A stretch of DNA of 64,000 nucleotides from assembly GCA_039698055.1 (NCBI GenBank), contig JBDKTL010000016.1, forward strand, positions 58,820 through 122,819, given 5' to 3'. Made by a program: the position numbers and the translations under genes. The notes beneath the pieces are model-generated. The model saw only the letters and a program-made list of their open reading frames with translations. It made no database searches and was not told where the DNA came from. Origin of the DNA: Methanoregula sp. (GTDB lineage Archaea > Halobacteriota > Methanomicrobia > Methanomicrobiales > Methanospirillaceae). Below are positions 1-64,000 of this stretch, in pieces; the first letter of the stretch is position 1, and each line of letters begins with the position of its first letter.

Positions 1-103
1 AATGGGGTATGGATAGGGTAAGAGATATAAATATTGGTTTTTTATTCCGGTGCCCGGTTCAGGGCGCGGCATACAAAAAAAAGTCCCGTTTTAAAAAAAG
101 GGG

Positions 104-976
104 TTAGGAAACGATCTTTGAGATCGGGATCTCAAGGATATCTTCTGCACCACAGCTCTTGAGTTTCGGAATCAGCCCGTTGACCGCATTTTTTGGTACC
201 ACGGTCTGGATGCTGTAGTAATCGATCCCGTGGAGCTGGCTCACGGTCGGTTTTTTCATTGCGGGAAGAGCAGCGACAATCTTTTCCAGGGACGCTCCCG
301 GCACATTCATGGTCAGCAGCACTTTGTGCCGTGCCGCGATCACGCCAAAGAGAAGGGTCGTTATCTCTTCGATCTCTTTTCTCTTCTCCGGGTCTGCCCA
401 GCTCTGTTTATTGGCGATGATGACCGTGTGCGACTCCATGATCTGCCCGATGATCTTGAGACCATTCTTGCGCAGTGTCGTTCCTGTCTCGGTGAGATCG
501 ACAACTACATCCATAAGATCCGGTACCTTTGCTTCCGAAGCACCAAACGAGTGGAATAACTGCACCGGGACACCCAGGGACTCAAAATATTTTTTTGTGA
601 GCTCGGGGTATTCCGTGGTCACGCGGCTGTCCGGCCGAATCTGGTGTGCGTTCTCTATGGGCTCGTCGCGGTGAACCGCAATGACGATTTTCACATTTCC
701 TTCACCGGTTTTACTGTAGGACAGGTCGGCGACTTCCACGACATCAGAACCTGTCTCCCTGACCCAGTCAAGACCGGAGATCCCGAGATCGAAATAACCT
801 TTATCCACATAGGTAGGGATCTCCTGCGGGCGCAGGATCTTGATTTTGCCGATACGGGGGTCATCGATGCGGGGATTGTAATCGCGATCCGTGCGCTTGA
901 CCTCAAGATCAGCCTCTTTGAAGAGCTGGAGCGTCTGTGCTTCGAGGCTGCCTTTCGGGAGTGCGAGGGTAAACAT
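104..976 (-). CDS. hisG: ATP phosphoribosyltransferase (long form)
   Basis: LALPKGSL N-terminus, RPQEIP, DLGISGLD, GASEAKVP..DVVVDLTETGTTLRKNGL and C-terminal ACT-like domain. Confidence 0.96.
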   Translation of the reverse strand: MFTLALPKGSLEAQTLQLFKEADLEVKRTDRDYNPRIDDPRIGKIKILRPQEIPTYVDKGYFDLGISGLDWVRETGSDVVEVADLSYSKTGEGNVKIVIAVHRDEPIENAHQIRPDSRVTTEYPELTKKYFESLGVPVQLFHSFGASEAKVPDLMDVVVDLTETGTTLRKNGLKIIGQIMESHTVIIANKQSWADPEKRKEIEEITTLLFGVIAARHKVLLTMNVPGASLEKIVAALPAMKKPTVSQLHGIDYYSIQTVVPKNAVNGLIPKLKSCGAEDILEIPISKIVS

Positions 977-1031
977 ACCGTAGACAATTGGCGGGAAAAA
1001 AGATAAAGATAAATGGTGCGGCCCTTGCCGG

Positions 1032-2297
1032 TCAATCGAACGTATGAATGACCAGCCCGCTCAGCAGCTTGGGTTCAAACCAGGTTGATTTCGGGGGCAT
1101 CACGTTGTTGGCATCGGCAACATCAAGGACGGTTTCAACCCGGACCGGCTGCATGGCAAACGCGACCGTGAATTTTCCTTCATCGATAAGTCTTTCGAGA
1201 TCGGCCACCGGCCGTGCGCCTCCAAGGTACTGGAGTCGGGCATCGCCCCGGGGATCCGTGATATTGAGCATACCTTCGAGCACGAACTTCTGGAGCACTG
1301 CGACATCAAGGGTCTCGAGTGGTGCCGCTCTGGTATCGATCGGGCGGGTGCACTCGTACCAGGTTCCGCCAAGATACATGTGGATGATATGGTATTTTTC
1401 CGGGCTGGCAACCTTTGGCGCAATATTATACCCGGTGTTGTCCACGGTACCGCAGGCCCTCACCTCGAAAAATTTCCCAATGTGCGTCATAAATGATTCG
1501 GGGGTAAACGAACCAATATCCGTGAGCAGACGGCTATATCCGTGAATCCTGACCCGGTCATGGGCAAACAATACACCCATAAACCGGCTGACATCTCCCT
1601 CAACGGGCAATCCGGCCGCTCTTCTCCGGTCAGCCACGTTTACTGCTGCTTTTGCCCGGTGGTGGCCATCTGCAATATACAGGCTTGGCACCGATGAGAA
1701 AAGGTCTTCAAGCCGGGTCAGGTCTTGTGGGTCGGTGATACAGAAGATCTGGTGTATTCCCCCTTCCGTGGTGGCCACTTCTGCATCCGGTTTTTTTGTT
1801 GGGGGAACCAGCGATTCAACGAATGAAAAAAGGGAGTCGGCGTCCCGGTACAGCAACACAACAGGGCCGTTATGGGCTTTTACCGCTTCGATATGCCGGG
1901 TCCGGTCCTCTTCCTTATCGTACCGGGTATGCTCGTGGCGCCGGATCCGGTTTGTGCGGTAGTCTTCCACGTCTAGCCCACAACAGAGCCCGACAAATGT
2001 CTCGCCGTTCTGGCGCACCCGGTACACGTAGAACGAAGATGCAGCATCCCTCCGCAGGCGCCCGCATGAGATCAACGCGGCAAAATTATCATGCGCCCGC
2101 TGGTAGACGCGATCATCGTGCGGGGGGATATCGGGGAGTTCTGCGTCAGACCGGCTCACTCGCAAAAAACTATCGGGATTCTGCCGGATGATCTCACGTG
2201 CCTCTTCTGCTGTCACCACGTCATATGGTACTGCCGCGATGGCCGCAGCTTCAAGGGGAGCGGGGCGGACCCCTGCAAAAGGAAATATCTTCACCAT
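1032..2297 (-). CDS. DUF1015 family protein
   Basis: AVPYDVV, RRHEHT, YIADGHHR, MPPKSTWFEPKLLSGL motifs typical of DUF1015. Confidence 0.88.
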   Translation of the reverse strand: MVKIFPFAGVRPAPLEAAAIAAVPYDVVTAEEAREIIRQNPDSFLRVSRSDAELPDIPPHDDRVYQRAHDNFAALISCGRLRRDAASSFYVYRVRQNGETFVGLCCGLDVEDYRTNRIRRHEHTRYDKEEDRTRHIEAVKAHNGPVVLLYRDADSLFSFVESLVPPTKKPDAEVATTEGGIHQIFCITDPQDLTRLEDLFSSVPSLYIADGHHRAKAAVNVADRRRAAGLPVEGDVSRFMGVLFAHDRVRIHGYSRLLTDIGSFTPESFMTHIGKFFEVRACGTVDNTGYNIAPKVASPEKYHIIHMYLGGTWYECTRPIDTRAAPLETLDVAVLQKFVLEGMLNITDPRGDARLQYLGGARPVADLERLIDEGKFTVAFAMQPVRVETVLDVADANNVMPPKSTWFEPKLLSGLVIHTFD

Positions 2298-2486
2298 GAA
2301 AAACTACCAGAACCCTGTATGTTTTTATGAGCGTTCTTTTTCTCATAATTGGGTGCGGACACATATATAATCAAAGACTGGCCGCACACCTGTATCGTTC
2401 CCTTGACGACAAGCGGGCGATCTGCGTAATCCTTATGGCTTTATGGATACAGAAAATGATACTGCATTTCCCCGTGGTGCCTGACT

Positions 2487-2972
2487 ATGATTCGTTCCCA
2501 TGATATCATTCCCCCTGCTCTTCCCTTCATACGGCGGGTCACCCTTGCAGATATCCCTGCCATCGTTGCGATCGAAAATGAGGCGTTTGCTGACCCGTGG
2601 GACCATGCAATTTTCACCGAGGCTTTGAGCTATTACCCGACAACGTACTTTGTTGCTGTCCGCGATGGGAACATTGCCGGGTTTGTTGTCGGTGCCATAG
2701 AAGATACCGGGGAAAATATCTATGGGCATATCTGCAACTTTGCTGTCCACCCACAGTACCGCAAGCAGAAGATCGGATCATCCCTGCTCCACCGCCTCGA
2801 GCAGCAGTTCATGATCGAACGCGCTACCGGCTCTCAGCTGGAAGTGCGTGAATCCAATCTTGCCGCCCAGCGGTTCTATAGGTGCAAGGGCTACCAGAAT
2901 GTCTTCCAGGTAGGGGGCTACTACGCAAATGGCGAAGATGCCCTTGTCATGATGAAGTGGTTCCGGTTTTAA
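2487..2972 (+). CDS. rimI: RimI-like GNAT N-acetyltransferase
   Basis: NFAVHPQYRKQKIG, LEVRESNLAAQRFY, YYANGEDALVM. Confidence 0.88.
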   Translation: MIRSHDIIPPALPFIRRVTLADIPAIVAIENEAFADPWDHAIFTEALSYYPTTYFVAVRDGNIAGFVVGAIEDTGENIYGHICNFAVHPQYRKQKIGSSLLHRLEQQFMIERATGSQLEVRESNLAAQRFYRCKGYQNVFQVGGYYANGEDALVMMKWFRF

Positions 2973-3205
2973 GAACCGGTATCCCCTTTCATGGACCCGG
3001 AAAAGAAAAGATTTAATGAACACTTCCCTGCCACGTGGGTGAGCCTGCAGGCAACAAGAAATATTCCCGCTTTTACCCGTTTCGAATTTTTTTCGGGCAC
3101 AAATTGTACGAAAAGAGCGCCAGTGTCTTAAAAAGTGTTCAACAGGGATTACGTTGCCGGGGCGTCCTGTTACCAAGTGTACGATGCCCCCTATTTAAAA
3201 AGAAA

Positions 3206-4483
3206 TTATCCCCTCCCGAGCTGCTGGTGGGCGCGGGCAAGGTGCTGGGCGGCAAGTGCGCCAAGAAGAGATAATTCACCTGCGAGCACTGCTGAAGCAA
3301 TAATCTCAGCAAGTTTTTTGGCGTTCGTGCCTGCGGGATTTCCTCCACCGGCAACCCCGAGGATTTTCAGGCAATCCTGCTGGGTTCCGATACCTGTGCC
3401 GCCGCCAACGGTTCCAACGGGCAGCGAAGGCAGGGTGATGGAGACGTATACTCCGGTATCCGTGGGATCGACTGTCGTGATACAGGTGGCGCCATCAATT
3501 GCATGGGCCGGGTCCTGCCCGCAGGCGATGAACATCGCCGCAACGACATTTGCTGCATGGGCATTGAACCCCATAGAACCGGCACGGGCGGAACCGATGA
3601 GGTTCTTGCGGGTGTTGACTTCGCAGAGCGTCGCGGCGTCGGTCTTTAAGATTTTTTCAATCAGTTCGTGGGAGAGCGCGACGCCGGCTACCGCGCTGCG
3701 CCCCCTCCCCATAATCCCATTAATGGCAGCGGGTTTCTTGTCGGTGCACATATTGCCTGAGAGTGCAATGAGCCGCGCCCGGGTCTGGTGCGCGATCTCA
3801 TCTGCGACTTTGGCGCTTGCGATAGTGACCATGTTCATGCCCATCGCGTCTTTTGTGTCAAATTCGAGCCTGACAAAAACGCTCGTGCCGGTGATGAAAG
3901 TGACAATGTCGGTGAGTTTTCCATGTGAAGTGGTAGCCTGTGCGATGCCGGTAAGTTCTGCCCGGTGTGCCTGTACCCAGTCCACGATCTCTTTTGCATG
4001 GATGACATTCTCTGCTGCAAAGACCGGGGCCCGGGTCATGCCATCATGGAGGATGCGGACCTGTGCGCCACCGGCTTTGGTGATGGCACTGCACCCCCGG
4101 TTTACGGAAGCAATCAGCGCGCCTTCAGTGGTAGCAAGCGGCAGCCAGAACGAGCCGTTTGCATATTCGCCGGTGATTGCGATGGGCCCGGCAACGCCCA
4201 ACGGTACCTGAATGGTGCCGATCATGTTCTCGCAGTTCCGCACAACAACCCGGTCAATGTCGATAGAGAAAATTCCGATATTTTCAAGCGCGGTCCCGGT
4301 TTCCTGTTCGATAAAACGGCGCCGTACCCGGACGGCGTCCAGAGGTGCGAGTTCCTTGTCGAGCTCGTAGAGTTTTATCGAGCCGTTTTTGAGTTTTTCG
4401 CACATCTGCTCTTCGTGTTCCCTGCCGGCGCCTGATTCTGCACAGCAGTCGCGCCCCTTGCGGTGCTCACCATCATCAGCCAT
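3206..4483 (-). CDS. hmgA: Hydroxymethylglutaryl-CoA reductase (NADPH)
   Basis: CENMIG, PLATTEGAL, DAMGMNM, GTVGGGT, GELSLLGAL motifs; start moved to ATG at 4483 (MADDG), a later start is possible. Confidence 0.95.
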   Translation of the reverse strand: MADDGEHRKGRDCCAESGAGREHEEQMCEKLKNGSIKLYELDKELAPLDAVRVRRRFIEQETGTALENIGIFSIDIDRVVVRNCENMIGTIQVPLGVAGPIAITGEYANGSFWLPLATTEGALIASVNRGCSAITKAGGAQVRILHDGMTRAPVFAAENVIHAKEIVDWVQAHRAELTGIAQATTSHGKLTDIVTFITGTSVFVRLEFDTKDAMGMNMVTIASAKVADEIAHQTRARLIALSGNMCTDKKPAAINGIMGRGRSAVAGVALSHELIEKILKTDAATLCEVNTRKNLIGSARAGSMGFNAHAANVVAAMFIACGQDPAHAIDGATCITTVDPTDTGVYVSITLPSLPVGTVGGGTGIGTQQDCLKILGVAGGGNPAGTNAKKLAEIIASAVLAGELSLLGALAAQHLARAHQQLGRG

Positions 4484-4529
4484 GAATAATGGTAGCACGT
4501 ATAAATTTATGATACCGGTGGTTTCGAAG

Positions 4530-5447
4530 ATGACGGTTGAACAGTGGGGCATACGGGTACCGCTTGGAGAGGGAGAACCTGTACGGCAGGCGCTTATTCG
4601 TGAAGGGGCGCTTGACCCGGCTCTCAAACCCTGTAAGGATGGCGGTGCGCTCCTGTTGCCCGTGCTTGCGTGGCGGGAGGGGGCCATAATGTGCGGGTTC
4701 GAACCCTTGCCTGACCGGCCGGAGCTCCCGCGCCACGAATTGGTGGGGGGCATTGCGATCATGCAGGACTGCGATGTGGCCGGTGCGGCACAGGTGCTTG
4801 CGTCACGCCCGTCGCTTCATACCGTTCTGTATGCGACAAGTGAAGTATCGGGCGAGTACCGGACCCGGGACTACAAGGTTCTCGCCGGCACGCTTACCAC
4901 GCGGACGCAGGTTACTGAGCACGGGCACCGGTTCACAGTCGATCTTGCCGGTGCGTATTTCTCCGCCCGTCTCTCCACCGAGCGCAACCGGATCCTTCAG
5001 CAAATGGGTAAAAACGAACTCGTGCTGGATATGTTTGCTGGTGTGGGGCCGTTTGCCATCTCCCTTGCAGCGCGTGCGGCGCTCGTTGTGGCATCCGATA
5101 TCAACCCGCTGGCGATAGAACTGATGATGGAAAACTGCGTGCAGAACCGGTCAAAAAATGTGCTGCCCGTTCTTGCAGATGTCCGAAATCTTATTGGGAT
5201 CCTGCCGTGGAAATTTGACCGGATTGTGATGAACCTCCCGCTTGCTGGCACGGAATTTCTGCCGGAAGCGTTCCAGCTCTGCCGACACGGTGGGACGATC
5301 CATTTCTATGCTCTTGTTTCACAGGAAGGAGAACATCTTGCCCGAATCCGGGAACTGGGCGCGGAACATATCACCGAGCGCATGGTGCGGTCATACTCGC
5401 CCGGGCAGTGGCATGCGGTGTACGATATTGAAGTGAAATCTGATTAA
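4530..5447 (+). CDS. Trm5/Met-10-like class I SAM-dependent tRNA methyltransferase
   Basis: YFSARLSTER, VLDMFAGVGPF, DINP, RIVMNLP, RSYSP; start placed at ATG 4530. Confidence 0.82.
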   Translation: MTVEQWGIRVPLGEGEPVRQALIREGALDPALKPCKDGGALLLPVLAWREGAIMCGFEPLPDRPELPRHELVGGIAIMQDCDVAGAAQVLASRPSLHTVLYATSEVSGEYRTRDYKVLAGTLTTRTQVTEHGHRFTVDLAGAYFSARLSTERNRILQQMGKNELVLDMFAGVGPFAISLAARAALVVASDINPLAIELMMENCVQNRSKNVLPVLADVRNLIGILPWKFDRIVMNLPLAGTEFLPEAFQLCRHGGTIHFYALVSQEGEHLARIRELGAEHITERMVRSYSPGQWHAVYDIEVKSD

Positions 5448-5533
5448 TATCCCGGCAACCTGCTATTATCTGTCCAATTAGCGGATGGGAAACCACCTCC
5501 CTGCCAGGACCGGAAACACCCGATGAAAAAAAA

Positions 5534-5926
5534 TTATTCCACCGGCACAAACTTCGTGCCGTAGTGGATGATGCCGCTCTCGCCATCGGTAGCGATCTTG
5601 CGGAACACACTTTTTACCTTCATGCCGATCTTCGCAGATTTCGGGTCACAGATGATTTGGGTGGTCATCTGGGGGCCTTCATCAAGTTTGATGATGGCAA
5701 GGACATATGGCCCGGGAGAGGTGAACTGGTCCGGGGCGGTCTGGATGATCGTATAGGTGACCACGGTTCCCGTGCCGGAGAACTTGTGGTCAACGATTTT
5801 TCCGGTCCTGCGGCAGTCCGGGCAGAATGTCCGCGGGGGGAAGAAGTGCCGGCCGCAGGTCTCGCACTTCGTGCCGACAAGGTTGTAGCGCTGGGGGATC
5901 TTTCTCCAGAATCGTGCGACGGTCAT
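5534..5926 (-). CDS. DUF35 Zn-ribbon/OB-fold scaffold protein of thiolase-HMGS complex
   Basis: CETCG..FPPRTFCPDC, OB-fold tail IHYGTKF; directly downstream of thiolase. Confidence 0.92.
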   Translation of the reverse strand: MTVARFWRKIPQRYNLVGTKCETCGRHFFPPRTFCPDCRRTGKIVDHKFSGTGTVVTYTIIQTAPDQFTSPGPYVLAIIKLDEGPQMTTQIICDPKSAKIGMKVKSVFRKIATDGESGIIHYGTKFVPVE

Positions 5927-5927
5927 G

Positions 5928-7094
5928 TTACACCCTCCCGAGGATGTGGACAGCGACCGTTGCACCGGTACCGCCAACGTTATGGGTCATACCTATCTTC
6001 GCGCCATCGATCTGGCGTTTGCCGGCATCGCCGCGAAGCTGCTGGACGATCTCGTAGACCTGCTTGATGCCGGTCGCTCCGACCGGGTGGCCGCAGGCTT
6101 TGAGGCCGCCGCTTGTATTGACGGGGATTTTTCCGCCAAGTGCGGTCTCGCCATCGGCCGTGAACTTCCCGGCCTCTCCCTTTTTGCAGAACCCGAGATC
6201 TTCGATTGCGCAGATCTCGGCGATCGAGAAACAGTCGTGCACTTCCACCATGTCGATATCCTTGTGTGACAGTTTTGCCATCCTGAACGCACGCTGCCCT
6301 GCTTCGATAGTTGCGTCAAGTGTCGAGATGTCCCGCCGGTCATGGAGCGCGATGGTGTCGCTTGCCTGGGCAGTTGCCAGCACTTTGATCGGGGTGTCCG
6401 TGAATTCGCGGGCACGATCGAGCGGTGCGACGATGACGGCTGCCGCCCCGTCCGTGATAGGCGAACAGTCAAAGAGACGGAGGGGCTCTGCCACCATCGT
6501 GGATCTCATGACGGTCTCAAGTGTAATTTCCTGCTGGAACTGGGCGATGGGGTTTCTCGCGCCGTTGTAATGGTTCTTCACCGCAACCTGTGCCAGCTGC
6601 TCGCGGGTCATGGAGTACTTGTGCATGTAGTCGTTTGCGATCATCGCGTACAGGCCGGGGAATGTCGCACCGACAAATCCTTCCCACTCACGATCCGCTG
6701 CGCCGGTAAGGGCATCCGTGCTCGCACCGGGTTCGACATCGGTCATCTTCTCGACGCCGGCTGCGACTACGATATCTTCCATGCCGCTTGCGACCGCGAT
6801 GACAGCCTGCCGGAATGCAAGACCGCCGGAAGCACAGGCCGCCTCAACACGCGTGGAGGGGATATGACGTGTTGCCATACCTGCGTAGTCCGCGATGAGA
6901 GCGCCGATGTGCTCCTGTTCGATGAACCGGCCGGCGCTCATGTTGCCGACATACATGGCATCGATATTTTCTCCTGAAAGCTGGGCATCCTCAAGAGCGA
7001 GGGTACCTGCCTCCACAAAGAGATCACGGAACGAACTTTCCCACTTCTCCCCGAATTTGGTACAGCCCACACCAATCACTGCAACGTCTCTCAT
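5928..7094 (-). CDS. Archaeal acetoacetyl-CoA thiolase
   Basis: [39 protein letters not shown]. Confidence 0.95.
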
Positions 7095-8140
7095 ACCTGC
7101 ATCACCAGTTTTCCCTTGTGTTTTGCATACAATGCATAGTCCAGGTAGATTGGATTTTCCAAAAGTTTCTCAACACCCGGAGCCGCGTCGCGGTTGATTT
7201 TGTCTTTAATCGCGTCGGTTACCGTGAGGTCGAACGCGTCGCTGCCGGCACCGGACCCGAACGAACAGACAAAGATCGTGTCGCCCGGTTTTGCGATGTC
7301 CAGTGTTGCCGCAAGACCGATGGGTGATGCACCTGAGTAGGTGTTGCCAAGGCGCGGGACAACAAGGCCCGGTTTGATCTGCTCGGGCTTGAACCCAAGA
7401 TCTTTTGCGACCTTCTGCGGGAATTTCGCGTTTGGCTGGTGGAAGACCGCGTAGGTAAAGTCCTTGGGGCTTTTTCTGGTCTGCTCAAACAGAAGTGTGC
7501 TCGCACCCTTCACGTGTTTGAAGTAACCGGGGTCTCCGGTGAACCGTCCGCCGTGGCGGGGGTAGTCCTGGCCTTCCCGTCGCCAGAAGTCGGGAGTGTC
7601 GGTCGTGAACGAACAGGTATGGTTGATCGTTGCAATCGGGTCATCGTTTCCGATTACGTATGCTGCGCCGCCAGCTGCTGCCGTGTATTCGAGAGCGTCA
7701 CTTGGGGCACCCTGCGAAACATCGGAGCCGATTGCAACCCCGTACTTGATCATGTTGCTTTTTACAAGGCCCATACAGGTCTGGATTGCAGCCGTTCCTG
7801 CCTTGCAGGCAAACTCGTAATCTGCTGCGGTCATATTCGGCGTGGCACCAATTGCCTCGCCCACGGTACATGCGGTTGGTTTAACAGCGTATGGGTGGGA
7901 CTCGCTGCCCACGTACACGGCGCCGATCTCGGCCGGGTCCACGTGCCTGCGGAGCAGGGCATTCCTTGCCGCTTCAACAGCAATTGTTGCCGCGTCCTCG
8001 TCCATGTCCGGCACGGACTTTTCAAATACGCCAAGACCGCCGGTAATGTCGGACGCGTTGGCGCCCCACACCCGGGCAATCTCCTCAACCTTGATCCGGT
8101 ATCTCGGTATATACACACCGTAGGTAATGATGCCTACCAT
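7091..8140 (-). CDS. Hydroxymethylglutaryl-CoA synthase
   Basis: [46 protein letters not shown]; start at ATG 8140 (MVGIITYG). Confidence 0.95.
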
Positions 8141-8850
8141 TGTTTTTCCCTCAATGTACTCACAATTTTGTCGATTTCCATACTCGTGCACAGCACCGTA
8201 ATGTGATCGCGGTTCGCCATCTTTTCCACGATCGGGTGGACGTCGGCCGCTTCGATTCCCTGAAGCACAACGCACCGGGGTTTAAACGGGGTGACCCGGA
8301 TCGCCACCATTGGCGACTTGCCGGTCGACACGTTGGTAAAGATCAGGGCACGTTCCGTGCTCCACCCGTAAATGCGGTTGAATTCGTTGCTTGACAACTG
8401 CATGATCGCATTCAGGCTGTTTACGACTGTGTAACCGAAGATGGTCTTGTCCATCGATCCGCAGAGAAGCGTGCATCCAATCGCATCGGTAAGATCTTTG
8501 AGGGCGACAGGATTGTCATACTCGTGGAGATCGTAGATCACATCATCGACAACATTCGAAAAGAGCATGGTTGAAAATTTTTCAATTTGTTTGCCGCCTT
8601 TCTCCTCGTCAATAGCGAGAAGCGCATCGACAATTTTGCCGACAACAGCGGTCCCGGGACTTTTTCTCCGCCCGCTTTCGTAGTCACTGATCACGGACGG
8701 GGAAATGCTGAGGCGATCCGACAGGACGCCGGGCGCAATCTCAAAGTTCTGGCGCCATTTTTTCAGCGCAAGTCCCGGTGAGTCCGACAGGGTAATCTCA
8801 CCCGCCATCTTTTCGGCGAGCTGGTTACGCACTCCGGAATTCATACTCAT
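8134..8850 (-). CDS. Archaeal XRE-family HTH transcriptional regulator
   Basis: [43 protein letters not shown]; overlaps the HMGS start. Confidence 0.85.
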
Positions 8851-8968
8851 GATCAAGAACCCGTGGCGTTATATAATTAACGAACATGTGTTCGACATCA
8901 AACGAATGCCGACGAAGGGGCAGTGCAAAGGCAATCCATAAATAATAAGCATCCCAATTTTGATAAGC

Positions 8969-9637
8969 ATGGTGCTGGCTGAGGAACTGGAATGTCTCAA
9001 GGCAATCGCCCTCATGGGTGGCTGTCGGGGTTCTGTCATGGTTTCTTCCCAGGTGATCGGCGAAGCTCTTACGGCAAGCCCGCAGACTGCGTCACGGCGG
9101 ATCCGGGCGCTCGAAAGCCAGGCGCTGATCACCCGGACGATGAGACCGGATGGCCAGCATATTACCGTCACGAAGGCTGGTGAGGATGCCCTCCGGCGCG
9201 AGTACGCGGATTACTGCCGGCTGTTTGCGCACGATGGCGCTCATTACGTGCTTACCGGGATCGTGATCAACGGTCTTGGCGAAGGGCGGTATTACATGAG
9301 CCTTGAGCCGTACAAAAAACAGTTTCTCCGACTACTCGGGTTTGAGCCTTTTCCCGGCACGCTCAACTTGCGCCTCTCGGGCCAGAGCATCCCGACCCGA
9401 AAAAAGATGGAATCCCTGAACTGGATCGCGATACGCGGGTTTTCTGATCAGGGCCGCACTTTTGGGGATGTCCGCTGCCTGCCCTGCCGGATCAACGATA
9501 TTCCCTGCGGAATTGTCGTGCCCGGGAGGACCCATTACCCGGAGGATATTGTTGAAGTGATCGCAGGAGTGGGCCTGCGCGACGCGCTGGGAATAAAAGA
9601 GAATGATCAGGTGAACGTGGAGGTTGCACATGATTGA
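8969..9637 (+). CDS. ribK: CTP-dependent riboflavin kinase with N-terminal winged HTH
   Basis: SPQTASRR HTH, GLGEGRYY, GFEPFPGTLN, RTHYPED; adjacent to ribB. Confidence 0.92.
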   Translation: MVLAEELECLKAIALMGGCRGSVMVSSQVIGEALTASPQTASRRIRALESQALITRTMRPDGQHITVTKAGEDALRREYADYCRLFAHDGAHYVLTGIVINGLGEGRYYMSLEPYKKQFLRLLGFEPFPGTLNLRLSGQSIPTRKKMESLNWIAIRGFSDQGRTFGDVRCLPCRINDIPCGIVVPGRTHYPEDIVEVIAGVGLRDALGIKENDQVNVEVAHD

Positions 9638-10307
9638 CGAAGCACTAACGGCATTACGGGACGGCAGGTTTGTCCTGCTGTATGATTTTGACGACAGGGA
9701 AGGCGAAACGGATTTTGCAATACGGTCGGATGCCGTGACCCCCCGGCATATCCTGCAGATGCGAAAGGACGGCGGGGGCCTGATCTGTACGGCGGTTCAC
9801 CCGGTTGCGGCGCAGCGTCTGGGTCTCCCGTTTGCCAGCGATGTCCTCCAGGGCACCCATATTGCCGAGCAGACCGGTGAAATTCCTTACGACCGCAAGA
9901 ACCATTCCTCGTTCTCGCTCTGGGTGAACCACCGCAACACCTTCACGGGCATTACTGACCGTGACCGCGCACTCACGATTACGGCAGTTGCAGAGCAGGT
10001 AAAAAAGTCCATGAATGGCGGCGGTGCGAATTTCAACGCCCAGTTCCGGACACCGGGCCATTGTGCACTCCTCCGGGCAGCAGACCATCTGCTTGACCAG
10101 CGCAAAGGCCAGACCGAACTGTCTGTAGCCCTTGCAGACATGGCCGGGATCACCCCATCGATCACGATCTGCGAGATGCTGGATGATGAGTCCGGCTATG
10201 CACTTTCAAAGAAAGACGCACAGGCTTACGCAAAGAAGCACCGGCTGGTCTTTGTGGAAGGCAGTGAAGTGCTCGAGCGGTGGGAAACCGGCAAAGGTTC
10301 TCACTAG
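9630..10307 (+). CDS. ribB: 3,4-dihydroxy-2-butanone-4-phosphate synthase
   Basis: DDREGETD, GGLIC, TFTGITDRDRALT, FRTPGH, ICEMLD. Confidence 0.95.
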   Translation: MIDEALTALRDGRFVLLYDFDDREGETDFAIRSDAVTPRHILQMRKDGGGLICTAVHPVAAQRLGLPFASDVLQGTHIAEQTGEIPYDRKNHSSFSLWVNHRNTFTGITDRDRALTITAVAEQVKKSMNGGGANFNAQFRTPGHCALLRAADHLLDQRKGQTELSVALADMAGITPSITICEMLDDESGYALSKKDAQAYAKKHRLVFVEGSEVLERWETGKGSH

Positions 10308-10414
10308 GCCCCACTATTTTTTATCCGTTTTATCAATTCTTTTTCCTGTTCGCGAACATTCATGGTGTTTTTTTGAGTATCGATAAATAGCATTATCTGC
10401 CAATTTTAAAGGAC

Positions 10415-11599
10415 ATGAAAGTTCCCGCTTCCGAACTTAATGACCGCATGAACCGTTTCCGGGCACGGATGGATCTAACCAGCCCCGACTGGAAGGTCGC
10501 GGTGATACTGGAACGCATCCACCTCTACTATTTTACCGGCACGCTGCAGGACGGCATGCTCGTCATTACCCGGGATCATGAGCCGGTATTCTGGGTGCGG
10601 CGGAGTTACGAACGGGCGGTGGCCGAATCCCTGTTCCCGTGTATCCGGAAGATGAGGAGTTACCGTGACGCCGCCGCTGCAATGGGGCCCCTGCCAAAAA
10701 CGGTATACATGGAAACCAACCTTGTTACCCTTGCGCAACTCCAGCGGCTGCAAAAATATTTCCCCTTTACCGATATCCGGCCGGTTGACGAACAGGTAGC
10801 GGCGGTCCGGTCCGTGAAGAGCGCTTATGAACTGTCCCTTATGGAACATGCCGGGGAGATCCACCGGCATGTTCTTGAGGATTGCGTACCGGCGCTTCTT
10901 TTGGAAGGGATGAACGAGGTGGAACTCTCAAGCGATCTCTACTCGCTTATGGTGCGGGAAGGTCACCAGGGCATTATCCGGTTTGGGATGTTCAACGAGA
11001 TGGTGCTTGGCCAGATCGGGTTTGGGACCAGTTCAATCTCTCCAACCTGCGTGAATACCCCGGGGGGAATTTATGGCCTGCACCCGTCAGTCCCGCTGAT
11101 GGGGTGCCGTGAGCGGGACCTAAAAAAAGGAGATCTTGTCCTTGTTGATATCGGGTGCGGGTACAAAGGATACCAGACCGATAAAACCCAGACGTATATG
11201 TTTGGGAAACCGATTCCTGAAGATGCCATTCGGATCCATTACCAGTGCGTGGATATCCAGGACCAGATCGCGGCATACCTGAAACCAGGAGCGATCCCAT
11301 CAGAGATCTATACGAACGTCATGGAAAGTCTCGCGCCTGAATTTTTAAAAAATTTCATGGGATACGGGGATAACACGGTCAACTTTCTTGGCCATGGTAT
11401 CGGGCTGTGGATCGATGAAACCCCCGTAATCGCACAGGGATTTGATGAACCGCTGCAGGAGGGAATGGTGTTTGCGATTGAACCAAAGAAAGGAATCCGG
11501 GATGTCGGACTTGTAGGCATCGAGAACACGTTTGTCGTAACCCCGCAGGGAGGCCGGAGCATTACCGGAAAGAACCGGGGACTGATACCAGTATACTGA
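10415..11599 (+). CDS. Xaa-Pro peptidase (M24 family)
   Basis: LVDIG..GYQTDKTQT, GHGIGL, FAIEPK, VGIENT metal-binding motifs. Confidence 0.9.
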   Translation: MKVPASELNDRMNRFRARMDLTSPDWKVAVILERIHLYYFTGTLQDGMLVITRDHEPVFWVRRSYERAVAESLFPCIRKMRSYRDAAAAMGPLPKTVYMETNLVTLAQLQRLQKYFPFTDIRPVDEQVAAVRSVKSAYELSLMEHAGEIHRHVLEDCVPALLLEGMNEVELSSDLYSLMVREGHQGIIRFGMFNEMVLGQIGFGTSSISPTCVNTPGGIYGLHPSVPLMGCRERDLKKGDLVLVDIGCGYKGYQTDKTQTYMFGKPIPEDAIRIHYQCVDIQDQIAAYLKPGAIPSEIYTNVMESLAPEFLKNFMGYGDNTVNFLGHGIGLWIDETPVIAQGFDEPLQEGMVFAIEPKKGIRDVGLVGIENTFVVTPQGGRSITGKNRGLIPVY

Positions 11600-11716
11600 T
11601 CAGGTCAAGACACCATGAGGAGGTTCCGGATTTCCCCGGGGTATTAGCAACCCGGAAACCGCCCACCGGCATGTTCATTGCCGGCCAGATTGGTGAAGGT
11701 TATCATTTAAAAAAAG

Positions 11717-12319
11717 TTACATCTTGATCTGCGCAAGCACGTCGTATGCCATTTTCTTAAAGACGGCCGGATCAATAGTGGGATACTGCTCTTTTGCCAT
11801 CACCACATCCTTACCCTCGCCCTTTGCGAACGCTTCGACCCGGTCGAGTGTCCGGGCAGCGGTATCGAGCACCCAGAGATCCCGGGTTTCCTTGTCCACA
11901 ACGTTGATCGATTCGATCCGGACGGATACCAGCGGTGCACTCGCCGGATCTTTCTGGTAGATGGAAGGCTTCCCGACAACCGCGACAAATGCAGGTGTTT
12001 CGATCTTTGCCAGCTGCTGCATCGCCTCGGGCTGGTAACTTCCCGCCATGATAAAGAATGTGCCGGTCGGATCGACAACCCGTCCCCGGTAGAACACATT
12101 CTGGTCGCCCTGCCGCTGCTTTTCAGTGAGCGTACCGATCAGGAAAATCCGGTTGGAACGCTCCCCTGTCGGGAGCAGGACAAACGTCGGGCTCTTCTCG
12201 TCCTCGCCATCCTTAAACGAGTACCGGCATTCGCGCAGCTCGGCAGCAAAAACTCTCCGGGCCGGCTCGCGTTCAAATGCAACATCTTTCCTTCCCATGT
12301 CCCGTGCGTTCATGCTCAT
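11717..12319 (-). CDS. RPA-associated OB-fold nucleic-acid-binding protein
   Basis: REPARRVFAAEL, LLPTGE..NRIF..GTLTE, DPTGTF; coupled to the RPA gene. Confidence 0.82.
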   Translation of the reverse strand: MSMNARDMGRKDVAFEREPARRVFAAELRECRYSFKDGEDEKSPTFVLLPTGERSNRIFLIGTLTEKQRQGDQNVFYRGRVVDPTGTFFIMAGSYQPEAMQQLAKIETPAFVAVVGKPSIYQKDPASAPLVSVRIESINVVDKETRDLWVLDTAARTLDRVEAFAKGEGKDVVMAKEQYPTIDPAVFKKMAYDVLAQIKM

Positions 12320-13572
12320 GGCGCACCTCCGGCGCGGTTCAAGAGCGCTGAATGTTCCCCGCTTTCGAATTTCGCCGGCTCGCAGGTATTGACCAGCAGC
12401 CGGTTCTCGATCTCACGACCGGTGCAGATCACGTACCGGCCAAGTATCGCATCCCGCATCCGGAGGAACACCTCGTCCATCCCGAGAGGGTTATTCTCCG
12501 CGATCTCTTTTGCCGTATCGAGCGTGATTTTTGTCAGTGACTCGACAACCTCGCGCTGCATCAGGATATTGTGCGTCTTCTCCCCATCGTCCAGCCACCC
12601 CTTGATCCGCAGATCATAGACAAAATTGGGCTGGATCTCGTGCACCGGACAGTAATTCTGGCGCGAGAGCGCGCGGTTGCATCCCTCCAACGGGCAGCGC
12701 TTGATAATCCCGGAACCGGGTGCGATGTGAACCATCGCGCCGCGTACCGTCACTTCACCCCCGCTCAGTGTGGCAATATCGCCATCCTCCTGCATGATTG
12801 TCGCGGTGGTCAGGTTCAGCGAGAGCCTGCCGTTGAACTCGTCAACCTGGCAATAGAAAATGGAATAGACCGAACCCATGGCAAGCCGCTCTTTACCGGG
12901 TTCTTTCCAGATCACGAACTTAATCGTGCCTGTCTCATCGCCCAAAAGCCCTGACTGGAGCATCCGTTCGTGCGTGGATTCCCATTCCTGCACCACCTTT
13001 GCACGGACACTTGCCACACCGGTGCGGAGAGAATTAATCGGTACGGGTGTGGGAATGAGCGGATCGGTTGTCCCGAGCTCCTTAACTGTGGTGCCGGAAT
13101 GAATCTTGAGGCTGGGGATTCCCTTGTATTCGTCGACAACTGCGGATTCAATACGATACCACCCACCCTCAGTCATGAGCGGGGCATTTGACTTTGCCCA
13201 GGCCACAAACCGGATTCCCCCGGACTCATCAGCGATGATGCCGCTTTGGGCAATCACCGGTGAGGCGGGCGATGCAAGTGACACCACTTTTCCTTCGATG
13301 GTCACCCAATCGCCCGGCACAGAGTCCGCGATCTTCTTCTGTTCTGTCGCGCCACCCGGACTTGTCCCGCCACTGCCCGGACTCGTAACCGGGATATTGA
13401 ACTCTTTGTAGAGTTCGTTTGTCACGCTACGCTCTGCTTCTGATGGCTGGACGCCGAACTCTTCAATGAGCCGGCGTAGTTTGCCTTCGATCTTCTGGCG
13501 ATCAACCGTTTGTCCTTTCTGTGAAAACTTACGGGAGATTCTTTCTGCTGTTTCGGAAAAATCCATGTTCAT
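12316..13572 (-). CDS. Replication protein A (multi-OB fold, Zn finger)
   Basis: Repeated OB folds (ADESG.I.F..W, GDETGTIKF..W), RCPLEGCNR..CPVH Zn finger, LDDG; start MNMDFS. Confidence 0.9.
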   Translation of the reverse strand: MNMDFSETAERISRKFSQKGQTVDRQKIEGKLRRLIEEFGVQPSEAERSVTNELYKEFNIPVTSPGSGGTSPGGATEQKKIADSVPGDWVTIEGKVVSLASPASPVIAQSGIIADESGGIRFVAWAKSNAPLMTEGGWYRIESAVVDEYKGIPSLKIHSGTTVKELGTTDPLIPTPVPINSLRTGVASVRAKVVQEWESTHERMLQSGLLGDETGTIKFVIWKEPGKERLAMGSVYSIFYCQVDEFNGRLSLNLTTATIMQEDGDIATLSGGEVTVRGAMVHIAPGSGIIKRCPLEGCNRALSRQNYCPVHEIQPNFVYDLRIKGWLDDGEKTHNILMQREVVESLTKITLDTAKEIAENNPLGMDEVFLRMRDAILGRYVICTGREIENRLLVNTCEPAKFESGEHSALLNRAGGAP

Positions 13573-13688
13573 ACATCTCCAGATAACTATCGGTTCTTCC
13601 AAGGGGTATATATTGCGAAGTATGCGCAGTGAAAGTGAAACTGACGCGATGGTGAGATTTATGAGCCGGCAGGGGAATTTAGTATGAT

Positions 13689-13883
13689 ATGGCTGAATTA
13701 ACTGCTGATTCCACGATCTACGATCTCCTGCAGGCAAAACCAGAATCGACTGAAGCCCTCTTCAAGTTCGGCATGGGCTGTGTCGGGTGTGCAATTGCCC
13801 GTGGCGAAACCATCCGCCAGGCTGCCGAAGCACATGGCATTCCCCTTCCCGAGCTCTTAAAGGCACTCGGAATCAAGGAATAA
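13689..13883 (+). CDS. DUF1858 family small Cys protein
   Basis: GMGCVGCAIARGETIRQAAEAHGI. Confidence 0.88.
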   Translation: MAELTADSTIYDLLQAKPESTEALFKFGMGCVGCAIARGETIRQAAEAHGIPLPELLKALGIKE

Positions 13884-13887
13884 ATTC

Positions 13888-14757
13888 CTATTTTCTCTCT
13901 TTCAGGTGCCTCAGTTCTTCAAGCGATGCACCCGGATATTTTTTCAGGTAATCTGCAACCTCCGGCTCGTGCACCAGCGTGCACCGGGCGCAGTTCCAGA
14001 CCTGCCCGTGGTTTGAACTCGTTGTCCAGTCCCCGAGACGTTCGTCCCCGCACGGGTAGAACGGGCAGTAGCAGAAGTCACACCGCTGCCCCTCAAAATG
14101 GCAGGGATAATAGGGACAGTTCTCCGGTGTCCACTCAACCCAGTGCTCACCATTGAACCGGCTGTAGATGAAAAACGCCGGCCGTGTAACCCCTCCGGGA
14201 TTTTTCGAGCGGGAAAGCGCTTCCGGCACACCTTTCTGCACCGTGAAAAACACCCTCTCGCGGATGCCGGCGATCCGTTCCGCCGACATCTGGTGAACCT
14301 CCCCTTCGCATGCAGTGATGATGGCATTTGTAGTCGGGCCGGGGATATCGTGTCCCGATGCAAGCAGCGCCCGGGTTTTCGCCTCCGTGGCGACCATGAT
14401 CATTTCGAGCAGGGTCGAATCTGCCATGCCCTCGCTACTGTACACGATAATGTTTACCATCCCGGTATCCGGTACCGTTTCGGTTCCAGCCGTCACAAAC
14501 ACCGTAATAAAGTCATACTGAAGCACACAGAGGCTTGTGATCGGGACGGCGGTCAGTACTCCGAAAAATTCCCTGCTGATCCCGGATCCTGCGGCAACCC
14601 GCTCCAGCTCTTTTACCGGATCGCTCCAACTTGTATTTGTTTTCACCATATGGTTCAGGAGAGTTGAGACACTCATGATCCCCCCGCCGCTACCTGTACT
14701 GGCGGCGCGGAACGCCCCGTGGATGAAAAGAGTCGTGGCATCGAGATAGTAGCGCAT
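13888..14757 (-). CDS. CbiZ-like (adenosylcobinamide amidohydrolase) domain fused to Cys-rich small domain
   Basis: AASTG..GG, LLNH, GVLTAV, TVFVTAG, ATEAK, followed by CPYYPCH..CDFCYCPFYPC..WNCARC; start MRYYLD. Confidence 0.75.
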   Translation of the reverse strand: MRYYLDATTLFIHGAFRAASTGSGGGIMSVSTLLNHMVKTNTSWSDPVKELERVAAGSGISREFFGVLTAVPITSLCVLQYDFITVFVTAGTETVPDTGMVNIIVYSSEGMADSTLLEMIMVATEAKTRALLASGHDIPGPTTNAIITACEGEVHQMSAERIAGIRERVFFTVQKGVPEALSRSKNPGGVTRPAFFIYSRFNGEHWVEWTPENCPYYPCHFEGQRCDFCYCPFYPCGDERLGDWTTSSNHGQVWNCARCTLVHEPEVADYLKKYPGASLEELRHLKERK

Positions 14758-14933
14758 ACGGCAATCGACCTGATACTTGTGATATTTGCGCACATCCGAT
14801 AGTAAGATTTTGATACCTATGCCCGTAACAGGGACGAGCCTTAGATATGACACTACCCCGGGGCCACGCAAAGAAATGGTACGGTGCCCGAGAGACGCGA
14901 ATCGTGGCGACGAAAAAAAATGATAAAATGATA

Positions 14934-15296
14934 TTATGCAACCGAGTATCGCCTGCGGTCTTTTAATTCCTGCTGTTTGCCGGCATTCCAGCCGGAAACA
15001 TCCTGCAGGTAACCGGTAACCCTGCTGATTTGGACGACGTCGTGCGAACCGCATTCAGGGCAGACTGGTTTGCCGCAGAGGGGACAGTACTCGATTCCCG
15101 AGGTCATTTCATGGGTGCAGTGACAGCTGTCGAGCGGGCACATGATCTCCAGATGAGTCTCGCCACAGTTGGGGCATGGGTCTTCATCAACGATAAGGTG
15201 ACAGGTATGGCACTTGTATTGTCGTTCGTTTTTGGGGATATCTTCAAGTTTTTTGTATTTTTTGGCTATTTCCGCTTGTTCGTTGCTCCAATCCAT
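14934..15296 (-). CDS. Small multi-Zn-ribbon protein with NrdD-type C-terminal glycyl-radical motif
   Basis: Several CxxC pairs then CPECGS..ISRVTGYL..WNAGKQQELKDR. Confidence 0.85.
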   Translation of the reverse strand: MDWSNEQAEIAKKYKKLEDIPKNERQYKCHTCHLIVDEDPCPNCGETHLEIMCPLDSCHCTHEMTSGIEYCPLCGKPVCPECGSHDVVQISRVTGYLQDVSGWNAGKQQELKDRRRYSVA

Positions 15297-15411
15297 ACAA
15301 CTACATCGCAACACTCCTTAATAAATATTTAGACGATGCAGGTTGGGGGGTCTGGCAATTCGTGGATATCCTGCCGTGCATCGCGGTATCGGATAATAAA
15401 ATGAAGCGGGT

Positions 15412-16062
15412 TTAATACGCGGGATGAATTTTCCTGACGTGGGCATACGCTTGTGCCGCCTTGGCCGGATCTGCGGCATCATAGATGGAGCGCCCGACAA
15501 TTATGCCGTCCACCAGCGAGGCAACCGCGTCCGCATCCCCGCCCTGCGCTCCGATTCCCGGCGAAAGGATCTTATGACGCCCGACAAAACCCCGCAGGAC
15601 TTTTACCCGGTCCGGGCGGGTGGCGGGGGCAATAATCCCGTCGGCACCCGCAATCATCGCATCGGATGCGATCTGTTCTGCCACACCCCCGGAAAAGAAC
15701 TCTTTTCCCCCGGGGTGGCTCATCTCCGCGACTACGTAGCAGGCGCCTTTATGCTGTTGGGCAATTTCAACGCATGCTTTCATGGAGTCCATGCCGACAA
15801 AACCGTGGCAGATAACCGCAGCGCATCCCGCGTCAAACACCCGTTCACAGATCAGCTCGTTGGTATTTGGGATATCGGCGACTTTGAAATCGGCGATGAT
15901 CGGGAGTTTTTCTTCTGCGAGATCCTGTACGATGGATAACCCACAGGAAAGGACAAGCGGGTAGCCGATCTTTATCACATCGATGTAGGGAGCGCACGCA
16001 TGCGCGATCCCGCGTGCCTTTTTCCTGTCGGAAACGTCCAGTGCGAGAATCAGGTCAGCCAT
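15412..16062 (-). CDS. pyrF: Orotidine-5'-phosphate decarboxylase
   Basis: LILALDV, IKIG, ADFKVADIPNT, SPGIGAQGG, IVGRSIY. Confidence 0.96.
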   Translation of the reverse strand: MADLILALDVSDRKKARGIAHACAPYIDVIKIGYPLVLSCGLSIVQDLAEEKLPIIADFKVADIPNTNELICERVFDAGCAAVICHGFVGMDSMKACVEIAQQHKGACYVVAEMSHPGGKEFFSGGVAEQIASDAMIAGADGIIAPATRPDRVKVLRGFVGRHKILSPGIGAQGGDADAVASLVDGIIVGRSIYDAADPAKAAQAYAHVRKIHPAY

Positions 16063-16993
16063 GGTGTAACCGCTCCATCACCGCGGCGACCAGAACCGGC
16101 AGGGTAATGGTCGCGTCACCGTACACGGTCACGGCCTGCGCCTCCTCCGTAATCTTTCCCCACGAGCGGGCTTCATCAAGTGTCGCACCCGAGAGGCCGC
16201 CGAGGTCCGGCCGGTCTCCTGTCAGCTGGACCGCATAATCAAAACCGTTGGGGGTCATGAGCATACTCTGGAGGATGAAGTTTTTCGGGACTCCCCCTCC
16301 GACAAGCATAGCCCCGGCTTTCTTTGTCGAGAAACAGGTGTCCATGAGTGCCGGCATGTCCGCAAACGCGTCCACCGTCACCTTATTGGTCTGGGAAAAG
16401 AGCCAGTACTGGAGCCCGACCATGGAGTCCTGCACTGCGGGGCAGTAGATGGGGACCTCGTTTTTTGCCGCGGCATGAAGTATGCCGGATTTGAGGTTTG
16501 AGCCGATATGGCGGAGGAGCCCGGAGATGGAGATTTTGCTTTCAGGTTCGAGTTTCCCGTATACGTCCTGCATGAACTCCTCGAAATGCTCGAACGCTTC
16601 GTTGGGAAGATAAACATCGTAAATCCGGTTGATCTCATCGTGCCGGAGCTCGATATCGTTGCAGAACGCGGTGCCGTGGAAGTGCCGGCACCCGATCGCT
16701 TCAATGATATCGTGCGTAAGGTTTGCACCGGTTGAAACGAGGATGTCGATATGGCCTTGCCTGATCAGGTCAGAAACAATCCCGCCCATGCCGGCCGGCA
16801 CCATAGCGCCGGCAAGACCGAAGAATTTTGTTGCCTTTTCGTCCCGCAGCATATGCTCGTAAATATTTGCTGCATGATACAGTGAGCCCCCGTTGTATGC
16901 CCCGGCTTTTCCCATCGCGTTGACCAGTTCGTTGACCGTCATGCCCGGTTGTATGTGCATCTGGGTGACCGGTTCATCGCATTGTTTTGCCAA
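16055..16993 (-). CDS. dys: Deoxyhypusine synthase
   Basis: GAMVPAG, STGANLTHD, RIYDV, GGGVPKN, GGLSGATLDEARSWGK, GDATITLP; TTG start chosen after GGGAGG SD (ATG at 17023 is an alternative). Confidence 0.93.
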   Translation of the reverse strand: MAKQCDEPVTQMHIQPGMTVNELVNAMGKAGAYNGGSLYHAANIYEHMLRDEKATKFFGLAGAMVPAGMGGIVSDLIRQGHIDILVSTGANLTHDIIEAIGCRHFHGTAFCNDIELRHDEINRIYDVYLPNEAFEHFEEFMQDVYGKLEPESKISISGLLRHIGSNLKSGILHAAAKNEVPIYCPAVQDSMVGLQYWLFSQTNKVTVDAFADMPALMDTCFSTKKAGAMLVGGGVPKNFILQSMLMTPNGFDYAVQLTGDRPDLGGLSGATLDEARSWGKITEEAQAVTVYGDATITLPVLVAAVMERLHHG

Positions 16994-17170
16994 AAGACTC
17001 CCTCCCGGTTTGTTGTAAGACATTTGTTTTTTGGGCTGATAACTGTGCGTCAGGCAGGCTGTCCTGGTATCTTCGTGCCGGTTTCCCAATCAACCGGACT
17101 GCAATAACCGTTCGGGGAAGCATTCATATAAACACACACATACATTCCCCTCTAACGGGAACTGGTACAT

Positions 17171-18619
17171 ATGAGTGAAATGTCTGCACCTCAGAAAATG
17201 TCGCCAAAAGATCTGATGATCGTCATCGTTGTCGCGCTGGGATCGTTCATGGCCGGCCTTGATGCGACGATTGTGAATATTGCCCTTCCCGCGATTGCAA
17301 AATCCTTTGATGTATCCACCGTTGCCGTCTCCTGGGTGCTCAACGCGTACCTGATTGTCCTTGTCAGTCTCCTGCTCGCGGCATCGCGTCTTGGGGACAT
17401 GAAAGGGTACCGGAACGTGTTCCTCGGCGGCTTTGCACTTTTTACCACGGGCTCCCTGCTCTGCGGGCTCTCGCCAACCCTTGATATTCTCATTTTATCC
17501 CGGATGGTGCAGGCTGTGGGTGGTGCCGTCATCTCCGCGTTAGGGGCCGTCATGGTCACCTCGTACCTTTCTGCATCCCTGCGGGGACAGGCGCTGGGTA
17601 TCGTCGCTATGTTCACGATGCTCGGGGCAGCACTAGGTCCGGTTGTCGGCGGGTTTTTGACCAGTGTATTTTCCTGGCAGTACATTTTCTTTGTGAACAT
17701 TCCGGTTGGGATCATTGCGATCTTCCTTGGCATGCACATTATCCCGCGCCTTGCCCCGGTCTCACCTTCGGCAAAGATGGATCATGGTGGAATTGTTCTG
17801 GTATTCGTGGCTCTTGGCACCCTGATCTTCGGCCTGACGACACTTCAGGGAACACAGCCGGTGATGGGAATCGCTGCTCTTGTGATCTCTACGATCTTCT
17901 GGATCCTGTTCTACGTGCAGGAACGGCGTAACGGGGAACCGCTTGTCAATATCTCCCTGTTTTCCAACCGGGCATATTCTCTTCAGAACGTGTGTGTCCT
18001 GCTCATCCAGATGGCGATGAGCGGCGTCATGGTTATCATGCCGTTCTATCTCGAAATTGTCAAAAAGATCCCGATTGACAACGCGGGCACGATCCTGCTG
18101 GCGCTTCCCGTTGGTATGATTGTCACCGCCCCCATTGCCGGGAAAATCTCGGACGTGATCGGGACAAAGAAACCCATCATCACCGGTTTTGTACTATGTG
18201 CAGTTGCGCTGTTCTTTTTCTCGACGATTTCTGCTGATACGAGCATCGGACATGTCTGTATCTACCTTCTCCTGCTCGGGGCAGGCACCGGTATTGCATT
18301 CTCGCCCCTGAACAGTGCCGTGATGGGCGAATGCCCGGCAAAAGATCGTGGGTCGACAAGCGGGCTTGTGAAGGTGATGACAAATCTCGGGTCATCGCTT
18401 GGTGTCGCAACCGTCATGCTCGTTGCCATGATAGCAGCCGGGCCAAAACTTGCCGAGTATTCCGCCCATTCGATTGCTTCAGCAGAACTCGCGGGTGCGT
18501 TTGATGCGACGTTCCTGTTCTGCATGGTGCTTGAGATTATCGGGATCGTGCTGATGCTTGTGGTGAAAGAAAAAGAGCCATCGGACGAGTGTGGCGGCGA
18601 AGTGGGGATTGGGTTTTAG
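17171..18619 (+). CDS. MFS drug:H+ antiporter (DHA2/EmrB-like, ~14 TMS)
   Basis: LDATIVNIALP, WVLNAY, SRLGDMKG, GPVVGG, WQYIFFVNIPVG. Confidence 0.92.
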   Translation: MSEMSAPQKMSPKDLMIVIVVALGSFMAGLDATIVNIALPAIAKSFDVSTVAVSWVLNAYLIVLVSLLLAASRLGDMKGYRNVFLGGFALFTTGSLLCGLSPTLDILILSRMVQAVGGAVISALGAVMVTSYLSASLRGQALGIVAMFTMLGAALGPVVGGFLTSVFSWQYIFFVNIPVGIIAIFLGMHIIPRLAPVSPSAKMDHGGIVLVFVALGTLIFGLTTLQGTQPVMGIAALVISTIFWILFYVQERRNGEPLVNISLFSNRAYSLQNVCVLLIQMAMSGVMVIMPFYLEIVKKIPIDNAGTILLALPVGMIVTAPIAGKISDVIGTKKPIITGFVLCAVALFFFSTISADTSIGHVCIYLLLLGAGTGIAFSPLNSAVMGECPAKDRGSTSGLVKVMTNLGSSLGVATVMLVAMIAAGPKLAEYSAHSIASAELAGAFDATFLFCMVLEIIGIVLMLVVKEKEPSDECGGEVGIGF

Positions 18620-18739
18620 TACACCGCAAAACGGCAACTCCTTCTTTTTGCCATTTGTAAAGGAACAGGCTTTAAAAAAAAATCGAAAGATAGATGGTGG
18701 AACGCCCGCGTATCTATCATACAAGAGGCATCTTTTGTC

Positions 18740-21700
18740 ATGCCGGCACCGCAACCGATTATCGATCTTATCCAACGCTACGAGTTCAATCGCCCGGTCT
18801 ATCACAAGGGGCAGAAGAACGAGACAGAACTGCGGCGGGAATTTCTTGATCCGTTCTTCCGTGCGCTTGGGTGGGACGTGGATAATAACAAGGGCTGGTC
18901 GGAGGCGTACAAGGAAGTCGCCCACGAAGACCCGATCCGTATCCGGGGCCAGACAAAATTCATTGATTACTCATTTCGGGTGGGCGGGGCCCGCAAGTTC
19001 ATCTGCGAGGCCAAGAAACCGGCTGTTGCCCTCAAAGACGATCTGGATGCAGCGCTCCAGTTGCGCAGGTACGCATGGAATGCCGGCTTAAAACTTTCAA
19101 TCCTGACAAACTTCGAGGAGTTCGCGGTCTACGACTGCAATGTTCCCCTTCGTAGCGACGATACGGCGGCAACAGCACGGATTGCCTATTTTCCCTATAC
19201 CGAATATGAAAACCGGTGGGACCGGATCGCTTCGGTCTTTTCCCCGGAGGGCATCCAGAAAGGCTCGTACGACAAGTACGTAGCAACAAACGGCGAGAAG
19301 CACGGGACCGCCGGTGTCGATGAGAAATTTCTGGAGGATATCGAGAACTGGCGGCTGCTGCTTGCCCGCAATATCGCGCTGCGGAATATCGGGCTCTCAC
19401 AGGAAGAGGTGAACACAGCAGTCCAGCTGATCATCGACCGGATTATTTTCCTGCGAATCTGCGAGGACCGGGGGATTGAGCACTACGAGACCCTGCATGC
19501 CCTGTCTCATGATCCGGGTGTCTATGCCCACCTCTGTGACCTGTTTTGTCTTGCGGATGACAAGTACAACTCCGGGCTTTTCCATTTCGCGGATGAAGTC
19601 GGGCTCGACGAGATGCCGGATACGCTTACGCCAAAACTCGTTATTGACGATGCGGTCTTAAAGACGATCATTAACCGGCTCTACTACCCGGAGAGCCCGT
19701 ACGAGTTCTCGGTGATCCCCGCTGAGATCCTCGGGCAGGTGTATGAGCAATTCCTCGGGAAAGTGATCAGGCTCACCGCAGCGCACCGGGCTGATGTGGA
19801 GGACAAGCCGGAGGTACGCAAGGCCGGGGGGGTCTTTTACACGCCCGCGTATATCGTGGACTATATCGTGAAAAAGACCGTGGGCGAACTGGTGAAGGGA
19901 AAAACTCCCCGCGAGGTGGCAAAACTCACCGTTGTCGATCCCGCGTGCGGCTCTGGTTCGTTCCTGCTCGGGACGTACCAGTTCCTGCTTGACTGGCACC
20001 GAGACTGGTACATCGGGCATCTTGTGCCGGTAATTGCAGACCATCCGGTAACCTCTCCGGAAGTCCGGGCGCTCCTGCCGGACCCTGTTGTTCCGGGGAA
20101 GGCGGCAAAGAAAGAAGGTGCGTACGAACTGCCGATCTACAAGGCCGGGACCGATCACTCCTCAAAGATGCGGAGCGACTGGCGGCTGACGACCGCGGAG
20201 CGCAAACGCATCCTCTTAAACAATATCTACGGTGTGGACATCGACACGCAGGCTGTTGAGGTGACGAAACTCTCGCTTCTCTTGAAAGTTCTTGAAGAGG
20301 AGAGCGAGGAGAATGTCTCAAAGCAGCTGAAACTTTTTGCTGAACGGGCGTTGCCCTCCCTGCATCACAATATCCGGTGCGGGAACTCGCTCGTTGCTCC
20401 GGATTACTTCGATCTCAAACAGGCGCACCCGTTCAACATGGAGGAGCAAAAGCGGATCAATGCGTTTGACTGGCAGGTCGGGTTCCCGCAGGTGATGAAG
20501 GCGGGCGGATTCGATGCGGTGATCGGCAACCCCCCATACGTCCGGCAGGAATCGCTCAAAGACCAGAAGGAGTATTACCAGTCCCGCTACGCAGTCTACC
20601 AGGGCACAGCCGATCTGTACGCGTACTTCATCGAGAAAGGAATTTCGCTTTTGTGCCCCGGGGGAATCTTCTCGTACATCGTGGCGAATAAATGGATGCG
20701 GGCGAACTATGGCAAGCCGCTCCGCAAGTTCCTCCTGACAAAACAGATCGAGGAGATCGTGGACTTCGGCGATCTGCCGGTCTTTAAAACCGCGACCACG
20801 TACCCGTGTATCATCCGGGTCAGGAATGCAAAACCGGCAAAGGAGATCTGCATCTCAAAGGTGGAGACGCTCGACTTCCCAAACCTTGCGGATTACGTGC
20901 AGCAGCACCGGCACCCGATTGAGCAGGCTACGCTCACGGACGGCGGCTGGACGCTTGGCGACAAACGGACGGAACTGCTGCTGAAGAAGTTGCAGAGTGT
21001 GGGGACGCCACTGGAAGAGTACGTGATGGGTGCGGTATACCGGGGGATTGTCACAGGGTTCAATGACGCTTTTGTGATTGATGAAAAAATCAAACAAAAA
21101 TTAATACAAGAAGATCCGAAAAGTGCAGAGGTCATTAAATCTTACATTGTAGGAAAAGATGTTCATAGATACGAACCCCAAAAACAAGGAAAATACATTA
21201 TTTACATTCCTTGGCATTTTCCGTTACATATGGATCCAACTATTACTGGAGCCTCTAAAAAATCTGAATTTGAGTTTAAAAAGCAATATCCAGCAATTTA
21301 TAACCATCTTCTTCAATACAAATCTCAATTAGAGAAACGTAATGCAACTGAAACGGGGATTCGATATGAATGGTATGCACTTCAACGATATGGATCTAAA
21401 TACTTCACAGAATTTAACAAACCAAAAATTGTGTATTTAGTTTTTCAAGTCAAACCAGCCTTTACATTCGATGCTGAGGGAGCATTTTATTTGAATAATG
21501 CGGTTTGGATGATCCCTAAACCTGATCTTTTTTTATTAGGAATACTAAATTCCAAACTTGGTTGGCTTTTGATCTCAAATTATTGTACACAAATCCAAAA
21601 TGGTTTTCAATTAATTTTCGACTATCTCGGTAAAATTCCCATCTACGTCCCCGACTTCGACAAGCTCGCAGACAAGACCCGGCACGACAAGATGGTTGCG

Positions 21701-21880
21701 CTCGTCACCCAGATATTGGAACTGAACCGCTACCTCCCGCAGGCAAAGACTGACCAGGAGCGGCGGTTGGTACAGCAGGACATCGATGCGACAGATGTCC
21801 GGATCGATGCGTTGGTGTATGATCTGTATGGACTGACGAATGAGGAGATAGCGCTAGTGGAAGGGGGCATAGTGAAATAA
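18740..21880 (+). CDS. Type IIG (Eco57I-like) fused restriction endonuclease / N6-adenine methyltransferase with TaqI-C-like TRD
   Basis: N-terminal nuclease (IDY..ICEAKK..QLRRY), GVFYTP, DPACGSGSFL, IYGVDID, GNSL, IGNPPYV, C-terminal TRD and helical tail. Confidence 0.92.
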   Translation: MPAPQPIIDLIQRYEFNRPVYHKGQKNETELRREFLDPFFRALGWDVDNNKGWSEAYKEVAHEDPIRIRGQTKFIDYSFRVGGARKFICEAKKPAVALKDDLDAALQLRRYAWNAGLKLSILTNFEEFAVYDCNVPLRSDDTAATARIAYFPYTEYENRWDRIASVFSPEGIQKGSYDKYVATNGEKHGTAGVDEKFLEDIENWRLLLARNIALRNIGLSQEEVNTAVQLIIDRIIFLRICEDRGIEHYETLHALSHDPGVYAHLCDLFCLADDKYNSGLFHFADEVGLDEMPDTLTPKLVIDDAVLKTIINRLYYPESPYEFSVIPAEILGQVYEQFLGKVIRLTAAHRADVEDKPEVRKAGGVFYTPAYIVDYIVKKTVGELVKGKTPREVAKLTVVDPACGSGSFLLGTYQFLLDWHRDWYIGHLVPVIADHPVTSPEVRALLPDPVVPGKAAKKEGAYELPIYKAGTDHSSKMRSDWRLTTAERKRILLNNIYGVDIDTQAVEVTKLSLLLKVLEEESEENVSKQLKLFAERALPSLHHNIRCGNSLVAPDYFDLKQAHPFNMEEQKRINAFDWQVGFPQVMKAGGFDAVIGNPPYVRQESLKDQKEYYQSRYAVYQGTADLYAYFIEKGISLLCPGGIFSYIVANKWMRANYGKPLRKFLLTKQIEEIVDFGDLPVFKTATTYPCIIRVRNAKPAKEICISKVETLDFPNLADYVQQHRHPIEQATLTDGGWTLGDKRTELLLKKLQSVGTPLEEYVMGAVYRGIVTGFNDAFVIDEKIKQKLIQEDPKSAEVIKSYIVGKDVHRYEPQKQGKYIIYIPWHFPLHMDPTITGASKKSEFEFKKQYPAIYNHLLQYKSQLEKRNATETGIRYEWYALQRYGSKYFTEFNKPKIVYLVFQVKPAFTFDAEGAFYLNNAVWMIPKPDLFLLGILNSKLGWLLISNYCTQIQNGFQLIFDYLGKIPIYVPDFDKLADKTRHDKMVALVTQILELNRYLPQAKTDQERRLVQQDIDATDVRIDALVYDLYGLTNEEIALVEGGIVK
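21671..21862 (+). repeat. Direct repeat copy 1 (~190 bp, 3' end of type IIG gene)
   Basis: GACAAGACCCGGCACGACAAGATGGTTGC...CAGGAGCGGCGGTTGGTACAGCAGGACATCGATGCG recurs at 23399-23591. Confidence 0.93.
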
Positions 21881-21934
21881 CACATTCACACCACACGCCA
21901 CTTTTTTATAATTATCAGAATACGATCGCTCTTT

Positions 21935-22075
21935 ATGCCATACACTTGTGGCGAAAAGCCAGGAAAAGGAACGTATCGCTGTCGAAAAGATGGGGAAATT
22001 ATCAGGTTGGATCAGGACTCTGATGTTTTACCGCCTTGTCCCAGATGTGCAGCATGCAGCTGGGATAAAATATAA
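21935..22075 (+). CDS. Small Zn-ribbon protein (46 aa, not in ORF track)
   Basis: Manual translation MPYTCGEKPGKGTYRCRKDGEIIRLDQDSDVLPPCPRCAACSWDKI*; GEKPGKGTY.C...LPPCP.C pattern; TTTTATAA upstream. Confidence 0.78.
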   Translation: MPYTCGEKPGKGTYRCRKDGEIIRLDQDSDVLPPCPRCAACSWDKI

Positions 22076-22173
22076 CTTTTTAAGAGGATTGTTCATCATT
22101 CCTTATGAGATTAAATAACGAATTATACTTCACAATCTTTAATTCATCGCAAACAAAGCATCAACATAAGGCC

Positions 22174-22620
22174 ATGGTAGATATTGAAATTCCCTAGGAT
22201 GAGGCAGACGCACTCATACAAATGCAAAAGTACCGGATAAATGACGATACTTGGCATTTTCCTGGCAGGGGGCGCTCCATTAACGTCCCATTACAATCGG
22301 AAGACAAGCGAAATAATTTCATATTGGATCTCTGGCGGAGCAGGCTGGAACTGAATAAAGTTACGTACCAGAACCGGGCACACCAAATGATAATTCTGGT
22401 CAGACTGGACTTAACCGGCAAACCGCACAAAAATCCTGACGATGAAATACTTACCGGGCCGCACATTCATCTATATCAAGAAGGATATGCTGACAAATGG
22501 GCATATTCTGTCCCATCCGATTCGTTTTCGGATCTTTCCGATCAATGGCAGACATTGAAAGACTTCATGACGTATTGTAATATTGTAAAAGGGCCAAACA
22601 TAATTGCGGGAATTGAGTAA
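22174..22620 (+). pseudogene. DUF6978-like protein with in-frame TAG at codon 8 (or N-truncated CDS from ATG 22222)
   Basis: ATG GTA GAT ATT GAA ATT CCC TAG GAT GAG GCA GAC GCA CTC continues in frame into MQKYR...VRLDL.GKPHKNPD..GPHIHLYQEGY..WA..F..YCNI. Confidence 0.7.
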
Positions 22621-23384
22621 TGATCAGCGACATCCAGCGATTGGTTAACGGATATCTTCAATGGCTTAACGAATCGATCAGCCTGCGCCAGGTTGATGAA
22701 TGGGTCGAAATTACTACACCATTCCTGGACCGGCATAACGATTATCTTCAGATCTATGTCAGGAAGGAAAATGGCGGGTATGTTCTGACAGATGATGGAT
22801 ATATTCTGGAAGATCTGAAAATGTCAGGATGCAAAATTGATACAGACAAGAGGCAGGCGCTCTTGTTAACGACACTCAAGGGTTTTGGTGTGCAGAATGA
22901 TCGGGGTGTCCTGACAATAAAAACAACAGAAAAATCATTCCCCCAGAAAAAACACAACATCTTACAGGCAATGCTTGCGGTCAATGATCTGTTCTATCTT
23001 TCTGAACCAATTATTGCAAGTTTATTCTATGAAGATGTAGTTGCATGGTTAGATGAAACCGAGATCCGGTATTCTCCCAAGGTAAAATTCACCGGCAAAT
23101 CTGGTTATGATCACCTTTTTGATTTTGTTATTCCGAAATCCAGACAGGAACCCGAAAGAATTCTACAGACAATAAATAATCCGAACAGGGCGCAGGCAGA
23201 AATGCTATCTTTCTCATGGATTGATACAAAAGATGTCCGTGCTCCTGATTCCAAAGCATATGCAATCCTCAATGATAAGGAACGTCGCATTCCGGAAGAA
23301 GTTCCAACAGCTCTGGAAAATTACGGAGTCCTCCCTCTCAAATGGAGCAAGCGCGAACAGTATATTCCTGAATTAATCGCGTAA
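22620..23384 (+). CDS. DUF1828 + DUF1829 domain protein
   Basis: [62 protein letters not shown]; 1-nt overlap (TAATG) with the upstream gene. Confidence 0.8.
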
Positions 23385-23398
23385 ATACGACTAAATCT

Positions 23399-23606
23399 GA
23401 CAAAGACCCGGCACGACAAGATGGTTGCACTGGTCACCCACATTTTGGAACTGAACCACTACCTCCCGCAGGCAAAGACCGATCAGGAGCGGCGGTTGGT
23501 ACAGCAGGACATCGATGCGACGGATGTCCGGATCGATGCGCTGGTGTATGATCTCTACGGTCTGACCGCGGAAGAGATCGAGCTCGTTGAATCGGCTACA
23601 CGCTGA
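23399..23606 (+). repeat. Direct repeat copy 2: orphan 3' fragment of type IIG gene (61-aa ORF 23421-23606)
   Basis: Encodes MVALVTHILELNHYLPQAKTDQERRLVQQDIDATDVRIDALVYDLYGLTAEEIELVE, nearly identical to the C-terminus of 18740..21880. Confidence 0.93.
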
Positions 23607-23826
23607 ACGGCAGAATAGTATAACCAGATCCGCCACGTGCCCGATGAGCATTCCCCCTTTCATAACTGTGTTTCCAATCCAGAATTTTTCCATTTTAAAA
23701 ATTTACCAAAAATTTATCTTTCCAAAAATTCTATTGATTTACCTGGATATGAGCGGGTGGTAGCACATGAGATCGAAAAAGAACCTGTCCGGGAAATCCA
23801 CGCAGAACTCTGGCGTCAATGAACCC

Positions 23827-24069
23827 ATGGCGGATTACCATTCAGGCACCGGACCCATCATCGCGGTGGACCCAACCGGCAGGATGGTACTTCCCAAAAA
23901 AATCCGGGATCACTTTGCGGTAAACAAGTTTGAGGTCCGGGCGACAAAAGGGCATATCGAGTTGATCCCGGTCAAGCCGCTTCGTTCACTGCTGGGGGCG
24001 CTTCCCGATCTTGATCTGGAGAATATGTATCGGGAGCATGACCGGGAAGTCGATGAGGAGGATGCATAA
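23827..24069 (+). CDS. AbrB/MazE-type antitoxin (VapB)
   Basis: VDPTGRMVLPKKIRD swapped-hairpin motif, acidic tail, abuts PIN gene; alternative start 23767. Confidence 0.85.
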   Translation: MADYHSGTGPIIAVDPTGRMVLPKKIRDHFAVNKFEVRATKGHIELIPVKPLRSLLGALPDLDLENMYREHDREVDEEDA

Positions 24070-24465
24070 GTGACCGGCACCGGCCTCCTTGTAGACACGT
24101 TCACGTGGATTGAAATTTTCAAAGACACAGCTTGGGGAAACCATGCGATGAAATACATAGAAAAACACTCCCCGGTTTTTATTTCCGTACTGACGCTGTA
24201 TGAGTTACAATGCCGTCTTCTGGAAATGTACGGCGATGAAAAAACTTCCTCGCTCCTTGAAACGATTCTCGTGCATACGGACGCGATACCGGTTGACAAC
24301 CTGATCGCAGTTCGTGCCGGATCAATAAATGCTGAACAAAAACGAGCGAACAGCAAAATGGGCGCAGTCGATTGCATGATCCTTGCAACTGCACAGATCC
24401 ACCACCTGGGCCTCCTCGCCGGCGACAAGCATTTTTATGGACTTGAAGAATCCGTCATTATCTGA
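24070..24465 (+). CDS. PIN-domain toxin (VapC)
   Basis: LVDTFTWIE, LTLYEL, MGAVDCMILATA, LLAGDKHF. Confidence 0.88.
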   Translation: MTGTGLLVDTFTWIEIFKDTAWGNHAMKYIEKHSPVFISVLTLYELQCRLLEMYGDEKTSSLLETILVHTDAIPVDNLIAVRAGSINAEQKRANSKMGAVDCMILATAQIHHLGLLAGDKHFYGLEESVII

Positions 24466-24888
24466 CGGCCACCGTCGGAGAAAAAAATTCGCCCCACATT
24501 GGGCACCGGACGGCCGATCTCTTGTTTTTCCTCCTCTAGTCTGCCTTAAAAAAAGGGGGCGCTGGAAGCCCGCTAAATTGGCCGGTTTTTTCCTGATTAA
24601 AACCGTTATTTTCAGGAAATACCGATTTTAAAGAGAATTTTTGTCGGGCGTCAACACCATTTCCACTGGAGATTTTCCCAATGCGGTCAGCCGTACAGGT
24701 CTTACGTCGGAGAATACATCATGGGAATGATGGCGTCCATAGTGTGAGTGTAACTGGTTATATGGGATACAGTAAGGATGATGTCGATGTCACGATCGAG
24801 ACCGGAGTCATACTCCCCGGGCTCCTTGCAAACAAAATATCGGGCAGGGATACCGTGGAGTTGACGTGCCAGAATGATACCGGTTTCC

Positions 24889-27621
24889 TTATGTGATCCG
24901 GTACTTTCCCTTCGGCACCAGGATCTCGAACCGGGCGCCTTTGCCCGGCTCACCGGTTTCCCTGATGGCGATGCCTGTCAGGGCAAGAATTTCCTGGATA
25001 AGGAACAGCCCAAGGCCAGTGTTTTTCCCAAAGCCCCGTTCAAAGATCCGCTTTTTTTCATCGGCTGCGATGCCCGTCCCATTGTCTTCCCACACAAGGA
25101 CCAATACTTCCCCTTCCTTATGGGACGATACCCGGATTTCAGTCACCCGCTCACCGTGCCGGACCGAGTTGTCAAGGAGGTTGCATAAGACGTTTTCCAG
25201 CATCGGGTCGGTAAATACTGACACGCCCTGTACATCCATTTTCAGGACAATTGTTGCCGGAACCTGTGAACAGGGCAGGATCGTGTCCACATCGATCCAC
25301 TGCGGCTCATGGGTGCCAAGTCTCTGGTAGAGCCGGGTAAATTCAATGTGCGACCGGATTGCCGTTGTGGCAGATTTAATTTTTCTTAAATATTCGCCCA
25401 GCGCGGGATCGTTCCAATTCAATTCTGCGATCTTAAGATACCCGAGGATAACCGTAATCTTGTTGAGGATGTCGTGCCTGGTTATGCTGCCGAGCAGGTT
25501 GAGCTGGCGGTTCGCAAGCCGGAGTTTCTCTTCGGCTTTCTTGCGCTCTGTAATGTCTATTATCACTCCCCGGAACCCACGTATTTTCCCGTCTGGCCCG
25601 ATTACCGGTGAGGCGCGAACCTCAATGACCAGATCGTGCCCGTCGCGGTGGCGGGCGGCAACTTCAAACGGCAGGTATGGCCCCTGGGATGAAACAAGTC
25701 GCGAGAGTTCCTGCAGGGCAAAAGCCGTCCTCTCATGGGGGGTCAGATCCAATATTGTTTTTCCAACCAGTTCGTCCGGTGTATAGCCCATGATCGATTC
25801 GGAGGAAGGACTGATGTATTGGAATTTCCCCCGCACGTCGATCTCCCAGATCATGCCCGGGGAGGTCTCCACAAGATTCCGGTATTTCTCCTCGCTTTCC
25901 ATGAGCGCCTGTTCCGCTTTCCTGCGTTCGGTGATCTCCCTGATGATCGCAACACAGAGCGAATTACCATTATAGTATTGCAGGCTCACTTCTACGGGGA
26001 TAATCCGCCCGTCTTTTGTCCGTTCCTCGCCTTCGAACGTGACATGGGAGGCAGTACGGAGGGACGTCCCGATCCACTCCATTTCCTTTTCAGATTGGGG
26101 CATCGTGATATCGGGCATGGAGAGGGTGAGCAGTTCGGCTTTTGTATACCCGAGTGCCTCGATAACACGATCGTTCGCATCAAGAATCCGCCCGGGACGA
26201 TTTGCCGGGGTGATTTCATGGCTGATGATCTGGTCGTTTGCATGATTGAATAGATCCCGGTATTTCTCTTCGCTTTCCCTGAGTACCTCCCCGGCTCTCT
26301 TACGTTCAGTGATGTCCTCGATGACACCGATAACCTTGGCCGGCTGCCCATTCATTTCCTTTTCGAGCCGGGCAATGGAGTGTATATCTCTCGGCGATGA
26401 GCCGTCTGCGGGGTTGATGATGTAATCAAGGTTGTACTCCTGCTCTGTTGTGATCAGATCAATGAGTGCCTGGTGAATCCGCTCCCGCTCCGGTATGCAG
26501 GCTTCGATGTCCGCTATTGGGAAGTCACCTGCGACAGCAGGATACCCGAAGATACAAAGCGCATTTGCCGATCCCCAGATTTTGTCGGTCGCAAGATCAT
26601 ACTCCCAGCTGCCGGAATGGCCGACAGCTTGTGCCATCGCCAGCCGCTCTTCGTTAATCCGGATCGTGCGTTCGCTCTCTGCAAGTTGATCGAAATGCCT
26701 GAGGAGTTCCTGTTTGGCAGCCGTGAGATGTTCGTTTGCCGTCTGCAGTTCATCGTAGTGCGACCGCAGCTCTTCTTCCGTTGCGGTTACCTGTTCATAC
26801 GCCGCCCGGAGTTCCAGTTCGATCTTCTTTAATTCCGTGATGTCCCGGATCGATTCTATCGCCCCGGTGATCTCTCCTTCCGGGTTATAGAGCGGACCTG
26901 CCTTGAGGAGCGCGAAGATCCGGTGCCCTTTGGGATGGGGGAGCTCAGTCTCGACCGTGAGTGAATTGCCGGTTCTGCGGACATTCGAATAGAATTGCAG
27001 AATTTTTTCATCCGGCTCATCGATGAGGTCGATGAGACCCGGACGTCGGGAGCCATAGAACCGGATGGTATATTCATAATCTCCCTTTCCCAGCATATCG
27101 CCGGCAGGAATCCCGGTCATCTCTTCAATGGCACGATTCCACGTAATTACGTGCCCGGACCGGTCGATGGCAAACGTGGCATCGGGAAGAAAATCGATGA
27201 TATCAGCGAGACGCCGTTCCGAGTCGTGGAGCAAACGCTCTGCCCGTTTTCTTCTCACTGCCTGACGAATCTTGTGCGCCAGCTCGGCAAACTGCGCGGC
27301 CGGGTCGCCGCCCTTCTGGATGTAGAAGTCTGCACCGTTGTTGATCGCATCGATCACGACCTCCTCGCGGCCCCGTCCGGTGAAGAGAATAAACGGGATG
27401 TCACCAAACCGCTCCCGGACCTCCTTTAAAAAAGCGATCCCGTCCATCCCCGGCATCTGGTAGTCGGAGACGATGGCATCGCAGGACAAGAGGGAAGGGG
27501 AGTTCAGTGCATCCTGTGCCGAAGTCGAGGTCACGACGCGGAACTCCCCCGATTTCTCAAGGAAGAGCTGTGCTATTTCAAGAAGGTCCTTCTCATCATC
27601 AACATAGTGAACAGAGATCAT
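24889..27621 (-). CDS. Hybrid REC-multi-PAS-histidine kinase
   Basis: YVDDE/SDYQMPGMDG receiver, several PAS/PAC repeats, RHDILN, NLLDNSVRHG, DNGTG, GLGLF. Confidence 0.93.
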   Translation of the reverse strand: MISVHYVDDEKDLLEIAQLFLEKSGEFRVVTSTSAQDALNSPSLLSCDAIVSDYQMPGMDGIAFLKEVRERFGDIPFILFTGRGREEVVIDAINNGADFYIQKGGDPAAQFAELAHKIRQAVRRKRAERLLHDSERRLADIIDFLPDATFAIDRSGHVITWNRAIEEMTGIPAGDMLGKGDYEYTIRFYGSRRPGLIDLIDEPDEKILQFYSNVRRTGNSLTVETELPHPKGHRIFALLKAGPLYNPEGEITGAIESIRDITELKKIELELRAAYEQVTATEEELRSHYDELQTANEHLTAAKQELLRHFDQLAESERTIRINEERLAMAQAVGHSGSWEYDLATDKIWGSANALCIFGYPAVAGDFPIADIEACIPERERIHQALIDLITTEQEYNLDYIINPADGSSPRDIHSIARLEKEMNGQPAKVIGVIEDITERKRAGEVLRESEEKYRDLFNHANDQIISHEITPANRPGRILDANDRVIEALGYTKAELLTLSMPDITMPQSEKEMEWIGTSLRTASHVTFEGEERTKDGRIIPVEVSLQYYNGNSLCVAIIREITERRKAEQALMESEEKYRNLVETSPGMIWEIDVRGKFQYISPSSESIMGYTPDELVGKTILDLTPHERTAFALQELSRLVSSQGPYLPFEVAARHRDGHDLVIEVRASPVIGPDGKIRGFRGVIIDITERKKAEEKLRLANRQLNLLGSITRHDILNKITVILGYLKIAELNWNDPALGEYLRKIKSATTAIRSHIEFTRLYQRLGTHEPQWIDVDTILPCSQVPATIVLKMDVQGVSVFTDPMLENVLCNLLDNSVRHGERVTEIRVSSHKEGEVLVLVWEDNGTGIAADEKKRIFERGFGKNTGLGLFLIQEILALTGIAIRETGEPGKGARFEILVPKGKYRIT

Positions 27622-27784
27622 CGCGTTGAGCCGGACTATATTTGATCTAAAAAAGTGTACGATGATACAAATAGGTTCTCGTAATACATATCCCCCACCG
27701 GCTTTCAGGCAATCCTCGCAGGAGTCCCTCAGGTGTTACATGGGTACACGGGCAACAATTCCCGGACCCCCCCAGATGAGGATG

Positions 27785-29008
27785 TTAAAACGCCGGGTCT
27801 CCCCGGCACAATGGTTTTGCCAGGTGTCTTCGTGCTGTTGGCGGCACTTCGTACCATCCGGTTTTGAGTGTGCGGGAAATTTCCGTGACCTCCGGCTCTG
27901 TCGCCCGTGTCCCGCATTTTTTGCACTTCCAGCCCTTGCCTTTCCCGTTGCTGGTCATCCGCTTGTTGCATGCAGTACATATCGGCGGGCGCGTGGTCGT
28001 GGCTTGTCCAAGGGATATCACGTTCATCTTTTCTATGTTGATGCTCTCTTTCTTGTAACTCCCGCAAACGATTACGTCATCGCCCGGCACCAGATCGCGA
28101 ACGATCTGCCGGAAATTTTTCGTGGGTTCGTATGCCATGCACCTGACAGTGTGATTGCCATCCCGGACCATAAAGGACACGTGCCCCCCGGTCCTGGTCG
28201 CGGGGTAACCATCAACAATTCCTCTCACGTAATACGACAGTCCTTCGCGCAGCTCCCCTGGTTTTCCTTCAAGCAGGTGGGCGTCGGTTCCCTGATTTGT
28301 CACCCAGATCTGTTCGAGCCCGGGTTTCTCGGATTCGATCATCGACCGGGCCATCATCACCCATGCCGGGCTTTCGCCCCGGATACCAAACAGCACCGGG
28401 TCCGGCGTATGCGGGACGCAGACCACGGCATCATTTGCAAAATCCACGGTGTCCCACGTGTGCGGGAACGTCACTTCCTCAGCCGCGAACAGGCTCGCCC
28501 GGTCCACGTCGCGTCGTGTGCCCCACCGCTCCTTCCCCCGGTACACAAGAATTTCCGATGTGTAATCGGCCAGCTCGCTTGAAACCGCAGCAGTCGCACC
28601 GATCAGCCCGCGACCGTTCTTGTATCCTTTGTAGCGGGCGCCGGCCGTTTCAAGTACCTCCACAGCCTCATCGATCTCGCAGAAATCCGTGACCGCCCGC
28701 TGGTAAAATGCCGGGTCCAGCCGGTCATCCACAACCACGACACCGGGATTGGTATTATCGCAGGAAAAATCAGCCAATTCCTCCACGGTTTCGCACGCGA
28801 TCGCGAACGCTCGTTCCGGATCTCCTTCAACATCAAGAGCAATTGCCGCATTCCCCCGGGTCTTGAAGGTCACGTTCGGGTTAAGCCGGACGAGCCGGGC
28901 TTCGCGTACCTGCATATGTTCCCGGATCAGCCTGCGGGCGAGTACCGCCCCGAGGTAGGTTGTGCACATCCCCTGTGGCGAATCCGTGTCATCGATGCCG
29001 ATCAGCAT
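27785..29008 (-). CDS. tiaS: tRNA(Ile2) agmatinylcytidine synthetase
   Basis: IGIDDTDS..GMCTTY, LVRLNPNVTFKTRGN, GRGLIGA, TNQGTD, AYEPT, C-terminal Zn ribbon, RRHLAKP. Confidence 0.95.
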   Translation of the reverse strand: MLIGIDDTDSPQGMCTTYLGAVLARRLIREHMQVREARLVRLNPNVTFKTRGNAAIALDVEGDPERAFAIACETVEELADFSCDNTNPGVVVVDDRLDPAFYQRAVTDFCEIDEAVEVLETAGARYKGYKNGRGLIGATAAVSSELADYTSEILVYRGKERWGTRRDVDRASLFAAEEVTFPHTWDTVDFANDAVVCVPHTPDPVLFGIRGESPAWVMMARSMIESEKPGLEQIWVTNQGTDAHLLEGKPGELREGLSYYVRGIVDGYPATRTGGHVSFMVRDGNHTVRCMAYEPTKNFRQIVRDLVPGDDVIVCGSYKKESINIEKMNVISLGQATTTRPPICTACNKRMTSNGKGKGWKCKKCGTRATEPEVTEISRTLKTGWYEVPPTARRHLAKPLCRGDPAF

Positions 29009-29051
29009 GTCTATATTAATATATGGGCACGCTCTATCCATTTGTATCTAC

Positions 29052-29978
29052 ATGTCCCAGGACCGGCAGCTCCAGATGGTCATCAGTGTCATGATCACCG
29101 CAGGCTTTGAGGTTTCCGAGCGTTTTAGCATACGCCCGCGAAGTTTCGACCTCATTGCACGGGACAACGGGACACTTCTTGTCATCAAAGTCGTGGCCCA
29201 TATCGATTCCGTAAGCGAGGATGCGGCATTCGACCTTGACGTGATCGCGCGTCACTTGGGCGGGGTGCCGCTGATTGTTGGCGAACGCGCCCGTGATGCG
29301 GAGCTTGAGCGGGGGGCAGTTTATATCCGGTATGGTATCTACGCGATCAGCCCCTCGACACTCTATGATTATTTCGTGGAGAAGGTACCGCCCCTTGTCT
29401 ATGCATCGCCCGGCGGGCTCTATGTCAATATCAATGGCGATGTCCTCCGGGAACTTCGTGAAGGGCGTAACCTCTCGCTTGGCGATCTCGGGCAGGTGCT
29501 GGGGGTTTCGCGGCGCACGATCAGTAAGTACGAAGGCGGGATGGGAACAACGCTCGACGTGGCGATAAAAATTGAGGAATATTTCGACACCGGTGTTGTT
29601 GAGTCTATTGACCTGATACGACATGATCGCCCGGATGAAACCCGGCCCGAGGGGTCAAAAGACCGTAATGTGCTGAACGTACCCATAGAGTTTTTAGAGC
29701 AGATTGGCATGCGGCTGCACACGCTCCGCGGTGCCCCGTTCCAGGCACTTCTCACGTTTGATACGCACACGATTCTGACCGGCTATGGCCCGGCGCAAAA
29801 AGTTGTGAAGCGTGCTGCACTGATCGGCAATCTATCCCAGATTGCAAAAAAGCATGCGATGTGCATCATCACGGATTACCATAAAGAGAAAAAGATTGGC
29901 AAAACGCTGGTGATTGGCGAGGATCGCCTCCACCGGATCGAGACCGGTTTTGAACTTCTCGATATGATCGGCGAGTGA
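29052..29978 (+). CDS. Archaeal cro/C1-type HTH transcriptional regulator
   Basis: RSFDLIAR, IDSV, YASPGGLYV, LSLGDLGQVLGVSRRTISKYE; divergent from tiaS. Confidence 0.87.
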   Translation: MSQDRQLQMVISVMITAGFEVSERFSIRPRSFDLIARDNGTLLVIKVVAHIDSVSEDAAFDLDVIARHLGGVPLIVGERARDAELERGAVYIRYGIYAISPSTLYDYFVEKVPPLVYASPGGLYVNINGDVLRELREGRNLSLGDLGQVLGVSRRTISKYEGGMGTTLDVAIKIEEYFDTGVVESIDLIRHDRPDETRPEGSKDRNVLNVPIEFLEQIGMRLHTLRGAPFQALLTFDTHTILTGYGPAQKVVKRAALIGNLSQIAKKHAMCIITDYHKEKKIGKTLVIGEDRLHRIETGFELLDMIGE

Positions 29979-30042
29979 ACCTTTTTCAATAATCTATATA
30001 TAGAACCACAAACCAATTTTAGTGCTAAAAGTGGTGAAATTT

Positions 30043-31704
30043 ATGTCACAACAACTTGGAGGACAACAGATCCTTATTCTCAAAGAAGGCAGCACCCGTA
30101 CTCGCGGCCGTGACGCCCAGGGTATGAACATTACCGCCGCAATGGCAGTCGCAGCTGCAGTCAGGACCACGCTTGGTCCCAAGGGAATGGACAAGATGCT
30201 CGTTGACACCATTGGTGATGTCGTCATCACCAACGATGGTGTGACTATCCTAAAAGAGATGGACATCGAGCACCCGGCCGCAAAGATGATGGTCGAAGTC
30301 GCAAAGACCCAGGACGATCAGGTTGGCGACGGGACCACCACCGCAGTCATCATTGGCGGGGAACTCTTAAAGAAGGCAGAAGGGCTCCTCGAACAGGATG
30401 TCCACCCGACCATTATCGCCGCTGGCTACCGCCAGGCCGCAGAGAAGGCCCAGGAGTTCTTAAAGGACATTGCCATCGATGTCAAGGCAACGGACAAGGT
30501 CATGCTCAAGAAGATTGCAGAGACAGCGATGACCGGCAAGAGCGCCGAGGCATCCAAGGACAAGCTCTGTGACCTCGTCGTTAAGGCCGTAACCATGGTT
30601 GCCGATGCAGATGGCACCGTTGATATCGACAACATCAAGGTCGAGAAGAAGACCGGCGGATCTATCGATGATTCCGAGATTGTTGAAGGCGTACTCATCG
30701 ACAAGGAACGCGTTCACCCGGCAATGCCAAAGAAGGTCGTCAACGCAAAGATCCTTCTCTTAAACGCAGCAGTCGAGTTCAAGAAGACCGAAGTCGACGC
30801 CGAGATCAACATCACCCACCCTGACCAGCTCCAGGCATTCCTCGACGAAGAGGAACGCATGGTCCGCGGTATTGTTGACAAGATTGTCAAGAGCGGTGCC
30901 AATGTCCTCTTCTGCCAGAAAGGTATCGACGACATTGCACAGCACTACCTGTCAAAAGCCGGTATCTTTGCAACCCGCCGTGTCAAGAAGAGCGACATGG
31001 AGAAACTTGCCCGCGCAACCGGTGCGAGCCTCGTTTCCTCCATTGACGCAATCAACAAGGATGAACTCGGCAAGGCAGGACTTGTCGAAGAGCGCAAGGT
31101 CTCTGGCGAAGATATGACCTTTGTCGAGCAGTGCAAGAACCCCAAGTCAGTCTCAATTATCATCCGTGGCGGCACAGAGCATGTCATTGACGAGCTTGAC
31201 CGTGCAATCAACGATGCACTCCGCGTTGTCGGTGTCGTTGTGGAGGACAAGAAAGTCGTAGCTGGTGGCGGTGCACCCGAGACCGAGCTCTCCCTGCGTC
31301 TCCGCGAATACGCAGCAAGCGTTGGTGGCAGGGCACAGCTCGCTATCGAAGCATTTGCAAGCGCACTTGAGATCATCCCGCGAACCCTTGCAGAGAATGC
31401 AGGACTTGACCCCATCGACATGCTTGTCGAGATCCGTGCAGCACACGAGAAGGGCAAGAAGACCTATGGTCTTGATGTGTACGAAGGCAAGGCAGCTGAC
31501 ATGAAAGCAGCCGGCGTATTTGAGCCGCTCCGCGTGAAGACGCAGGCAATCTCTTCTGCCGCTGAAGCCGCCATCATGATCCTCCGCATTGACGATGTCA
31601 TCGCATCCTCAAAGAGCGCCGCACCCGAAGGCGGCGGCATGCCCCCCGGCGGAATGGGTGGCATGGGTGGAATGGGCGGTATGCCCGGCATGGGCGACTA
31701 CTAA
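30043..31704 (+). CDS. Thermosome (group II chaperonin) subunit
   Basis: [39 protein letters not shown]-repeat tail. Confidence 0.97.
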
Positions 31705-32003
31705 ACCCTTTAATTTTTCAATATTTTTTCCTTTTTTGTCATTATTCCAGCAGGATGCACGTGTATCCATATGCATTGATTAAATATCCACATCCTTGCA
31801 CAATTTTCCGGTTGTATTACCAGGATCCATGAAGATCTGCTATAAAACCAGAAGACCCCTCAACGACAGCCCGGCATTCATGAAAAAGAATGTATGGATA
31901 TGGGAAATGCATAACGTCCTGTCTGCAAACTTCGATGATCCGGTAATCCCCCAGAAGATGTTGATCGCAAAAAAAAAGAAAAATTCAGGTCGTGGTTAAC
32001 CGT

Positions 32004-32534
32004 TTAATGTACCCCGGCTTTGACAATGATGGTGCCTGTTATTGTCGAATTATCTGACAGGGCATATGTATAGGTTCCTACATTTTCACTAAATGTGTAG
32101 GCAAATTGTGCTTTGGGGATGATCTCTCCTGAGTTGAACATGCCCGTATGATTTCCAATTGTTTTAATGGAATGGGAAACTGTGTCGTCATTGACCCAGC
32201 TGATGCCGGTTCCGGGAAGAACGGTATCGATCTGCGGGTTGAACCCGGCACTCGTGATATGGATGGTTGTGACACCGGTCTTGGTAATCGGAGTAGGAGT
32301 CACAACCGGTACTTCAGTGGTCTGATTCGGAGTGACAACTGTCGTTTCCAGTGTTGTGACGGGTTCGGACACAACGGTTGTTACCATCGTCGCGACTGCA
32401 GTCTCCTGCACGGTTGTTGGTGCTGTGGTAATTTCTGTGGGGGTCACCGTCGTTGTGGGTTGGGCCTGCTGCGTGCAACCGCTGATTGCAACAAGCGCTA
32501 CCAGCAGTACGACAAATCCAAAAAGTAATTTCAT
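32004..32534 (-). CDS. Lipoprotein with Thr-rich linker and cupredoxin-like domain
   Basis: Signal peptide ending ISGC, long Thr/Pro tract, FNP..GT.ISW.N.D..SH..FNSG..F..GTYTY. Confidence 0.78.
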   Translation of the reverse strand: MKLLFGFVVLLVALVAISGCTQQAQPTTTVTPTEITTAPTTVQETAVATMVTTVVSEPVTTLETTVVTPNQTTEVPVVTPTPITKTGVTTIHITSAGFNPQIDTVLPGTGISWVNDDTVSHSIKTIGNHTGMFNSGEIIPKAQFAYTFSENVGTYTYALSDNSTITGTIIVKAGVH

Positions 32535-32936
32535 ATACTATTCATGGGGAATCCCGCGTAATTAAATTTATTTAACCGATTGTCTCCATTTACGAAGCAC
32601 GAATCAGGAAAGGTGGGATTCTAATGCAGATATATAAGAATTATCTGGATTTCCGGTTGTGGAGCATGTCTTTTTTACATGACGATCCTCGCGAGAAGAT
32701 TTTTGGGGTATACTGGAACTTGGGGATTTGTGGGAACTCTCTGTGTCCTGGTTGTCATTTGGGGTGAACTCGTGTGATTGGCCGTCCTTATGGTATGCCC
32801 ATATATCCCCAGACGCCGGTACTTCACCTGCATGATTCGTGCAACTGTTCAGGCAGTCGCCATGGTGGACGGGCTACCGCGTTTTGCTCTTTTGTCTCCC
32901 ACAGGTTAATGAACCCCAACGTTATCAGTATCTTCT

Positions 32937-33305
32937 ATGAGCGACCGGTTCATCTTTACCAGGTACCGTACCGATTGTTATCACTGCAAACAGGTGGCTG
33001 ACCAGATTATCAAAGCGGTGCCCTACAAGGCAGAGGTTGCGTGCGAAAATTGTGGCGCCACCCGGGTCTTTGTCCCACGCATTGAGGATGTGACCCAGCC
33101 CGGGACGTTTACCCGGATCGGGTGCTACGATCTCTGGAAACTTGTCGAATCTGCGGAATGCAGGAATTGCCATGTGACCGGCCCTCACGATCTGACAATC
33201 GGCTGCCGGCATTTTACGGTCCGGTGCCGGAACTGCGGGTTTACTCATTTCTACCGGTTCGATCTTGAATATATGGCAAAAGACCAGCTCCCCGGTAAGG
33301 AATAA
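32937..33305 (+). CDS. Multi-CxxC zinc-ribbon hypothetical protein
   Basis: CYHC, CENCG, CRNC, CRNCG with an internal duplication. Confidence 0.75.
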   Translation: MSDRFIFTRYRTDCYHCKQVADQIIKAVPYKAEVACENCGATRVFVPRIEDVTQPGTFTRIGCYDLWKLVESAECRNCHVTGPHDLTIGCRHFTVRCRNCGFTHFYRFDLEYMAKDQLPGKE

Positions 33306-33463
33306 CCGGTATTTATCTCCGGGTGCCCGTGAGATTATGAAACAAAGCGCACGTACGATCCGTTAGTCTCACCTCAGTACAATGAAATGTACTCCGCCGC
33401 CACACTTCCTGCCGGGCCGGCTATAGTCCGGAGGAAGTTTTTTTCAGCCTATTCATCAGGATG

Positions 33464-33485
33464 CACTTTTTCCCGGGAAAAAGTG
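33464..33485. terminator. Perfect 22-bp palindrome between convergent genes
   Basis: CACTTTTTCCCGGGAAAAAGTG. Confidence 0.5.
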
Positions 33486-33517
33486 TTCGCAGGATAGGAG
33501 AAAAAACCCGGCCGCTG

Positions 33518-34240
33518 TTAGGCACACACGGCTGATTCAAGCGTCGGGTAGCTGTTTGCGTAGTTTTCAATGTTCTGTTCGAGAGATATCCTGAGCTTTT
33601 CATTTTTTGTGCTCAGGAAAAAAGCAATCTCTGTATCCATGATTATCACTGGGTTTACCCCGGTAAGCTTAGTCAGCTGCTCGCAGCGCCGTTTGATATA
33701 TCCGGCCCGGGTCGCCCGGGGAAAATGCTGGTAGATCATGATTATCGATCCGGTATCCATCCGCTTATAGATCTTTTTTAATTCATCCAGCAACAGGTGT
33801 TTTTGTGTGGGTGAGGACTCTTCAAGCCCGGTATCCGGGTCAAGGAAGATCAGCGAGCGCGCCGGGAATTCGTCAAAGAGATGCTGGAAATAATGCTCCC
33901 GTTTTTCATGGGTGAACCGTGGGCGTTCCATGATATCTACGAGGATCTTTTCTTTCTGGAAATATTCCCGAACCCCGTTAAAATATTCAAGATCATCTTC
34001 GATCTCCTGGAGCCGCTCCATGCTCCCGACCAGTTCCTTGTTCTGGCTTCCTGCTTTTCCTGTTTTCCAAGCCCTTTTCAGATCTTTTGCCGGACTTTTC
34101 TTTTTGCGTATTCTCTCTTTTGTTTCTGTCAGCATAGGTACGAAGGCAAATCTGGCAAGTTCCGGCATTGATTTCATGAGATGCCTGATGAGATCGAACT
34201 TGAAAAGATCACGCGTGTCGCCGAAATATACCCGGTTCAT
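33518..34240 (-). CDS. Hypothetical protein, possible Rossmann methyltransferase-like fold
   Basis: 240-aa ORF with YFGDTRDLFKFDL and LIFLDPDTGLE, IMIYQH. Confidence 0.72.
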   Translation of the reverse strand: MNRVYFGDTRDLFKFDLIRHLMKSMPELARFAFVPMLTETKERIRKKKSPAKDLKRAWKTGKAGSQNKELVGSMERLQEIEDDLEYFNGVREYFQKEKILVDIMERPRFTHEKREHYFQHLFDEFPARSLIFLDPDTGLEESSPTQKHLLLDELKKIYKRMDTGSIIMIYQHFPRATRAGYIKRRCEQLTKLTGVNPVIIMDTEIAFFLSTKNEKLRISLEQNIENYANSYPTLESAVCA

Positions 34241-34563
34241 GTTCCCACCTTACTGCGTCATATTCAGGTATGGGTTTAAAAACATTGCGGAGTATGTTTT
34301 CATGTTCTTTGATTCTGGTTCCGCTCCTGTTATTCATTCATGCCTCCTGCATTCAGATAATCTGCCCGGGAGATTATTGGCAAGAATTGTGAATGGTTAA
34401 TCGCAACGTTCCTATTTTTAGGAATGCACACGGCCCGGAAAAATATTCCCCTTGGCGGAGATTAACGAGAAGAATTTATGAGTGACAGGGATATCGGGAT
34501 CATGGACGTTTAGATATGCCGCAGGGAAAAAATGAAAAAGATCTGTTTAAAAAATCAAACCCG

Positions 34564-34824
34564 TTACTTTTCTTCCCGGACCATGTCGATTGCTTTTTTC
34601 GGGCATTCGTTTGCACAGATGCCGCAGCCTTTACAGTAATTAAGATCGATCATAAGTTTGTCATCGATTGCACCGTCCGGGCAGTACATTGCGCAGAGCC
34701 CGCATTCGTTGCATTTTTCCTTGTCCACCACCGGTTTGAATACCCGCCATGACCCGGTCTGGCCGGCCGCACCTTCTTTTGGTTTACTGATCGCGAGGCG
34801 CTCGCGAGGCTGCGTGCTGGTCAT
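34564..34824 (-). CDS. porD: 2-oxoacid:ferredoxin oxidoreductase delta subunit
   Basis: TGSWR..KP, two CxxCxxCxxxCP motifs. Confidence 0.9.
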   Translation of the reverse strand: MTSTQPRERLAISKPKEGAAGQTGSWRVFKPVVDKEKCNECGLCAMYCPDGAIDDKLMIDLNYCKGCGICANECPKKAIDMVREEK

Positions 34825-35348
34825 GCGCTCATCTCCCGGTATGCAGCATCTGCTGCCTTGACATTGCGTTCATCGGTAAACATTTCGCTGATTGCCTTTT
34901 TCGCGGATTCCGATGAGATAATCCCCATCTTTGCCAGCGCTCCAAGGACAGGAGTGTTCAAAATCGGGCTTCCTGCTACCACGAGTTTTTCCTTTAACGC
35001 TATTCCCGTCAGATCGACATTGAACGTGGTGAACCCGGGAAACTCCGGCTTGTGGGCGCTGTTGATAAGCACTCTGCCGCCTTTCTTGAGCCCGTTTAAC
35101 ACATCGACGACATCCATCACGCTTGCGTCCAGCACGATAACCAGATCCGGGTCCCGGATCTGGCTGTACACTTTGATCGGGTGATCATCGATCCGGACAA
35201 ACGAAACGACGGGAGCACCCCGGCGTTCTGCACCATAGAACGGGCATGCGGTCGCATATTTTCCATCATGGAGTGCCGCCATGGCAAGGAGACGGGCAGC
35301 AGTCACGCCACCCTGACCGCCCCGGGAGTGAATGCGGATTTCAAACAT
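34821..35348 (-). CDS. porC: 2-oxoacid:ferredoxin oxidoreductase gamma subunit
   Basis: EIRIHSRGGQG, YGAERRGAP, PILNT. Confidence 0.9.
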   Translation of the reverse strand: MFEIRIHSRGGQGGVTAARLLAMAALHDGKYATACPFYGAERRGAPVVSFVRIDDHPIKVYSQIRDPDLVIVLDASVMDVVDVLNGLKKGGRVLINSAHKPEFPGFTTFNVDLTGIALKEKLVVAGSPILNTPVLGALAKMGIISSESAKKAISEMFTDERNVKAADAAYREMSA

Positions 35349-36453
35349 TGCCGGTCACCCCAAACCAGAACTCTTCTCCGATGCGACGTTTCCGGATGAA
35401 TTCTGCGATATCATCGTAGGTGACTTCCTGGCCGCCGATACCGGCAATTACACTGAAGACCTCGATGTGTTCCTTTGCCATGATCTCATGGGCGACGATG
35501 CCGCCATACCCGAATGAGTAATCCCGGTCGATGACGACAACTTCTTTTCCGGCAAGGTTAAGTTTCGGGAACGGCCTGAACCAGCGGAGACGCATGGAAC
35601 CTGCTTTAACCCCCTCTTTGCGGAGGATATCGATGGCGACTTCTGCTTCTTTCCCGAATGTGCCCATCGCGATGATGATAACATCCGCATCATCGCACCG
35701 GTAGTCTTCGGTCGGCCCGTAGGACCGCCCGAACTTTTTGGCGAAATCTTTCTCGGTTTCTTCAATGACACGAACCGAGTCCCGCATCGAGCGCTCGATA
35801 TCCCAGCGGAAACGGAAATGATCGTTTGGCCCGGTAAGTCCCCCGTAGCCGGTCGGGTTTTTGGGATCAATGGCATGGGGCAGGTGGCATGGCGGGATAA
35901 ATGTGCCCGGCTCAACGGTGTCAAGAGGCTGCATGATGTGGCTTAAGGAAAAACCGTCAAGGTTTACCATCACCGGCAGCAGTACGTCGTTGTGCTCGGC
36001 GATCCGGAATGCCATGAGTGTGGTATCGTAGGCCTCCTGAACGGTCGATACATATACCTGAAGCCAGCCGGTGTCCCGCTCCTGCAGGGCATCCGTGTGT
36101 TCCGCCCAGATATTCCAGCCCGGGCCGATCGCCCGGTTCACGTTTGCCATAACGATGGGGAGCCGTGCGCCCGCCGCCCAGTTGGTCATCTCGTGCATGT
36201 ACAGCAGGCCGTGGGAACTGGTTGCCGTGAACGTCCGAACTCCGGTGATGGATGCTCCGATACAGGCAGCCATCGCAGAATGCTCACTTTCGACCGGGAT
36301 GTACCGGCTTTTCAGCTGCCCGCTTGTCACAAAATCCGCAATTGTCTCAACGATTTCAGTCTGCGGCGTGATTGGGTATGCAGCGACGACTTCGGGTTTT
36401 GCCTGTCTGACTGCTTCAGCCACAGCTTTGTTGCCCGTTGCGATCTTCTTCAT
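35341..36453 (-). CDS. porA: 2-oxoacid:ferredoxin oxidoreductase alpha subunit
   Basis: GNKAVA, AYPITPQT, VESEHSA, TATSSHGL, DGFSLSH, FRPFP. Confidence 0.92.
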   Translation of the reverse strand: MKKIATGNKAVAEAVRQAKPEVVAAYPITPQTEIVETIADFVTSGQLKSRYIPVESEHSAMAACIGASITGVRTFTATSSHGLLYMHEMTNWAAGARLPIVMANVNRAIGPGWNIWAEHTDALQERDTGWLQVYVSTVQEAYDTTLMAFRIAEHNDVLLPVMVNLDGFSLSHIMQPLDTVEPGTFIPPCHLPHAIDPKNPTGYGGLTGPNDHFRFRWDIERSMRDSVRVIEETEKDFAKKFGRSYGPTEDYRCDDADVIIIAMGTFGKEAEVAIDILRKEGVKAGSMRLRWFRPFPKLNLAGKEVVVIDRDYSFGYGGIVAHEIMAKEHIEVFSVIAGIGGQEVTYDDIAEFIRKRRIGEEFWFGVTGNV

Positions 36454-37337
36454 GGTGCGGCCTCCTCGGTGGCAAGCCGCTGCAGGTTCTTTGCCAGCTT
36501 CTGCTTGAGGATATCAATCGTTTTTAAATCGATACCCTTGAATCGTCCCTGCGGAACAAGGTATTCTTCGAGCGGGATCGGTTTCTTGATTGCGGCTTTT
36601 GACGGTCCGCTGATCGTGAGTTTCCCGTGCTCGCGCTCGTAGAGTACCCATGAGCCGGATTTGACAGCAAGTTTACCCATTTCTATGGTTTTCTCTGTTG
36701 GATATCTCCAACCGGGTGGGCAGGGAGCGAGTATATGGATAAATGTCGGCCCCCTGAACGTGAGTGCCTTTGCAACTTTCTTGAAGATGTCCTGCGGGTA
36801 TGCACTGCAGGAGGTTGCCATGTAGGGCGGATCGTGGGCGGCGACAATTGCGTCGATATCTTTTTTTGCATCGGTCTTCCCGGTAGGAGTGGTGGTGGTG
36901 CGGGCGCCAAGGGGAGTGCCGCTTGAGCGCTGCATGCCGGTGTTGCCGTACGCCTCGTTGTCGTAACAGATATAGAGGAAATCCGTGCCGCGTTCGAACG
37001 CACCGGACAGTGACTGGATGCCAATGTCAAGCGTCCCGCCGTCACCAGCGTATACGATCACGTTGGTTTTCTTCCCGGTTTCACGGAACGCGTTGCTCAT
37101 ACCCGATGCGCAGGCAGCCGCAGCCGCAAACGCAACGTTATAGACCGGTACGTTCATCGCGGTGTTCGGGTAGATGCCCTGGATGACGCTCGTACAGCAC
37201 GCCGGCACGACAAGGACGGTGTCCGGTCCGGCAGCTTTTAACACATAGCGCAGGGTCAGTGAAGAACTGCACCCGGCGCACGCAGATGTGCATTTTTTAA
37301 GGAACTCTTCTTTTGGAATTTCAGCGATGATTTCCAA
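36450..37337 (-). CDS. porB: 2-oxoacid:ferredoxin oxidoreductase beta subunit
   Basis: ACAGC, GDGGTLDIG, YDNEAYGNTGMQRS, PCPPGW; start codon uncertain (TTG). Confidence 0.92.
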   Translation of the reverse strand: MEIIAEIPKEEFLKKCTSACAGCSSSLTLRYVLKAAGPDTVLVVPACCTSVIQGIYPNTAMNVPVYNVAFAAAAACASGMSNAFRETGKKTNVIVYAGDGGTLDIGIQSLSGAFERGTDFLYICYDNEAYGNTGMQRSSGTPLGARTTTTPTGKTDAKKDIDAIVAAHDPPYMATSCSAYPQDIFKKVAKALTFRGPTFIHILAPCPPGWRYPTEKTIEMGKLAVKSGSWVLYEREHGKLTISGPSKAAIKKPIPLEEYLVPQGRFKGIDLKTIDILKQKLAKNLQRLATEEAAP

Positions 37338-37991
37338 CTCCTTATCATGAATGATGGAATGGGCGCGAAAAAAAGAATCGCGAATCTATCATTATTTATC
37401 ATCATGGATGGACAAAAAAGGATCTGTTTTGATGATCATTGTTTAGTATCGCAAGGACACCCGGGCAATCACTTTCACACCGCCCGGTCAGGGATTTAAC
37501 CCCCGGTTCTTTCAACAGTTGGTATGAGGAGGACAAAAAACCCCAAAAAAGTTCTCGTGCCCGGTACCAATCCGGCACGAAGCGTGATCCTCCCGGCCTC
37601 TCATACCAAAAAACCCTTGAATGGTATTTTGTGTCAGATGCATGAGCGGGATTCTCTCACCCTCTCCTTTGCGTCCGCACACTTTTTGTTCTTATGGCAT
37701 TTTCCCATCTGGTTTGTAAACACAAGTGCAGGGTTCCGCGGGTATCACCAGATATTTTTAGGATAGTTCTGTTCGATCAATCAAACGTGCGTTGTTTTAA
37801 TACCTGATCATCAATACAGGGGATTTCTTTGATCGCTTCCCGGTTATCTTCTGAAAGGATTATCGTAAATGAGGGTATGCCTTTGCGAAGAGATGGGGGC
37901 CTTCTACCGAAGTTCCCAAAAATGTTCACAGATGAAATCGTGTTGAGTCCTGTCAACAAAAATGGTATTGGAATGAGAATATCCACATTTT

Positions 37992-38588
37992 TTATTCTTT
38001 CAATTTTATCTTGGAAATCTCCTGCAACGCCCTTTGCTTATGGACGTATCCCGGATACCACACAGTAAATATGATAGCGATTACCATGAAGACCCATTTC
38101 AGGTTGTCCCAGAACATGAGGCCCGGTTCAGGTCGGAGCACCAGGAAGGCGTCTATTGCAAAGCTGAGTGTGAATGCAATTCCCCATACCGCGGTGATAA
38201 TATAATTTACCCGCATGAATGGCACACTTTTAGCACGTTCGGGTTCCACACCTTCCCTTGAATACTGGAGGGTGAAGGGGAAATGGAACAACATCGTCGC
38301 CCAGCAGACGATCGTAAGCATCAGCATCGAGAGCACCGAAATGTAATTCGCGAGATGGTACTGCTTTAATCCGATAATCAGGATGAAGAACACGACAAAG
38401 AACACGATCGTGACAACGGAAAGGATATAGCCTTGGAGCAGTTGCCGGGAACTCGTCAGGACCGTGAGCACAATACCAACAATAAATGCAAGGGTCAGAC
38501 ACATCAGGGGACTTCCCACGGGAGCTTCAGCAATAAGGGTGAACGCGATCCATGGTACGAAGGCTGTAAGAAGTGATATCAGGTTCAT
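37992..38588 (-). CDS. Hypothetical multi-pass membrane protein
   Basis: About six hydrophobic segments, FVPWIAF, PFTLQYSRE, NYIITAVW. Confidence 0.75.
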   Translation of the reverse strand: MNLISLLTAFVPWIAFTLIAEAPVGSPLMCLTLAFIVGIVLTVLTSSRQLLQGYILSVVTIVFFVVFFILIIGLKQYHLANYISVLSMLMLTIVCWATMLFHFPFTLQYSREGVEPERAKSVPFMRVNYIITAVWGIAFTLSFAIDAFLVLRPEPGLMFWDNLKWVFMVIAIIFTVWYPGYVHKQRALQEISKIKLKE

Positions 38589-38736
38589 TATTATACGAAA
38601 GAAAGGTTCGCGGAAGGATAATTCTTTGGATTTATACGTCAGTTCCCGATTCACAGGATTTACCTGTACATACCGTTGCCAAGGATAATGCCAGAGCTCC
38701 CGTACTGATCCGGGTCCACCCCCCCGTTTCCGACCG

Positions 38737-39366
38737 TCACCTGAAGGTCCGCTCTACGCTATAAAAAACAATGGGGAGCGTCAGATATACCGCTGAACTC
38801 CAGGTGCTTCCCGCCAGGGCGAACATGATGCCCACAATGGAAACCGCAGGAACAACCAGATTCCGGAAACGGACTTTCCTGATGTATGCCGGTTTCAGCG
38901 TCGGTTCTGTCAGCCGGTGATCGTTCGTTGCGTACCACCACAGCAGGGACATACCCATGCCGATCACAAAAAGATTTACCTCAAAGACCATTGCACCGAC
39001 CGGGACACCGGAAAAATCGCCGGAAAATGAAGCTGAAAAGGGAAGGAGTGCGACAAACATGAGTGTCCCGAGGTTAATCCAGGTGAATATCTTATCGGGG
39101 GTCTTTACTGAATGAAACTGCATGTGATGGCTGAGCCAGAACGCCCCAAGGATAAGAAACGCGAGAACATAATGCATGAAATCGGAAGAGAGGGTGAGGA
39201 GAACCTGAAGGGCATAGGCATTTGATGCCACCAGTGTTGCCTTATCCGGCAGGTTCAGGCCGATGACAAGGAGCGTCATCGCGAACGCGAAGATGCCGTC
39301 CGATATCGCTTCCAGCCTGCCCTTGGTAAGATGGGATTCACCACCCCCAATATTTTCCTCCGTCAT
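38737..39366 (-). CDS. TMEM175-family K+ channel
   Basis: RLEAISDGIFAFAMTLLV signature (FSD-type motif as ISD), W..HH, NL..L.F..LLPF. Confidence 0.9.
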   Translation of the reverse strand: MTEENIGGGESHLTKGRLEAISDGIFAFAMTLLVIGLNLPDKATLVASNAYALQVLLTLSSDFMHYVLAFLILGAFWLSHHMQFHSVKTPDKIFTWINLGTLMFVALLPFSASFSGDFSGVPVGAMVFEVNLFVIGMGMSLLWWYATNDHRLTEPTLKPAYIRKVRFRNLVVPAVSIVGIMFALAGSTWSSAVYLTLPIVFYSVERTFR

Positions 39367-39566
39367 AATCTTCCTCATCCATACTGGGAAGTAATCGGAT
39401 TTATGTGCTTGGGATTTTATTTTAAAAAAACCTACCCGGCCCTGACCCATCAGGGCTCCTGAAACCCCTCTCAAAACCAACGGAAAGTTTGAGTGACCGA
39501 TACCAGAAATTTTTCTCATTTCAGCGTGACAGCGGAGGGGTAATATATTTTAGGATCATTTTTCTA

Positions 39567-40061
39567 ATGTCTGCTATGGCACTTCGATCCCTGAATCTGC
39601 CCGGTGTCGGGACAAAATATGAATTTGTGACCGATAAGGGCGACACTGTTGCGATTTTTTTTACAAAAACCGGCTCAATCCAGATGTATACGCTCCAGCA
39701 GGGCTGCCATACGCCAAGCGCGGCTGAGATGACTCCTGTTGAAGCCAGGAGACTGGGCAACATTCTTACCGGGGCGATTATTGAAGCAGATCAGGAAAGC
39801 GTTGAGATCGCTTTTTCAGCTCTTGCCGATCTGCGGATTACGATCCATACCTATATTGTCCCGAAATCTGTTGCCGGAAGGACCATCCAGGATCTCCAGA
39901 TCCGGGCAAAAACCGGTGCCACCGTGATTGCGGTATGCCGGCAGGACAAGAATATTATCAACCCCCCACCCTCGTTTGTTTTTGAAACCGGCGATGCCGC
40001 ACTGGTTATCGGTGAAACGGATCAGCTTGGATTGTTCGAGCGCGAAATTATGGTGAATTAA
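39567..40061 (+). CDS. KhtT-like regulatory subunit (RCK_C/TrkA-C)
   Basis: LPGVGTKY N-terminus, GRTIQDLQIRAKTGATVIAV..NPP..GD..V.G. Confidence 0.87.
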   Translation: MSAMALRSLNLPGVGTKYEFVTDKGDTVAIFFTKTGSIQMYTLQQGCHTPSAAEMTPVEARRLGNILTGAIIEADQESVEIAFSALADLRITIHTYIVPKSVAGRTIQDLQIRAKTGATVIAVCRQDKNIINPPPSFVFETGDAALVIGETDQLGLFEREIMVN

Positions 40062-41197
40062 TGGAAGGGATCGTACTCGCACTTTTTATCTGTGTCGTGC
40101 TTGCGCTGGTCACCAAATACCTCTCGGTGCCAGCAATCCCTTTTTACATTGTCGCCGGTCTGGTCCTGGGTAATGCAGGTCTCGGGATTGTTGCGTCAGA
40201 TGCGATCAGCCATTTCTTTTCTGAAATGGGACTGATTTTTTTATTGTTCTTTATGGGCCTTGGCCTGAAAATCGAGCGGATAGCGGCGAACCGCTCCGCA
40301 GTGCTGACAACCGGGATCATCGACCTCAATGTCAATATGATAATCGGGTTTGTCGCATCATACCTGCTTGGGTTCACTCTTGTTGAGTCGCTCATTGTTG
40401 CGTCGGCGTTCTACATTTCCAGCACGGCGATGGCACTGACCTCCCTTATTGAGAACCGTAAATTGATGATGAAGGAAGCCGATACGATCATCTGGCTGAT
40501 GGTCTTTGAAGACTTTGTGCTGATCATCTTCCTTGCCCTTATTTCCGCAGGTGACCAGAACCTGATCATTTTTGCGGTCAAGATCCTCTTCGTACTTGGG
40601 ATCCTTTACGCCCTTGCCCATTATGGCAAGGAATTTTTAATTTCTATTCTCGACCGTGACGACGAACTTCCCATCCTGTTCACGTTTGCTGCAGTGCTCA
40701 CTACGGCATCGTTTTCCATGTATCTCGGTGTGCCTGAGACCATGATGGTGATTGCGCTTGGCGCTGCCTTTGCAACAACGGACCCGGATGCATTTGAGCA
40801 GCATGCCCGCCCGTTCAAGGACGTGTTTCTCGTTGTCTTCTTTGTGTTTTTCGGGGTGACGATGGATCTGTCGGGGGGCGTTAACCTGTTTGTGATCGCC
40901 ATTATCTGCATCCTTGCGATCGTCAGCAAACTGATCTCGGGAATCCTGACCGGGATTTTTATCCACGGCTCCGCTCTATCGGGGATTGAGATTTGGGGAA
41001 ATACGATTGGCAGGGGTGAGTTCTCCATAGCACTTGCAGTGCTGTATGGTTCACCGATTGTTGGAACGACTATCGCAGCAATGGTGATCGTGACTTCAAT
41101 ATTTGGAGCATTTACAGCAAAATATGCTACATCCCTCCGCAGGGGAATTGTGCATCTCGGGCGCCGGAGCGCCCCGCCCCGCCGGATACATCGCTGA
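40061..41197 (+). CDS. CPA2 cation:proton antiporter (KhtU-like)
   Basis: PFYIVAG, LLFFMGL, YISST, MVFED, FFVFFG, RGEFS; coupled to khtT-like gene. Confidence 0.88.
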   Translation: MEGIVLALFICVVLALVTKYLSVPAIPFYIVAGLVLGNAGLGIVASDAISHFFSEMGLIFLLFFMGLGLKIERIAANRSAVLTTGIIDLNVNMIIGFVASYLLGFTLVESLIVASAFYISSTAMALTSLIENRKLMMKEADTIIWLMVFEDFVLIIFLALISAGDQNLIIFAVKILFVLGILYALAHYGKEFLISILDRDDELPILFTFAAVLTTASFSMYLGVPETMMVIALGAAFATTDPDAFEQHARPFKDVFLVVFFVFFGVTMDLSGGVNLFVIAIICILAIVSKLISGILTGIFIHGSALSGIEIWGNTIGRGEFSIALAVLYGSPIVGTTIAAMVIVTSIFGAFTAKYATSLRRGIVHLGRRSAPPRRIHR

Positions 41198-41433
41198 CAG
41201 GTTATCGCAAAGGTTGCCCGGGGCAAGCCGGATAATTAGCGACACTCCTGTTTTTTAGGTGTTAAATCTGCGTTTTGATGATACGGACGATTTGTTCCGG
41301 CGCATCCACAGAGTAATATTTTATCCTTGTCCATTAGTGCCACCATATCGTCATGCGTCGGGATTCGGGGCCGGTATCATCACCCGGTGAATAAAAAAGC
41401 CTTTTGGACGTGTGCGGTAATTATCTTAGTATT

Positions 41434-42141
41434 ATGGTACACCGGACAGGTTGTATATGCTGCGGCAAACCGCTCGTCTATCTTGACCATCCGGAAAAAC
41501 GCGAATGCATGTATTGTCATGATATTCATACAGCCAATGCCGTTTGCGAAGACGGTCATTTTGTCTGTGATGCCTGTCACCATCTTGGTGCGGACGATGC
41601 GATTGAGCAATACTGCATAAAAACTACCGAAAAAAATCCTGTTGCCTTGGCAATCACCCTCATGCAGAACCCCCGGGTGAATATGCATGGCCCCGAGCAC
41701 CATTTCCTTGTACCCGCCGTACTGCTCGCAGCGTATTACAATACCACCGGGGACCTCCAGAAAAAAGGAAACCTTATCCGGACTGCACGGGAACGTGCCG
41801 GGCATGTAATAGGTGGGGCATGCGGGTTTTTAGGTGACTGCGGTGCGGCAGTGGGAACAGGAATATTCATCTCCCTTGTTACAGGCGCAACACCCTTGTC
41901 TCATCTTGAATGGCAACAGGCAAACCTAATCACCGCAAAAAGTCTTGAAACCATTGCCCGGCATGGTGGCCCCCGGTGCTGTAAGCGCAACACGTTCCTT
42001 GCACTAGAGGCAGCTGTCCGGTTCGTTTGTGAGCAGTTTGGTGTTGAGATGCCTACCGATCCTGCCATCACCTGCATTTTTTCCGGCATGAACAAAGAAT
42101 GCCAGATGAAAGACTGCCCGTACTATCCTGACCCAGACTGA
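41434..42141 (+). CDS. DUF5714-like Cys-rich protein
   Basis: N-terminal CxxC clusters, MHGPEHH, GG.CG..G.CGAAVG.G, GGPRCCKR, C..S..N.EC...CP. Confidence 0.8.
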   Translation: MVHRTGCICCGKPLVYLDHPEKRECMYCHDIHTANAVCEDGHFVCDACHHLGADDAIEQYCIKTTEKNPVALAITLMQNPRVNMHGPEHHFLVPAVLLAAYYNTTGDLQKKGNLIRTARERAGHVIGGACGFLGDCGAAVGTGIFISLVTGATPLSHLEWQQANLITAKSLETIARHGGPRCCKRNTFLALEAAVRFVCEQFGVEMPTDPAITCIFSGMNKECQMKDCPYYPDPD

Positions 42142-42569
42142 TTGCCGCCTCGTCTCTCTACAATCCGCTGGACGATAAGCCGGGAACTGGCGAGATCGCC
42201 ATCATCATATTTCCCGATGCGGACGACTTCTGCATTCAGCCCCCGTTCTTGTAATTGTCCGCGCAGTTTTGCCTCATCGAAATACTGGTTGAATCCGATG
42301 GTGATTATTGCAGGATTGATCTCTTCTATCGGGCGGAACATATCAGATTTATCCCCGAGAATGGCATGGTCGACCGGTTTTAAGGCAGCGACCATATACA
42401 GGCGCTGTTCTTCGGGAATAATCGGGTGCGGTTTGTGTTTTACGTTTGCGTCCCGTGCAACGATGACCCAGAGTTCATCACCAAGTTTTTTTGATTCGGC
42501 AAGGTAAAAGCAGTGCCCCGGGTGCAGGACATCAAACGTACCTGTGGCAACTACACGACGGCTGCTCAT
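42123..42569 (-). CDS. ribL: Archaeal FAD synthase
   Basis: VATGTFDVLHPGH, VIVARD, SSRLI; next to JAB gene. Confidence 0.88.
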   Translation of the reverse strand: MSSRRVVATGTFDVLHPGHCFYLAESKKLGDELWVIVARDANVKHKPHPIIPEEQRLYMVAALKPVDHAILGDKSDMFRPIEEINPAIITIGFNQYFDEAKLRGQLQERGLNAEVVRIGKYDDGDLASSRLIVQRIVERRGGNQSGSG

Positions 42570-42937
42570 GGGATCACCGGCATCTCGCATGGGATTCCCT
42601 CTGCGGTAAAACATTGCCAGTCATTCTCACGGTACGGGTATCCGATGATAAAGTGGTATCGCCCGGCTTTTGGGAAAAAACTGACATCTGCATCCGAGGG
42701 GCGAAGCACACCATTGGGGTGACTGTGGGCACTGCCTGCCCGGTGGGTATCAAGCGGCATCATGTCAAAAAAGAGCGAGGCCGAAGAACTTCCCGTAATG
42801 GTTCCGGGGAGAAGGTTCATCTCGCCGATTAGCCCATCCCTTTCGGTAAGCAGGGCGACGAACTCATTGGGGTGACTTTCACGCCCCATCTGGAGGAGCA
42901 GGGTGATAATATCCTGTCTGATACCGCGAATTTTCAT
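42566..42937 (-). CDS. JAB/MPN (JAMM) metalloprotease
   Basis: HPNEF, GSAHSHPNG..PSDAD. Confidence 0.9.
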   Translation of the reverse strand: MKIRGIRQDIITLLLQMGRESHPNEFVALLTERDGLIGEMNLLPGTITGSSSASLFFDMMPLDTHRAGSAHSHPNGVLRPSDADVSFFPKAGRYHFIIGYPYRENDWQCFTAEGIPCEMPVIP

Positions 42938-43029
42938 GAAGAGTTCCTGCAGGTGGCAATGGGTATTGTACTGGTTAATTGGGTGTTTGTATGCAAAAAA
43001 TCCTCTCACCGCATAAAAAAATGTGGATA

Positions 43030-43836
43030 CTACTGTTCGACTTTTGCAAGGGCAGCACTCTGGTCCTGTGAAAGATCCACACCCGTAAATGCACCGCTTG
43101 TCGGGAGCGCCGTGGCAAATCCCGGCGTTATATCATATTCAACGGTGCTGTTCTCCGGTATGGTAACTTCAAGGATATGTCCGCCTGTCAGGTGGTCGTC
43201 GGCAATGAAGTGAAGATGATAGCCGGGGACGTTGAGCCCCTTAAAAATAACCGGCGTGTAGAACCCAACGATCGTGCCGGTTACCTTCGAGTACGTGTAC
43301 ACGGACTGGTTTTCTGCCGCATCTGCCAACGTGGGGTAGGGTTTATGCTGCGCCGGAATTGCCCGCACTTTCACGAGAGGAAATGTATCATGGATCTTTA
43401 CTGCGTAGATCATATTTGCTGATGGCAGCCGGGCTGATATTGTTGCCGAAAACACAGAAAAGTTCATTGCATGATCGGTTTTTTCCTTGATATCGGTACT
43501 AAAATCTGTGACGGTTGCAAAGGGGGTCGTGGCATTGTCCGGAGCGGGATATATGCGTCCATCGGCTTTTGCCTGGTAATATTTCCCGTCAAGGACAATC
43601 ATTTCTCCATCGAGCGCATCAAACGTCCCAATCCCAAAGTCCCCGTGTTTTTTGAGGTCACCTACGGTTTCGACACCATCGAACACTCCCTGCATCAGCG
43701 CGTCTATGGTCGACACCTGGTAGAGCGTCTCGCGATCCGTGGGTTGGTTTTGTTTTGAAAGACTGGTGGCAAATGCCGCGACAAAAAAAATAATTGCAAC
43801 AGCAACGCCGATACCCAGAAGAAATTTGTAATCCAT
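43030..43836 (-). CDS. budA: Alpha-acetolactate decarboxylase with N-terminal hydrophobic segment
   Basis: YQVSTIDALM.G, HGDFGIGTF..LDGEM, TPFA, GYHLHF..GGH. Confidence 0.88.
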   Translation of the reverse strand: MDYKFLLGIGVAVAIIFFVAAFATSLSKQNQPTDRETLYQVSTIDALMQGVFDGVETVGDLKKHGDFGIGTFDALDGEMIVLDGKYYQAKADGRIYPAPDNATTPFATVTDFSTDIKEKTDHAMNFSVFSATISARLPSANMIYAVKIHDTFPLVKVRAIPAQHKPYPTLADAAENQSVYTYSKVTGTIVGFYTPVIFKGLNVPGYHLHFIADDHLTGGHILEVTIPENSTVEYDITPGFATALPTSGAFTGVDLSQDQSAALAKVEQ

Positions 43837-43857
43837 AGCCGGGAACCTCAAAAAAGG

Positions 43858-44139
43858 TTATTTCCTGCCGGTTACTTTGATGACGTGGAACCCGAACTGG
43901 GTTTTTACCGGCCCGACGACTTTGCCTACATCTTCTGTAAAGGCAATGTTTTCAAACTCCGGCACCATCTGCCCTTTGCCAAACCAACCGAGATCCCCCC
44001 CGTTTTTCTTTGAGGGGCAGGATGAGAACCTTTTTGCAACTGCCGCAAAATCTTCGCCATCGGCAATGCGTTTCATCATTCTTTGTGCATCATCCTCGGT
44101 TTTGACGAGAATATGGGATGCGCGTGCCTGTGTTGTCAT
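43858..44139 (-). CDS. Parvulin-type peptidyl-prolyl isomerase
   Basis: ASHILVK, SSCPS..GGDLGWF..MVPEFE, TQFGFHVI. Confidence 0.94.
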   Translation of the reverse strand: MTTQARASHILVKTEDDAQRMMKRIADGEDFAAVAKRFSSCPSKKNGGDLGWFGKGQMVPEFENIAFTEDVGKVVGPVKTQFGFHVIKVTGRK

Positions 44140-44186
44140 GGAGTACCGGTGAGTTCTTTTCGGGCATAAAATAATGGGGCACTTTT

Positions 44187-45599
44187 TTAAAACTCGCCGT
44201 CTTGCTCAAAACTCCGCCCATACCGGATCGCAAGTTCCGCTTTGTAGAGTTCCCGGCCAAGATAACCTGCATGGTCAAGGAGTGAAACGTCACCGTGGGA
44301 AAGAATGGTAAAAAGCAGATCCTGCCAGTGTTTTCCCTTCACCGCTTTTCCATTGATCGCGGCAACGATCTGGTCGCCGTCGATCCCTATCCGGAAATTG
44401 CCTTTGGGATCGTACGTGATCTCATCGGGCATTTTTTTTGCCGTAGTCAGGGTTTCATATTCGACCGGTGGCTCACGCCGTCTCCGTTTCTCCTTGAGCA
44501 CGAGAAGGTCTATGCCGAGATCCTTTGGATACGGCCGGTCCCGTGAGAGTATCATCATTTCGGTTGCCCGCCGCATCTCACGGATTGATCCCTGTGTCTT
44601 GTCAGAATGTTCGCTGGTGAAGATGATTGACGTGCCCACTTCCTGTGCCATACCGGCCAGCAGGGCATTCGCACCTATCGAGTCCGCATCAAGGAGTTCG
44701 ACAACGTTTCCGGCACCAAAAAAGAGCGGGTACCGGTTTTTTTTAAAATTTTTCAACGAACCGACCAGTCCCGATCCGACCGGTTGCAGGAGGGGGTCGG
44801 CAATGATGCAGGCAATGCCGGCGCGTGTTGCCATCGTGCAGTTTTTCGCGAGCGTGCTGTCACCCGGCACGACAACCGCTGCTGCACCTGACCGGGCAAT
44901 TTCGTCTCCGATGAGGGGAATATTTGTTTCCTGCAGGCTGAGGATGAGGTCTGCCCGGAAGAGTGCTGCCCGGATCAGTGCAGGGTCCTGTGAATCCACT
45001 GCGAGCGGGCGGTCGATGTCTGCGAGCAGGGAAAAGACCCGGGTCACGTCCACAGGAGTGGCATCAAATCCAAAGCCGAGGTCTACGATATCCGCGCCAT
45101 CGGCAAAAAAACGTTCGGTAACTGCACGGATGTCGTCTTGTGTGTGTGCATCCATGATCTCAGCAAGCACCTTCATCCTTGAAGTGCCGCCAATCTTTGT
45201 GCCCCGGATCAGGAAATCGAACTCAGCATCCGACTCAAGAGATACAATGCTGCGCATCGCCTCATCTGCTTTTTTTGCAGCAAGAAAATCATCTGCGGGA
45301 ACTGTGCGTGAAAGGGGGACCGTACCGAGAAGAGGGAGGACAAGCGCAAGGTCTGCTGCATGGCGTGGCCCGAGATAGACCGGCACGCCGGTCTCCTTCT
45401 CCACTCGTTCAAACGATGCAGTGCACATTCCCGAAACCACAACCGCGTCGTATGCACCTTTTTTGATCAGATCCTGGAGTGCATGGGGTGTGAGAAATGA
45501 AGCAACCTTGTCGGTCACTACTACATCCGCATCAAATCCCACAGCCGCTTTTTTTACCATATCTGCGGTTGCAGAACCGGTGGGCAGCAGGATGCGCAT
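44187..45599 (-). CDS. Dihydropteroate synthase-like protein with C-terminal DUF4346-like domain
   Basis: VLAEI.DA, GADIVDLG, AVDS, ADPLL, GNVVELLDADS.G.NA, PKDLG.DLL, HAGYLGREL.KAE. Confidence 0.85.
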   Translation of the reverse strand: MRILLPTGSATADMVKKAAVGFDADVVVTDKVASFLTPHALQDLIKKGAYDAVVVSGMCTASFERVEKETGVPVYLGPRHAADLALVLPLLGTVPLSRTVPADDFLAAKKADEAMRSIVSLESDAEFDFLIRGTKIGGTSRMKVLAEIMDAHTQDDIRAVTERFFADGADIVDLGFGFDATPVDVTRVFSLLADIDRPLAVDSQDPALIRAALFRADLILSLQETNIPLIGDEIARSGAAAVVVPGDSTLAKNCTMATRAGIACIIADPLLQPVGSGLVGSLKNFKKNRYPLFFGAGNVVELLDADSIGANALLAGMAQEVGTSIIFTSEHSDKTQGSIREMRRATEMMILSRDRPYPKDLGIDLLVLKEKRRRREPPVEYETLTTAKKMPDEITYDPKGNFRIGIDGDQIVAAINGKAVKGKHWQDLLFTILSHGDVSLLDHAGYLGRELYKAELAIRYGRSFEQDGEF

Positions 45600-45640
45600 A
45601 AGTTTCCTTAATACCAGAGAGATAAAAACACTATGATCAG

Positions 45641-46318
45641 ATGCTGACCTGCGATTTGCATGTGCACACCAGTTATTCAAAAGATGGTGAGAGCGGGATT
45701 GAAGAAATACTGGCCCGGGCTGAAGCAGTGGGTCTCGATGCGATAGCAATAACCGACCATGACTGTGTGGACGGTGCAAAAAAAGCACTTGCCTGCTCTA
45801 CCTCCGTTATTGTGATACCGGGAATCGAAGTGTCTACCAAACAAGGGCACCTGCTGGTACTTGGTGTTACGGAAATGATCCCGGCAGGTATGGATGTGCG
45901 GGATACCGTAAAGGCAGCCCGGACTATGGGCGGTGTGTGTATTCTTCCCCACCCCTACCATATGTGGCGCCATGGGGTAGCGCGGAAGATCAAGACCGCG
46001 ATGGGAATTGTCGACGCCGTGGAATCGTTCAACAGCCGGTATATCCTTGGTTCCGCAAACCGAAAAGCGGGAAAAATCGCCCGGCGGCTCGGCAAACCCT
46101 GTGTCGGTGGAAGTGACGCCCATAACGCGAAATTTGTCGGCTTTGGAAGGACCTTTGTGGACGCGGAGCCGGATATGGCTTCGATCCTGCAGGCAATTCG
46201 TGACGGGAAGGTGTCCGCCGGAGGGAGACAGACCCCCCTGCGCACGTATACCCGGCAGTCGCTCAACAATACATGGAAACGGATCAAACGGTTCACGCGG
46301 CGTGTGCATCTCAGATGA
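45641..46318 (+). CDS. PHP-domain metal-dependent phosphoesterase
   Basis: DLHVHT..S.DG, ITDHD, GIEVS..GH, PHPY, GGSDAH. Confidence 0.92.
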   Translation: MLTCDLHVHTSYSKDGESGIEEILARAEAVGLDAIAITDHDCVDGAKKALACSTSVIVIPGIEVSTKQGHLLVLGVTEMIPAGMDVRDTVKAARTMGGVCILPHPYHMWRHGVARKIKTAMGIVDAVESFNSRYILGSANRKAGKIARRLGKPCVGGSDAHNAKFVGFGRTFVDAEPDMASILQAIRDGKVSAGGRQTPLRTYTRQSLNNTWKRIKRFTRRVHLR

Positions 46319-47106
46319 GGCTTGCATTCCGGGTTTCCTATCTTGGCAGCAGGTATTACGGGTCGCAGGTGCAGGAGTCAAGCCGCACCGTGGAAGGAGA
46401 ATTTATGGCCGCCTGCCAGAGGCTGGATCTTTTTGATAACTGGAGGAAAGCAGGTTTTCTGTCAGCTGGAAGAACCGACCGGGGCGTGCATGCCCGCGGA
46501 CAGGTTATCGCATTTTCTACAGAGTTTCCTGAGCGTGCTATAAAAACCCTCAATCTCCAGCTCCCCCCCGATCTCTGGTGTACCGGGTATGCTGAAGTTC
46601 CGGCTGAATTCCATCCTCGTTTCGATGCACGGTCACGAACGTACCGGTATTATTTTTCGCATGTGACTGATCCTGTACGAATGAAAAGCGCTGCCCGTCA
46701 CTTTATCGGGAATCATAATTTTTCAAACTTTGCCCGGGTCGGTGATAAAAATCCGTGGCGAACCGTGCTTGCGACGAATGTTTTTGAAGATTCCGGGTTT
46801 GTCTGTCTTGAAGTGACGGCCCAAAGTTTCCTCTGGCACCAGGTACGGTGTATGGCCCGGGCGGTGCAGCTGGTGGGGGACGGCGAACAGGATGAGGACT
46901 GGATTGCCGGGCTTCTTGCGCAGACGACGGATAAAGCGATCCAGCCGGCACCCGCCGAGGGCCTGATCCTCTGGGATATCGATTGCGGTATTACGTGGAT
47001 TTCCCTGCCGCCTGCCGATCGCAGCCGGACTCATCTCGCCGATCTTCAACGCCACCATGCTCTCATGTGTCGGGTATGCTACGCTCTTGATGAAGAAAAA
47101 AAGTGA
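46315..47106 (+). CDS. truA: tRNA pseudouridine(38-40) synthase
   Basis: AGRTDRGVHA, FHPRFDA..RTYRY, G.HNF.NF, SFLWHQVR; start ATG 46315. Confidence 0.94.
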   Translation: MRLAFRVSYLGSRYYGSQVQESSRTVEGEFMAACQRLDLFDNWRKAGFLSAGRTDRGVHARGQVIAFSTEFPERAIKTLNLQLPPDLWCTGYAEVPAEFHPRFDARSRTYRYYFSHVTDPVRMKSAARHFIGNHNFSNFARVGDKNPWRTVLATNVFEDSGFVCLEVTAQSFLWHQVRCMARAVQLVGDGEQDEDWIAGLLAQTTDKAIQPAPAEGLILWDIDCGITWISLPPADRSRTHLADLQRHHALMCRVCYALDEEKK

Positions 47107-47123
47107 CTGGGTCCTCATCTGTT

Positions 47124-48365
47124 CTAGTCTGTTCGGGCACACCCGCTTTTTATTGCTGCATCCTGAACGGCAGCAGCAACGGTCCTGACGACATCCCGGT
47201 TGAGCACCGGGGGAAGGATGTGGTCTTTTCGTGGACGCTTGACGTACCCTGCAAGTGCGTGGGCAGCAGCAACTTTCATCTCGTCCGAGATCCGTGTGGC
47301 ATGCACGTTGAGCGCCCCGCGGAAGATGCCCGGAAACGCAAGAGCATAGTTGATTTGGTTTGGATATTGACTGCGTCCGGTGCCGACAACAGCAGCACCG
47401 GCAAGCAGGGCATCGTGGGGGAGAATTTCCGGCAGGGGGTACGCAAGTGCAAAGATGATCGGATCGGTGTTCATCGACCGGACCATTCCCGCTGTTATGA
47501 TCCCCGGAACAGATACGCCGATGCAGACGTCTGCCCCTTCCAGCGCATCAGCAAGGTTTCCGACCCGCCCTGTTTTGTTGGTTTCATCTCCGATAATGAA
47601 CTTGTATTTGTTTGCATACAGGTTCTCGCGGTTCCGGTGGATGATGCCTTTTGTGTCGCAGACAATGATATCGTGCACACTGCTGCACAAATCAGGGTCA
47701 TAGCCGATACACCGGAGCATGCGGGTAATGGCAAATCCTGCCGCGCCGGCACCGCAGATCACGATGTTGAGGTCCTCAAACCGCTTTTTGGTGACCTTGC
47801 AGGCATTGATCAAGGCCGCAAGAACCACTACTGCAGTACCGTGCTGGTCATCATGCATCACAGGAATGCCAATACCCTGCAGCGCTTCCTCCAGTTCAAA
47901 ACACCTTGGCGCGGCAATATCCTCAAGCGCGATTGCTCCAAAGACGGGCGCAATATTTTTCACATCGTCGGCAAGTTCCGTGTGATCCCGTTCAAAGCAG
48001 ATCGGGAACGCGTCAATATCTGCGAGTTTTTTGAAAAGAAGGGCTTTACCTTCCATGACCGGGATTGCCGCATACCCCCCGATATTCCCCAGCGACAGCA
48101 CCCGTGAACCGTCCGTTACTATCGCAATCGTGTTTGCCTTGAGCGTGTATTTCCATGCGAGATTTTTGTCGCGTGCAATTTCCCTGCAGACTGCACCGAC
48201 ACCGGGGGTATAGGCAAGCGAGAGATCGTGCCGGTTGTGCAGCGGAACTTTTGCATGGACTTCAATTATTCCATGTTTGTTCTCGTGATAGTCCAGCGAT
48301 TCTGCATAGATGTCCGGTTTTTTATGAGTTTTTCGCGCCGTTGTCTGATCCCCCTGTTTGGTCAT
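47124..48365 (-). CDS. NAD(P)-dependent malic enzyme
   Basis: LAYTPGV, VTDGSRVL.LG.IG, PVMEGK, LEDI.APRCF, HDDQHGTA, GAGAAG, NQIN..LAFPGIFRG. Confidence 0.94.
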   Translation of the reverse strand: MTKQGDQTTARKTHKKPDIYAESLDYHENKHGIIEVHAKVPLHNRHDLSLAYTPGVGAVCREIARDKNLAWKYTLKANTIAIVTDGSRVLSLGNIGGYAAIPVMEGKALLFKKLADIDAFPICFERDHTELADDVKNIAPVFGAIALEDIAAPRCFELEEALQGIGIPVMHDDQHGTAVVVLAALINACKVTKKRFEDLNIVICGAGAAGFAITRMLRCIGYDPDLCSSVHDIIVCDTKGIIHRNRENLYANKYKFIIGDETNKTGRVGNLADALEGADVCIGVSVPGIITAGMVRSMNTDPIIFALAYPLPEILPHDALLAGAAVVGTGRSQYPNQINYALAFPGIFRGALNVHATRISDEMKVAAAHALAGYVKRPRKDHILPPVLNRDVVRTVAAAVQDAAIKSGCARTD

Positions 48366-48506
48366 TCAATGATGGGAATGGGAAATCATGAATCTTCGTA
48401 CGGAGCCCGAATTATTTTTTTAACCGGAAAAAATACCGGCTCCCTTTCAGATAGCGATAAAAAAAATCGTACAAGGGGATTTGTTCCGTTACCCAAATGC
48501 AATCTG

Positions 48507-48965
48507 TCAGTACTGCGAGCCGGGCCCGAACGTAATGTCAATCCAGTGCATAATCTCGTCCCGTACCCTGCGGTACCCGTCGAGAATTTCCGTATCGGTT
48601 CCCGGGGTAAGGTGGGGATCGGCAAAACCGTGATGGATGGTTTTTTTAGCAGACGGCACAATCGGACAAACGGCATGGGCATTATCACAGAGCGTCACCG
48701 CAAGATCGAACGGTATCCCGGAAAAAGTGTTGAGGGTTTTTGATGCATGGCCAGAGATATCAATCCCCCGCTCTGCCATCACGTCAATCGCACGGGGACT
48801 GACCCGGGACTGCCGTGTGCCGGCGGAAAACACCTCATACCGGTCACCATAGCGTGCCCGCAGGTATCCCTCCGCCATCTGGGAGCGTGCGGCGTTTGCA
48901 GTACAGATAAACAGGATACGGGTTTTTATGAGGGATTTATCGTTAGTCATTTCGGATTGACTCAT
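48507..48965 (-). CDS. arsC: Thioredoxin-type arsenate reductase / LMW-PTP
   Basis: FICTANAARSQMAEG (CX5R), SAGT, TLCD..CP, FADP. Confidence 0.85.
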   Translation of the reverse strand: MSQSEMTNDKSLIKTRILFICTANAARSQMAEGYLRARYGDRYEVFSAGTRQSRVSPRAIDVMAERGIDISGHASKTLNTFSGIPFDLAVTLCDNAHAVCPIVPSAKKTIHHGFADPHLTPGTDTEILDGYRRVRDEIMHWIDITFGPGSQY

Positions 48966-49254
48966 AATTTTTAAGTGCCCGCTCCATACGCACTTTCATC
49001 CGTACGGCAACATATTCTGCAAGTACTGCCTTTGCGTATGCATTCTGCAAGGCCTCCGGGATGAAATTATTGTGAGCGATCCGCACCATGAGTTCCTTGC
49101 TGATCGCCGCATCCTCACGAAGTCCAAGATCCATCACTTCCGTAATCGTTTCGTCAAGAGCCGCAATGCCTACATCCTTTCCTTCAATTTCAATAAGACG
49201 TGTTCCCTGCAACGCATCAGCGGCACATGGTGATAAGGTATTTTCTCTCTCCAT
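48943..49254 (-). CDS. Small hypothetical protein upstream of arsC
   Basis: 103-aa ORF with GGGGAG SD, PCAADAL, VGI..LD, NFIP..Y..A.L.EY. Confidence 0.7.
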   Translation of the reverse strand: MERENTLSPCAADALQGTRLIEIEGKDVGIAALDETITEVMDLGLREDAAISKELMVRIAHNNFIPEALQNAYAKAVLAEYVAVRMKVRMERALKNYESIRND

Positions 49255-49273
49255 ATGCTCCCCTTAAAGATGT

Positions 49274-49292
49274 ATGTCATTTCTGGTGACAT
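49274..49292. promoter_or_regulatory. Candidate repressor operator ATGTCA-N7-TGACAT
   Basis: Perfect 6-bp inverted repeat between a TATA-like element and the start of the hypothetical-arsC unit. Confidence 0.4.
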
Positions 49293-49466
49293 TAATAGGT
49301 TAGCTTTTTTTGGGACAGAACCGGGTAATAATGAACCCTCGCTGTATTTTTTCATGTGGTACGGATATAGGATGTCATCGTACGGCCACCGTGAAAGTAC
49401 ATAGTCAGGACGAAAAACAAAATCCATATATTATTAGGAACCATCCGACTAACCGTTGATACCGGC

Positions 49467-49998
49467 ATGGTGAAATTTGAGTGCAATCTCTGCGGAAAAT
49501 GCTGCCAGAGTTTTGGGGAGTTCATCAAAATCGAGCGCCAGATCAGCGACCGGGATTACTTTTGCCGGTACGGTATCACAAACGAACTCTTTCCGGTTCA
49601 CGTGCTGCCGGAATTTGCTGAAGAAATTGATGATGAATTTACCAATATGGATACAACAGAATCTGGCTCTTCCCGCAAAGGATGTATTTTTTTTACGGAA
49701 AAATCCTGATGGCAAAGGTTTTGTCTGTGCAGTCTACCCCACCCGGCCGTCTGTCTGCAAGGCGTTTCTCTGTTACCGGATGCTCATTTACCACAAGCCA
49801 AGCGGTGAACTTCGTGGCAAAATAATCGGGACTAACGAACTCACGACTCAGGATGAGATACTCGCGGGTCTCTGGAAAGAGAAGATTGTTCCTATCCTTC
49901 ATCCGAATGCATCACAGCATGCTATGGATGATGAGTGGGTTGCAAACGTTGTCACGATTCTTGCATCCCACGGGTATCGTGCCGAGAAGGTTGAATGA
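49467..49998 (+). pseudogene. YkgJ-family Cys-cluster protein, frameshifted in a T8 run (~49687-49694)
   Basis: FECNLCGKCC...GCIF in one frame, LRKNPDGKGFVCAVYPTRPSVCKAFLC in the next; removing one T fuses them. Confidence 0.8.
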
Positions 49999-50015
49999 GA
50001 AAATAAAAAAAAATT

Positions 50016-50930
50016 AGGTGATTATGTAACATCCCGTACCAACACGGTTTCTTTCAACATCAAATCCACAAGGACCGCAAATAAATCTTTCTGACGGTTG
50101 TTGTATCTCCATTCCATCTCTTTAATGTAATAGAGGAATTTCTCTTTTGAGATTCCGTGATGTTTGATCAGCCGTTCTTTAGCAAATGACCAGAATCCTT
50201 CGATACCATTAATGTAGACTTTTCCCTGTTTGAATTTATACCGGTGATCAATATTGAGATGGCGATAACCACAGAACATCAGAGAATCATACCCTCTCCA
50301 TTTGTCAGTATAGACGATAGATCCTCTACGGACTTTTTTCACCGTTTCCAACAGCAGGGACTCTGCCTTTACATCGGTCAGAATACTGACGGATACCTTT
50401 CCCCCTCGTTCCAGGATACCAAATACAATGGTCTTATGACCTGCGCCTCTCCCCCGTTTTCCTTTTCTCCTCCCTCCGAAATACGATTCATCTGCTTCAA
50501 GTTCTCCCTTAAGCAGTTCATCAGTACGGGCAAGTTCTTCAACAAGAACACGTCGCAAAATGTCGTAAGCCGCCAGGGTCGTCTTATAACTCAACGAAAC
50601 TTCTTTTGCAGCTTTTCGTGCAGAGACGGACAATTCGAATAATTTAATGAGTGAGAGCCATTGGGATGGTGAGATTCGAAGTTGAGTCAACCGCGTGCTT
50701 TTAAGCGGGGTGTTATCTTTCCGACAGGATTTACACCGAACTCTCCATCGTCCGATGAAGTAAAATTCTGATGAACTGCATTGTTCACAGATCGATTCCT
50801 CTCGTTTCCTCCAGAGATATTCAAGTGATACCCTATCATCGGACACCAGTTTGCCAATCTCTCGGAAATCCATATGGTGCATTGTTCCCTTCCTAACTTA
50901 TTGTTAGTGTGGGATCCTACACAATCACCT
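50016..50930 (-). mobile_element. IS1595-family insertion sequence (~915 bp)
   Basis: Imperfect TIRs AGGTGATTATGTAACATCCC / AGGTGATTGTGTAGGATCCC (reverse complement), AATT on both flanks, single transposase ORF. Confidence 0.9.
50022..50882 (-). CDS. IS1595-family DDE transposase
   Basis: CxxC..CxxC Zn ribbon, HTH, EADESYFGG, VYTDKWRGY, INGIEGFWS..K, EMEWRYN. Confidence 0.94.
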   Translation of the reverse strand: MHHMDFREIGKLVSDDRVSLEYLWRKREESICEQCSSSEFYFIGRWRVRCKSCRKDNTPLKSTRLTQLRISPSQWLSLIKLFELSVSARKAAKEVSLSYKTTLAAYDILRRVLVEELARTDELLKGELEADESYFGGRRKGKRGRGAGHKTIVFGILERGGKVSVSILTDVKAESLLLETVKKVRRGSIVYTDKWRGYDSLMFCGYRHLNIDHRYKFKQGKVYINGIEGFWSFAKERLIKHHGISKEKFLYYIKEMEWRYNNRQKDLFAVLVDLMLKETVLVRDVT

Positions 50931-50937
50931 AATTTTT

Positions 50938-52674
50938 TTATCCGGACACCGGTTTTTTCCCGATCAGCGCAAGCCTTTCCCGGTAACGGATGCTGCCGGG
51001 ATCATAATATGTCCCTGCCCATTCGTCCGAATCCTTCAGCTGAAGGGGTTTTGTTTCAGAACTATTTTCCCGCATACTGCGGAACCGGAAATGATCGTAG
51101 AGCCGGATCGCTTCCACCGCGTACCTGACTGCCACATCCGGGGCATAGATTGCCATCAGGTTATCGCTGTTGCTCGTCTCGCCACCAGCTGCAAGATTGG
51201 ATGATCCGCAAAAGACCACCGGGTTGTCGCCATTGAAATCGCAGACCACCAGCTTGTGGTGGATCACCTGCCCCGAACCCCCGCTGATCTCTTTGTTGAA
51301 CGGCGGAGGGACATCCTTTGCAAGATATGCAACAGATGCTGTGGTGAAATTCGGTTTGCCGGTATCGGGCTTGAACAGATCAAGTTCACCCTTTTTCTGG
51401 ATAATTCCCATCGAGTAGATGTCCTCGCGCTCGGGAAGACTTGTGATCGCGTTGATTCCTTTTCCCGATCCGCTCATCTGCATCATCGCAAACAGCACCG
51501 ATTGTTTCGCATCCCGGATCGCATCGGCAATCCGGTCGAGCGGGAACGCGGTTTTGTGGGGGGCAAATGAGAAGGAGACCGGGCTGCCACTGACCGTTTT
51601 GTCATGCCATCCGGTTGCAATCGCTGACGTTTTGAATTTCCCGGGAGCGTTCCATGCCTGTTCGAACGCTTCTGCGTACAATCCGGCAACCGCTGGATCT
51701 TCAAATACAAGGATGCTGTTTGCCTGGACGTACAGGCCCCGGATCGTAAAATTTGCCGAGCCGGTAAGGACGGCTTCCGGCACACTGTTCCGGTGCCGGA
51801 TCATCACCTTGTTGTGCGACAGCCCGGAAAAATGCCCGGTCTTTACTTCGACGCCGGCCTGCCGGAGCGCATGAACCGCCAGGACTTCATGCACGGGAAC
51901 TTTTTTTGCCTTTGGTGTGCCGGGACTTTTCATGTCCGGCTCAGTACTGTCAGGACTTTTATGGGTGGTTGAATTGTCCTGGAACACCCTCACGCGTGCC
52001 CCCATTTCGCACAGGGAACGGATCGTGTCGACCTCGTCGAGATCGAACGTGAAGACATCGAGCGTAACCCTGGGATCAGACCGGCAGGTTTCGAGAAAAC
52101 CGACAAGCATCTCACGGGCATGTGCGCCGAGCCACGCATACTGCGCCCTGTACGGGGTGGTGTCATAATCGATGGTCTGCACCGGGGGGTAGAGTGCGGC
52201 ATTTTTGAATTTATTGACATACGCCTGCGAGGAGACCATGGTCCGGGTAAATCCAATCTCAAGGTTTCCTGACTTTTCAGGCCCGAGATCGATAGGGACA
52301 GTCACCGAAGGGCCGCGTGTCAGCGTGGTGCCGTTCTTAAAATACATCGCCGAGAGCGTGTAGGTGTACCGGCCCGGCCCTGTCGACGGGTAATGTGTCC
52401 AGTGAAAGGTCTGGAACGGTGCTGCATCTGAAGGTGTCCATTGATCGGGCCCGAAGGGTTTTCCCGCAGAAACTCCTTCGCTGAAATTCAGCCGGTTGTT
52501 CAGGAAATAATCGTTTCCCGGTTTTGGTTTCGTGCCCGGCAATGTCACGGCAATCGCAAAGCCGGCACAACGGTCAATCTGGTTCTCGCTGAGATCAAAG
52601 GTGAGCAAAACTGCCCGGTCCCCGGTATACCCGGTCAGTTTCAGCCCGTTTTTTTCCCCGGAATAAATTCCCAT
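50938..52674 (-). CDS. Phospholipase D superfamily protein (two HKD-type motifs)
   Basis: SHNKVMIRH..TGSANFT and IHHKLVVCD..GSSNL..NSDN. Confidence 0.87.
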   Translation of the reverse strand: MGIYSGEKNGLKLTGYTGDRAVLLTFDLSENQIDRCAGFAIAVTLPGTKPKPGNDYFLNNRLNFSEGVSAGKPFGPDQWTPSDAAPFQTFHWTHYPSTGPGRYTYTLSAMYFKNGTTLTRGPSVTVPIDLGPEKSGNLEIGFTRTMVSSQAYVNKFKNAALYPPVQTIDYDTTPYRAQYAWLGAHAREMLVGFLETCRSDPRVTLDVFTFDLDEVDTIRSLCEMGARVRVFQDNSTTHKSPDSTEPDMKSPGTPKAKKVPVHEVLAVHALRQAGVEVKTGHFSGLSHNKVMIRHRNSVPEAVLTGSANFTIRGLYVQANSILVFEDPAVAGLYAEAFEQAWNAPGKFKTSAIATGWHDKTVSGSPVSFSFAPHKTAFPLDRIADAIRDAKQSVLFAMMQMSGSGKGINAITSLPEREDIYSMGIIQKKGELDLFKPDTGKPNFTTASVAYLAKDVPPPFNKEISGGSGQVIHHKLVVCDFNGDNPVVFCGSSNLAAGGETSNSDNLMAIYAPDVAVRYAVEAIRLYDHFRFRSMRENSSETKPLQLKDSDEWAGTYYDPGSIRYRERLALIGKKPVSG

Positions 52675-52779
52675 AGCGTATCAGGGAAAATTGTGATCGG
52701 CAAGAGTATAATATTGTTGTATAATAATAGGGGAATTAATTTCAGGCCGCCTCCATGCACCGGAAAATTACGGTACTGT

Positions 52780-53436
52780 TCACCGCTTCTTTTGTGCCGT
52801 TCCTGCCTTTTTTTCCCGGGGGACGGGTTTTAGGGGAGTTTGTGCATTCCCTGCTGCAACCAGTTTCATCATCCATGCCATATTCTGCCCGATCGCTTTC
52901 ATCCGGTCAACTCCCTCATGGTCACGGTCGACATCCCCGATATTCAGGCCCATGCCAATTCCCGGGAATCCCGTGAGGATCATGTCGCGGCCAAGCAGGA
53001 AATGGATCAGGGTATCTGCGGTGTGAATCGCGCCGGTCCTGCGCACGGCAACCGCAGCAGCCCCGACTTTGCGCCGGAACAGTTCACCGTTTGCCATAGA
53101 GACAAAACCCGCACGGTCGATCAGCGCTTTCATCTCAGCCGGCACATCGGAGAAATAGACCGGTGAGCCAAAAACGATACCGTCCGCCGCGATCATCTTC
53201 CTGATACAGTCGTTTATCATGTCGTCCTCGATGACGCACCGCTTGTTCCGGTTCTCAAAACATTTCATGCAGGCAGTACAGCCCTGTATTTTATTGCCGG
53301 AAAGTTGCACCAGTTCGGTTGTGATCCCTTCCTTTTCCAGTTCCTGCAACGCGTAGTTGATCAGGATTGCCGTATTGCCGTTTTTCCGGGCGCTGCCGTT
53401 AAATGCCACAACATGCAGCTGATGATCTTTTTTCAT
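52780..53436 (-). CDS. Iron-sulfur flavoprotein (Isf, flavodoxin fold)
   Basis: NGSARKNGNT, CTACMKC..RC, GSPVYF, MKALIDR, RRTG. Confidence 0.9.
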   Translation of the reverse strand: MKKDHQLHVVAFNGSARKNGNTAILINYALQELEKEGITTELVQLSGNKIQGCTACMKCFENRNKRCVIEDDMINDCIRKMIAADGIVFGSPVYFSDVPAEMKALIDRAGFVSMANGELFRRKVGAAAVAVRRTGAIHTADTLIHFLLGRDMILTGFPGIGMGLNIGDVDRDHEGVDRMKAIGQNMAWMMKLVAAGNAQTPLKPVPREKKAGTAQKKR

Positions 53437-53502
53437 TTTTTTACCTCAGTTTTTTTGTTCCTCATACCACGCCACAGTCGTTTGTCGCATAAAAAGGATC
53501 TT

Positions 53503-54231
53503 TTAGACCTGTTTTAATTCCTCACATCCTTTTTTCATGAAATACGCGAGCTGGAGCGAGCTGTTCACCATCTCCGCCAGATCCTCCTGCGTGTACTTGT
53601 TTTTCTCAATCTGCCCCCAGTCCTTTGTCGTATCTTCGTCATTCTCGCCAACCCATGAGGCAATCGATACCTGCGGGCTCTGGAATCCCAGCCATGCAAA
53701 GAAGTTCAGCAGGTTGCCAGCCACGTGCTGCATTCCGTCAACGTGACCGATGATGATCAGTCCCACGACCTTGTTTTTGATCATACGATTGCCAAACCAC
53801 GAGTACTGGTTCTCGATGCAGTTCATCCGCTCGACAAATTTCTGCACGAGTGCCGAATGGTTGTTCCACCGTATCGGCGTTGCAAGAAAGAGGATGTCTG
53901 TATCGAGCACCGCAGAATAGACGATGTCCATCTGGTCGTCCTCGTACTTCATCGTGGACTGGCAGGGATACGTGCAGTATTCCGGGTTTTCCGAGTAATT
54001 TCCTTCGCAGTCATAGATCTTCAGGTCTTTTAAGCGCAGGAAGGTTGTCTCGCAACCGGATTTTTTGCACTGTTCAAGTGCCCGCAGGAGCAGTCGTTCG
54101 GATTTGGACATCCCGGGTTCCTGCCGGCTTGACCCGGATATCCCAAGCACCCGGATCCCCCGGGCCTTATCGGGGGGCAGAGGGGGGATAAGGCCGACAC
54201 CGAATTTTCGTCCGACAATCGGAGCTGGCAT
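53503..54231 (-). CDS. Flavodoxin-fold NAD(P)H-dependent oxidoreductase
   Basis: GISGSSR, DCEGNYS..CTYPC, ATPIRW, FVERMNC. Confidence 0.83.
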   Translation of the reverse strand: MPAPIVGRKFGVGLIPPLPPDKARGIRVLGISGSSRQEPGMSKSERLLLRALEQCKKSGCETTFLRLKDLKIYDCEGNYSENPEYCTYPCQSTMKYEDDQMDIVYSAVLDTDILFLATPIRWNNHSALVQKFVERMNCIENQYSWFGNRMIKNKVVGLIIIGHVDGMQHVAGNLLNFFAWLGFQSPQVSIASWVGENDEDTTKDWGQIEKNKYTQEDLAEMVNSSLQLAYFMKKGCEELKQV

Positions 54232-54290
54232 AGATTATAATAATAAGTTCATGAATATGGATTTGTCCATACAAACCGTGGTGATACGCT

Positions 54291-54578
54291 GTGGAGCGAT
54301 TTGTGGAGATGGTGCAGAAACTCGATGCAATGGCACCGGAAATCAAGGCAAGGTTGATCGACAAATATCGGACGTTGTGCACCTGCCCGCTCTGCCCGAC
54401 CTATACAGTCTGCATGAAAAAGAGGGATGAGAAACTGTTCTGCTCTACCGGAAAAACTGCGTGCACCGCGGTAAAAAAAGCCTGCATCTGCCCGACCTGC
54501 CCGGTCACATCGATAATGGCCCTGAAGTTCGGGTATTACTGCACAAACGGTTCGGAGAGACAGCACCGGAACATGTAA
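54291..54578 (+). CDS. DUF2769-like small Cys-rich protein
   Basis: CTCPLCPTY..C..LFC..GK..C..CICPTCPV..YYC..G. Confidence 0.82.
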   Translation: MERFVEMVQKLDAMAPEIKARLIDKYRTLCTCPLCPTYTVCMKKRDEKLFCSTGKTACTAVKKACICPTCPVTSIMALKFGYYCTNGSERQHRNM

Positions 54579-54623
54579 GAGTGCGTCCTGCTTTTCCGGC
54601 TGCACAATCATTTTTATGGTACG

Positions 54624-55739
54624 TTATCTCACCGGCAGGGGCATCGACGTCGCTTCCAGTTTCTTCTCGATCGCGATGATGATCTCAAGTTTTGCTTTGG
54701 TTGATGGTCCTTTCGGGACTGCCTTGCACCCGGAAGCCTTGCTGATTGACGGGTTGTACGTCCCGATCTCCCGGGCAAGATTCATTGTCTCTTCCTTGTC
54801 AAACCCAATGAGGGGGCGGTAGACCGGGCAGTCCGCCACATCGTTGAGCACTGCAAGGTTGTCGAGCGTCTGGCTTGCCACCTGCCCCAGCGATTCGCCG
54901 CTGACGATCCCATGTGCACCGGTTTCCTGGGCTACAGCCTGTGCAATCCGGTACATCCGGCGCTTGCAGAAAAGGCAGGTGTATTTTTCCTGGTGGGTTT
55001 TTATGAGCTCTTTTTTTGCCTGGGCAAGATATGAATCGTGAACGACCCGAAGACAGATATCCGGCTGGTATTTTTTGAGCGCCTCAACGACACGCTCCGC
55101 CCGCGCAATAACGGAATCGTCAAGGAAGGTGTCCAGCGCCACAAAGAGCGGGATGATCCGGCACCCGCGCTTCATCATCATCCACGCAGCTACCGGCGAA
55201 TCGATACCTCCCGAGACAAGCGCCACCAGCGTCCCTTCAACACCAATCGGCAGCCCCCCGACCGCTTTTATCACGTTGTCGTACAGGTAACACTCATCCT
55301 TGCGGATCTCGACATGGATCTCTTTTTCGGGTGCAGCAAGGTTTACCTTGATCTTCGGGAACTCATTTCGTATCAGGTTCCCGAACTCGATTGCTTTGTC
55401 ATTTGAAGAGAAATCATGGTTACCCACCCGTTTGATCCGGAGAGCAAAAGTCTTTGCTTCATTCAGGCTATGCTCACGGCAGTAGTCCAGCAGGGCAACC
55501 TCGATGGCCCCGTCCTGTCGGACATGCTCGACTTCGGAGAACGATACGATCCCAAAGACGTTTTTTAAAATTTCAGGTTTCACATCGCCCGTAAGCCAGA
55601 TCCTTCCGCGTTCGCTCCGGATGGCTACCTCCGGAAGCATTTCACGGATATTGTCCATGAGAACCCGTTCCCATTGCCTTCGGACCGGATCTGATTTCAA
55701 AAATATTTCCGAGTACCGGACCAGCCACATCTTCGTCAT
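54624..55739 (-). CDS. thiI: tRNA 4-thiouridine sulfurtransferase
   Basis: VRYSEIFLKS, THUMP domain, GGLPIG, SGGIDSPVA PP-loop, CLFCKR, GESLGQVASQT, RPLIG.DK. Confidence 0.94.
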   Translation of the reverse strand: MTKMWLVRYSEIFLKSDPVRRQWERVLMDNIREMLPEVAIRSERGRIWLTGDVKPEILKNVFGIVSFSEVEHVRQDGAIEVALLDYCREHSLNEAKTFALRIKRVGNHDFSSNDKAIEFGNLIRNEFPKIKVNLAAPEKEIHVEIRKDECYLYDNVIKAVGGLPIGVEGTLVALVSGGIDSPVAAWMMMKRGCRIIPLFVALDTFLDDSVIARAERVVEALKKYQPDICLRVVHDSYLAQAKKELIKTHQEKYTCLFCKRRMYRIAQAVAQETGAHGIVSGESLGQVASQTLDNLAVLNDVADCPVYRPLIGFDKEETMNLAREIGTYNPSISKASGCKAVPKGPSTKAKLEIIIAIEKKLEATSMPLPVR

Positions 55740-55765
55740 TCTTTTTTTCTCCGGGTAGTTTGTGC

Positions 55766-56056
55766 TTATTTTTTCTTTCTCGCGGTTGTACGGACACGCT
55801 TAACTTCTTCCTCATCTTCGACGCGGAGCAGGTAGGTCCCGTGACAGGGTTTTGTATAGGGAAAAATGATCTTTTTTCCTTCCTCTATACCGAGCGCGAT
55901 GGGAGGAAGCCCGATGATATACTCGTTAAAAAGCCTGTACCCGGGCTCGACATACCAGACTTCGGGATAATTCTTCTCGACATATTCCCGGCATTCCTTA
56001 AATGAGGCGCCAAGCGGGAGGATCATCTCGTAGTTCAGGTTCTCAACGCAGCCCAC
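55766..56056 (-). CDS. DUF1894 family protein
   Basis: MGCVE, SFKECREY, IG.PPI..G, FPYTKPCHGT. Confidence 0.82.
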   Translation of the reverse strand: MGCVENLNYEMILPLGASFKECREYVEKNYPEVWYVEPGYRLFNEYIIGLPPIALGIEEGKKIIFPYTKPCHGTYLLRVEDEEEVKRVRTTARKKK

Positions 56057-56517
56057 GCAAACACCTCGTTAATCTTTTTCTTTAAGGCCGCAGGGTTATG
56101 TACCGCTTTTTCAACGATGGTTTCACACGGGAAATTGATCTCCGCCGCCAGTGGTTCCGGGTCCTTCCCGAAGATGATCACGACCAGCCGGCACGCAGGA
56201 AGCAGGTGCCGCATCGTTGCCGCGTATGCGATCGCCGCATCATTGTGGGCAAAGACCACGCAGAGATCACCGCTCCGCTTTTTCTCCACAACCTCGGCAA
56301 TGCACGTTTCGAGCACCATGGTATTTTTGATGTACATTTTTTTGGGGTCTGATACCCTGATCAGGCCAAGCACCGAGGTGTTTCCGGTCACCAGAACTTC
56401 CGTTCCCCGCTGCTGCAGGTTGTGGGTGATATAGATCGCCAGTGCCTGCTGCACCGGTACTTCCGGGCAGCCAAGAACGACAAGTGCTTTTTGTGGATGT
56501 GAAACAGGTTCCGTCAT
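56035..56517 (-). CDS. DUF1890 family protein
   Basis: LGCPEVPVQ, SDP.K.Y, FAHNDA, AVHNP. Confidence 0.82.
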   Translation of the reverse strand: MTEPVSHPQKALVVLGCPEVPVQQALAIYITHNLQQRGTEVLVTGNTSVLGLIRVSDPKKMYIKNTMVLETCIAEVVEKKRSGDLCVVFAHNDAAIAYAATMRHLLPACRLVVIIFGKDPEPLAAEINFPCETIVEKAVHNPAALKKKINEVFAWAALRT

Positions 56518-57059
56518 TATCTTTCTCCAATTCGGGTCGGTTGCGTCGTACATGCACCAGCACCCGGGCAGGCATGTTCTGCATCTGCTTCCCTGAACGG
56601 GTGATGGCAGTAGGGGCAGGTGAAATCACACTCAGTTCCCTCGTAGGGGCAGATCGTCATGGAGAGATCCGCCAGCGGATGGCCCTTGCCACGGATTTCA
56701 AACTCCTTATACCAGCCAAACGGCGCACGTTTAACCTCGATACCTTCAGACAGGAGCTGCGCTTCGAGACCGCTTAAGATCGCAAGTGCGACATTGGGGG
56801 CACCAAGCGTGCTTGACAGGTGGGCGTACGGGTAGATTAAAACCCGTTTTACTTTAAGTTTATCGAGGCGGCGGAGCACGTTCTCGGTCGCACTTGCGAT
56901 CACGTGCACAGGATTTTTTTCATCCAGCTTCTCCACGCAGGAGAACAGGACAACACATTCATCCATCCGGTCCTCCCGTGCCGCGATCGGTTCGGCTATC
57001 TTTGTCTTCCGGGTCGCGTGATACCACATTGAGTCCGCATGGATGGAAAGGATCCTCAC
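56517..57059 (-). CDS. Stand-alone archaeal ThrRS editing domain with Cys-rich C-terminal tail
   Basis: GTG start overlapping metX stop; [43 protein letters not shown]. Confidence 0.88.
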
Positions 57060-58531
57060 CTGACCCCTCCGCCGACAAGCGAACTGATGGCATCGCTCGT
57101 GATGAGCCCGATCACATGCTGGTCCTTGTCGACAACCGGCAATGCGGATATGGAATGATCTGCCATCTTCTTTGCCGCATCTTCGACAGATTCGTCCGGT
57201 GTTGTCGTGATCACGTCCCGGGACATGATCTCGTCCAGCCATAAGAAATTTGAGGCCACGGCTTTAGCAATGTCCCACGCCGTCACGATGCCGACCAGCT
57301 GCCCTTCCGCCGAGAGTATCGGCAGGTGGTTGACCGAACAGTTGATCATCCGCCGTGCTGCGACCGCGATGGTCGAACCTTCTTCAATATTTTCAACATC
57401 GCTGGTCATGACATCGCTCACAACCGTGTGCGACAGGAATTTCCCGATCAGGTAATTGATCTGGCCGGATTCCAGCAGGAACGCATCGTGCCCGTAGTTT
57501 GACCGGATCTCGGAGTAACTTACATCGCGCTCGTTTGCCGTGAGGGCAGCGACGATCTCCTGCGACTGGTAGGGCGGGTAGAGCCAGTCCGACGATACTG
57601 ATATGACAAGGAACGCTGCCTTTGCCGGTGCAAGTCCGCCTGCAAGAGATCCATCCTGTGTGAGATCAAAGTAGTCGACTGCTTTTGTGATGTAGAGGTA
57701 CGAGTTGGCATCGAAGCGTTTGGTGAAGGTATCTCCCTGGTGGTGAAGGTAACTCTCCACAGCAAAATCTGTCGAGAAGTCAAACCCGATCTGTGCCTTG
57801 TCCTGGAGGGTCCGCCCGAACTTCGCATGCATCGATTCGTCAGAGAGATAGGTTATATGGCCGACCATCCGGGCAAGTGCGAGCCCGTGGGTGGGCAGTG
57901 ATTTGCCGTAATAATCACCGTTGTTCCAGTCGGGATCAGATGTGATCGCTTTCCTGCCCACCTCATTGAATGCTATCTGCTGGGGTGTCGAATATGCAGT
58001 CGTTGCAATGGCGATCGCTTTGTTCACCATTCCAGGGTATGATACTGCCCACTGCAGTACCTGCATGCCTCCCATCGATCCGCCGGCTACCGCGTACAGG
58101 CTGGAGATACCAAAATGTTCAATTAAAAGTTTCTGGGCGCTGACCATGTCCCGTATTGTGATCACCGGGAATGTCGCGCCATAGGATCTGCCGGTTTTGG
58201 GGTTGATGGAAGAGGGGCCGGTTGAGCCCTTACATCCCCCAAGAACGTTACTACAGATCACAAAGTAGCGATCGGTGTCAAAGGCCTTGCCGGGCCCGAT
58301 AACGGCGTCCCACCATCCGGGCTTCTCATCGCCTTCATGGACACCGGCAACATGTGCATCCCCGGTAAGGGCATGGCAGATAAGGATCGCGTTGTTCCGG
58401 TCCCGGTTCAGTTTCCCATACGTCTCGTAGGCTATTGTGACATTATGCAGGACTGCTTCGCTCTCAAGGACAAGCGGGGAGGGAAGGTCCAGTGATTCCG
58501 TTTTGACAATGCCTACAGACCCGGGGAGCAT
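57056..58531 (-). CDS. metX: Homoserine O-acetyltransferase with C-terminal CBS pair
   Basis: [19 protein letters not shown]...GPG, GGSMGGM, FDANSY, SSDWLYP, YGHDAFL, then two CBS domains. Confidence 0.93.
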
Positions 58532-58541
58532 GGTTACTTCC

Positions 58542-59837
58542 TTACACGTTTGCGAGCGCCTGGCTGAGGTCTTCAATGATATCTTCGATATCCTCGGTCC
58601 CGATGGAGAGCCGGACTGCGTCTGGCGTGACACCGGTCTTTGCCTGCTCTTCCACGGTCAGCTGCTGATGGGTGGTTGTCGCAGGATGGATCACGAGGCT
58701 CTTTGAGTCCCCGATGTTGGCAAGGTTACTAAAGAGCCTGAGGTGATCGATGAACTTCCGTGACGCCGCTTCCCCGCCCTTGATACCGACACCGACGAGA
58801 GGGCCATACCCCCCGACAAGGTATTTCTCCGTGAGCGTATGGCTCGGGTGATCGGGAAGTCCCGGATAATTTACCCATGCAACCTTCGGGTGCCCCTGCA
58901 GGAATTTCGCAACCGCAAATGCATTTTCCGAGTGCCGGGGGACACGCAGGTGGAGCGTCTCAAGGCCGATCAAAAAGAGCCATGCATTGAACGGGCTGAG
59001 CACAGCACCGGTATCTCTCATGAGAGAGACACGGATCTTAAAGACAAACGCGACGTTCCCAAGGCCCGGGAAGTTCCCGAATGTGTCCCAGTACTTCAGG
59101 CCATGATAGCCCGGGTCAGGCTCGGTGAACTCGGGAAACTTGCCGTTGTTCCAGGCAAACTTACCGGAGTCAACAATCACACCGCCAACTGAATTGCCGT
59201 GGCCGCCGATATACTTGGTTGCCGAATGAACGACAATGTCTGCACCGTATTCAATGGGCCGTACGAGACCGACACCGGTGGTATTGTCGACGATGAAGGG
59301 GACACCGTTTTCATGGGCGATCTTTGCAATGGCCTCAAAATCGGGCGTGTCCAGTTTCGGGTTGCCCACGGTCTCGGCATAGAACGCCCGGGTTTTACCG
59401 GTGACCGCTTTCCTGAACTCTTCAGGTTTTGTGGAGTCGACAAAGACCACGTGCCTCCCGAACTTCGGGAGCGTGTAGTGGAAGAACTCGTATGTGCCGC
59501 CGTACAGGTTGTCTGCCGATACGATCTCGTCGCCCGGACAGGTAATATTCAGGATCGCGTAGGTTATGGCGGCGGCTCCGGATGCCGTTGCGATTGCCCC
59601 GGTCCCGCCTTCAATGGCCGCGACACGTTTTTCGAACACGTCGGTGGTCGGGTTCATGAGCCGGGTGTAGATGTTTCCCAGTTCCCGTAGCCCGAACAGG
59701 TTTGCCGCATGCTCGGTGTTTTTGAATACGTAGGAGGTCGTCTGGTACAGCGGTACGGTTCGCGATCCGGTGGTTGGATCGGGCACCTGCCCCGCATGAA
59801 GGGAGGTGGTGCCAAGATTGAATTTCTTTTTTGTCAT
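58542..59837 (-). CDS. metY: O-acetylhomoserine sulfhydrylase / cysteine synthase
   Basis: [30 protein letters not shown] (PLP Lys), [22 protein letters not shown]. Confidence 0.94.
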
Positions 59838-59887
59838 TGCTGGTTCCTCTTTTTTTTTGACATTGGTTGTCCGCAGGTAACGATCAT
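59834..59887 (-). other. Candidate 17-aa uORF ([17 protein letters not shown]) overlapping the metY start
   Basis: GGTGA SD-like element 7 nt upstream; its TGA overlaps the metY ATG (ATGA). Confidence 0.35.
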
Positions 59888-59955
59888 GGAGTCGTCACCC
59901 GACGCATCATGGCCGGTATTTTTCTGGATTTTTTTGTGATAGCCGCGGGGATTTG

Positions 59956-61320
59956 TTATTTCTGGATTGGAAGTTGGTATTTCTCTGCAATCTCCATGAA
60001 CGCGTCCGAGAGATACCTGACCTGTTTCCAGTTCAAAGCGTAGGTGTTGAGTTTCCACGTCCGGGTCGCACCCGCAAACTCGCCGACGATGCCACGGGAC
60101 GAGAGTTCGTCGCTGAAGTAGAACCCGCGGCGCTTGTGGGTCTGTGCAACCGTGTCGAAACTGCCGGTGGTGTCGATTTTGGTGAGTGTATGTTTTCTCG
60201 GGTACTGGGACAGGACCCTGCTCCCGGAGATCGTCAGGAGCTTATCGATGAAAAAATTTGATTTTTTCACTTCTTCGTCCCAGTGGAGGGTTCGTTCTTT
60301 GACCGTGGGAAACGATGCCATCATCGACAGCAGGGTACCGCCCATCAGCGTGCACCCGAGCATCTCGACTTCCTTGATCCCGAATTTGCGTTTGGTCAGG
60401 TCACCGACCATCGCCGTAGTCCGGAGGGCTTTTGGAACCCATTCCCCGGTCATTGCCAGAACACCTGACGGCGCAACCGATGCCATACTCTTGTGTCCGG
60501 AGCCGACAACAAAGTCTGCCCCGATCTTCTTCCCATCGACCGGCATGACACCGACCGTATATGCCCCGTTATAGAGGAAGGGAATGTCGTACTGGTGTGC
60601 GACTTTCCCGATGGCGGTAATCTCGTGCTCGTTTGCATACTGGTAATCGAAATGGTCGATCATGACCAGTACCGGGAGTTTTCCGGTCTCTGATTTGACC
60701 TCTTCGATCTTCTGGGCGGTTGCTTCCCCGGTCACGATATGGTTGTCGTTGAGCGGGACTTCTTTGACGATCCCACCGGCATTTTCCACGGCAAGGAACT
60801 CGGTATAGTGGGCGAGCGCCGATACAATGACGGTGTCACCTTTCCCGACAAGAGTCCCGGCAACTGCCTGGAAGCCGCGCCGGGCTCCTGGCACCACCCG
60901 TGCCTCGTCCATGTTGAGCCACCTTGCGAGTTCCTCGTGGAACTCCGCAATGCCGGGTTTTGAGATCTTGTCGAGCCGGAACGGTTTGCGGCAGGCATCA
61001 CAGGTCGAGTACCCGTCACCATAGGAGATGATTGCTTTGCGGGCTTCCGTGGTGAGCCTTCCTGCTGCCTGGATCGGATGGATGTTGATGTACTGTTCTT
61101 CCCGGGATCTGACATCGAGCGTCCCGGCGATTTTTGTTACCCGAGGTGTGCCGGTTCCTGCTTCGAGATCAGCGACGATTGCCTTTAGCCCGGCAATACG
61201 CTGATTGAATGCTGCCAGCTCTTCTGAATCAAAGCCGGTCGGGAGCGACTTGCGAAAGAGCCCCCGGATCTCTTCGAGCGCAAAGAGTGCTTCGAATGTT
61301 TTCTGAATTCTGATACTCAT
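59956..61320 (-). CDS. pscS: O-phosphoseryl-tRNA:Cys-tRNA synthase (SepCysS) with ~65-aa N-terminal extension
   Basis: NIHPIQAAGRL, GDGYSTCDAC, GARRGF, HY, NGAY, GSGHKSMA (PLP Lys), MLGCT. Confidence 0.93.
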   Translation of the reverse strand: MSIRIQKTFEALFALEEIRGLFRKSLPTGFDSEELAAFNQRIAGLKAIVADLEAGTGTPRVTKIAGTLDVRSREEQYINIHPIQAAGRLTTEARKAIISYGDGYSTCDACRKPFRLDKISKPGIAEFHEELARWLNMDEARVVPGARRGFQAVAGTLVGKGDTVIVSALAHYTEFLAVENAGGIVKEVPLNDNHIVTGEATAQKIEEVKSETGKLPVLVMIDHFDYQYANEHEITAIGKVAHQYDIPFLYNGAYTVGVMPVDGKKIGADFVVGSGHKSMASVAPSGVLAMTGEWVPKALRTTAMVGDLTKRKFGIKEVEMLGCTLMGGTLLSMMASFPTVKERTLHWDEEVKKSNFFIDKLLTISGSRVLSQYPRKHTLTKIDTTGSFDTVAQTHKRRGFYFSDELSSRGIVGEFAGATRTWKLNTYALNWKQVRYLSDAFMEIAEKYQLPIQK

Positions 61321-61325
61321 GGAAA

Positions 61326-61406
61326 TCACGCGTCCCTTGTGTGCCGATGTATTTTACTGACGATATAAGTTTCTTCATTTTCATGGATCGTGTCATCAAG
61401 GCGCAT
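61326..61406 (-). other. Candidate 26-aa small ORF (MRLDDTIHENEETYIVSKIHRHTRDA) between tRNA-Cys and pscS
   Basis: Strong SD GAGGTG 5 nt before ATG; stop 5 nt before pscS ATG. Confidence 0.45.
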
Positions 61407-61426
61407 TTTGACACCTCGCTAACAAA

Positions 61427-61497
61427 AGCCAGCGCCCGGAATCGAACCGGGTTACGCTGATCTGCAGTCAGCTGCGTAGCCTTTCCGCCACACTGGC
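61427..61497 (-). tRNA. tRNA-Cys(GCA), copy 2
   Basis: Cloverleaf: GCCAGTG/CGCTGGC acceptor, GCTGA-CTGCAGA-TCAGC anticodon arm, 4-nt V loop, CCCGG-TTCGATT-CCGGG, U73; CCA not encoded. Confidence 0.95.
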
Positions 61498-61521
61498 ATT
61501 TTTTGTCAGAACCGGCAAAAG

Positions 61522-61594
61522 AGCCAAGGCCCGGAATCGAACCGGGATGAAAGTTGATCTGCAATCAACCGCGTGGCCACTCCGCCACCTTGGC
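61522..61594 (-). tRNA. tRNA-Cys(GCA), copy 1
   Basis: Cloverleaf: GCCAAGG/CCTTGGC acceptor, GTTGA-TTGCAGA-TCAAC anticodon arm, 6-nt V region, CCCGG-TTCGATT-CCGGG, U73. Confidence 0.94.
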
Positions 61595-61603
61595 GCTGTC
61601 CGG

Positions 61604-61659
61604 AATTCACGATTGTGAATTTGACTATAATAGATAACAATTGTGAATATATTAATTTT
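61604..61659 (-). promoter_or_regulatory. Putative promoter/operator of the tRNA-Cys-pscS unit
   Basis: AAAATTAATATA (minus strand) BRE/TATA-like element; AATTCAC-N4-GTGAATT palindrome and a second ATTGTGAAT copy. Confidence 0.45.
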
Positions 61660-62513
61660 GCGGAAACGTCCATTTTTTCCGGAATTTTTTTACCAGGCAT
61701 ATGCGATCCATCCGGACACCTTAGTTACCCACAATTAAGTCTGCGCTGTGCCAATGCCTGATCGCATAAAATTTGATGGGAACATACGATTGATCCCTGA
61801 TATCGGCAAGTTTCCTGAACAATCAAGGTCATGCGCTTTCATCACGATAGGAGAAAATAGAGGCCGTTGTAGTGTAACTGAGATTGATCCTGCTCATCTC
61901 TCATGATAATTTCTGGTGGGAGCGTTACATTCTCTGGCAGATTTATCCGGGAAAAACCCGTTTTTGTTGGATACAATCCATAATCAGTCGGAAAGAAGAC
62001 ATCATTTTTGTAATCGATAAAACATGAATACGGATATCATTTCACGTTAAAGGGAGAGTCTTTTTCTTTCTGGTGTATCAGGTCGATATTTCAGATTATC
62101 ATTTTCAGACAAAATACAAAATTTTATAAATTAAAGAAAGAATATTCCTTCTTACAGAACTGGGGAGGAAAGATTTGATAATTGAAAAAAAAAGGGAATT
62201 GATAATACGGTTCTGTTTCCTTCGAATGATCCCACCTGTTTCAGGTGAAGGATCATCATGTACGGCATTGAATGAACAAAATTATGACATTGAGGTGAAT
62301 TTCATCTAGCTTACTCGTTTGCGGTTTTATTATCGTAAGCAGAGTGGATGGATTTGCTTTTGTTTAAAGCAGATCTGACCCGGACAAAAAATACAGCGAA
62401 CATCATGAGAAAGAACATGATGACCTTCTGTAGTGGAGCGTTCGGGTACCGGGTAACCAATTCTGTCCTTATGATGAGAACCACAAGCATGATCATCGAA
62501 CGGAGGTCATGGA

Positions 62514-64000
62514 ATGTTGAATCGATCTGAATTGTTGAAGAGATTTTTTATTTTATTGATCCTGATGGCGATAACAATACCGGCTATCACATCAGCGGTG
62601 CAGACAGCTGATCCCAATGGTGCGAATACAGGCACGGCAATCGACGTTCCTGCAGCTAACCCGGGCCAGCCGACCCAGGAAGAAATGGCATACGCCGTCG
62701 GGCATAATAAGGTTTCAATAAATATTATGTGGACCCTGCTTGCAGGATTCCTGGTTATGTTCATGCAGGCCGGGTTTGCCATGGTCGAGACAGGGATGAC
62801 ACGGGCGAAGAACGCTGCCCATACCATTACGATGAACCTGCTGGTTTATCCGCTTGGACTTCTGGGTTTTTTCCTGACGGGTTTTGCCATCATGTTTGGC
62901 GGCGTCGGCCCGCTGGGAACATTGGGAGGGTACCCGGGTCTGAGCAATGAGTTCTCAATCAGCCTGCTCGGGCACAATTTCGGCCTGTTCGGTATGACCG
63001 GCTTTGGCCTCATCGGCACTTACGATGTTGGAGTCCTTACGATGTTCCTGTTCCAGGCCGTCTTCATGGATACAGCAGCCACAATTCCAACAGGTGCTCT
63101 TGCCGAACGTTGGAAGTTCGCATCGTTCTGTCTCATGGGATTCATGGTGGGAGCCCTCATCTACCCGTTGTTTGGCAACTGGGTCTGGGGCGGCGGCTGG
63201 CTTGCGCAGCTCGGGGTCAACTTCGGGCTTGGCCACGGTCATGTTGACTTCGCAGGTTCATCCGTTGTGCACATGACGGGAGGGGTCATCGGGCTCGTGG
63301 GTGCGTGGATTATCGGTGCAAGGATTGGCAAATACAACAAAGACGGCTCGAGCAACGCCATAGTTGGTCACAGTATACCCATGGCTGTTATCGGTACATT
63401 CATCCTGGCATTCGGCTGGTTTGGATTCAACCCCGGCTCTACGCTTGCCGGCGGCGATCTTCGCATAGCCATTGTAGCCGTGAACACGATGCTTGCCTCA
63501 ATGTCAGGAGCGCTCATGGCCGTAGCCTGGATGTGGGCTGTGCGGACGAAGAAACCCGACCCGGGTATGGCGTGCAATGGCATGCTTGCAGGACTGGTCG
63601 CTATAACGGCTCCCTGCGCTTTCGTTAATCCGCTTGCCGCAGTAATCATCGGTATTGTTGCGGGAGTTCTTGTCGTCGAGTCGGTCTTCTTCTTTGAGAG
63701 GAAGGCAAAGATTGATGATCCGGTCGGGGCCATATCCGTACACGGCGTAAACGGTGCCTGGGGCTGCATCGCTCTTGGCCTGTTTGCGGACGGGACCTAT
63801 GGTTTTGGCTGGAATGGTGTTCCGGGGGCAGTGACCGGGTTGCTCTATGGCGATCCGATGCAACTCGTGGCCGAATTTATCGGTGTATTCACAAACCTGA
63901 TATTTGTCGGCATACTGGCTTACATCGTCTATAAGGTAATATCCCTCATTGTTCCGATGCGGGTCAGCCCGGAAACAGAACTTGCTGGCCTTGATGTTCC
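62514..64000 (+). CDS. amt: Ammonium transporter (Amt), truncated by the window end; not in ORF track
   Basis: Manual translation after GGAGGT SD: signal-like N-terminus, LVMFMQAGFAMVETG, FQAVF, GALAER, DFAGSSVVH, GWFGFNPGS, IDDPVGA..VHG. Confidence 0.95.
   Translation, partial: MLNRSELLKRFFILLILMAITIPAITSAVQTADPNGANTGTAIDVPAANPGQPTQEEMAYAVGHNKVSINIMWTLLAGFLVMFMQAGFAMVETGMTRAKNAAHTITMNLLVYPLGLLGFFLTGFAIMFGGVGPLGTLGGYPGLSNEFSISLLGHNFGLFGMTGFGLIGTYDVGVLTMFLFQAVFMDTAATIPTGALAERWKFASFCLMGFMVGALIYPLFGNWVWGGGWLAQLGVNFGLGHGHVDFAGSSVVHMTGGVIGLVGAWIIGARIGKYNKDGSSNAIVGHSIPMAVIGTFILAFGWFGFNPGSTLAGGDLRIAIVAVNTMLASMSGALMAVAWMWAVRTKKPDPGMACNGMLAGLVAITAPCAFVNPLAAVIIGIVAGVLVVESVFFFERKAKIDDPVGAISVHGVNGAWGCIALGLFADGTYGFGWNGVPGAVTGLLYGDPMQLVAEFIGVFTNLIFVGILAYIVYKVISLIVPMRVSPETELAGLDV

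Follow-up and report, generated by a model that had tools for sequence, protein, structure and literature searches.

The type IIG locus and its neighbors

The stretch of Methanoregula sp. DNA analyzed here (64,000 nucleotides, referred to below as the window) carries a restriction-modification (R-M) gene whose last part is found again downstream, behind three small genes. Other genomes and loci are given by G and L numbers. The features of the region are the following:

17171–18619, + strand: MFS transporter gene (Pfam MFS_1, 1.7e-65), conserved left flank of a variable R-M locus in the genus
18740–21880, + strand: intact type IIG R-M gene, 1046 aa (PADLOC REase_MTase_IIG, 9.5e-210, residues 7–1037)
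21070–21630, + strand: AT-rich target-recognition part (TRD), a swapped allele (GC 0.317 vs 0.563 in the rest of the gene)
21671–21866, + strand: C-terminal segment, copy 1, the end of the working gene (direct repeat; profile match 21653–21868, E 8.7e-41)
21838–21880, + strand: tail of copy 1, putatively foreign and traveling with the cargo (the single copy of G352 turns stub-like about here)
21935–22075, + strand: small Zn-ribbon ORF, 46 aa, first cargo gene (weak Pfam matches to DUF1451, 5.5e-5, and Zn_ribbon_8, both below cut-off)
22222–22620, + strand: PDC-M24A (DUF6978; PADLOC PDC-M24A 9.7e-52, Pfam DUF6978 2.3e-40)
22620–23384, + strand: PDC-M24B (DUF1828 + DUF1829 in Pfam; PADLOC PDC-M24B 1.2e-105)
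23400–23606, + strand: stub, C-terminal segment copy 2 (direct repeat; profile positions 8–74, E 6.6e-39)
23767–24465, + strand: vapBC-like pair, resident neighbor of the stub (PIN at 24070–24465, Pfam 2.7e-11; 100 aa partner with no Pfam match)
24448–24768, + strand: right conserved flank, aligning to the sequence just after the gene ends of G352 (80%) and G327 (87%)

The gene product is a predicted type IIG restriction-modification enzyme, in which Pfam recognizes HSDR_N (26–134), Eco57I (494–682), N6_Mtase, and TaqI_C (801–968). This is the Eco57I/MmeI-like single-chain R-M-S layout, with an N-terminal nuclease, a gamma-class N6-adenine methyltransferase, and a C-terminal TRD. An earlier note on this DNA had proposed that the TRD was swapped, and TRD alleles are in fact shuffled relative to the gene body across relatives. 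G352, the nearest relative with 92% in the gene body, has no alignment at window 21117–21548, the window TRD is common to G388 and L030, and contigs of co-occurring strains jump from 21030 to 21638/21650, skipping the TRD. On the left, the MFS gene is syntenic and 74–92% identical in many members of the genus, where it lies beside different R-M genes. On the right, the vapBC-like pair is conserved (57–69%) behind the C-terminal segment in relatives, and the window stub is contiguous with vapBC in the same way as the intact gene end in G262, G252, G345, and G293:C121.

The insert between the two copies (1.5 kb) consists only of the Zn-ribbon ORF and PDC-M24A/B, with no R or M gene. The stop of PDC-M24A overlaps the start of PDC-M24B, and the adjacent pair matches both PADLOC profiles and is a PADLOC candidate defence system; in the available text of PMC13092281, DUF1829 is tied to defence only in another system, DS-6/HipAD. 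In an alignment by eye with G243, all five Cys of the Zn-ribbon ORF are kept and the changes are mostly synonymous; the frame in G243 holds a stop, and the ORF is missing from G330.

Two divergent copies of the gene end

The repeat search found a direct repeat of 189 nt with 89% identity at window 21674–21862 and 23403–23591, with a spacing of 1729, which bears out the earlier observation that the last ~190 bp recur ~1.73 kb downstream; between 17000 and 27000 the same search found nothing else above 73 nt at 78%. GC is 0.56 in both copies vs 0.417 in the cargo, whose three ORFs correspond to the three AT-rich genes noted before. The stub in the window lacks the first ~7 profile positions and has an open frame at 23421–23606. 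The gene tails are unlike, as had also been seen (copy 1 ..NEEIALVEGGIVK vs copy 2 ..AEEIELVESATR). Compared by codon, the two copies have 21 nt differences in 19 codons, 15 of them synonymous and 4 non-synonymous (p 1.5e-5 against a synonymous share of 0.3), so the description of the copies as differing mainly at synonymous sites was correct. Four stub states of the window recur in G071. Judged from this pattern, the window copies appear to be alleles and not a fresh duplicate, because most of the differing codons are synonymous and stub states recur in another genome.

These data bear on an alternative based on the insertions with long target duplication of Kobayashi and colleagues, in which a non-homologous entry of unknown kind would have duplicated ~195 bp of resident target and the copies would have diverged later. 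The class is documented for R-M-linked insertions with direct repeats of 46–423 bp and no mobility gene, according to the available text of Furuta et al. 2010 (PMC2853133). In G260 (L021), moreover, the copies are 94% identical up to the stop codon and the next best copy anywhere reaches 75%, and both window repeats align to the single copy of G352 (21548–21862 at 87%, 23403–23598 at 89.8%). However, 11% of sites differ in the window, and the 15 vs 4 codon changes together with the shared stub states argue for alleles that evolved in working genes and not for decay after duplication. In addition, the tail of the main copy is contiguous with cargo in other genomes, and the insert lacks the R or M gene that the available text of PMC2853133 makes a criterion of the class. 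A target duplication is consequently considered quite unlikely.

An assembly artefact is unlikely as well, since both cargo junctions are bridged by one unitig of 1751 nt (21763–23513) from the run that is the likely source, and the junction between cargo and orphan is also bridged by a contig of 151 nt (23284–23434, 0 differences) that comes from a sludge run of an unrelated study. The genome is a bin of 49 contigs and De Bruijn unitigs break at 31-mers common to both copies, as might be expected if gene ends from two strains had been collapsed or fused into a chimera during metagenome assembly, but the same layout occurs in chromosome-level records (e.g., L031, a 2.29-Mb record), and the chance of such an artefact is regarded as close to nil. 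Excision, circles, and the collapsed allele were not seen among assembled contigs (contigs only, not reads).

Stubs and cargo in the same genome and in relatives

The arrangement recurs in the same genome. At a second locus (L006), three to four stubs (7172–7393, 8096–8320, 8900–8956, and 10690–10749) lie behind the main gene and alternate with cargo unlike that of the window. Among 61 loci fetched by enzyme similarity alone, and limiting the count to those with at least 2 kb downstream, stubs are present in 15/25 archaeal and 4/13 bacterial loci (12/25 and 3/13 at E <= 1e-4), counts that are not independent because most of the genomes are MAGs and related. The earlier note had made its reading depend on such orphan C-terminal copies alternating with varied cargo, and relatives do contain them. 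All stubs lie downstream of the main gene and on its strand; the stub profile search gave 0 matches in 256,607 bp upstream of the enzyme genes and 0 matches on the opposite strand of the fetched loci. Arrays reach up to 5 stubs. The ORF that follows on the same strand overlaps the stop codon in 25/84 C-terminal copies, including RhuM and PIN behind stubs. Frameshifts or indels split 5/26 stubs, a sign that stubs probably decay.

The variation is concentrated in the slot between gene end and stub. The 13 window-type loci comprise 4 without a stub and 9 with stubs and show 6 different cargo sets, the same slot in orthologous loci being occupied by M24, by DUF4411+ImmA, by others, or empty. A clear example is the pair G330 and G388, which are alike in the flanks (82–95%), the gene body (91.7%), the main C-terminal segment (93.5%), and in the stub and all behind it; between C-terminal segment and stub, G330 has M24A/B and G388 has DUF4411+ImmA. 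These orthologous loci differ only in this cargo; cargo variation among relatives is what the earlier note had called for.

Stub 3' ends are complete, whereas the 5' ends are ragged, starting anywhere between ~90 codons ahead of the segment and profile position 62 (a spread of >150 codons). Such ends are not the product of pure homologous exchange, and this counts against the C-terminal segment as a homologous anchor; non-homologous joining or later erosion must therefore also be involved. Site-specific elements typically leave direct repeats of a gene's 3' end around inserted DNA. A recombinase encoded elsewhere might thus use a site in the C-terminal segment to insert cassettes, in an integron-like manner or as a 3'-end-targeting element with a replacement end. 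The genome has 5 tyrosine recombinases (PF00589), and direct repeats of 3' ends flanking inserts are also discussed in the available text of PMC2853133. Nevertheless, the window and the contig that carries the second locus contain none of the 5, the nearest being ~55 kb from the window locus on the window's own contig, in agreement with the integrase-free character first claimed for it. Stub left ends point to no single site, and right cargo junctions differ among genomes with the same cargo. This possibility is hence rated as very improbable.

Breakpoints inside the C-terminal segment

Homologous recombination anchored in the segment would account for the position of the breakpoints, which, as placed by alignment, fall inside the conserved C-terminal segment. 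Over nt 1–165, the single copy of G352 has 8 differences to the main copy vs 16 to the stub; over nt 166–189 it has 8 to the main copy vs 3 to the stub, and its tail is stub-like (Fisher p about 0.07 in both tables for the window breakpoint, with few sites). G352 can be the naive state or the collapsed allele, since either fits. Another example is G327, whose main gene is a different 826-aa Eco57I/TaqI_C gene: against G352 it is 49% identical in the first ~150 nt of the comparison, and 88% identical from the middle of the segment onward into the flank. No recombination signal emerged (p 0.92) when 65 near-full copies with 24 biallelic sites were subjected to a PHI-type permutation. The nearest relative of a copy lies in its own locus in 7/23 cases only, a count that weighs against the anchor and indicates mixed histories.

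The junctions of the M24 cargo are also informative. The junction from tail to M24 cargo is common to the window and G330, and G243 keeps a ~10-nt remnant of it, with the M24 unit 6.5 kb down the array of another gene. The right-hand junctions of this cargo differ in the three genomes, and the homology of the three M24 units stops a few bases from the M24B stop codon in all of them, which again speaks against the anchor.

Alternatively, complete incoming R-M genes with their downstream partners might replace the resident each time, through a left-hand crossover in the flank upstream and illegitimate joining on the right; each stub would then be the end of a former resident and the main gene of the window the newcomer. 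The locus behind the MFS gene does hold either 1046-aa IIG or ~800-aa Eco57I/TaqI_C genes (G327, G252, others), some stubs retain 30–90 extra codons of an older TRD, and in G243 the M24 unit is far down the array of a gene that shares only 58% identity with that of the window. On the other hand, the MFS flank and gene body of the window match G352 at 92% over 3.9 kb without a break, the C-terminal segment of G352 is main-like in its 5' part, and gene body and stub plus vapBC are orthologous across 13 loci in which only the slot content changes. Serial displacement of whole genes is for these reasons held to be unlikely.

A proposed mechanism

The reading favored here, to which a probability of roughly 0.55 is assigned, is that the C-terminal segment serves as a homologous-recombination anchor at which a foreign tail and its cargo entered, so that the resident end was pushed downstream, and that successive rounds built the arrays. 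In Eco57I/TaqI_C-type R-M genes, the final ~65 codons would be conserved enough in DNA to act as a crossover site, and foreign DNA would have come into the resident gene of the window via a crossover within them. The incoming piece would have begun with the last part of the C-terminal segment from a related gene and continued with the Zn-ribbon ORF and PDC-M24A/B, probably with a further C-terminal fragment behind the cargo. The window gene would retain a full 3' end, now with a foreign tail, and the resident end, still attached to its old neighbor vapBC, would have been displaced 1.73 kb downstream as a dead stub. Arrays would grow as further rounds add units of cargo and stub. Cargo that lies between two copies of the segment could be moved to a naive gene by a double crossover or shed by the reverse crossover. 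The ragged stub 5' ends suggest that non-homologous joining takes part, either in the initial event at a locus or in subsequent erosion. The direction of the event, the RadA-type recombination machinery, and the mode of DNA entry are presumed. As for the model of the earlier note, its homology anchor gains support from the segment breakpoints, the recurrence, and the cargo variation, and its excisable or amplifiable unit does not, none having been seen among contigs.

A broader and more doubtful proposal is that the C-terminal module of Eco57I/TaqI_C-type R-M genes is an integrase-free cassette landing pad, from which bracketed defence cassettes spread across R-M genes and loci. Stubs would then persist because they are the right-hand homology arm.

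Relation to known systems

The nearest known counterparts of the present loci are the displacement arrays described in the Rhs, CDI, and T6SS toxin loci, a line of work to which Koskiniemi 2014 reportedly belongs, and the R-M insertions with long target duplication. Rhs/CDI orphan arrays and the sequential displacement of T6SS effector-immunity (T6SS-EI) modules, as presented in the available text of Kirchberger 2017 (PMC5361080), citing Jackson 2009 and Poole 2011, resemble the present loci in having a main gene followed by same-strand truncated copies of itself, each with its own downstream accessory genes, and no integrase. They are also alike in the proposed homologous anchor on one side and illegitimate joining on the other, in the later homologous exchange of whole modules, and in arrays from which earlier events can be reconstructed. 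However, in that account their anchor lies upstream of a variable toxin tip and they keep toxin immunity, whereas here the anchor is the extreme R-M 3' end, downstream of the variable TRD, the stubs are the conserved end and not a variable tip with cognate immunity, and the modules are unrelated defence or toxin-antitoxin genes; hosts are mainly methanogenic archaea. The arrangement, for which the earlier note knew of no description, is therefore less unprecedented than it held.

The class of Furuta et al. 2010 (PMC2853133) shares with the window, in its available text, an insert of <20 kb (here 1.5 kb), a repeat of >30 bp (here 189 nt), no mobility gene (here no tyrosine recombinase within ~55 kb), and an empty relative to which both repeats align (here G352). 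In that class, however, the insert is an R-M system with R and M homologues, the target an unrelated host sequence, and the repeats nearly identical; here, non-R-M cargo lies between repeats of the R-M gene's own end, the copies are apparently diverged alleles, and stubs form arrays. According to the same text, R-M genes and type IIG TRDs also undergo allelic substitution, and the screen it describes retained no archaeal case. Integron cassette arrays are similar in their fixed entry beside a resident gene, their older cassettes pushed downstream, and their variable cargo, but the present loci have no adjacent integrase and no attC-like fixed recombination site at the cassette borders, the repeats being coding sequence of the neighboring gene. 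Finally, accessory defence genes are known in or beside R-M loci, e.g., prrC in a type IC locus (EcoSal review, PMC12707154). Defence genes are similarly coupled to the R-M gene here, RhuM, PIN, and others being translationally coupled to the gene end, although the available text of that review describes no trail of 3' stubs.

Biological significance

The layout points to the stacking of defence genes by ordinary recombination without an integrase. The genes that occupy the slot from the type IIG gene end to the stubs show a strong enrichment of defence and toxin-antitoxin modules, known or candidate (among them PDC-M24, PD-Lambda-4_A, DitA, E1-E2/JAB, PIN, HEPN/MNT, HicA, RhuM, and YhcG), and therefore unannotated slot proteins are good candidates for new defence functions. 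The stubs would allow earlier exchanges at a locus to be dated and put in order, much like the orphan modules of toxin loci. If the C-terminal module is a landing pad, homologous recombination would spread cassettes in Methanomicrobiales and some bacteria, the reverse crossover would shed them, and R-M genes would nucleate defence islands. For the growth of such islands where no mobile elements are evident, above all in archaea, these arrays suggest a concrete and testable route, in which the recombination anchor is a conserved stretch of coding sequence from a common defence gene.

The repeated gene end of the window

In the region 17000-27000, a repeat search returns only one long direct repeat, a pair of 189 nt with 89% identity and a spacing of 1729 nt (the runner-up has 73 nt at 78%), in agreement with the earlier note, which had the last ~190 bp of a type IIG R-M gene recurring ~1.73 kb downstream. 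Copy 1 is the 3' end of an intact ORF of 1046 aa, which matches the PADLOC type IIG profile from end to end (9.5e-210) and contains the Pfam domains HSDR_N, Eco57I, N6_Mtase, and TaqI_C. Copy 2 is located in a frame of 61 codons with the gene body absent in front of it; such an orphan copy of the conserved last ~65 codons of Eco57I/TaqI_C-type R-M genes (the segment) is referred to here as a stub. The tails of both copies are unlike each other, and their 21 base differences are spread over 19 codons, of which 15 differ synonymously, so that the excess of synonymous changes described before is borne out. The three AT-rich genes between the copies correspond to a small Zn-ribbon ORF and to genes A and B of the PADLOC candidate defence system PDC-M24 (M24A and M24B).

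Features of the window
17171-18619: MFS transporter gene
18740-21880: type IIG R-M gene, 1046 aa; GC of the gene body 0.563
21070-21630: target-recognition part (TRD) of this gene; GC 0.317
21674-21862: copy 1; GC 0.561
21935-22075: cargo ORF 1, 46 aa, Zn-ribbon
Cargo ORF 2: DUF6978 protein, PDC-M24A (PADLOC 9.7e-52)
Cargo ORF 3: DUF1828/DUF1829 protein, PDC-M24B (PADLOC 1.2e-105); GC of the cargo 0.417, against ~0.56 for the copies
23403-23591: copy 2; GC 0.565; frame 23421-23606
23767-24465: vapBC-like pair (PIN 2.7e-11)

This layout is not an assembly error, since a 1751-nt unitig from the probable source run spans 21763-23513 and a contig of an unrelated sludge run spans 23284-23434 with 0 differences. 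A joint of copy 1 to copy 2 was not found among Logan contigs, which cannot reveal rare forms. Around the TRD part (window 21030-21650), contigs from the probable source run (at depth 15.9 vs ~354) and from a groundwater run jump from 21030 to 21650 or 21638; they appear to represent another TRD allele in co-occurring strains, with borders matching those of the GC shift. The Zn-ribbon ORF (13020-13160 in locus L011) keeps all five Cys, with mostly synonymous changes with respect to genome G243; since it has an in-frame stop in G243 and is absent in G330, the M24 pair can seemingly do without it. Another frame overlapping this ORF (21948-22118) is open in three genomes. Further downstream, a 910-aa response-regulator/PAS histidine kinase (24889-27621, minus strand) contains internal 73-nt and 25-nt repeat families, which are most likely repeated PAS modules unrelated to the stubs.

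Stub arrays in the genome and the clade

Searching the genome of the window at the DNA level has revealed three further places with similarity to the segment. A second array, formed by a paralogous type IIG gene and four stubs on its strand, is found on contig 21 (locus L006, 106000-120000 of the contig). The cargo between these stubs consists of a PIN protein with a small partner, a membrane/Zn-ribbon protein, a RhuM fragment, and a YhcG/DUF1016 nuclease, and the stop codons of three stubs overlap the ATG of the next gene.

Arrays and stubs at other loci (coordinates of each locus)
L006, 2572-10749: 1047-aa type IIG gene and four stubs
L006, 7172-7393, 8096-8320, 8900-8956, and 10690-10749: the stubs, same strand as the gene
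L007 (contig 48 of the window's genome), 7240-7380: lone stub with an internal deletion
L062 (genome G293, contig 109), 12788-20368: longest array seen, main gene and five stubs, one of them split by a frameshift

No R-M gene exists within ~6 kb of the lone stub on contig 48, which lies among catalase-peroxidase, radical SAM, and cation efflux genes and is probably all that is left of an R-M gene since lost. The longest array carries NERD, YhcG/DUF1016, RhuM, HicAB, and a PIN protein with its partner as cargo. A profile of the segment finds matches in 219 of 401 genomes of the order and in 98 of 102 of the genus; among the 150 of 450 matches listed, many are in short frames just 3' of matches in frames of ~1000 aa. 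A census was carried out by six-frame search of 61 loci chosen by enzyme similarity alone, with counts restricted to those that include the end of the main gene and 2 kb or more of downstream sequence. Repeated C-terminal fragments, which the earlier note expected in relatives, are present in 15 of 25 archaeal loci at E <= 0.01 (12 at E <= 1e-4; 22 stubs in total, with a maximum of five per locus) and in 4 of 13 bacterial loci (3 at E <= 1e-4), from Nitrospirae and Planctomycetota, these counts being descriptive and not independent trials because most genomes are MAGs and they are related to one another. All census stubs lie 3' of the main gene and on its strand, with 0 matches in 256,607 bp upstream and 0 on the opposite strand. 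Stubs decay: frameshifts or indels interrupt 5 of the 26 in the census, and truncation is common.

Contents of the slot

The variation of cargo predicted for relatives is seen most directly in the orthologous loci of G330 and G388, with flanks 82-95% identical, gene bodies 91.7%, and main C-terminal segments 93.5%. The slot between gene end and stub holds M24A/B (1.36 kb) in G330, and DUF4411 plus an ImmA/IrrE peptidase on the other strand (1.83 kb) in G388; homology picks up again at the stub, and the tail peptide is identical in both.

Slot contents in the 13 loci carrying the window's gene type
No stub: 4 loci (G352, G293 contig 121, G306, G302)
M24: 2 loci (window, G330)
DUF4411+ImmA: 3 loci
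Own cargo, each different: 3 loci
vapBC, then stub: 1 locus (G262)

Assessed by Pfam or PADLOC, slot genes include the named defence systems or candidates PDC-M24, PDC-M14A-like, PD-Lambda-4_A, and DitA, and a further candidate in which an E2/ThiF/JAB fusion has an MBL-like partner. Nucleases and related domains (NERD, SLFN/AlbA_2, YhcG/DUF1016) and modules of toxin-antitoxin type (PIN pairs, HEPN+nucleotidyltransferase, HicA, DUF4258+MqsA-like) are also found, the remainder being RhuM, DUF4411+ImmA, DUF3800, DUF5615, DUF4238, and DUF5677; in one examined subset, 8 of 20 slot proteins have no Pfam family. At L011 (10425-11195), a module of three genes (MBL-like, E2/ThiF/JAB fusion, unknown) encodes a 256-aa protein with the ending ..LTEKEIAIVEGNAK, a remnant of an R-M C-tail fused to the cargo gene, followed by ATGA and RhuM.

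The locus behind the MFS gene is itself variable in the genus. The window's R-M gene is flanked by this gene and the vapBC-like pair, and in other genomes the place is taken by varied genes of one broad family, some of type IIG (1040-1100 aa) and others of Eco57I/TaqI_C type, ~800 aa long and without the N-terminal nuclease domain (e.g., G327, 826 aa); the conserved segment is the common ending of them all. The vapBC pair follows a stub in the window, G345, and G323, and an intact gene end in G262, G252, and G293 contig 121. This distribution argues that stub and vapBC are the old resident arrangement, ahead of which the cargo would have arrived. A third, 18-nt stub fused to the vapC end was ruled out, as VapC homologues elsewhere share this ending (..GLEETIIL, ..GLDETIVL). 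In G352 and G327, the R-M tail (..VESVSI) is fused in frame to the last vapC codons (sites compared: window 23589-23606 and 24445-24470; L008 7100-7130; L009 5490-5515), and the vapC-end resemblance reflects loss of vapBC by deletion between the 7-nt microhomologies GAATCGG and GAATCCG, not to an additional stub.

Junctions, breakpoints, and origin of the copies

At the left junction, the last codons of the main gene and the sequence that follows are common to the window and G330. In G243, an 84% identical M24 unit is found 6.5 kb along the array behind a gene only 58% identical to that of the window, preceded by ~10 nt of main-gene tail joined to a RhuM pseudogene. The common junction and this remnant indicate that tail and cargo travel as one. 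Tail types also track cargo types, with RhuM behind ..VEGxxK and an overlapping ATGA in L006, L057, and L062. The right junction differs among the three genomes: the stub starts at profile position 8 in the window and at position 49 in G330, and is absent in G243. At all loci the 3' ends of stubs are complete, and the 5' ends spread from ~90 codons 5' of the segment (L037) to profile position 62. A site-specific recombinase inserting the cargo is unlikely, given that neither the cargo junctions nor the 5' ends of the stubs are fixed, and that of the genome's five tyrosine recombinases none is closer than ~55 kb on this contig, the others being elsewhere in the assembly; the earlier note, too, saw no integrase between the copies. 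In the M24 units of L031, L011, and the window, homology breaks off at most a few bases from the M24B stop codon, and the sequences beyond differ.

On the more probable reading, the segment is a crossover site for homologous recombination, through which a foreign tail and cargo enter and the resident end is displaced downstream; breakpoints are then expected within it. The closest relative, G352, is 92% identical across 3.9 kb that take in the MFS gene and the body of the R-M gene, and has one segment copy, a different TRD, and no cargo. Over nt 1-165 this copy has 8 differences from the main copy and 16 from the stub; over nt 166-189 it has 8 and 3, respectively, and the tail beyond is stub-like. 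This pattern weakly suggests a crossover near nt 165 (Fisher p ~0.07), which could be due to insertion in the window's lineage or to cargo loss in that of G352 by copy-copy recombination. Displacement of the whole gene probably happens at the MFS locus, where one site hosts different gene architectures; it fits the window less well, because gene body and flank track G352 unbroken. A clearer putative breakpoint is offered by the two different genes of G327 and G352, with 49% identity over the first ~150 nt compared and 88% over the next 90 nt, similarity running on into the flank. In the main/stub pairs of L037, L057, and L035, central tracts of 35-55 nt are identical, and the ends on either side have diverged. 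A PHI-type permutation test for recombination on 65 near-full copies gave no signal (p 0.92), at 24 biallelic sites only and with low power, and in a nearest-neighbour test for concerted evolution the nearest relative was in the own locus for just 7 of 23 copies.

The proportion of synonymous codons between the window copies (p 1.5e-5 against a neutral 0.3), together with the reappearance of four stub states in G071, implies that the differences arose while both copies belonged to working genes; the copies are thus best read as alleles, not as a fresh duplication. In G260, where both copies are 94% identical up to the stop codon, the event would be recent or a true target duplication. Long target duplications accompanying R-M insertions, as the accessible text of Furuta et al. 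(PMC2853133) describes them, fit G260 better than the window. Extending the window stub 480 nt upstream by blastx gave a match across M24B to a single bacterial protein (28% identity), which was treated as spurious.

Relation to known systems

Sequential displacement of T6SS effector genes has been described by Kirchberger et al. (PMC5361080), who, in the accessible part of their article, invoke a homologous anchor and illegitimate joining and refer to Rhs C-terminal displacement and integrons. The stub arrays resemble this process, as far as that part describes it, and are probably a case of homology-anchored displacement that leaves orphan fragments. The accessible text of PMC2853133 also reports type IIG TRD substitution, and the screen presented there kept 0 archaeal cases. 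A full-text literature search, of incomplete coverage and with supplements outside it, returned no account of R-M gene 3' ends as stubs between cargo. What is known is the principle of homology-anchored displacement, and the setting for which no description was found is the 3' end of type IIG R-M genes. Stub arrays are real, general, and mechanistically informative, and their setting is mainly methanogens, with defence cassettes as cargo.
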